In this document: positions 1-32,000 of the stretch, one piece after another
Layout: every line of letters begins with the position of its first letter
How positions within the stretch are numbered: the stretch's first letter is position 1
DNA from: Allobaculum fili
Lineage (GTDB): Bacteria; Bacillota_I; Bacilli_A; Erysipelotrichales; Erysipelotrichaceae
NCBI RefSeq assembly: GCF_020969955.1
Contig: NZ_JAHDSX010000027.1
Location: 1,399 to 33,398 of the forward strand
Reading direction: 5' to 3'
Length of the DNA: 32,000 bases
Notes under the pieces: model-generated
Database searches by the model: none
What the model was told of the DNA's origin: nothing
Seen by the model: only the letters and a program-made list of their open reading frames with translations
Program-made: the position numbers and the translations under genes

Positions 1-2
1 GC

Positions 3-962
3 TTCATTGCGCTCGACGGCGATGATCCGGACGGATTCAAGGATGTAGATCCGCGCAAAATGACCCGCCGTTCGCTGGCGATGCGAAAGAAAACGCAGCT
101 CTATCGTTCCGGCATTGACGAAGGAAAAATCGCCTGGACTGTTATTCCCTGCGCGACGAAAGCCTGGGCGAAAAAAGTCTATCCCGAATGCGACGAAGAA
201 GAAGCGGTGAATCGTCTGTGGGACGATCTGATGTCCATTTGCCGGATTGAAGACGACGGACGCGAAGCGTGGGAAACCCATACAGCCAGTCTCGAGAGAA
301 AAGCTGCGCGCCTTAACGAAAGAGGCTATAAAAAATTTCACTACACCTCTTCGAACGGGACCGATCTCTGGGTCGATCTGGTCGATGGCTCGATTTTTGT
401 CGGCGGGGATACGAAACTCGCCAGCGGGCTGTCCATCAGCTGCAACATTCCGACTGAAGAAATCTTTTCGACCCCGCTGAAAACCGGCGTCAACGGTACG
501 CTGGAAGCCGTGATGCCGCTCAACTGGAACGGCATGCGCATCGACGGTTTCGGCTTTACGTTTCAGGACGGCAAAGTTATCGATTTCCATGCCAGAGAAG
601 GATACGAGAGTCTGAAAGCCCTGCTGGAAAGCGACCCGAACGGCAAATACTTAGGCGAAATCGCGATTGTCGATAAAACTTCGCCGATCCGTCAGAAAAA
701 CCGGATTTACTACAATACACTGCTCGATGAAAATGCCGCCTGCCATTTTGCCTTTGGTCAGTCGTACATGGAAACATTGCCCGCACTCGAGGGTGCATCT
801 TGTGAAGAACTGGAAGCGCACGGCATGAATCAGTCGGATATTCACGTTGATTTCATGGTCGGAGCCGAAGATCTGCACATTACCGGGGTACGCGCGGATG
901 GAACAGAAGAGGATGTGTTTGTCAACGGCCGCTTTTCGCCGTCGTTTGACCGTATTGCTTAA
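3..962 (+). CDS. Aminopeptidase, peptidase family M29 (AmpS/PepS-like), 5'-truncated by window edge
   Basis: The frame is open from nt 3 (FIALDGDDPDGFKDVDPRK...) into track ORF 60..962. Motifs CNIPTEEIFSTP, YYNTLLDENAACHFAFGQSY and SDIHVDFMVG are typical of M29 aminopeptidases. Stop TAA at 960-962. Confidence 0.85.
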   Translation, partial: FIALDGDDPDGFKDVDPRKMTRRSLAMRKKTQLYRSGIDEGKIAWTVIPCATKAWAKKVYPECDEEEAVNRLWDDLMSICRIEDDGREAWETHTASLERKAARLNERGYKKFHYTSSNGTDLWVDLVDGSIFVGGDTKLASGLSISCNIPTEEIFSTPLKTGVNGTLEAVMPLNWNGMRIDGFGFTFQDGKVIDFHAREGYESLKALLESDPNGKYLGEIAIVDKTSPIRQKNRIYYNTLLDENAACHFAFGQSYMETLPALEGASCEELEAHGMNQSDIHVDFMVGAEDLHITGVRADGTEEDVFVNGRFSPSFDRIA

Positions 963-1019
963 TTATGGTTAGAATGGAACGAAAGGCTCAGGGTTCATCC
1001 TGAGAACAAGGTGATGAGC

Positions 1020-2807
1020 ATGTCCGAAGAACAGAACAAAATCGAAGAAACCGTTTCTGAATCCGCAGCTGCAGAAAACGCAGAACCCTCCACTTTGCAG
1101 GATGAAAACACGACGGCTTCCTCGAATACGGCATCACAGCCGGAAGAATTTGTCATTCATTCCACAATCGTAAAAGAAACCGCTATGGAAGAAGAGCCGG
1201 CCGAATCCGCCAAAGAAACGGAAAAGAACGCGGCGCCGGAAGACGATGGGATTTTTTCCGATCTGCTTCGCGATGCCCCGATTTCTTCTTTGAATATTGA
1301 AGAACCTGAATTTGGAACGTTCGATGTCAACGCGGCTTTAGAAGAAGCGCGTACGATTACGAAAAAGCCAAAGAAAAAAGGCAGCCGCTTAGGCAAGCGT
1401 CTGCGCCAGACGTTTGGGGCCTCCAAACCGGAAGATGAAAGTACCCCGAAGGAAAAACCGGAAGAAAAGCCAGCGGAAGAAGCCAAACCAAAAATCGAAG
1501 AAACACCCGCTGAAACGCCGGTAAAAGAAGAAATTTTACCGATGTTCATGCCGGAATCTTCTTCGCGCAAGGAAAGCACGGCTGCAGCCCGTCAGGCGAG
1601 CACCGAAAGCTTTTATTCGAATCTCGAAAGCATGGAAGATCTGATTTCAAACGATCCCCATAAAGCCAAGCCGGGCGACGGACTGAATCCGGAAGTGGAA
1701 AAAGAGCTTAGCTTTGAAGAACTCGTCAATTCCAATGAGCTGTTTGGCAATGAGAAAAAGCCGACCAGCTTCAGTGAACTGCTCCATTCCGGCTTTGGAC
1801 AGCCGGAAACGGAAATCGCGGAAGAAGACATTCTGGTTCATACCGAAAAGGATAAAAACAGCGAAGCCGAACTCGCAAAAACCGCCGCTGCCGATCCTGC
1901 GGATGCGCCGGTTGTGATCGGCCGTACCCACTCCATGCCTTCCCTGACCGATCAGGTCCGGGAGATGGAAGAGCAGAAAAAGGCGGAAAAAGAGCGAAAA
2001 GCCAAAGAACGTGCTGCCGCAGCCGCCAAACGGGAAGCCGAGCGCAAGCGTAAAGAGGAAGAAGACAACGCTGTTTACGATCCAAAGGCATCGCTAGTCG
2101 ATGACTACCGCTACGACGAATACCTCGATAAGAAGCGCTTCCTGCTTTCCGACTACAAGAAAACCGAAGAATACCTCAACACCCAGTCCCGTCAGGGCTT
2201 CCACTACGTTCACCATGAAGGCAAGAAGTTCTACTTTATCAAAGGCAAACCGCACGATTTCTATTACAAGATTCTCTACTTTGCCAAGGAACCTTCCGAT
2301 GAATACTGGGATTCTCTGGAAGAAGAAGGCTGGAAAGAAATCGATACGTCTCCAAGCCGCAACAAGCGCGACGCGGGCTGGTACGTTGTCCGCAATGAAC
2401 GCAAGGACGGCGACCTGACAAAAGTCATTGAAAACGAAGCCGAGAAATATCGCTATTTCACGAAATTTTCCTCGTCCTGCCGCTCGACTATGTTCCTGCT
2501 CTTTGTGGTTATGGTCTGCTCGGCGGTATCCCTGTTCTTCCAGTGGTGGTTCAAGGGATTCAAGGCCGTCATGATCGCTTCGGCGGTCCTGTTTGTCATC
2601 GCGCTCTGGGTATTCCTGGTGTATGCACGACTTCTCAATAAGTCGCGCAAACAGGCATCCCTGCTGGCCGCAAGACTGCGTCTGGCGGAAAACGATCCAA
2701 AGTATAAAGCCATGCTTCATGCCAAGGATACCGACGAAGAACTCGAAGAAGCCTGGGATGCCATCGACGCCAGAGAAGACGACGAAGACGATGAGGATGA
2801 CAAGTAA
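1020..2807 (+). CDS. Membrane protein: long acidic low-complexity N-terminal region plus DUF2812-like C-terminal module with two TM helices
   Basis: Track ORF 1011..2807 has three in-frame starts (GTG1011, ATG1014, ATG1020). ATG1020 has the best spacing to AAGGTG (1008-1013). The C-terminal part (YDEYLDKKRFLLSDYKKTEEYLN..GFHYVHHEG..YYKILYF) is followed by hydrophobic helices MFLLFVVMVCSAVSLFF and VMIASAVLFVIALWVFLVYA. The family assignment is from memory. A strong terminator follows. Confidence 0.6.
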   Translation: MSEEQNKIEETVSESAAAENAEPSTLQDENTTASSNTASQPEEFVIHSTIVKETAMEEEPAESAKETEKNAAPEDDGIFSDLLRDAPISSLNIEEPEFGTFDVNAALEEARTITKKPKKKGSRLGKRLRQTFGASKPEDESTPKEKPEEKPAEEAKPKIEETPAETPVKEEILPMFMPESSSRKESTAAARQASTESFYSNLESMEDLISNDPHKAKPGDGLNPEVEKELSFEELVNSNELFGNEKKPTSFSELLHSGFGQPETEIAEEDILVHTEKDKNSEAELAKTAAADPADAPVVIGRTHSMPSLTDQVREMEEQKKAEKERKAKERAAAAAKREAERKRKEEEDNAVYDPKASLVDDYRYDEYLDKKRFLLSDYKKTEEYLNTQSRQGFHYVHHEGKKFYFIKGKPHDFYYKILYFAKEPSDEYWDSLEEEGWKEIDTSPSRNKRDAGWYVVRNERKDGDLTKVIENEAEKYRYFTKFSSSCRSTMFLLFVVMVCSAVSLFFQWWFKGFKAVMIASAVLFVIALWVFLVYARLLNKSRKQASLLAARLRLAENDPKYKAMLHAKDTDEELEEAWDAIDAREDDEDDEDDK

Positions 2808-2842
2808 TCCAAATTGGATGTATTAAATTCGACAATTAACAC

Positions 2843-2897
2843 AAAAGACCTCTTTTCTGCTTACGTGTCTGCGCACGTGAGCGAAAGAGGTCTTTTT
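2843..2897. terminator. Bidirectional rho-independent terminator between convergent genes
   Basis: Perfect 13-bp arms aaaagacctcttt (2843-2855) and aaagaggtctttt (2884-2896), with inner pairing gcttacgtg/cacgtgagc. A-run on the left and T-run on the right. Confidence 0.7.
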
Positions 2898-2975
2898 CAG
2901 TACTGGGCAGTCGCAGATCCTTTCTTTATTGCGGATCGCGTTTCGATTCGGACAGAGGAAAGGGAACGCAGCGGG

Positions 2976-3497
2976 CTATTCGCTTTTCAGTTCGGCCGGC
3001 AGCTGCAGAACGCCTTTTTCCTGAAGCTCGGCAACCGTCTGTTCCATGACCTGAGCGGCCAGAGTCACCGTCTTGAGACAGCGCTCTTCTTTGGAATGAT
3101 GAAGCATTTTGCATTTGGCACACTGCGTATCGCCGACATGATTTTTAAAGTTTCGAACGAGGGCTGCCTGACTGGCGCGCAGCGGTTCGCAAAGATGCGC
3201 CTTGTCTTCAACGAGAAGGCAGGAAAGCGCGGCGTTGCAGGCGCACAGCGCGCCGCATACGTTGCCGGTATACAGACCGGAACCAAAGCCGGACATGAGA
3301 ATGGATGCCTGCTTTCTGGGCAGACCAAGCTGGTAAACTTCATCGCAGGCCAGAATCAGCGTTTCGGCACAGTTGGTGTTTTCGCAGAGATAAATGCGGC
3401 GAACGGTTTCTTCAAGGGAGGGTAATGACATATGCAATATGCCGCACGCAGACGCAAATGCGGCTTTTCCTTTCTTTTTCACATCGCGTTTTTTCAT
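2976..3497 (-). CDS. C_GCAxxG_C_C family putative redox-active protein
   Basis: Track ORF 2976..3668, trimmed to ATG 3497 (GAGGA at 3504-3508, 6-nt spacing). Contains NCAETLILA..., SGFGSGL..GNVCGALCA (CGAxxG-type motif) and C-terminal Cys residues (QCAKCK...RC). Confidence 0.7.
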   Translation of the reverse strand: MKKRDVKKKGKAAFASACGILHMSLPSLEETVRRIYLCENTNCAETLILACDEVYQLGLPRKQASILMSGFGSGLYTGNVCGALCACNAALSCLLVEDKAHLCEPLRASQAALVRNFKNHVGDTQCAKCKMLHHSKEERCLKTVTLAAQVMEQTVAELQEKGVLQLPAELKSE

Positions 3498-3720
3498 CGA
3501 CATTCCTCTGAAAAACTCTTCAGGAAAGCCGAGAATGCAAATTTTCTGGTTTGCCAGGCGATGTATTGGAAGTATACCGGATTCAGGTGCTTTTTGATCC
3601 AATCCTGTCCATATGGACGCAAATTCGTCCGGTTTCTTTGCGCCGGATGCTTTAGCCGTTAGAATCACTGAAGTGTTCCTTTCGGATGCAGAGATGAGGA
3701 ACAGAGAAAAGAGAGGAAGT

Positions 3721-4215
3721 ATGAATTCAAAACCGATGAAGGAAGAAATGGACAGTCTTGCGGGGGAACTTCTTGATCAGGAAGTTCTGATGGTCCTGCC
3801 AAAGCGGGTCATCCATCAGGAAAGCCCGCTTCCTGATGACTGGAATGTGGACTGGATCGATCAAAGCGCGATCCTGAAAAACGGAGAAGAAATCATCGCC
3901 GAAGCCCGGCTGACGGACGCCGATGACTTTGGCTTTCTGCGCCCGGCGATCTGCTTTGAAATGAGCGGGGAAAAAGAAGACGTGATGAAGGCGTTCGAAT
4001 CGCTGATCAGCCGGCTTGCACTCGACTATGAGAAAACGCCATCCCGCAATCCGCTTTACATTAAGCTGAGTGCCCAGGATCTGGAACTGATCGCGAAGGC
4101 GAGCCGGATGGGCTTTATTTCCTATTTTGGGGAGTGGAAACAGGCCGATCCGGATGAATCGGAAGCGCTGTGGATCCAGATCACCGAAGATCTGCGCCGC
4201 CGTTTTCCTGGATAA
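3721..4215 (+). CDS. Hypothetical protein (164 aa, acidic), no recognisable domain
   Basis: Track ORF 3613..4215, trimmed to ATG 3721, which is preceded by GAGAGGAAG (3711-3719). A terminator hairpin and T7 run follow at 4244-4280. Confidence 0.55.
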   Translation: MNSKPMKEEMDSLAGELLDQEVLMVLPKRVIHQESPLPDDWNVDWIDQSAILKNGEEIIAEARLTDADDFGFLRPAICFEMSGEKEDVMKAFESLISRLALDYEKTPSRNPLYIKLSAQDLELIAKASRMGFISYFGEWKQADPDESEALWIQITEDLRRRFPG

Positions 4216-4243
4216 TCCCAAATCGACGCAGAAAGAAATGGAC

Positions 4244-4280
4244 GCTGTCTTTGTCTGCCCAGACAAGAGCAGCTTTTTTT
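4244..4280 (+). terminator. Rho-independent terminator of 3721..4215
   Basis: Imperfect stem gctgtctttgtct / agacaagagcagc followed by T7 (4274-4280). Confidence 0.55.
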
Positions 4281-4330
4281 CTGCGCGAACGATTTGAGGA
4301 GAGTCGGTGAAAAGTACCAGACAGAAAGAA

Positions 4331-4358
4331 ACCCGGCACCTTCAGGAAGCTGCCGGGT
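4331..4358 (-). terminator. Probable terminator of marR (minus strand)
   Basis: 8-bp stem acccggca / tgccgggt. On the minus strand it is followed by TTTCTTTCT. Confidence 0.45.
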
Positions 4359-4476
4359 CTGTATTGGTTCTGTAAAGGAAAAACAAACGAGCTAAGCCCG
4401 AAAAGTACAGGCTGCGCACAGATTGAACAAAGAAATGTCCGATACTGGGGCGTCCCCAAGATGGAATGCGGAACAA

Positions 4477-4989
4477 TTATTCGTCCGAATCGGACTTGAT
4501 CGTATCCAGAAGACGTTTCATTTCGCTCTGGAAAGTAAGGGTATAGGCATGAATCGAATCGAGCATGGCTCTGGCCTGCTCTGGATCGAGCGAGGCAAAG
4601 GCATTGGTCTCCGCCTGATGAATGCCTGCCAGTACCGGATGGAATTTTTTCCGGCCCGCTTGAGTCAGTTTGACGCCTTTGGCTTTCTGGGAGCCGGGAA
4701 TCGGTACGAAGTCAATCCATCCTTTTCGGTTCATTTTGGACAGCGCGGAATTCAGAGTCTGGACCGGGATGTGAATGCGTCTGGCGATGTCGGCCTGACA
4801 TAAAGGAGGATCGGCATCGAACACCTCGAGCAGAACCCACAGCTCATTTTCCGTAATCTGAAGCGTTTTGGCAGCCGTAAGGTACGTAGCCCAGTTGTCC
4901 GATTCAAGATCGACAAGTTCGTTATACAGCTCCGGCGCACAGCGTCCGTTTTTCGCTGGGATACTGCTGCGCTTTTTCGTATCATCCAT
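4477..4989 (-). CDS. MarR family transcriptional regulator
   Basis: 170 aa. The winged-helix region reads LTENELWVLLEVF...LCQADIARRIHIPVQTLNSALSKMNRKGWIDFVP...QKAKGVKLTQAGRK. The gene lies immediately downstream of, and co-oriented with, the MATE gene. Confidence 0.85.
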   Translation of the reverse strand: MDDTKKRSSIPAKNGRCAPELYNELVDLESDNWATYLTAAKTLQITENELWVLLEVFDADPPLCQADIARRIHIPVQTLNSALSKMNRKGWIDFVPIPGSQKAKGVKLTQAGRKKFHPVLAGIHQAETNAFASLDPEQARAMLDSIHAYTLTFQSEMKRLLDTIKSDSDE

Positions 4990-5167
4990 GACTCATTTCC
5001 TCGCTTAGGACCAGATTTGGCAGTTACATTCGATGCCGTCTTCCGGATCAGGCAGGAAGCGGAATTTTTCAAACTTCGATTGTCTGGCATCATATCGGTC
5101 TGGTCTTCTTCCAGTTTACCATTGTCGCGGGAGCCCAAAACGAGCGGCGTCTCCAGCCGGATGCGTT

Positions 5168-6570
5168 TTAGATCGCATGGGCGTTGGGCTCCATCGGGCC
5201 GGATTTCTGTTCATGCGAGAAATAGCCGTATTTCTTACGGCAAAGGCAGAGCAGAAGAAATGCGGTAAGCATCGCCATGGCTTCGGCACACGGCATGGAA
5301 AACCAGATGCCGTCGACACCCCAGACGGCTGTGAAAATCAGAATGAAACCGACCTGGAACACCAGCGAGCGTACGACGGAAATGATGGCCGAAACCGGAC
5401 CGTCATTGAGCGCGGTAAAGAAGCCGGATCCAAAAATCGAAAAGCTGGAAAACAGGAACACAGGCGAGAAGATGTTAAACGCCTGAATCGTAAGGGCCAT
5501 CAGTTCGGGATCGTAACCCGCAAAAAGACGGGCAAGCGGGGCAGCCAGCAGTTCGGTGGAAAGAAACATGCCCACAGATCCCACGGCCACAATCCACAGC
5601 GATTTACGGGTAAGGCTGGCGAGCTCCTGCTTATCGCCCCGTCCATACTGACAGGAGACGAGCGGCGCGCAGCCGACGGTATAGCCCATGGAAACGGCCA
5701 TGAAAATCATCGATACGTACATCACGTTCCATACACCGCTACGCCGTCTTCACCGGCAAACCGCATAAGCTGATAGTTGTACAAAATGGAAATCAGAGAA
5801 GACGCGCAATTGGAAAACAGCTCGGAAATTCCATTCAAAGCCGCCTGTCCAAATTCCTTAAGGCGAATGCGGCTGGCCGTAAAGTAAAGAACTTTGTCCT
5901 CTTTCAAACGAAACGGTTTTTTCGCGGGAGAAAGAAAGCAGAGGATTGAAAGCGCAGCGCAGAGCAGCTGTCCAAGGGCAGTGGCGATCGCTGCACCAGG
6001 AGCACCCCAGCCCAGAACGCCCACAAAAAGAACGTCCTGCACAATGTTGAGCATGCCTCCCGCAAACGTGACCGCGAATCCGGCCTGCGGAATTCCGGCG
6101 GTTACGAAGATGCTCTGAAAGTACATCTGAATCATGTAGAGCGGAAGAGAAAGCTGAAGAATGGATCCGTACTGCAAAGCGTAAGGCATCATCTGTTCGC
6201 TGCAGTCCATCCATTCCAGCAATGGCCGCAAAAAGACCAAGCCAAGAACGGACAGGATCATTCCGAGAATCACCGTGGCTGTGAGCAGACTCGTCATCTG
6301 CTTTCTGGCTTTTTGGGGATTCTGTTCGCCGAGCGTCTTGCCGACCAGGACGGAAGAACCGGCGCCCATCATAAAGTCGAAACTGGCGAGAATCATGAGA
6401 ACCGGCATGATGAAATTGACTGCCGCAAAAGCGGTTTTGCCGGCAACGCTGGATAGGAAATAGCCGTCTACGACGCCATAGATCGATGTGAAAACCATGA
6501 CAAGAATCGTGGGAAGCGTGAAGCGCAGCAGCTTTGGAATCGAATAGTGCTGCGCAAGCGTGTTCGTCAT
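5168..6570 (-). pseudogene. MATE family efflux transporter, interrupted by an apparent 1-nt frameshift near 5722-5730
   Basis: Two adjacent ORFs, 5722..6570 (282 aa) and 5168..5725 (185 aa), are both multi-TM MATE-like and overlap by 4 nt. The junction reads ...GEDGVAVYGT* in one frame and VMYVSMIF... in the next. Together they rebuild a ~465-aa MATE protein. Confidence 0.7.
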
Positions 6571-6589
6571 ATAAACCTCCTAAAATTTA

Positions 6590-6601
6590 TCCGAAATCGG
6601 A
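6590..6601. promoter_or_regulatory. Second operator-like inverted repeat TCCGA-AA-TCGGA, between the -10 and the RBS
   Basis: Read directly from the sequence. Same half-site as the 16-bp palindrome. Confidence 0.5.
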
Positions 6602-6609
6602 CAAAATAG

Positions 6610-6638
6610 AATATATCCGATATCGGATAAAATGTTAA
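6610..6638 (-). promoter_or_regulatory. Sigma-70-type promoter of the MATE-marR unit
   Basis: Minus strand: -35 TTAACA (6633-6638), a 17-nt spacer, -10 TATATT (6610-6615). RBS GGAGG and ATG 6570 lie downstream. Confidence 0.5.
6614..6629. promoter_or_regulatory. Perfect 16-bp palindrome TATCCGATATCGGATA (operator candidate) filling the -35/-10 spacer
   Basis: Read directly from the sequence. It shares the half-site TCCGA with the second site at 6590-6601. Confidence 0.6.
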
Positions 6639-6760
6639 GGCAGAGGGATCTTCCAAAATTTCACATAGTCTTTCTGAAGCGCGAAAATCCGCTGCGGCAG
6701 GTGAAGACAGCGTTTCTTTGCTTCTGCGTTTATTCGATCTGCTCAATCAGGCGAAGACGA

Positions 6761-6799
6761 AAAAACGCCGGAAATTGGCAAATTTCCGGCGCGATTTTT
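6761..6799. terminator. Bidirectional terminator downstream of the DAHP synthase gene
   Basis: 11-bp perfect stem cgccggaaatt / aatttccggcg with loop ggca, flanked by A5 and T5. Confidence 0.7.
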
Positions 6800-6832
6800 G
6801 TTTGGCAGGCAGAATGCCTGGAAAACATCGGC

Positions 6833-7873
6833 TTAGTATTCTTTGGTTTTGGCGTAAATATCGAGGATCAGACGCTTTGTATCTTCCCAGCCCAGGCACG
6901 GGTCGGTAATGCTCTGACCGCGCACATAGTTTTCGCAGATGTCCTGACGGCCTTCAATGAGATAGGATTCGATCATGACGCCTTTAACAAGCTTGCGGAT
7001 TTCTGGATGATACTTGCGGTTGTGCATGACGTCCATGACGATGCGGATCTGCTCCTTGTATTTCTTATCGGAGTTGGAATGGTTCGCGTCCACGATGACC
7101 GCCGGGTTGGCGAGACCGGCTTTCTTGTACAGATCGCTGACGATTTTCAGGTCTTCGTAATGGTAGTTCGGGATGGTCTTGCCGTACTTGTCGACGCCGC
7201 CGCGCAAAATGACGTGGGCGAGGGGATTGCCGTCGGTCTGTACGTCATAGCCGCGGTAAATGAAGCGATGAGGATGCTGGGCAGCCGTGACGGAGTTCAT
7301 CATGACGGAAAAGTCGCCGGATGTCGGGTTTTTCATACCGACCGGAATGTCGATGCCGCTGGCGACGAGACGATGCTGCTGGTTTTCGACCGAACGGGCA
7401 CCGACCGCTTCGTAGGACAGAATATCGTCCAGAAAGGAACGGTTTTCCGGGTACAGCATTTCATCCGCTGTGGAAAGGCCGGTTTCTTCAATGACACGCA
7501 GATGCATGCGGCGAATGGCTTTCAGACCTTCAAGCAGGTCGGGCTGTGCGTTTGGATCCGGCTGGTGGAGCATGCCTTTATAGCCGTCTCCAGTCGTTCT
7601 TGGCTTATTGGTGTAGACACGCGGAATGATCATCAGACGGTCTTTAACAATTTCGTTCAGACCGGCGAGCTTGTGGCAGTATTCGAGAACGCTGTCTTCA
7701 TTATCCGCGGAGCAGGGACCGACGATGACGATAAAGCGATCGTCCTTGCCGGTGAAAATGTCCGCAATTTCCTTATCTCTCTGGGCTTTGATGGCTTTGG
7801 CTTTGTCCGACATCGGGATTTCTTCTTTGAGAAGGTCGGGATCGGGCAGCTGATGATTAATATGAATCGACAT
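6833..7873 (-). CDS. 3-deoxy-7-phosphoheptulonate (DAHP) synthase, class I alpha (AroF/G/H type)
   Basis: 346 aa. Contains IVIVGPCS, RVYTNKPRTT.GYKG, GARSVENQ.HR, PVGMKN and VDANHSNS, which are typical of type I DAHP synthases. Confidence 0.9.
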   Translation of the reverse strand: MSIHINHQLPDPDLLKEEIPMSDKAKAIKAQRDKEIADIFTGKDDRFIVIVGPCSADNEDSVLEYCHKLAGLNEIVKDRLMIIPRVYTNKPRTTGDGYKGMLHQPDPNAQPDLLEGLKAIRRMHLRVIEETGLSTADEMLYPENRSFLDDILSYEAVGARSVENQQHRLVASGIDIPVGMKNPTSGDFSVMMNSVTAAQHPHRFIYRGYDVQTDGNPLAHVILRGGVDKYGKTIPNYHYEDLKIVSDLYKKAGLANPAVIVDANHSNSDKKYKEQIRIVMDVMHNRKYHPEIRKLVKGVMIESYLIEGRQDICENYVRGQSITDPCLGWEDTKRLILDIYAKTKEY

Positions 7874-8354
7874 ACGTATTGATTTCCTCTTTCAATTTGT
7901 TACATAAAATTTCATTCGGTTTTCAGTATAGCATTGCACGCTGTAATGAAAAGGAAAGCGTAAAACTCCCAAAGGAGTGCACGAAAAAACGTCAGAAAAT
8001 CGACGAGGAATCCCTGATCCTGTCCGACATCGCCCCCGCATGCAAGATCGAAATGTTACGGACAGAGCTATGTATAGATCCAGCTTTCTGTATAAAACAG
8101 AAGGCGGCAAACGGCGAAGTCAAAGCGAATAATGAAATCCCGCTCTTTCTTACAGGATCACCCGTCAAAAATCGAATCCTTTTCATGCTTTCAGAGAACG
8201 GCCGGACGGGTCAAATGAGATGCCCAGAGCCGGCCGATTCGGACAAAATCGTATCAAAGAAAGGATTTGCATAACTTGGTATGGATTAAGGGGATGTTTA
8301 AAAATGGATTCTTTTTCTGTATCATAGACAAATAGATATGAGGTGAATTTGATT

Positions 8355-9125
8355 ATGAAAACCTACGAAGTTCGACTGGGTTCGAGCGAAGGAGAAAGCA
8401 CAGCTCCTTTTAACGGCAAGTCCTTTCGCAAACTGAGCGACGCATCGGCACAGATGAAGCGAATTGTCGCAATGCTTCAGGACGACAACAGCCTGATTTC
8501 CGACGATCTCGGAATCTGGATTATTCGAAAAAACGCCCGCAAAAATGAGCCGGGAACGCAAACGGAACTGGTTCAGATGCTCTGCGGACTGGATGAAGAT
8601 ACCAACGAATTCTGCTACGAAGGCATTTATCATTTGACAGCCTGCACCGATTTTGAACGCATGATTCTGATCGGCGAAAAGAAAGGCAGCTGGCTGGGCG
8701 ACTACAGCGTGCAGATCGCTTCCCAGGGCGTAAGCGAAGTCTGCTTCTTCTCGGATCTGGAAATGATTCTGGAATCCGTTAAGGATCTCAAAGGTACGCC
8801 GGACCAGATTCGCAACCGCCTGCTGACGATCTACCGTCGTGTCAACGACAAGGAAGCCGAGCCGATTGCGCTGTTCCTCTACACGCTTAAGGACGGCGAG
8901 CTCGTTCTGCAAAGCCGCGTGAACGTCGCCGGTGAAGATCGCGACTTTGAAATGCTCGATCAGTTCATTTTGAGCGAGCAGAATCTGCCGGTTGTAGATG
9001 CCGAAAACGAAACGGCCGAAGAAGCTGCAGAAAAAGCGGAAGAAGCTGCCTTGAAAGAGGAAGCAGAAGAAGCAGCAGAAGAAACCAAAGAAGAAATGAT
9101 CGAAGCGGTTTCGGCTCAAGCGTAA
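8355..9125 (+). CDS. Hypothetical protein with Glu/Ala-rich acidic C-terminal tail
   Basis: Track ORF 8343..9125, trimmed to ATG 8355 (GAGGTG at 8340-8345). A terminator follows. No recognisable domain. Confidence 0.6.
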   Translation: MKTYEVRLGSSEGESTAPFNGKSFRKLSDASAQMKRIVAMLQDDNSLISDDLGIWIIRKNARKNEPGTQTELVQMLCGLDEDTNEFCYEGIYHLTACTDFERMILIGEKKGSWLGDYSVQIASQGVSEVCFFSDLEMILESVKDLKGTPDQIRNRLLTIYRRVNDKEAEPIALFLYTLKDGELVLQSRVNVAGEDRDFEMLDQFILSEQNLPVVDAENETAEEAAEKAEEAALKEEAEEAAEETKEEMIEAVSAQA

Positions 9126-9160
9126 TTCTCTTCCAGTACAAAATCATTATTATTCAGGCA

Positions 9161-9187
9161 AAAAAGTCGGTGAAAGCCGGCTTTTTC
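9161..9187 (+). terminator. Rho-independent terminator
   Basis: Stem aagtcgg / ccggctt (one G-U pair), loop tgaaag, then T5. Confidence 0.6.
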
Positions 9188-9319
9188 TGTTGGAATAAAT
9201 CCGTTGGAAAAGCACGGTATTGAGCTTGCAAACGAAAGTATAGAGAACTATACTGTTAGCAAGCTTAGAGATTAAGTGCTAATTCGCGTATACGCGCGAG
9301 TTCGATTATGGAGGTCTGA

Positions 9320-11323
9320 ATGTCTGAACGAAAAGAATTCAAGGCGGAATCGCGCCGCCTGCTTGATCTGATGATCAATTCCATTTACACGCACAAGGAA
9401 ATCTTTCTGCGTGAGCTGATTTCGAATGCGTCCGATGCACTCGATAAATACTATCTGGATTCGCTGAAAAACCATAAGATTCCAGAAAAACTGGCGATCC
9501 GCATCGATTTTGATGAAAACGCAAGAATGCTCACGATTTCCGATAACGGAATCGGCATGACCAAAGAAGAACTCGAAGACAATCTGGGTACCATCGCTAA
9601 ATCCGGCTCGCTTGCCTTCAAGGAAGAGCTCAAGAAGGAAAAGGAAGCCGGTGAAAACCCGGAAGCCAGCAGTGACTCCGAAGCGGCAGCCAATTCCGAT
9701 GTCGACATCATCGGTCAGTTTGGCGTCGGCTTCTATTCCGCATTCATGGTCGCGTCCAAAGTCACCGTCGTTTCGAAGGCGCTCGGCAGCGATCAGGCCT
9801 GGAAGTGGGAATCCGATGGAACCGACGGCTATACGATTGAAGAAGCCGAACGGGACGATCATGGTACAACCATCACCCTGCTTCTGAAAGAAGATGACGA
9901 AAACGAGAAATACTCCGAATATCTGAATTCCTGGAAACTGGAGATGCTCGTTAAGAAATATTCCGACTATATCCGCTATCCAATTGAAATGGATATCACG
10001 ACGCAGAAACCGGTAAAACCGGATGAAGAAGCGAAGGAAGCGGAAGAGCTGGCAGAACCGAAATTCGAAACGGTTACCGAGACACGCACCCTGAACTCCA
10101 TGATTCCGCTCTGGAAAAAACAGAAATCGGAAATCACGCAGGAAGAATTCGATCAGTTCTATCAGGATCATTTCAACAACTACACCAAACCGCTCGATAC
10201 GATCTTCTTCAATATTGACGGTTCGATTTCCTTTACCGCGCTGCTGTACGTACCGTCCAAGCGTCCGGAAAACTTCTACTCCAGCACTTTTAAACCGGGT
10301 CTGGAACTGTATTCGCGCGGCGTACTGATTGAAAGCCACTGCGAGAGCCTGCTCCCGGATTACCTGCGCTTCATGCAGGGTCTGGTCGATTCGCAGGATC
10401 TGTCGCTGAACATTTCGCGTGAAATGCTTCAGCACGATCATCAGCTGCGCTTCATCCGCAAGCAGACCGAACGTAAAGTTCTTTCCGCTCTGGCAAGCAT
10501 GCAGGAGAAGAAACCGGAAGACTATCTGAGCTTCTGGAAAAACTTCGGAATCAGCCTGAAGATCGGCATTTACAATTCGCAGGGCGCTGACACCAGCAAG
10601 CTGGAAAACCTGCTCATGTATCCGACCAGCGATGACGGCAAGTACAAATCGCTCAAGGAATTTGTCGCTTCCATGCCGGAAGAAGATAAGGACATTTACT
10701 ATCTGTCTGGAACGAACATCGATACGCTGAACAAGCTGCCGGCAGCGGCCAAGCTGAAAGCCAAAGGCTATCCGGTTCTGTATCTGACCGATGAAGTCGA
10801 TGAGTTCATCATCCAGATGATCAGCCAGTACGACGGCCACAGCTTCAAGAACGCCGCTCAGGGCGATCTCGATCTCGATACCGAAGAAGAAAAAGAAGCT
10901 CTGAAGACTCAGAACGAAGAAAACAAGGACCTGCTGACGTACATGAAGGACGTACTGCCTGAAGTCAGCGAAGTCCGTCTGTCCAACCGTCTGGTCGATG
11001 ATCCGGTTATGCTCGTTGCCGGCGACGGCCTCTCCTTTGAAATGGAGCACATCTTTGATGTCTTTGCCAAACAGGCTGGCGAAGACACTAACCCGGGTCT
11101 GCAGGCTTCCCGTATTCTGGAAATCAATCCGAACAACCCGATCTGGAACGTCCTGCGTACAGAGTATGTAACCGATAAGGACAAGGTTAAGGAAATCGCG
11201 CAGATCCTCTACGATCAGGCGTGCCTGATTCAGGGCTTTGCCATTAAGGATCCAGTCGAATACTCCCGCAAGGTCGCTTCGCTGCTGTCGACAATGGCGA
11301 CTGCCGATGCGAAAAAGGACTAA
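9320..11323 (+). CDS. htpG: Molecular chaperone HtpG (Hsp90 family)
   Basis: 667 aa. The N-terminus FKAESRRLLDLMINSIYTHKEIFLRELISNASDALDK and GQFGVGFYSAFMVA are GHKL/Hsp90 signatures. Confidence 0.95.
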   Translation: MSERKEFKAESRRLLDLMINSIYTHKEIFLRELISNASDALDKYYLDSLKNHKIPEKLAIRIDFDENARMLTISDNGIGMTKEELEDNLGTIAKSGSLAFKEELKKEKEAGENPEASSDSEAAANSDVDIIGQFGVGFYSAFMVASKVTVVSKALGSDQAWKWESDGTDGYTIEEAERDDHGTTITLLLKEDDENEKYSEYLNSWKLEMLVKKYSDYIRYPIEMDITTQKPVKPDEEAKEAEELAEPKFETVTETRTLNSMIPLWKKQKSEITQEEFDQFYQDHFNNYTKPLDTIFFNIDGSISFTALLYVPSKRPENFYSSTFKPGLELYSRGVLIESHCESLLPDYLRFMQGLVDSQDLSLNISREMLQHDHQLRFIRKQTERKVLSALASMQEKKPEDYLSFWKNFGISLKIGIYNSQGADTSKLENLLMYPTSDDGKYKSLKEFVASMPEEDKDIYYLSGTNIDTLNKLPAAAKLKAKGYPVLYLTDEVDEFIIQMISQYDGHSFKNAAQGDLDLDTEEEKEALKTQNEENKDLLTYMKDVLPEVSEVRLSNRLVDDPVMLVAGDGLSFEMEHIFDVFAKQAGEDTNPGLQASRILEINPNNPIWNVLRTEYVTDKDKVKEIAQILYDQACLIQGFAIKDPVEYSRKVASLLSTMATADAKKD

Positions 11324-11431
11324 AGGGCTGAATTGAGAATTCGATGATTCTCGTTTAACCAGACAACCCAGTTTCGTCTTTGAATCCTGATTTAAAAAAT
11401 CCAGCATCATCAAAACCGATTTGAATCTCTG

Positions 11432-11477
11432 CGCAGACGCAGAACCAGAACAGCTCTGGTCAGGCGTCTGCGTTTTT
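11432..11477 (+). terminator. Rho-independent terminator of htpG
   Basis: Stem cgcagacgc / gcgtctgcg with inner pairing accaga/tctggt, followed by T5. Confidence 0.7.
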
Positions 11478-11700
11478 ATATGGCAATTTTTGCCGCGCCT
11501 TTTGCTGCCTTCCAGGCCGCTTCCAGACGATCGGAATGGCTTCGTCTTTTTGAACAGAACCCCGTTTTTATATCCGTGTCATTCTGGAGTATGGATCAGA
11601 GCAGGAAAAAGCAGAAAAATGTATACTTTCAAAGGCCGCACCTTCTTGGAAAGGTTCGTTCGCATTTTGTATTTCTCTGTCCCAGAAATCGGATAGGAAC

Positions 11701-11774
11701 GCTGGCAATACTGGTTTCCCCGTCGATCCAGCCAGTGCAGGCGGCCTGCCCAGGAAAAGAAGGATTGATTAAAC
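11701..11774 (+). promoter_or_regulatory. Structured leader upstream of the YhhQ-family transporter; candidate preQ1-type riboswitch (unverified)
   Basis: Helices GCUGG (11701-05)/CCAGU (11732-36) and CUGG (11711-14)/CCAG (11728-31). Hairpin GCAGG-CGG-CCUGC (11737-49). Loop UUUCC (11715-19) is complementary to GGAAA (11753-57) next to the purine-rich RBS region. preQ1 riboswitches commonly precede yhhQ-type genes. I could not match a class consensus by eye. Confidence 0.25.
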
Positions 11775-12452
11775 ATGAATCAGAAACAACCTAAACAGGC
11801 ACAGGAAACCTTCAGCTCGAAAAAGTTCAAGCTGATGATTTACATGACCGCGCTGAGTGCCGGCGCCCTGCTGATCTCCAATCTGGCAGCGGTAAAGCTC
11901 TGGAATATGGGCGGAATCGCCGTCGATGGCGGTCTCGTTCTCTTCCCGCTGACGTATATACTCAGCGACCTGATTGTAGAACTGTACGGAAAAGACCGTT
12001 CCCGCAGCGTAATCTATGCAGGCTTTCTCGTCAACGTGATTGCGGCACTCGTCTTTTATGTCGTAATCGCACTGCCGCCGTATCCCGGCTGGGATATGCA
12101 GGAAGCGTATGCGATGGTGCTTGGTTTTTCGCCCCGCATTATTCTGGGAAGTCTTAGCGGCTATCTGACCAGCAGTCTTCTCAACAACTATCTCTTCGAA
12201 AAAATGCGCGCGTCCTCCGGAATCTTTGCCCGAAGCTTTATCGCGCGTGCGCTGACCTCTTCGGTTTTTGCGCATATTCTCGATACGATCGTATTCGAAA
12301 CGATCGCTTTTCTCGGCGTTCTCTCCTTCCAGGAATTTCTGATGCAGGCTCTGTTTGCCTATATTCTCGGAATGGGACTGGAGTTCGTTCTCTCGCCCGT
12401 CGAAATCGCCATTGAAAAAGCGCTGAAAAAATGGCTGAATGAAAAGCAGTAA
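11775..12452 (+). CDS. Queuosine-precursor transporter, YhhQ/VUT (DUF165) family
   Basis: 225 aa, multi-TM. Contains LISNLAAVKLW...GGLVLFPLTYILSDLIVELYG...SR and ...ARALTSSVFAHILDTIVFETIAF, characteristic of YhhQ. A tgt homologue is adjacent. Confidence 0.85.
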   Translation: MNQKQPKQAQETFSSKKFKLMIYMTALSAGALLISNLAAVKLWNMGGIAVDGGLVLFPLTYILSDLIVELYGKDRSRSVIYAGFLVNVIAALVFYVVIALPPYPGWDMQEAYAMVLGFSPRIILGSLSGYLTSSLLNNYLFEKMRASSGIFARSFIARALTSSVFAHILDTIVFETIAFLGVLSFQEFLMQALFAYILGMGLEFVLSPVEIAIEKALKKWLNEKQ

Positions 12453-12638
12453 ACCGTTCGAAAACGTACCGGAAAATTCGCATCTCCGATCGAAACAAGA
12501 GACGAAGCCCTTCTTCCAAAACGCATGAACCGGATGGAAACATCGAGACTTTCGTCCCAAGCAAGGCTTTAAACGAAAAAAACAGTCCAGAAGATGCAGT
12601 CTTTCTGGACGTATCGTGAATACACAGAAAGGCAGGTT

Positions 12639-13952
12639 ATGAATATGGATCAGACATCCGTTTCTTCTGCAGAAGACAGAATGGAAACAAAAGATACGAC
12701 CCAGCAAAGCTTTCCCAATCGCTTTTCCTTTGAAATCCTGGAGAGAATTCCAGGCCATCTGGGTCGCGCAGGAATTATTCACACGCCGCACGGGGATATT
12801 CATACACCTGCATTCATGTGTGTTGGAACCCATGGGGAAGTTCGTTACGTCAGCATGGAGCAGCTGAAGGAAATCTGCGCGCAGGCGATGCTCTCCAACG
12901 GCTACCATCTGCGCGGCCGTTCGCAGGAAATCGCAGATGCCGGCGGTCTGGCGAAGTGGTCCGGCTGGAACAGTCCGACGCTGACGGACTCCGGCGGCTT
13001 TCAGGTCATGTCGCTTGGAAGCGGCATCGGCAAAGTCGTCAGCATGGACCGGGAAAAGGAAGTCGTCAACGCGCCGAAAAAGGAGCGTCTGGCTATTGTC
13101 ATGGAAGACGGCATTCAGTTCCACGATCCATTCACCGATCAGGATGACTTTATCGGTCCGAAAGAATCCATGGAAATTCAGTGCCGGATCGGTGCGGACA
13201 TTCATATGGCGTTTGATGAACTGACGTCTCTGGCCGATACGTATGAATACAATAAGGAAGCGCTGGAGCGTACGGAACGCTGGGCGCAGATTTCTCTCGA
13301 TGTCCATAAGCAGCACCGCGACGATCTCGGCTATCGCCAGTCGCTTTACGGCGTACTGCAGGGCGGTCGCTGGGAAGATTTGCGCCGCTCGACCGCGAAA
13401 AAGCTTGGTCAGATGGACTTCGATGGATATGGCCTTGGCGGCGCGTTTCTCAAGAGCGATCTTGGAGAAATTCTGAAATGGTGCAACGAAGAACTGCCGG
13501 AAGGTAAGCCTCGCCATCTGCTTGGCCTATCCCGGCCGGATGACATTCTCATCGGTTCGGAAAACGGAGCCGACACCTTTGACTGTGTCGCCCCCACCCG
13601 CGAAGCGCGTCATGGCCGCCTGTATACGAAGTACGGCTACATCAATATCGAAAAGTACGCAGGAAGTCTCGACGTCATCGATGAACACTGCGACTGCCCG
13701 GTATGCCAGGCCGGCTATACCCGTGATGAACTGCGCGCGCTTCTCAAAAGTCAGGATCCAGAAGACCGGGAGAAGTACTTCACACTGGCCAGCATCCATA
13801 ACCTGCGTTTTACGATCCGCCTGACGGAAGAAATTCGACAGGCTATTCTGGACGGCCGCTTTGAAGAATACAAGCAGCAGTTCATGAAAGACTATTACGG
13901 CTTCTCGCCAAAAGGCGCAGCCAACGAGAAGAAAAATACGAATAAACAATAA
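12639..13952 (+). CDS. tgt: tRNA-guanine transglycosylase family protein (divergent Tgt)
   Basis: Track ORF 12594..13952. ATG 12639 is preferred (AAAGG at 12628-32, 6-nt spacing). Contains HTPAFMCVGTHG, TDSGGFQV, MAFDE, FDCVAPTR and the Zn motif CDCPVC...IHNL. It carries an insertion and an atypical GGAFLKSD segment (see findings). Confidence 0.85.
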   Translation: MNMDQTSVSSAEDRMETKDTTQQSFPNRFSFEILERIPGHLGRAGIIHTPHGDIHTPAFMCVGTHGEVRYVSMEQLKEICAQAMLSNGYHLRGRSQEIADAGGLAKWSGWNSPTLTDSGGFQVMSLGSGIGKVVSMDREKEVVNAPKKERLAIVMEDGIQFHDPFTDQDDFIGPKESMEIQCRIGADIHMAFDELTSLADTYEYNKEALERTERWAQISLDVHKQHRDDLGYRQSLYGVLQGGRWEDLRRSTAKKLGQMDFDGYGLGGAFLKSDLGEILKWCNEELPEGKPRHLLGLSRPDDILIGSENGADTFDCVAPTREARHGRLYTKYGYINIEKYAGSLDVIDEHCDCPVCQAGYTRDELRALLKSQDPEDREKYFTLASIHNLRFTIRLTEEIRQAILDGRFEEYKQQFMKDYYGFSPKGAANEKKNTNKQ

Positions 13953-14011
13953 ATTCAGAATCCGGTAAACACTTTGCAGACGGTGAACCGGAATACGAAC
14001 AGAAATGATTT

Positions 14012-14080
14012 ACGAGCAGAACGTACCGTCCAATTCGTCCGTTGCGCGGATTACTAAGGGCACAGTTCTGCTCGTTTTTT
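14012..14080 (+). terminator. Terminator of tgt
   Basis: Perfect 11-bp arms acgagcagaac / gttctgctcgt around a 42-nt loop, followed by T6. Confidence 0.6.
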
Positions 14081-14403
14081 CATGTCTTACAGAAACGGGG
14101 AAAGTACAGAAAATGTGTACGTATTGCTCCGTTTTAATACAGACAAATATGGTATACGACTAGATTTTTAAATAAAACAGAGGATTGAAAAAGTAACAGA
14201 AAATGAAACAAAACTGTAATTAAAAAATACAGGGAAAAACGACATTTTCATGTTGATTTTCCCCACTTTGGGAAAGTGGTTCCATATAGCTCCTACACTG
14301 AAAACAGAAAGGTGCAGGTTCGAGTCAGCTGGTCAGATCGGGCAGTCTGATCATTCGGGTCATTCTCGAACTTCGCACATTTGCTTTGCACGAAGGAGTA
14401 TGT

Positions 14404-16845
14404 ATGAAAACAAAGCAATCAATGAAGAAGCTGCTGTCGCTGGCTTTATGCCTGAGCGCGCCGGTTTCGATGATGATCTCCATGCCGCAGACCGTTCTGG
14501 CACAGGAAGCGACGACCGCGCCGCAGGAACTGCCAGATGTCTCGGATAAGAAAGAAAATGGAACCTGGGGAACAGTAAAATACTATCTTCTGGATGACGG
14601 AACCCTGTATTTTGGACCTGGTCAGACAGCCACCACCCCAAAGAAATTTTATCTGGCAAGCTCTGTTACACGCATCGTCTGCCATCCCGATTTTGATTCC
14701 AGTCCGCTGACTTCCATGTATGAGATGTTTTATAACTATACAAAACTTGAAGACATTTCCGGACTGGCAGAATGGGATATCAGTAATGTAACTACCATGT
14801 ACGGTGCTTTTGCGAATACAAAAATTAAAAATACCGATGCGCTTTCCTCCTGGGAATCTTCTAAACTAGGGGGACTGAACAGTACGTTTTCCGGCTGTAC
14901 GGAACTCACCGATTTAAGCGGACTGGCTAATCTTGGAAAAAGCGGCTCCATTCGCGACATGAACGGCGCTTTCCTTGGCTGCACAAGTCTGGAATCTCTG
15001 CATGGACTGGAAGACTGGTTTTCCGCGGAAGAATCCAGTCTGGATTCCATGTCCTCAACGTTTGAAGGGTGCACGAAGCTGAGCGATGTATCTGCTCTGT
15101 CCGGATGGAACACCATGAACGCGACCAACCTCTGCCAGACGTTTAACAGCTGTCCGATTTCCGATCTTTCGGTCTTTTCCAACTGGAACGTTTCGAAAGT
15201 CAGCGGCTTTGCGGGAACGTTTACCGGAAATACTGCTCTTACATCCCTGAAGGGACTGGAAAACTGGAATACAGCCAGCGCCAGTTCCTATGCGCAGATG
15301 TTTGAAAACTGCACAAATCTGAAAGATGCGAATGCGATGAGCCACTGGAAAACCGAAAAATGGTTCAGTGCGGACAATATTCTAAACAATACTGCTGTCA
15401 CTCATCTGGATTTATCGGGCTGGAATACCGCACAGATGTTTTTCAGTGATACATCGAGTTATTTGTTCTCCAATCCGCTTACCGCAATCCGACTTTCTGC
15501 AGATTACCTGAGCATGATCCGCCCGAATAAGCAGGCGCTTGTCAAATCGAAAAACAGCGACGCCTACGGGGATTCCTGGGTCAGCCAGAACCTGCACGGA
15601 CCGTATACGTCCGCAGAACTGACTGATGGAACAGTTACATGGACCGAAGATATGGATGGCTGGTGGGGACGAGCCAAAACGGCGACTCTCGTCGACGAAG
15701 CGCATGGTTTGACCAAAACGATTTCTCTTCCCGCCGATCTGGAAGTCAGCCTTCCGCTTGGAACGGGCGCCTTTGACGGGAGCCCATTCCATGCCAGAGT
15801 CATCGGGTGGAAAAAAGCCAATAGTGAAGAAACCATCACGAAATATACAGCTGGACTGAGCGAAGAAAATATTGAACTCAACCCGGTATGGGAATTCGAG
15901 CTGCATGCGAACACCTGGACGTTTGATGCCAACGGCGGTACTGGAACGATGGATTCCATTGAGGTGAGCGTACCTTCGGATACGTCCGCTCGCGTTCCAG
16001 ACTGCTCGTTTACCCGCGAAGGCTACACGTTTACCGGCTGGAATACAAAAGCCGACGGCAGCGGTGATAATATCGCGGTTGGCGATACGATTGACGTGGA
16101 TTACTCCATTGACCAGTTCACCGTATACGCACAATGGAAGAAAATTCCTTCGCATCAGGTTGCCTTTGAAGCCAATGGCGGCACAGGCGATATGGAGACG
16201 CTGATCTGGAATGGTGAAGAAGATCACGCTTTGCCAAAAAATGGCTTTACCCGAACGGATTATGAATTCACGGGCTGGAATACGAAAGCTGACGGTACGG
16301 GTATTACCTACGCGGATGAAGCGCAGCTGAGCGGCGGTGAAGAAGACTCTGAACTTACGTTATATGCTCAATGGAAAAAGATACCGTCTCATATGGTAAC
16401 CTTCGCTGCAAATGGCGGAACCGGCACTATGGAACCTCTGCTCTGGAAAGGAGAAGAGGGAAATAAACTGCCCAAAAATACCTTTACCCGATTCGACTGG
16501 ATCTTTACCGGCTGGAATACAAAGGCCGATGGTACTGGTACCGCTTATGCCGATGAAGCCCAGCTGACCGGCGGCGAAGACGATACGGAAATCACGCTGT
16601 ATGCCCAATGGAAGGCTGTCCTGCATTACGATCTTCTCGATCAGGCGATTGAAAAAGGCGAGTCAATCGCTTCGAAATCGTTCAAATCAAATCAGAACGA
16701 GACACTCAATGCGGCGATTGCAGAAGCAAAAACGGTTCGAACACAAAGTGAATCGCAGATCGAGATCGACCAAGCCGCCAGAACGCTCAATCAGGTACTT
16801 CTGTCTCTTCGCCTGACCACGGATACAGCACTGCCGAGTCTATAG
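14404..16845 (+). CDS. Secreted surface protein: signal peptide, DUF285/BspA-type leucine-rich repeats, 3 Listeria-Bacteroides (Flg_new) repeats, FIVAR-like C-terminus
   Basis: ATG 14404 follows AAGGAG (14393-98). Signal peptide MKTKQSMKKLLSLALCLSAPVSMMISMPQTVLAQE. Repeats of ~26 aa such as 'WDISNVTTMYGAFANT' and 'WNVSKVSGFAGTF'. Three copies of '..ANGGTG.M......F.R..Y.FTGWNTKADGTG....YAQWK'. No LPXTG motif was seen. Confidence 0.85.
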   Translation: MKTKQSMKKLLSLALCLSAPVSMMISMPQTVLAQEATTAPQELPDVSDKKENGTWGTVKYYLLDDGTLYFGPGQTATTPKKFYLASSVTRIVCHPDFDSSPLTSMYEMFYNYTKLEDISGLAEWDISNVTTMYGAFANTKIKNTDALSSWESSKLGGLNSTFSGCTELTDLSGLANLGKSGSIRDMNGAFLGCTSLESLHGLEDWFSAEESSLDSMSSTFEGCTKLSDVSALSGWNTMNATNLCQTFNSCPISDLSVFSNWNVSKVSGFAGTFTGNTALTSLKGLENWNTASASSYAQMFENCTNLKDANAMSHWKTEKWFSADNILNNTAVTHLDLSGWNTAQMFFSDTSSYLFSNPLTAIRLSADYLSMIRPNKQALVKSKNSDAYGDSWVSQNLHGPYTSAELTDGTVTWTEDMDGWWGRAKTATLVDEAHGLTKTISLPADLEVSLPLGTGAFDGSPFHARVIGWKKANSEETITKYTAGLSEENIELNPVWEFELHANTWTFDANGGTGTMDSIEVSVPSDTSARVPDCSFTREGYTFTGWNTKADGSGDNIAVGDTIDVDYSIDQFTVYAQWKKIPSHQVAFEANGGTGDMETLIWNGEEDHALPKNGFTRTDYEFTGWNTKADGTGITYADEAQLSGGEEDSELTLYAQWKKIPSHMVTFAANGGTGTMEPLLWKGEEGNKLPKNTFTRFDWIFTGWNTKADGTGTAYADEAQLTGGEDDTEITLYAQWKAVLHYDLLDQAIEKGESIASKSFKSNQNETLNAAIAEAKTVRTQSESQIEIDQAARTLNQVLLSLRLTTDTALPSL
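15910..16617 (+). repeat. Three tandem ~240-nt coding repeats (Listeria-Bacteroides repeat domains)
   Basis: Repeat boundaries are marked by YAQWKKIPSH (x2) and YAQWKA. Repeats 2 and 3 are highly similar at the protein level. Confidence 0.8.
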
Positions 16846-16936
16846 AGCGCCATTTCCGCTTGGAAATGATAGAGGAGATCCGTTTTTGAGAAAACGGAAT
16901 CCGACCGATCCTAAACAAACGGCACCAAAATGAAAA

Positions 16937-16981
16937 GTCCGCTAGTGTCGGAAAACCAGATTTGGCTCCGACCTGGCGGAC
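16937..16981. terminator. Strong bidirectional hairpin between the surface-protein gene and the TIR gene
   Basis: 9-bp stem gtccgctag/ctggcggac plus 6-bp stem gtcgga/tccgac. The minus strand continues TTTTCATTTT and the plus strand TGTTTGTTTG. Confidence 0.7.
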
Positions 16982-17084
16982 TGTTTGTTTGTACGAGGAT
17001 TGAGCAGGGAAAGAAAAAACAGGCTGCGATCATTCCTTTCTCAGGAAGAAACTGCTGTTTAGCAAAAGAACCGCGTTACCTGTT

Positions 17085-18146
17085 TTACTCAAACGAGGAG
17101 GCTATGTCCTCGGATTGTTCACGTTCTTTCAAAAAGTCTGCCAGAGGGGTGCACAGGTGATTCCACATATAATTGAACTCAGTGCGATATGCCTGGTACA
17201 TTTCCCAGTCTTTTTTTGCTCCATCGAAAGTAAATGATTCCTGATTATCACTTGAACCATCACCATAGCGGTAGTTTTTTAAAGAAAGCGAACCCGTTCC
17301 GTCTTTTCGATGGACGAGGTAGGTTCGATGTAAAATCGGCAGCGAACATACGCGTACCTCTAGCAGTTCTGGGTAATTGGCGCTTCGTTCTCTCCAGATA
17401 TTGAAGTTGTTTTCTAAAGGGATGTACCACTTCATTTGTTTACGCATATGCTGAACGATCTCTTCCGAGGTGTATTCAGACTGAATGATGACTCGTACCG
17501 GTATGTGATGCTCCATTAGCTTCTGCAGAATGTCGATCTTTTCATTATTTAGATACCAGTAAGAACCGACATGAAAGGCCATATCTACACCGCTGACGTT
17601 TTGAGAGGAATCCAGAGAATACTTAAAAAAATCAGCAACATTTTGGCCAATGTTTAATCCTAGAGAAATTGTTCCAGGAGCTAGAAGGAGAAAGCTTACC
17701 AGACGATCAACAGAGGCTTCGAAATATTCTGTTGAAAGGATAACTGAATTTAGCTGTTCAAGAATTTGCAGAGAAGGAGGTAATAGCGAGGACAGCTGAC
17801 TGGACCAGACAAAACCGTGCAGCTGAACGGGTATAATAGTCTTCTTCAATTCCATAGCGGCTTCAATTTCCTGTCGGACCCAGTCTTCTTCATGAACGCA
17901 GCGATCGAGAGCGGCAGGGGAAAGAATCAGAATAAAATTTTCACAGTTCGCAATAGCATTCTTGATTCGATTGTTTATGTTTCCTGCTTTGGACTCTTCC
18001 AGATCGAGAAAACAGGAAATTCCCAGAGATTCGAGCTGATCGCGAATCATTTTGGCCGCAAAAAAACCGTCAGCGCGGCGATAGCTGATAAAACAGTCCA
18101 CAGGACTGGATCCGTCATGCAGCGGATCGGGCTGGAAATGGTTCAT
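17085..18146 (-). CDS. TIR-domain protein with uncharacterised ~200-aa C-terminal domain (candidate defence/NADase protein)
   Basis: Track ORF 17085..18158. GTG 18158 overlaps the SD GGAGG (18158-62), so ATG 18146 is preferred. TIR motifs: DCFISYRRADG, SCFLD, NFILILSP, EDWVRQEIEAA (W89-x3-E93), IIPVQL. The C-terminal half has no TM helix and no domain I can name with confidence. Confidence 0.85.
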   Translation of the reverse strand: MNHFQPDPLHDGSSPVDCFISYRRADGFFAAKMIRDQLESLGISCFLDLEESKAGNINNRIKNAIANCENFILILSPAALDRCVHEEDWVRQEIEAAMELKKTIIPVQLHGFVWSSQLSSLLPPSLQILEQLNSVILSTEYFEASVDRLVSFLLLAPGTISLGLNIGQNVADFFKYSLDSSQNVSGVDMAFHVGSYWYLNNEKIDILQKLMEHHIPVRVIIQSEYTSEEIVQHMRKQMKWYIPLENNFNIWRERSANYPELLEVRVCSLPILHRTYLVHRKDGTGSLSLKNYRYGDGSSDNQESFTFDGAKKDWEMYQAYRTEFNYMWNHLCTPLADFLKEREQSEDIASSFE

Positions 18147-18370
18147 AAGGATCTGCACCTCCGTTTCTTTTTCTCGGGTCCAGAAAGAAGCTTCTAAATC
18201 AGGGAATGATGTCTTCTTCCTTGGGATTGATAACTGTTTTCAATGCTCGTTGTATTGGAATGTTTCTGTTCATTCAGAATAGGCAAAGAAGGACAGACGT
18301 GCAATATCTGTTGGATTTCTTCGCATTTTCGATTGCGTTTTCCACAGATCTGTATCATTTTTCACATACA

Positions 18371-18434
18371 AAAATCGGCCGGTTTTCTGCAGCCGTTTCC
18401 GAAGGGAAACAGACTGCAGAAGACCGGCCGTTTT
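18371..18434 (-). terminator. Terminator of hisS-aspS operon
   Basis: ~17-bp stem tcggccggttttctgcag / ctgcagaagaccggccg with inner hairpin gtttcc-gaag-ggaaac. The minus strand is followed by TTTTT. Confidence 0.8.
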
Positions 18435-18485
18435 GAGCTGATCGTTAATCCAGAGGATTTCTTGAAAAATTATCGTGAATCGGGA

Positions 18486-20342
<1,857 letters not shown>

Positions 20343-20525
20343 ATCAGATAACCTCCTTAAAGGGAAAAAACAAAAGGAATTTGAAAATTAAAGGAATTGG
20401 AAAAGGGAATATAGACGGCAAAACGGGAAGGGAGGCTGCGATTCAGACTTTCTATACGCATTTCGCAGGCGTTATGCCGTTTTTGGATAAGGAAATGGAT
20501 TCAGGTCAGGACGGGTAGTGTCAGC

Positions 20526-21878
20526 TTAGTCCTGATGATCGTGCGCTTCGTGCTCGTCATGGTCATGATCGTGCTCATGATGATGATCGTGACCGTGCTC
20601 ATCGCCTTCTTCGAACTGACTGTCCATGAAGTCGATCAGCTCATCCGCATTCAGACTGGTCTGTTCGCGGGTCTGCGCGTTCTTAATCGTAACAGTGCGG
20701 TTTTTCGCTTCGTCTTCGCCGATCAGCAGCGTGAATTTGGCATGGGCGCGGTCTGCAGCCTTAAACTGCCCTTTGAACGATTTGCCCATGAAGTCCATGT
20801 CAGAACGGAATCCGTTGGCGCGCAGTTCGGTCAGAAGTTCAAACGCATAGCTGCGGGCTTCCGGATTGAGAACCATGACGTACGCATCCAGAGGCGGCTT
20901 TTCGCCAAGTTTAATGCCTTCCGCTTCCAGCGCGAGCAGAATGCGCTCTTCGCCAAGCGCCCAGCCGATGCCGGACATTTCCGGTCCGCCAAAATAGGGG
21001 ATCAGGTTGTCGTAGCGGCCGCCGGCAAGAAGCGTAGCCTGGGCACCCATGGAAGGCGATTCGCTGACAATTTCAAAAACAGTATGCGTGTAGTAGTCGA
21101 GACCGCGAACCAGAGAAGGATCGACACGATACGGAATGTTCATTACATCGAGCAGATCAGTAACCGTCCTGAAGTATTCGCGGCTTTCCTCGTTGAGGTA
21201 GTCAGCCATGGACGGCGCGTTTTTCATGCAGTCCTTGTCGTGATCGACTTTGCAGTCGAGAAGACGGAGCGGATTCTGTTCATAGCGGCGCTTGCAGTCG
21301 GAACAGAGATCATCGACATATGGTGCGAAGTATTCTTTTAAAGCGCTTCGATACGCCGAGCGGGATTCGTCATCGCCAAGGGTATTCAGCAGAATGGTAA
21401 TATGGTCAAGGCCAAGGGAACGCAGAATGGAGTAGGCGAGAACCATCGCTTCTACGTCCGAATACGGGCTCTTCAGACCAAGAGATTCGATACCGAACTG
21501 GTTGAAAATACGCAGACGGCCTTTTTGCGGACGTTCATGACGGTGCATCGGGCCGATATAATACAGCTTTACCGGAAGATCCGGCAGAGCGTACATTTTG
21601 TTTTCTACAAAGGAACGGACGACTCCTGCGGTTCCTTCCGGACGCAGAGTCAGGGACGTCGAAGAATTGGGAAGAGTAAAGGTGTACATCTCTTTGTTGA
21701 CCATGTCGCTCGAATCGTTTTCGCGCTTGAAGACATTGGTGTGTTCAAAGATCGGGGTACGAATTTCATCAAAGTTGTAAAGAAGACAGAACTGACGGAA
21801 TAAAGTTTCGAGCTGCTGCCAGGAGTAGCTTGCTTCTCCGTAAATATCCTGCGTTCCTCTCGGAATTTGGTAACTCAT
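20526..21878 (-). CDS. hisS: Histidine--tRNA ligase with His/Asp-rich C-terminal tail
   Basis: 450 aa. Contains PRGTQD, LRPEGTA, FRHERPQKGR.R.F.Q and GGRYD motifs. The tail reads EEGDEHGHDHHHEHDHDHDEHEAHDHQD. Confidence 0.95.
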   Translation of the reverse strand: MSYQIPRGTQDIYGEASYSWQQLETLFRQFCLLYNFDEIRTPIFEHTNVFKRENDSSDMVNKEMYTFTLPNSSTSLTLRPEGTAGVVRSFVENKMYALPDLPVKLYYIGPMHRHERPQKGRLRIFNQFGIESLGLKSPYSDVEAMVLAYSILRSLGLDHITILLNTLGDDESRSAYRSALKEYFAPYVDDLCSDCKRRYEQNPLRLLDCKVDHDKDCMKNAPSMADYLNEESREYFRTVTDLLDVMNIPYRVDPSLVRGLDYYTHTVFEIVSESPSMGAQATLLAGGRYDNLIPYFGGPEMSGIGWALGEERILLALEAEGIKLGEKPPLDAYVMVLNPEARSYAFELLTELRANGFRSDMDFMGKSFKGQFKAADRAHAKFTLLIGEDEAKNRTVTIKNAQTREQTSLNADELIDFMDSQFEEGDEHGHDHHHEHDHDHDEHEAHDHQD

Positions 21879-22290
21879 GTTTTCCTCCAGTTGACGGGCA
21901 GTTCAGCAGGGGCTGAACCGTACACTAAATCTTACTATATTTATTACGGTCATATAGCCTGAATTGAACAGACTCTGAAAAGGTTTTGCATTTTGTTCAT
22001 CAAAACGGAAGGCCGTTTCCTTTCCGTCCGAAGATACTTCAAAAAAGCGGCAAGGGAAACGGGGCGAGCCCGGCCTTCCAAAAACTCCTGTTCAGAAAGG
22101 GCCTGTCCGCCTGCGGAATACCGAATTGAGGGAATGAAAAGCGAATTTCTTACCGTTCTTGCGTATTCTAAATACAGTTCTGTATTTTGGCGGTTCCAGC
22201 TGACAAACAGTCTGCTTTTAAAAACTGACGGAAGGCGGAACGAGCGCACCGTCCTGGACATCGTCAGTCTGTACACCGACAGATTGACAA
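21879..22290 (-). promoter_or_regulatory. Long structured 5' leader of hisS-aspS; candidate attenuator (T-box-like, canonical T-box motif not confirmed)
   Basis: On the minus strand there is a GC-rich element ending in T6 (22041-22046). A hairpin ACGGAAAGG..CCTTCCGT (22005-22027) is followed by UUUG. The 8-nt element GGAAGGCC (complement of 22072-79) can pair instead with GGCCUUCC of that hairpin. A GUUCAGC/GCUGAAC hairpin sits just before the RBS. hisS-aspS is T-box regulated in B. subtilis. Confidence 0.3.
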
Positions 22291-22482
22291 TTCAGAAAAC
22301 GGCATAACCGTCTGCGCGCCTGTATACGAAAGAGTCAGCAGGCAGGAATCAGCAGACAATAGATAAGAATAGAAACATTATGAGCGGCCGGGTTCCGGCT
22401 TTTCATCGAAAAGCAAAAGATAAAAATCCAGAGCACAAGGATGCTGAGCGCCAGAATAACCGGCCTGAAAAGAGGGGATAGG

Positions 22483-24216
22483 ATGAATGGTTCAGCGATT
22501 TTTAAACTGACAAGAAGTGCGCGAAAAGATTTTATTCTCGCCGTGATCTATGTTGCCATCGAGACTTTACTTGAAGTCATCACCCCGGTTTTGATGGCCG
22601 ATATTATCGATATTGGCGTGATGCACCGGGATACGTCCATCTTTGTCAGCCGCGGTTTGGGGATGCTCGCTTGTGCAGCGGGTTCACTTCTTTTTGGTCT
22701 GCTCTATGCCAAAGCGGCAGCCCGGGCTGCGGCTACGGTCGCCAGCCAGATTCGACAGGCGCAGTTTGATCAGATCGAAAAGTTTTCGTTTGAAAACATC
22801 GACCGCTTTGAATCGTCGGGACTGATTACCCGACTGACGAGCGATGTCATGGTTTTGCAAAATACGATCACCAACGGCATTCGACCGATCGCGCGCGGCC
22901 CACTGATGCTCATTCTCGGCATCATCATGTGCTTTATCATCAGCTGGAAACTGTCCATCGTCTATCTGATCGTTTCGCCGATCATGGCTCTGCTGCTGAT
23001 CTGGATCGTTTCGAAAGTCGCTCCGCAGTACCGGTTCATTCAGAAGACGGTCGATGCGCTCAATGAGGCAGTGGAAGAAAACCTGATTGCCATTCGTCTG
23101 GTGAAATCCTTTGTTCGTGCGGATTACGAAACAGACCGTTTCGACCGGGTCAACGAAGATCTGGCGTCTTTAATGCAGAAGACAAACCATCTGGCCTTCT
23201 TGAACCTGCCGCTCTTTCAGGCTTCGATGTATATCACGATTCTGGTTTTGCTGGCCATCGGTTCGATGATGATTGTGCAAAGCATGCTGGCTGTCGGTCA
23301 GCTGACCGGCATCATGTCCTACGTTCTGCAGATCATGAATGCCTTTATCATGATGTCCAATATCTTCCTGCTGCTGACCCGTTCCGCGGCTTCGATTCAT
23401 CGCATTGAAGAAGTGCTCGACGAAAAGATTACAATGCACTCGCCCGAACAGGGAAAGCTGCTTCAGGACGGTTCGATCGATTTTGAAAACGTCAGCTTCA
23501 AGTATTCGAAAGAAGGCAGGGAAGACGTTCTGAGCGATGTGACGCTTCATATTCCTTCAGGAAGCCGGGTCGGCATTATCGGAGCTACCGGATCGGCCAA
23601 ATCGTCTCTGGCCATGCTCATTCCGCGACTGTATGACGTATCGAGCGGCACTCTGAAAGTCGGTCAGGAAAACGTTCATGATCTGGACTTGAAGGCGCTT
23701 CGCGAAGATGTTGCCATGGTTCTTCAGAAAAACACGCTCTTTTCCGGAACGGTTCGCGACAACCTGAAATGGGGCAATCCAAACGCCAGCGACGACGAAA
23801 TTCTGAAAGCGATCGATCAGGCTGGAGCCAGCGAACTGATCGCCCGACTGCCCGGCGGTCTTGATATGGAACTCGGCCAGGCCGGCGTCAACGTGTCCGG
23901 CGGTCAGAAGCAGCGTCTGTGCATTGCCCGCGCGCTGCTGAAAAAGCCGAAAATTCTCATTTTTGATGACTCGACTTCGGCAGTGGATACGAAGACGGAT
24001 GCGCTCATTCGTAAAAATCTTGCCGAGATTCACGGGCTTACGCAGATCATCATTGCACAGCGCGTCTCTTCAATTTCACACTGCGATCAGATCGTGGTCA
24101 TGGATCAGGGTCGTATTGTACAGACCGGCACCCATGACGAACTTTTGAAAACCAGCCCGATTTACCGGGAAATTTATGAAAGCCAGCAGGGAGGAGGTCA
24201 GCCGGATGAACAGTAA
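22483..24216 (+). CDS. ABC exporter, fused permease/ATPase, subunit with degenerate Walker B (heterodimer partner 1)
   Basis: ATG 22483 follows GAGGGG. The TMD has 6 helices. Walker A GATGSAKSS, signature VSGGQKQR, Walker B ILIFDDSTSAVD (Asp in place of the catalytic Glu). Confidence 0.9.
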   Translation: MNGSAIFKLTRSARKDFILAVIYVAIETLLEVITPVLMADIIDIGVMHRDTSIFVSRGLGMLACAAGSLLFGLLYAKAAARAAATVASQIRQAQFDQIEKFSFENIDRFESSGLITRLTSDVMVLQNTITNGIRPIARGPLMLILGIIMCFIISWKLSIVYLIVSPIMALLLIWIVSKVAPQYRFIQKTVDALNEAVEENLIAIRLVKSFVRADYETDRFDRVNEDLASLMQKTNHLAFLNLPLFQASMYITILVLLAIGSMMIVQSMLAVGQLTGIMSYVLQIMNAFIMMSNIFLLLTRSAASIHRIEEVLDEKITMHSPEQGKLLQDGSIDFENVSFKYSKEGREDVLSDVTLHIPSGSRVGIIGATGSAKSSLAMLIPRLYDVSSGTLKVGQENVHDLDLKALREDVAMVLQKNTLFSGTVRDNLKWGNPNASDDEILKAIDQAGASELIARLPGGLDMELGQAGVNVSGGQKQRLCIARALLKKPKILIFDDSTSAVDTKTDALIRKNLAEIHGLTQIIIAQRVSSISHCDQIVVMDQGRIVQTGTHDELLKTSPIYREIYESQQGGGQPDEQ

Positions 24217-26062
24217 ATCAAATGCATCCAGACCCAGAAACCGTCGTTCGGTCTTTCGGCGTCTGCTCAACTACATGGGCAATCACCGGCTGACGTTTTT
24301 TGCGGTCGGCCTTCTGGTTACCGTTTCCGGTCTGGCCAATCTGGCTGGAACGTATATGATTCGCCCGATCGTCAATACAGCCGGCGAGGGCAATACGAAC
24401 GGCGTGATCCGGCTTCTGGTGATCATGGGCGTCATTTATCTGACCGGCGTACTCAGTGCGTGGGGCTATACGCAGCTGATGGCCAAAGGCGCCCAGCAGG
24501 TCGTCAAGGAAATCCGGCACGATCTGTTTGTCCATATGGAATCTCTGCCGATCCGCGTATTCGATACGATAAAACAGGGCGATCTGATGGCGCGCTTCAC
24601 TTCGGATGTCGATACAGTCAGCGATGCACTCAACAACTCGTTTGCATCCATGATTCAGAACTTCATTCAGGCATTTGGTACGCTGCTTCTGCTTTTCGTG
24701 CTCAACTGGAAGCTTTCGCTGATCGTCGCTGTATTCTACCTGTTCATGTTCGCGTACGTTCTTCTCGCCAGCAAGACGAGCCGGAAATACTTCTCTTTCC
24801 AGCAGAAATACATCGGCGCGCTGAACGGTTTTGCGCAGGAAGCCATCCACGGTCTTCGCGTCATCAAAGTATTCAATCATGAAGACGCCAGTATGGAGCA
24901 GTTTAAGAAATACGATAAGAATCTCTATGCGGCTTCGAAAAAGGCGCTGTCCTATTCGCAGACGATGGTCCCCTTTATCGTTTCTGTTTCCTATATTAAT
25001 TACGCCATTGTAGCGATTACCGGCAGCTACATGGTTCTGCAGGGTCAGGCGGACGTCGGTTCGCTGGCCAGCTATCTTGTCTTTGTTCGGCAGGCAGCAG
25101 CACCGATTAACCAGTTCGTTTCCCAGGCAACGCTTCTGCTTTCGGCCCTTTCGGGTGCGGAGCGCATCTTTGATTTTATGGACATTGCGCCGGAAGCCGA
25201 TCAGGGACACGTGACCCTCGCTTACGGAATTCAGGACGAAAATGGCAAATGGATGGAAAGTTCCATTCCGCAGAAAAACTGGGTGTGGAAACATCCGCGC
25301 CCGAACGGTTCCGTGGAATGCGTACCTCTTCGCGGGGATGTGCAATTTCGTCATGTCGATTTTGGCTATGTTCCGGAAAAGCAGATTCTTAAGGATGTTT
25401 CGCTGTTTGCCAAGCCCGGTCAGACGATTGCTTTAGTCGGTGCGACTGGCGCCGGAAAAACGACGATTACCAACCTGCTCAACCGTTTTTATGACATTTC
25501 CAAAGGAAGCATCTTGCTGGATGGCATCGACATCAAACTGATCGCCAAAGACGATCTGCGCCGGTCGATGGCCATGGTTTTGCAGGATACGCATCTGTTT
25601 GCGGGAACGATTCTCGATAACATTCGCTACGGCCGTCTGAACGCCAGCGATGAGGAAGTCATCGAGGCAGCCAAACTGGCGAATGCCGATTCCTTCATCC
25701 GTCGTCTGCCGGAAGGCTACCATACGCGTATCAGCTCCGATGGAGCGAGCCTTTCCCAGGGTCAGCGGCAGCTGCTTTCCATTGCGCGAGCAGCCATTGC
25801 AGATCCGCCGGTGCTCGTTCTTGATGAAGCCACATCGAGCATCGATACCCGAACGGAAAAACAGATTGAAGAAGGCATGAAGCATCTGATGGATGGACGA
25901 ACGACGTTTGTGATTGCGCATCGTCTGTCGACCGTGCGCAACGCCGACTGCATTATCGTGCTCGATCAGGGAAAAATCGTTGAGCGCGGCAGCCATGAAG
26001 AATTGCTCGAACAGAACGGCTTTTACGCCAGACTGTATAACGGCATGTTCGAACTCAGCTGA
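24206..26062 (+). CDS. ABC exporter, fused permease/ATPase, consensus-site subunit (heterodimer partner 2)
   Basis: ATG 24206 follows GGAGGAGG and overlaps the upstream stop by 11 nt. Walker A GATGAGKTT, degenerate signature LSQGQRQ, Walker B LVLDEATSSID. Confidence 0.9.
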   Translation: MNSKSNASRPRNRRSVFRRLLNYMGNHRLTFFAVGLLVTVSGLANLAGTYMIRPIVNTAGEGNTNGVIRLLVIMGVIYLTGVLSAWGYTQLMAKGAQQVVKEIRHDLFVHMESLPIRVFDTIKQGDLMARFTSDVDTVSDALNNSFASMIQNFIQAFGTLLLLFVLNWKLSLIVAVFYLFMFAYVLLASKTSRKYFSFQQKYIGALNGFAQEAIHGLRVIKVFNHEDASMEQFKKYDKNLYAASKKALSYSQTMVPFIVSVSYINYAIVAITGSYMVLQGQADVGSLASYLVFVRQAAAPINQFVSQATLLLSALSGAERIFDFMDIAPEADQGHVTLAYGIQDENGKWMESSIPQKNWVWKHPRPNGSVECVPLRGDVQFRHVDFGYVPEKQILKDVSLFAKPGQTIALVGATGAGKTTITNLLNRFYDISKGSILLDGIDIKLIAKDDLRRSMAMVLQDTHLFAGTILDNIRYGRLNASDEEVIEAAKLANADSFIRRLPEGYHTRISSDGASLSQGQRQLLSIARAAIADPPVLVLDEATSSIDTRTEKQIEEGMKHLMDGRTTFVIAHRLSTVRNADCIIVLDQGKIVERGSHEELLEQNGFYARLYNGMFELS

Positions 26063-26098
26063 TTGTTTTTGCAATTAGTAATACAGATCTCGCATGCG

Positions 26099-26153
26099 AA
26101 AGCGGCGGTTCCATACGACTTTCCCTAGGAAAGCGTGAAACCGCCGCTTTTTT
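26099..26153 (+). terminator. Terminator of ABC operon
   Basis: 12-bp arms aaagcggcggtt / aaccgccgcttt with further internal pairing, followed by T6. Confidence 0.8.
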
Positions 26154-26273
26154 ACAGGATACAATGCACGGGGAAATGCTGCCGGAATGCCGGCGGCTGC
26201 GGAGAATTTCCGGAAGATTCGTTTCACACGTAGATCGGGCACGTCTTGCAAATATATACAGACGTTTAGTCCG

Positions 26274-26298
26274 GAAAAAAGCCGGTCCAGGACCGGCT
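26274..26298 (-). terminator. Terminator of plsY
   Basis: 8-bp stem agccggtc / gaccggct. The minus strand is followed by TTTTTT. Confidence 0.6.
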
Positions 26299-26318
26299 AA
26301 ATGAGAAATCGATGAGAG

Positions 26319-26942
26319 TTAAATCCAGGTTACTTTGCTTTCCTTGCCGGCGCGAACTTTAAGAATGTTCGATTTGTGCCGGTAGATGATCAGCGCGGTC
26401 AGCATCCAGCTCCCGGCGATCAGGAGCAGATCCTGCGAATTGGTCGACCAGTTCATGGAAAGAATCTGCAGGGAACTGGCGAGTGCCGCACAGATGGAAG
26501 CCACGGACACCCATTTGTATAAATACAGAATGATGAAGAACATCAGAAACGGAATGAGGAAATACAGTCCGTTATGGAAGACAAACAGGGAAATGCCAAA
26601 CAGGAAGCCGTACATGCTGGCGACTGCCTTGCCGCCTTTGAAATGAGCAAAGATCGGATAGCAGTGACCGATGCAGCAGGCCAGTCCGCTGACCAGCGCG
26701 CAGGCCGGAGAAACGAGGGCGCCGATGCCAATGGCAGCAACAACTTTTAAGGCATCCATGAAAATGACGAGAACGCCGACCTTTTTGCCGAGAACGCGTC
26801 CCGCATTGGTACCGCCAGGATTGCCGGATCCTTTTTTACGCAGATCGGTATGGAAGAAGACTTTTCCGATGACCAGCGCGAACGGAATGGACCCCAGCAG
26901 ATAGCCGATGATAAGACAAAGAATAAACCAGAAAATTTGCAC
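26319..26942 (-). CDS. plsY: Glycerol-3-phosphate acyltransferase PlsY
   Basis: 207 aa, multi-TM. Contains GYLLGSIPFALVIGK....D.R..GSGNPGGTNAGRVLG and D..K, the PlsY signature. Confidence 0.93.
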   Translation of the reverse strand: MQIFWFILCLIIGYLLGSIPFALVIGKVFFHTDLRKKGSGNPGGTNAGRVLGKKVGVLVIFMDALKVVAAIGIGALVSPACALVSGLACCIGHCYPIFAHFKGGKAVASMYGFLFGISLFVFHNGLYFLIPFLMFFIILYLYKWVSVASICAALASSLQILSMNWSTNSQDLLLIAGSWMLTALIIYRHKSNILKVRAGKESKVTWI

Positions 26943-27150
26943 AGATATTCACCTCTAAATATTCGTCTATCCCGATGCAGAGCATCGAATGCAGTTCCTG
27001 TTTCGAAAAGAAGCACAGGATCAAACGCGGGCAAAAGCCGACTGGAAAAGATGGCCTCCTGCTGCTTTAGACAGACAATTTACTGTACACCTATTGTATC
27101 AGTCCGAGCGATTTCTAGCCGTGCAGAAGGAAAAACAGATTTCCTGGTTT

Positions 27151-28176
27151 TCAGAGATCCTCGGGAAGAACCTGCTGCAGGACGCGAAAAACGTTTTCGC
27201 CCATGACTTTGGCAATGTCTTCTTCACTCCAGCCCGCTTTTTCTAAGGCGTCCGCCAGCTTCTGCATCTGCGAAGCGTCTTCAATTTCGACTTTGGAGTG
27301 AATGCCGTCAAAATCTGTACCGATCGCGCAGACGTCAATTCCGCCGGCTGCCCGCAGATGTTCAAGATGACGAATCATGTCTTCAAGCCGCGAGAGGTCT
27401 TCATCGTTTTCCCGTAAAAAGTCGGCACAGAAATTGAGACCGATCACGCCGCCCGTTTTGGCAATGGCGCGAATCTGCTCATCGCTGAGGTTGCGGCTGA
27501 CTTCGCATAACGCCCGACAGTTGGAATGAGAAGCAAGGACGGGTTTAGAGGCCATTTCCATCACATCCCAGAACGCCTTGTCTCCAAGATGCGAGACATC
27601 GATTAAAATGCCGAGTTCTTCGCATTTGTGAACGAACTGTTTGCCGTGTTCGGTCAGTCCCTTTTCTGTTTCTACGCGAAAAAGGGGAGCCGGTTTTCGG
27701 TAATCGACATCCGCAAGATCCGCAAAGGAAATGTTGGGGTGACCGATCGCGTTTGGATAGTTCCAGGTCAGCGCAATGAGCCGAACGCCCATGCGCTGCC
27801 AGAATTCGAGCAGGTCCAGATCCTGAAACATCACATCGCCTTCTTCCAGAGAAAGCAGAACGCCAGTTTTCGAAGAGTTTTGTAAAGCATCCAGATCCTT
27901 GCGGGTAAAGATCGGAAGCAGAAAAGCACGATGTATGTGCATCTGCTTCTGAAATTCGTTCAGCAGACGAAGCGCTTCGTGTTCGGGCTGACGGCCGTTG
28001 CCGCGATCAGTAAACAGCGCAAACGTCTGCAGCGCCACGCCGCCTTTTCGAAGTTTTTGAATATCGATGCAAAGATCGTTTTTTGCCAGAGAGGCGTCCT
28101 GATTCTGATCGCGGCGTTCGCGCAAAGCGAGAATGGTATCGCAGTGCAGATCGCATACGGGATACGTTTTTGTCAT
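27151..28176 (-). CDS. Dipeptidase, peptidase family M19
   Basis: Track ORF 27151..28332, trimmed to ATG 28176 (AGGAAAGGA upstream). Contains CDLHCDT, LIALTWN, IDVSHLGDKAFWDV, ASHSNCRALC..SRNLSDEQI, GGVIGLNF and IGTDFDG. Confidence 0.85.
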   Translation of the reverse strand: MTKTYPVCDLHCDTILALRERRDQNQDASLAKNDLCIDIQKLRKGGVALQTFALFTDRGNGRQPEHEALRLLNEFQKQMHIHRAFLLPIFTRKDLDALQNSSKTGVLLSLEEGDVMFQDLDLLEFWQRMGVRLIALTWNYPNAIGHPNISFADLADVDYRKPAPLFRVETEKGLTEHGKQFVHKCEELGILIDVSHLGDKAFWDVMEMASKPVLASHSNCRALCEVSRNLSDEQIRAIAKTGGVIGLNFCADFLRENDEDLSRLEDMIRHLEHLRAAGGIDVCAIGTDFDGIHSKVEIEDASQMQKLADALEKAGWSEEDIAKVMGENVFRVLQQVLPEDL

Positions 28177-28534
28177 GGATCGTTTTTCCTTTCCTGCCGG
28201 GTATGAAATCGAATCGAGAGGGATATGGACCCGGCTTAAACCGTGTTCGTCTTTGATTTTAACGGCTGCACAAAAACAGGCGATCCTCTCGAAGCAAAAT
28301 GACAGAATTGTCTGAACCTGTACATTATCCAATCTCGTGTCCGTCCAAAAAGAGTTTTCCTTTTTCGAGGGGCGTGTAACGCGCTACTATATTTTCTAAA
28401 GTTTCTCTTTTGTGTTGTCCTTTCACGGACTGTACCCCGAAAAGTGGACACGAAAGAGAGGATCATCCTGGATCCTGCATATTTACAGAATTCCATAGAA
28501 AGGAAACAGTCCCTTAAGACCTTAAGAAACGCCA

Positions 28535-29089
28535 ATGTATACGATTCGATTTGCGAAAAAGGAAGAGGCCAGAAGACTTCTGGAAATTTATAGACCGTAT
28601 GTGGAAAACACGGCGATTACGTTTGAGTGGGATGTACCTACCCTCGAAGAGTTTGAACACCGTATTGAAACCATTCAGAAGCACTATCCGTATCTGGTTC
28701 TAGAAGAGAAAGGCAAAATCATGGGCTACGCCTATGTCGCTCCATTTAAGGAAAGACAGGCATACGCCTGGAGTGTCGAAACCAGCATTTATCTGGATCG
28801 AAATTCCCGTCACAAAGGGTATGGCTCCAGACTTTATGAGGCCCTCGAAGAAGAATGCCGCAAAGCTGGATTCATCAATTTTTACGCCTGTATTGCCATC
28901 CCTTCCTGTAAGGACGATCCGTATCTGAATCTGGACAGCGTTCGTTTTCATGAAGCCAGAGGATTTAAGGAGTGTGGCCGCTTTGACAACTGCGCGTTCA
29001 AGTTTGATCGTTCCTACGGCATCGTCTGGATGGAACATCGCATTCAGGACTATACGCTTCCTCCCAAACCGGTAAAGACGATCGGCTAA
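28535..29089 (+). CDS. GNAT family N-acetyltransferase (phosphinothricin-acetyltransferase-like)
   Basis: 184 aa. Contains IYRPYVENTAITFEWDVPTLEEFEHRI, YAWSVETSIYLD...HKGYGSRLYEAL and FHEARGF. Confidence 0.8.
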   Translation: MYTIRFAKKEEARRLLEIYRPYVENTAITFEWDVPTLEEFEHRIETIQKHYPYLVLEEKGKIMGYAYVAPFKERQAYAWSVETSIYLDRNSRHKGYGSRLYEALEEECRKAGFINFYACIAIPSCKDDPYLNLDSVRFHEARGFKECGRFDNCAFKFDRSYGIVWMEHRIQDYTLPPKPVKTIG

Positions 29090-29116
29090 ACCTGCCAGTC
29101 GAAACTTTGCACAGGC

Positions 29117-29179
29117 AAAAGAAAGGGAAGAAAAGAAAGGGAAAAGGGAAGACAAAAAGAAAAGAGGCATAAGAAAAGG
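29117..29179. repeat. Polypurine/polypyrimidine tract (63 nt with 3 pyrimidines on the plus strand)
   Basis: aaaagaaagggaagaaaagaaagggaaaagggaaga-c-aaaaagaaaagagg-cat-aagaaaagg, read directly from the sequence. Confidence 0.8.
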
Positions 29180-29209
29180 CTGTTCATGCAGGAATGCACG
29201 GGCAGCCTT
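29176..29209 (-). terminator. Probable terminator of 29274..30884 gene
   Basis: 7-bp stem aaggctg / cagcctt with an inner tgca/tgca pairing. The minus strand is followed by TTTTCTTAT. Confidence 0.45.
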
Positions 29210-29273
29210 TGGCATTATTTTGATCTGAATAAGATTTTGTGCTGGCTTATTCTGGATGGGAAATGGATTGGAA

Positions 29274-30884
29274 TTATTCAACAACCCACCAGGCAACGCC
29301 TTCACCGAGCCATCCGCTGGAAATGAGGAATACATTTTCCTTGCGGCTTGTTGTGAAGTGGTGCGAGCCGGCCTGATCGGCGTTCGGATTGTATGTACGG
29401 AATACAGGTACGCCTTTTCCAAGCGCGTTGGAGTACCAGGCGATGCCTTCATATTTCCAGCCGAGATCGGTAAGAACGTTCATTTCCTGCTCATCGAGCG
29501 TGAAGTGATGATCGCGGTTGTTCGGGTTGTACAGACGGTAAACCGGTTCGCTGGATGTTTCCGGGGAAACCCAGGCCAGACCTTCATCATACCAGCCGAT
29601 CGCGGACAGGTAGTTTTTCTCGCGGACATCCTGAGTAAAGAGGTGTTCGCCCGTGTTCGGGTTGTAAACGCGGTAGAGGTTTACCGTTGGGCCAACTTCT
29701 TCTTCTCCGCCGGTATCCACGGTTTTGTCGAAGGTATAGGTGTAGGCAGCATCGTATTCCTCATTGGAGAGAACAATGCCGTTTTCATCGGTGTTGATTT
29801 CTTCGGTCCAGCGGCCTTTGCTCTGGTCAAAGCCTTCGAGAGCAACCATGCCGGTTGGAATGAGAGACGCATCGAGGGTACCAGCAGCGTGTGCGCCGTC
29901 ATTGGTTTTCACCATGTCCATGTCGATCTCTACGACTTTCGCATCGGCGGAACCGTCATCCCAGTTACCGTTTTCTACATGGAAAGCCACTTTGCCGGAC
30001 GGTACGTCCAGTTCGAGACCGGTCTGGTCAATTACGCCGGTGAAGCGAATCGGAACGATCAAGGCCATCCAGGGATCCAGGTCAATGTTTCCGTGGAAGG
30101 TTGAGGTGCTCAGAATCGCCTGACCGCCTTTCTGGAAGTTTTCGTCCTTAATGAAGAGCGCGCCTTCTGGAGAGTAGGCATGGATTGTTTTCGGCTGTGT
30201 TGTTTTGTCGTCATCGAGCGTCTTGCAGGATACTTTGCCTGTTCCGTTTTCGTTGATTTCAAAGCGAACGGTGATTGTACCGGTCGTCGCATCATAAGAA
30301 GCCTGGGTACATTTCATGAACTTGAAGAAGCCTTCGGCAGCTGCGCCGCTTCCTTCTTCAAATACCTTCTGCCATGCCGATGTGTCGCAGAGAATGTCTT
30401 CGTTTACCGATACGATTTCCGGATTGATCTGGAACGTATAGGTGTAGCTTCCCTTGAGGGATTTTGTGTAAAACTGAGGTTTGCTGTTGGCCATGATGTA
30501 CGCCAGACGGAAGGTTCTGTAGCTGTTCCATACGTTGGTCATGTCCAGATCGCCGCCGATCTGCACCTGACTCTGACCTTTACCTGGCTGATAGAGCAGG
30601 GAGTCCATCGGAGTGCCATCTACTAGCGTATCGATCGTCAGATCGCAGTTTACGTCGGTACCTTCGCGGTATGTCGCAGGAAGGTCACTGGCCAGAATCA
30701 TTTTTTCTTCTTCCGAAAGCGTTTCGTTGATGTCAGCCTGGCTGTTTTCCGACAGGGTGAAACTTTCCATCTGAGTCATTTCCTCTTCCTGAGCAAACGC
30801 CTGAACCGGAGAGAGGGTCATTGCAGCGGTGCTAAGGATCATAGAGGTACTCAGAGCAAGTTGTAAAAATTTGTTCTTTTTCAT
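29274..30884 (-). CDS. Secreted protein with three C-terminal DUF5648-type repeats
   Basis: ATG 30884 follows AGGAGA (6-nt spacing). Signal peptide MKKNKFLQLALSTSMILSTAAMTLSPVQAFA. Three C-terminal repeats read 'YR.YNPN...HHFT......L...GW..EG.AW'. The family name is from memory. Confidence 0.8.
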   Translation of the reverse strand: MKKNKFLQLALSTSMILSTAAMTLSPVQAFAQEEEMTQMESFTLSENSQADINETLSEEEKMILASDLPATYREGTDVNCDLTIDTLVDGTPMDSLLYQPGKGQSQVQIGGDLDMTNVWNSYRTFRLAYIMANSKPQFYTKSLKGSYTYTFQINPEIVSVNEDILCDTSAWQKVFEEGSGAAAEGFFKFMKCTQASYDATTGTITVRFEINENGTGKVSCKTLDDDKTTQPKTIHAYSPEGALFIKDENFQKGGQAILSTSTFHGNIDLDPWMALIVPIRFTGVIDQTGLELDVPSGKVAFHVENGNWDDGSADAKVVEIDMDMVKTNDGAHAAGTLDASLIPTGMVALEGFDQSKGRWTEEINTDENGIVLSNEEYDAAYTYTFDKTVDTGGEEEVGPTVNLYRVYNPNTGEHLFTQDVREKNYLSAIGWYDEGLAWVSPETSSEPVYRLYNPNNRDHHFTLDEQEMNVLTDLGWKYEGIAWYSNALGKGVPVFRTYNPNADQAGSHHFTTSRKENVFLISSGWLGEGVAWWVVE

Positions 30885-31119
30885 ATCATTTCTCCTATAA
30901 ATCGCTGTATTTGAATTGAACTTGCGTAAACAAGTCGCAATCACTTCGTATTCTAAGTATTATAATATAATTTAATATTCATTCATCGATGCGACGCAAA
31001 TCATATCATGAAGCCATACTCCATGCGACATGAATACTGCATTTGAAAGCGGATCATATAATTTCACACAAAGGATACAAAATTGTTCGAATAGCAAATA
31101 AAGATCACATTAATGAAAA

Positions 31120-31148
31120 GAAGCGCAGCCGGCCTGCGCTTCTTTTTT
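31120..31148. terminator. Bidirectional terminator hairpin in a gene-free region
   Basis: 9-bp stem gaagcgcag / ctgcgcttc. T6 follows on the plus strand and TTTTCATT on the minus strand. Confidence 0.6.
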
Positions 31149-31210
31149 GAAGAATATGGGAAAGACGACAGTCCGAAAGACTCGCCTGTGCCCGGAACAT
31201 CCTTCTCAAA

Positions 31211-31248
31211 ACCAAAGAAAAAGATCGGCCGTTTCCATTGCCGATCTT
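31211..31248 (-). terminator. Minus-strand terminator hairpin
   Basis: Perfect 9-bp stem aagatcggc / gccgatctt. The minus strand is followed by TTTTTCTTT. Confidence 0.55.
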
Positions 31249-31567
31249 CTGGTCTGTCTCATTCCTGTTTGGTCGGTTCGAACAGACGGGAAGTGCTGTT
31301 TAGATTGCTGATTCCGGTATCCAGGAAAAGCCGTCTGTTCAATTTCGATCTTCGGACTGGATCCATTTTCTATTTTCCGAATGCATCCATCAACAGACGG
31401 AATTCCTCTTGTGCCTGGCGTTATTTCCGATCTGTCTCATCCCGTTCGTGGATCGGACCTTATTTCGCTGCGCTTACTGTCTCAGGCTTGTTTCTCTCCG
31501 TTGGCAGAATGAGCGTCGGACTGATTTCGTATCAGGCGATTTTTTCGTCGGTCCAGCCGGCATCGCG

Positions 31568-32000
31568 GGTATGTCAAAAATTTTGTGTAAATTCGTTTTT
31601 TGGTAGTTGAAACATTTGGCCGTTTCGAAGGCTCAAAACACCTCGCTGGACGAGGAGCGAGTGAAAATTTCTGGAGCGGCCCTTTATAGCGGGCGCCCCT
31701 CTTGCTAGACTTGTGACGTCCCTGCCAGGGTGGCATTTTTTCGACGGCGGGGACGTCTTTAGGGGGTGCAGGGGGAGCGGGGACCCGCTGTAAAGGGTTT
31801 AAGCGGAAGAAAATTTCATGAGCGGATTTCGGATCTGCCGCTTATCTGGCTGAGTACTTCTCCAGCCTGGCGCCCAGTTCTTCCTCGCACAGGAGCTGAT
31901 TGCGTACCATTGCCCAGTTTTGAACCGTTCGTCCCTGCCATTTCTTCTCAAGCTCCACAATGCGTAGATACAAAGCCTTATAAACTGAATCCTCATTTGG
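31568..32000 (-). mobile_element. IS256-family insertion sequence, 3' part (continues beyond window)
   Basis: The transposase C-terminus lies at 31842-32000. A candidate terminal inverted repeat at ~31568-31595 (gggtatgtcaaaaattttgtgtaaattc) shares the TTGTGTAAA core and several outer positions with the IS256 IR as I remember it. The boundary is uncertain. Confidence 0.45.
31842..32000 (-). CDS. IS256-family (Mutator-type) transposase, C-terminal 52 aa, truncated by window edge
   Basis: Minus-strand frame from 32000: PNEDSVYKALYLRIVELEKKWQGRTVQNWAMVRNQLLCEEELGARLEKYSAR*. This fits the conserved IS256-family C-terminus (FP.e.s..KlLYL......kKW......NW......QL). It is not in the supplied ORF track because it has no start codon in the window. 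Confidence 0.75.
   Translation of the reverse strand, partial: PNEDSVYKALYLRIVELEKKWQGRTVQNWAMVRNQLLCEEELGARLEKYSAR

Follow-up and report, generated by a model that had tools for sequence, protein, structure and literature searches.

A TIR gene of Allobaculum fili without partner genes encodes a SARM1-like TIR domain and a predicted HKD-less PLD-like domain: a candidate single-protein defence

The TIR gene and its status in Allobaculum fili

The stretch of DNA that we analysed (32 kb, hereafter the window) carries, on the minus strand at positions 17085 to 18146, a complete open reading frame (ORF) of 353 amino acids plus stop codon that encodes a TIR domain followed by a predicted PLD-like domain lacking the HKD motif. 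The product is 100% identical to WP_230267872.1, a "TIR domain-containing protein" of A. fili. The ORF listing and the sequence bore out the gene as the first-pass annotation had drawn it, with 353 amino acids from an ATG at 18146 and the Shine-Dalgarno sequence GGAGG at 18158 to 18162 (minus strand), 11 nt 5' of that ATG; an alternative, longer frame would start at a GTG at 18158. Around the gene lie AspS, HisS, ABC exporters, PlsY, TGT, Vut_1, HtpG, DAHP synthase and a DUF285/Flg_new surface protein. The earlier statement that no partner is encoded within more than 10 kb on either side holds, as the other genes encode housekeeping and surface proteins and no defence-type partner gene was found within about 14 kb or elsewhere in the window. 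The surroundings of the window copy are thus housekeeping genes and not a defence island, which counts against a role in defence.

The TIR gene stands alone between terminators, which supports the earlier view of it as monocistronic. Upstream, the intrinsic terminator of aspS (18371 to 18434, minus strand; −44.2 kcal/mol, z −9.4, followed by AUUUUUG) insulates it from the hisS-aspS operon. Two downstream hairpins had been proposed together with this terminator, and they fared differently: the one at 16937 to 16981, between the convergent TIR and DUF285 genes (no strand assigned), is real (−28.8 kcal/mol, z −5.3, with a U-rich tail) and is likely a terminator, whereas the weak hairpin at 17018 to 17059 (minus strand), followed by T6, folds no better than shuffled sequence (−13.6 kcal/mol, z 0.0) and is only possibly one. 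The promoter candidate TTGCAC/TATTCT is present but agrees with the consensus at no more than 7 of 12 positions, and it gained no support from a promoter scan, which returned no promoter-like site in the upstream region. A search of the whole window against Rfam gave no RNA family, and a repeat search around the TIR gene gave neither flanking direct repeats nor an insertion scar.

Several features mark the gene as a most likely accessory and horizontally acquired component of the A. fili genome. Its GC content is 42 to 44%, versus 52 to 56% for aspS/hisS, and in the only genome of a sister species that we examined, whose AspS is 88% identical, no TIR gene lies between aspS and tgt. Within A. 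fili, the gene was intact on about 110 of the ~135 sampled contigs, most of which carry full-length 353-amino-acid variants. It had been inactivated independently in at least three lineages: an IS21 element has inserted in one, isolate Allo2 has frameshifts, and elsewhere the frame is split into 207 and 143 amino acids. It is therefore dispensable. The point of the IS21-family insertion in that other lineage corresponds to positions 17410 to 17414 (residue ~245; no strand assigned), where the window copy is uninterrupted. At the loci concerned (L077 to L080), homology to the window stops at ~17412 and the C terminus of an IstB-like protein is encoded beyond.

A SARM1-like TIR domain and a divergent C-terminal domain

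Pfam, Foldseek and phmmer all identified a SARM1-like TIR domain of the NADase type at residues ~17 to 153 (17688 to 18098, minus strand). The TIR_2-type domain predicted at about residues 17 to 150 was confirmed by Pfam TIR_2, which covers residues 19 to 149 (E value, 7.2e-17; 62.4 bits versus a cut-off of 28), and the ThsB_TIR (26.8 versus 21.2 bits) and TIR models likewise scored above their cut-offs. With a Foldseek TM score of 0.87 and 35% identity to the SARM1 TIR domain, together with the TIR_2 score, the absence of a TIR fold is not the case here. Among PDB sequences, phmmer aligned the domain end to end with human SARM1 (E value, 1.5e-25; 35% identity), and only SARM1/TIR-1 passed 1e-5. 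All four TIR motifs listed in the first-pass annotation were found in the translated ORF, and FISYRR, the BB-loop glycine and DWVxxEI are kept in common with SARM1. The glutamate E93, placed earlier at the catalytic position by the pattern W89-x3-E93, is encoded by a GAA codon at 17868 to 17870 (minus strand) within D88-W89-V-R-Q-E93-I; this DWVRQEI aligns with DWVHKEI of SARM1, whose glutamate we take to be the catalytic E642, and D88, W89 and the predicted catalytic E93 are invariant in all 17 full-length relatives. The domain is a genuine TIR domain of the NADase type and is probably catalytically competent. The protein has no P-loop, as had been noted, and searches with Pfam, NCBIfam and PADLOC models gave neither an NB-ARC nor any other NTPase domain.

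The remainder of the protein, previously left as an unknown C-terminal module, can be assigned tentatively, by Foldseek, PLDc_2 matches and the top rank of PLD6, to a degenerate PLD-like family. It comprises a putative divergent PLD-superfamily domain of ~165 amino acids without the HKD motif (residues ~172 to 331; 17154 to 17633, minus strand), with the conserved motifs MAFHxGxxW, RVxxN, PLLH/R, YxYGN and EFxYLW. An AF2 model of this domain (pLDDT, 82.5; pTM, 0.82) had PLD proteins as its top Foldseek matches in two libraries, among them F13 (probability, 1.0; TMq, 0.49), PssA and a Terrestrivirus PLD protein (probability, 0.98; TMq, 0.55). PLDc_2 was the sole Pfam family matched repeatedly by domain-only sequences (5 of 46). 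Searches of PDB sequences gave nothing significant with a 16-sequence or a 46-sequence profile of the domain, PLD6 ranking first, below significance, with the latter. We predict a degenerate PLD-like domain from these matches, whose similarity scores are marginal.

Poxvirus F13 is itself a PLD member with a degenerate HKD motif. The single-domain PLD members Nuc, Zucchini/PLD6, BfiI and F13 share with the C-terminal domain a predicted beta-alpha-beta core, a C-terminal helix of the F..W type reads EFxYLW here and EEFERIW in PLD6, and both PLD enzymes and the C-terminal domain occur as single or tandem copies. The catalytic motif of the PLD superfamily is HxK(x)4D(x)6GSxN; no copy of the C-terminal domain has HxK(x)4D, and its conserved residues are at other positions. 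With the HKD position assigned by motif correspondence, H-x-K/R occurred there in none of 150 domain copies: column 111, equated with the HKD histidine, is H in 83 copies and R in 58 (H/R in 141 of 150), while column 113, the lysine position, is Y, T, I, M, V or L and always hydrophobic or small. A canonical PLD nuclease role was rejected because HxK is missing from all 150 copies. The conserved residues are, in profile numbering, H30, G32, W35, N60, W89, Y130, Y132 and E158. Such strict conservation of polar and aromatic positions (W, Y-x-Y, E, N and H) suggests a ligand that is itself conserved, or even catalysis, and it would not be expected of a sensor of variable phage proteins.

The C-terminal domain family is small, with 251 clusters among 1.84 billion representatives, and its members carry one, two or five copies of the domain per protein. 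Among 128 representatives, the N termini included TIR_2 (31), Trans_reg_C (6), DUF4145 (4), DUF4062 (1, protein P0138), SEFIR (1) and HTH domains, and unannotated N termini also occur in the family; DUF4062 and SEFIR are TIR-like domains. NADase-type heads are thus exchanged on a constant tail, which is the pattern of a sensor or assembly module. The DNA-binding N termini of many relatives would also be consistent with a non-sensing role. For one member lacking a TIR domain (P0039), the genomic context amounted to a 1.2-kb contig. A tblastn search with the C-terminal domain against plasmid and phage collections gave no match, and a scan of IMG/VR gave one locus, which carries TraG and appears to belong to a conjugative element and not to a phage. 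No paper was found in a search of the literature for "TIR-PLD", and a gut metagenomic-selection paper (PMC12366544) makes no mention of TIR.

Homologues and comparison with known systems

Full-length homologues (35 to 40% identity) are patchily spread over Firmicutes and a single actinobacterium. Of 185,579 GTDB species representatives, only 6 have one (Lachnospiraceae, Oscillospirales and Eggerthellaceae), and most homologues lie at mobile-element sites; universal conservation in a housekeeping context is therefore not the case. The 11 neighbourhoods agree instead with the patchy distribution and defence-rich, mobile-element surroundings that a homologue survey had been proposed to look for: most homologues occupy cargo slots of conjugative elements, near other TIR, kinase, STAND and STING genes. 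At 8 of the 11 loci a second TIR gene lies within about three genes, including TIR-STING, TIR-NB-ARC-TPR and TIR-kinase genes. In four loci (L010, L014, L021 and L022), on conjugative elements of the DUF6017 type, the homologue directly follows parA-parB on the 3' side with overlapping stop and start codons, and one of these parAB-linked elements also bears an Apyc1-like anti-Pycsar gene. When 100 neighbouring proteins were scanned with PADLOC, 118 families were matched; SAVED5--SAVED_TIR was the most-matched model of the TIR type (7 proteins), and the most-matched PD-T4-6 kinase models each had 6. Across the 11 neighbourhoods no partner was conserved. Three homologues, namely the window copy, L020 and L024, stand alone in chromosomes.

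No named system in PADLOC, NCBIfam or Pfam matches the whole protein. Membership in Thoeris, CBASS, SPARTA, retron-TIR and STAND systems was rejected because the matches cover the TIR part alone, those of PADLOC and NCBIfam falling far below equivalog cut-offs. Thoeris ThsB, TIR-SAVED, TIR-STING, TIR-APAZ and TIR-STAND (Avs-like) proteins have the TIR domain and a NAD+-based logic in common with the A. fili protein, but the second domains or partner genes that define them have no counterpart here. No ThsA-type gene (SIR2, SLOG, Macro or caspase-like) was found in the window or beside the homologues, and the window contains neither a CD-NTase nor a pAgo gene. The NCBIfam match to Thoeris ThcB4 reached 29 bits versus a cut-off of 220, the PADLOC SAVED_TIR match spans profile positions 10 to 94 of 404, which is the TIR part, and the TIR-APAZ fold matches have TM scores of 0.26 to 0.32 with an rmsd above 20 Å, so that only the TIR part aligns.

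The premise that TIR systems of prokaryotes depend on partners is outdated, since SpbK, TIR-V/VI/IX and Swarozyc work singly. SpbK on ICEBs1 is a demonstrated single-polypeptide NADase defence (PMC11984713, PMC12847820), E. coli TIR-V/VI/IX are validated one-gene defences (Wang et al. 2024, PMC11350192), and Swarozyc is a single-polypeptide NADase defence composed of DUF4062 and AUX, in which experiments showed DUF4062 to be a NADase and the auxiliary domain at the C terminus to be essential (bioRxiv 10.64898/2026.05.01.722283). All of them act through cue-driven clustering (PMC12847820, PMC11350192, bioRxiv 10.64898/2026.05.01.722283); the sensing domain of SpbK clusters TIR domains on the phage portal and thereby activates them (PMC11984713, PMC12847820).

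Like the A. fili protein, SpbK is one polypeptide with a TIR domain, a further domain and no partner gene. The further domain of SpbK is a small, non-enzymatic sensing domain, and the protein is encoded on a conjugative element, as are most homologues of the A. fili protein. However, its sensor is N terminal and its TIR domain C terminal, the reverse of the order in A. fili, and the sensor fold is unrelated; SpbK was absent from the top 50 fold matches and from the phmmer matches to PDB sequences passing 1e-5. The resemblance is thus one of logic and not of membership. TIR-V/VI/IX and Swarozyc, which we liken to the A. fili protein by description only, combine a TIR or TIR-like NADase head with an auxiliary region for the recognition of phage proteins. 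The domain order of Swarozyc is that of the A. fili protein, with the NADase N terminal and the auxiliary domain C terminal, but its head is DUF4062, whereas that of the A. fili protein is TIR_2 without a DUF4062 match in Pfam. As only 1 of the 128 C-terminal domain relatives carries DUF4062, the AUX domain of Swarozyc is probably different from the C-terminal domain described here. Among the structures searched, the TIR domain of human SARM1 and C. elegans TIR-1 is the closest solved relative of the A. fili domain. SARM1, an effector NADase, is switched on by oligomerisation; its ARM and SAM domains provide autoinhibition and octamer formation where the A. fili protein has the PLD-like tail; SARM1 H685 is not conserved and is Thr in the A. 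fili protein.

Proposed function, alternatives and significance

We consider it somewhat better than an even bet (probability of roughly 0.55) that the gene encodes a self-contained, horizontally acquired defence protein of the abortive-infection type, directed against phages or plasmids. The single-gene TIR/NADase immune system proposed in the first-pass annotation survives in its TIR domain, its partner-less gene and the defence-rich contexts of its homologues, and not in its premise about partners or its unknown C-terminal module. From these features we infer NADase activity, a trigger, dimerisation and a defence phenotype. The SARM1-like N-terminal TIR domain would be the effector, and head-to-tail clustering of TIR domains would create composite active sites in which E93 could cleave NAD+ to nicotinamide and ADP-ribose or cyclic ADP-ribose, so that the infected cell would cease growing. 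The HKD-less PLD-fold domain would probably serve as the sensing and assembly module, keeping the protein as an inactive dimer by analogy with single-domain PLD proteins until an invader-derived cue at this domain nucleated higher-order TIR clusters. Candidate cues are a nucleic acid or a phosphate-bearing ligand that binds at the former PLD site, and a phage or plasmid protein that forms multimers.

A broader and more speculative idea, to which we give about one chance in four, is that the whole C-terminal domain family consists of catalytically dead PLD-fold sensors, in which the former phosphodiester site reads a conserved feature of invader nucleic acid or a nucleotide and drives interchangeable outputs. 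The supposed former phosphodiester site now holds a basic residue and invariant Tyr, Trp and Glu. The outputs in such a scheme would be the SARM1-type TIR, DUF4062/NIR, SEFIR and DNA-binding domains, and the hosts would be gut bacteria.

Among the alternatives, the best placed, though improbable, is that the gene serves a mobile element as a weapon or maintenance factor, either as an addiction or exclusion toxin of the parAB operon or as a TIR mimic or NADase acting against host TIR defences. In that case what A. fili carries would be a stranded remnant. The overlap with parA-parB at four independent loci and the anti-Pycsar gene on one such element favour this explanation, as do the lack of mobile-element context around the A. 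fili copy and its decay in several lineages. Against it, the catalytic Glu and the motifs of the NAD pocket are fully conserved, which pure mimicry would not demand, the three copies alone in chromosomes show no dependence on an element, and most sampled A. fili contigs retain an intact gene. Moreover, defence cargo on conjugative elements is an established pattern, as with SpbK on ICEBs1 (PMC11984713).

Slightly less probable still is a signalling TIR like ThsB of Thoeris, which would sense infection and make a cADPR-type messenger for an effector encoded elsewhere, supplied by a neighbouring gene on the conjugative elements and, in A. fili, either acting in trans or lost. The ThsB_TIR model scored above its cut-off, several PADLOC ThsB models matched weakly, and other TIR, STING or Card1-type genes lie close by in 8 of the 11 loci, but no neighbour is conserved across loci, the ThsA-type gene is missing from the window and from the homologue neighbourhoods, the NCBIfam Thoeris match is far below its cut-off, and the nearest relative of the TIR domain, SARM1, is an effector. 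SpbK, too, makes N1-cADPR (PMC12847820), which counts in favour of this reading.

The gene could, with perhaps one chance in ten, be a functionless relic of an old transfer whose open frame in A. fili reflects slow decay and not selection. Three independent disruptions in one species, low GC and the want of a convincing promoter point that way, whereas the open frame in the window is intact and its product matches the RefSeq protein exactly, most sampled contigs encode the full-length protein, every family-invariant residue is kept, and a good Shine-Dalgarno sequence and flanking terminators are in place. Finally, a host-directed effector of a mucosa-associated gut bacterium, depleting NAD+ or blocking TLR signalling in host cells as in the class of TcpB, TcpC and TirS, would suit a TIR domain unusually near animal SARM1 in a gut commensal but is very unlikely, given the absence of a signal peptide and of a secretion-system context, the homologues on conjugative elements amid genes of the phage-defence type and the fusion of the C-terminal domain family to bacterial DNA-binding domains as well.

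Because single-gene TIR defences are already established, a defence role for the A. fili protein would not overturn current concepts; the protein most likely adds a variant to the known single-protein TIR defences and does not represent a separate kind of immunity. Should it work as a defence, it would add to the one-protein NADase immune systems a previously undescribed HKD-less PLD-like sensor module, named in no database searched, and if the family does consist of dead-PLD sensors, they would bring a new principle of sensing to single-protein NADase immunity. With a TIR domain 35% identical to that of human SARM1, the family could be used as a simple bacterial model, which could show how SARM1-type TIR domains are restrained and activated. 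Allobaculum is an abundant, poorly studied gut commensal, and a working defence would place a one-protein NADase system in this genus and on the conjugative elements of gut Firmicutes. The recurrent disruption of the gene within A. fili would offer a natural experiment on the cost of suicide-type immunity.

The TIR gene and its SARM1-like domain

The open reading frame that the first-pass annotation had proposed as a stand-alone TIR immune gene (17085 to 18146, minus strand) was real, encoding 353 amino acids from an ATG preceded by the Shine-Dalgarno sequence GGAGG at 18158 to 18162. All of the TIR motifs listed for it were found, and the E93 codon at 17868 to 17870 was indeed GAA. Among the hairpins described around the gene, the aspS terminator (18371 to 18434; -44 kcal/mol, z -9.4) was very strong and that at 16937 to 16981 was strong (z -5.3), whereas the hairpin at 17018 to 17059, which is followed by T6, folded no better than shuffled sequences. 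The proposed promoter was weak, and the promoter scan reported no promoter-like site. An Rfam search of the whole window returned no RNA family, and the repeat search gave no flanking repeats marking an insertion of the TIR gene.

Residues 19 to 149 were recognized by Pfam as TIR_2 (E 7.2e-17, 62 bits versus a cutoff of 28), and the ThsB_TIR and TIR models likewise scored above their own cutoffs. In the full-length AlphaFold model (input of 17 relatives, pLDDT 76), the TIR part superposed on human SARM1 TIR structures with TM scores of 0.85 to 0.89 at 34 to 36% identity, in line with the fold originally claimed. By sequence search, SARM1 and Caenorhabditis elegans TIR-1 alone among all PDB chains passed an E value of 1e-5, with the best match (E 1.5e-25) aligning across the whole domain. 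DWVRQEI of the window protein aligned to DWVHKEI of SARM1, the glutamate of which is the catalytic E642, and D88, W89, E93, the BB-loop G55, and the FISYRR strand were invariant or nearly so in the 17 relatives. This domain thus has the features required of an active NADase, and it is a predicted one.

The C-terminal domain and its exchangeable partners

Residues ~172 to 331 form a separate domain, which is duplicated in tandem in the homologues P0002 to P0007. Its domain-only model was confident (pLDDT 82.5, pTM 0.82), and the top Foldseek match in the PDB was vaccinia F13 (E 1.6e-3, probability 1.0, TMq 0.49), a PLD-like protein whose HKD motif is degenerate, followed by PLD-superfamily phosphatidylserine synthases; in BFVD, the top match was a PLD phosphodiesterase-domain protein (probability 0.98, TMq 0.55). 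Pfam PLDc_2 matched 3 of 128 full-length relatives and was the sole family matched repeatedly by domain-only sequences (5/46). The 46-sequence profile had mitochondrial cardiolipin hydrolase (PLD6) as its top PDB match (E 0.81), falling on the C-terminal helix (EFeyLW versus EEFERIW), and the motif order (MAFHxGxxW in beta1, RVLxN, PLLH/R-x-Y, YxYGN, EFxYLW) fits the PLDc_2 layout. Several independent lines, each weak, thus indicate a putative PLD-like fold for what had been called an unknown C-terminal module.

The catalytic HxK was found in none of the 150 domain copies examined. Profile column 111, equated with the HKD histidine through motif correspondence, was H in 83 copies and R in 58, and the lysine position was always hydrophobic or small. 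By profile numbering, W89 and Y130 were invariant (150/150), and G32, Y132, E158, W163, and N60 each occurred in 89% of copies or more. We conclude that this is probably a divergent PLD-superfamily domain, predicted to be incapable of HKD chemistry. Judging by the conservation of its basic and aromatic residues, it may still have a pocket that binds a phosphate-bearing ligand.

Searching 1.84 billion cluster representatives with the domain profile gave 251 proteins at E <= 1e-3, of which 100 also passed E <= 1e-30. Proteins had one (135), two (13), or five (1) copies of the domain; five tandem HKD-less copies were seen in the homologous protein P0024 (1072 amino acids), which has no recognizable TIR domain. 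The N-terminal partner in 128 representatives was TIR_2 (31), Trans_reg_C (6), DUF4145 (4), Sel1 (3), HTH_23 (2), DUF4062 (1), or SEFIR (1), and unannotated regions of ~120 to 250 amino acids in the remainder. Recent work established DUF4062 as a TIR-like NADase, and the one-protein DUF4062 defense requires a C-terminal auxiliary domain (bioRxiv 10.64898/2026.05.01.722283). A module for sensing or assembly would be expected to look like this, the tail staying constant while the NADase-type heads are exchanged. Conversely, SARM1-like TIR heads 45 to 52% identical were joined to markedly different tails in Christensenellales, Bacteroidales, and Pseudomonas. At five such loci (L028, L033, L037, L039, and L050; 10001 to 11340), a head 45 to 50% identical was fused to a different tail of ~280 amino acids, in a conserved 434-amino-acid family of Christensenellales and Oscillospiraceae; the Bacteroidales locus L054 (9983 to 11770) had the head in a transmembrane-containing protein of 595 amino acids.

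A proposed clustering-activated NADase

We favor, at a probability of roughly 55%, a single-protein NADase activated by clustering. The fold, motifs, modularity, and context that it uses come from this analysis. Its enzymatic activity, trigger, dimerization, and phenotype are inferred: single-domain PLD proteins dimerize, and the PLD-like tail would do the same and bind an invader-derived cue, upon which the clustered TIR domains would cleave NAD+ through E93 and growth of the cell would arrest. In SARM1, SpbK, TIR-STING, and others, the TIR active site arises between two head-to-tail TIR domains, and accessory domains activate the enzyme through a higher local TIR concentration (PMC12847820).

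The assumption that a prokaryotic TIR system requires partners no longer holds, as SpbK on ICEBs1 (PMC11984713, PMC12847820), Escherichia coli TIR-V/VI/IX (PMC11350192), and Swarozyc (bioRxiv 10.64898/2026.05.01.722283) are proven single-polypeptide NADase defenses. The window protein is like these in its proposed working mode but is a member of none, differing in domain order, sensor fold, and sequence.

Homologue neighborhoods and the gene in Allobaculum

Among 5.8 billion proteins, full-length homologues, 35 to 41% identical to the window protein, made up only 15 clusters (own-species cluster excluded), and they occurred in 6 of 185,579 GTDB species representatives: two Lachnospiraceae, Butyricicoccus, Ruminococcus, a Eubacteriales MAG, and an Eggerthellaceae actinobacterium. 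The patchy distribution that was to be checked was therefore observed, and it is of the horizontal-transfer type. At four loci (L010, L014, L021, and L022) the homologue directly followed parA-parB of a DUF6017-type conjugative element, and others lay 3' of TraG coupling proteins, within arrays of TIR genes (five in L018, three in L085). A role as a weapon or maintenance factor of conjugative elements is unlikely, if the best placed of the alternatives; two further homologues, those of L020 and L024, stood alone among ordinary chromosomal genes, like the window gene. The C-terminal domain had no match in sequenced plasmid and phage collections.

Several observations concern the cargo of these elements. 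L018 (8963 to 20519), L085 (3621 to 8522), and L016 (207 to 19396) carried three to five different TIR-domain genes, with TIR-kinase-FHA and TIR-LRR-CutA1 fusions and Card1_endonuc giants. A TIR-STING gene (CAP12-PCTIR_TIR plus prok_STING; L010 11633 to 12730, also L011 to L013) lay directly downstream of a two-repeat homologue on a conjugative element, with no CD-NTase called within 8 kb. A metallo-beta-lactamase-fold protein matching Pfam Anti-Pycsar_Apyc1 (L014 17649 to 18761) shared an element with the homologue P0012, which points to putative anti-defense cargo.

A second TIR gene lay within about three genes in 8 of 11 homologue loci, including TIR-STING, TIR-NB-ARC-TPR, and TIR-kinase genes, and no neighbor was conserved across the 11. 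When 100 surrounding proteins were compared with PADLOC (E <= 1e-5), 118 families were matched in all; the most-matched TIR-type model, SAVED5--SAVED_TIR, hit 7 neighbors and the top PD-T4-6 kinase models 6 each. A Thoeris-like role, in which the protein would make a signal read by an effector encoded at a distance, is improbable. PADLOC and NCBIfam matches of the window protein were confined to its TIR part and far under equivalog cutoffs, Thoeris ThcB4 reaching 29 bits versus a cutoff of 220, and no model in either collection spanned the full architecture.

The AspS and TIR proteins assign the window to Allobaculum fili (Erysipelotrichaceae); the TIR protein is identical (100%) to WP_230267872.1, and the order aspS-TIR-DUF285 was found in every A. 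fili contig examined. The TIR gene has a GC content of 42 to 44% versus 52 to 56% for aspS and hisS. The one sister-species genome examined (AspS 88% identical) had two small genes between aspS and tgt, both the TIR and DUF285 genes being missing there. The DUF285/Flg_new surface-protein gene (14386 to 16845, plus strand) was two or three open reading frames in other A. fili strains (L003 and L075), so the whole aspS-tgt interval is variable. HisS (20526 to 21878, minus strand) ends in a His/Asp-rich tail, HGHDHHHEHDHDHDEHEAHDHQD, and at gathering thresholds neither a T-box nor another Rfam family was found in the stretch 21879 to 22440, upstream of the hisS-aspS operon.

Within A. fili the TIR gene was broken at least three times: by an IS21-family insertion at residue ~245 (257-amino-acid product, at least 16 contigs), by several frameshifts in the cultured isolate Allobaculum sp. 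Allo2 (complete genome; pieces P0295/P0297 of 176 and 150 amino acids), and by a split into 207 and 143 amino acids in another lineage (P0303/P0305). The frameshift splits are independent inactivations inside one species. The IS21 break (L077 7930 to 8248, also L078 to L080; window ~17412) belongs to an "uncultured Allobaculum sp." lineage that has been sampled widely; the sequence beside it codes for an IstB-like C terminus and has repeated terminal motifs, and contigs consistently stop at this point. Alleles of 353 amino acids were kept in about 110 sampled contigs. Given this placement and breakage, the gene is accessory and dispensable in A. fili. That it is a functionless relic, with which repeated breakage is compatible, has a low probability, and a host-directed effector is very improbable. 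Repeated loss suggests that carriage may be costly, which is typical of abortive-infection genes yet compatible with relic decay too.

Overall, single-gene TIR defense is already known, and the term TIR-PLD was absent from the literature searched; what appears new here is the combination of a TIR domain with an HKD-less, putatively PLD-like tail. The most valuable leads are the undescribed family of such tails and the near relation of the TIR domain to SARM1.
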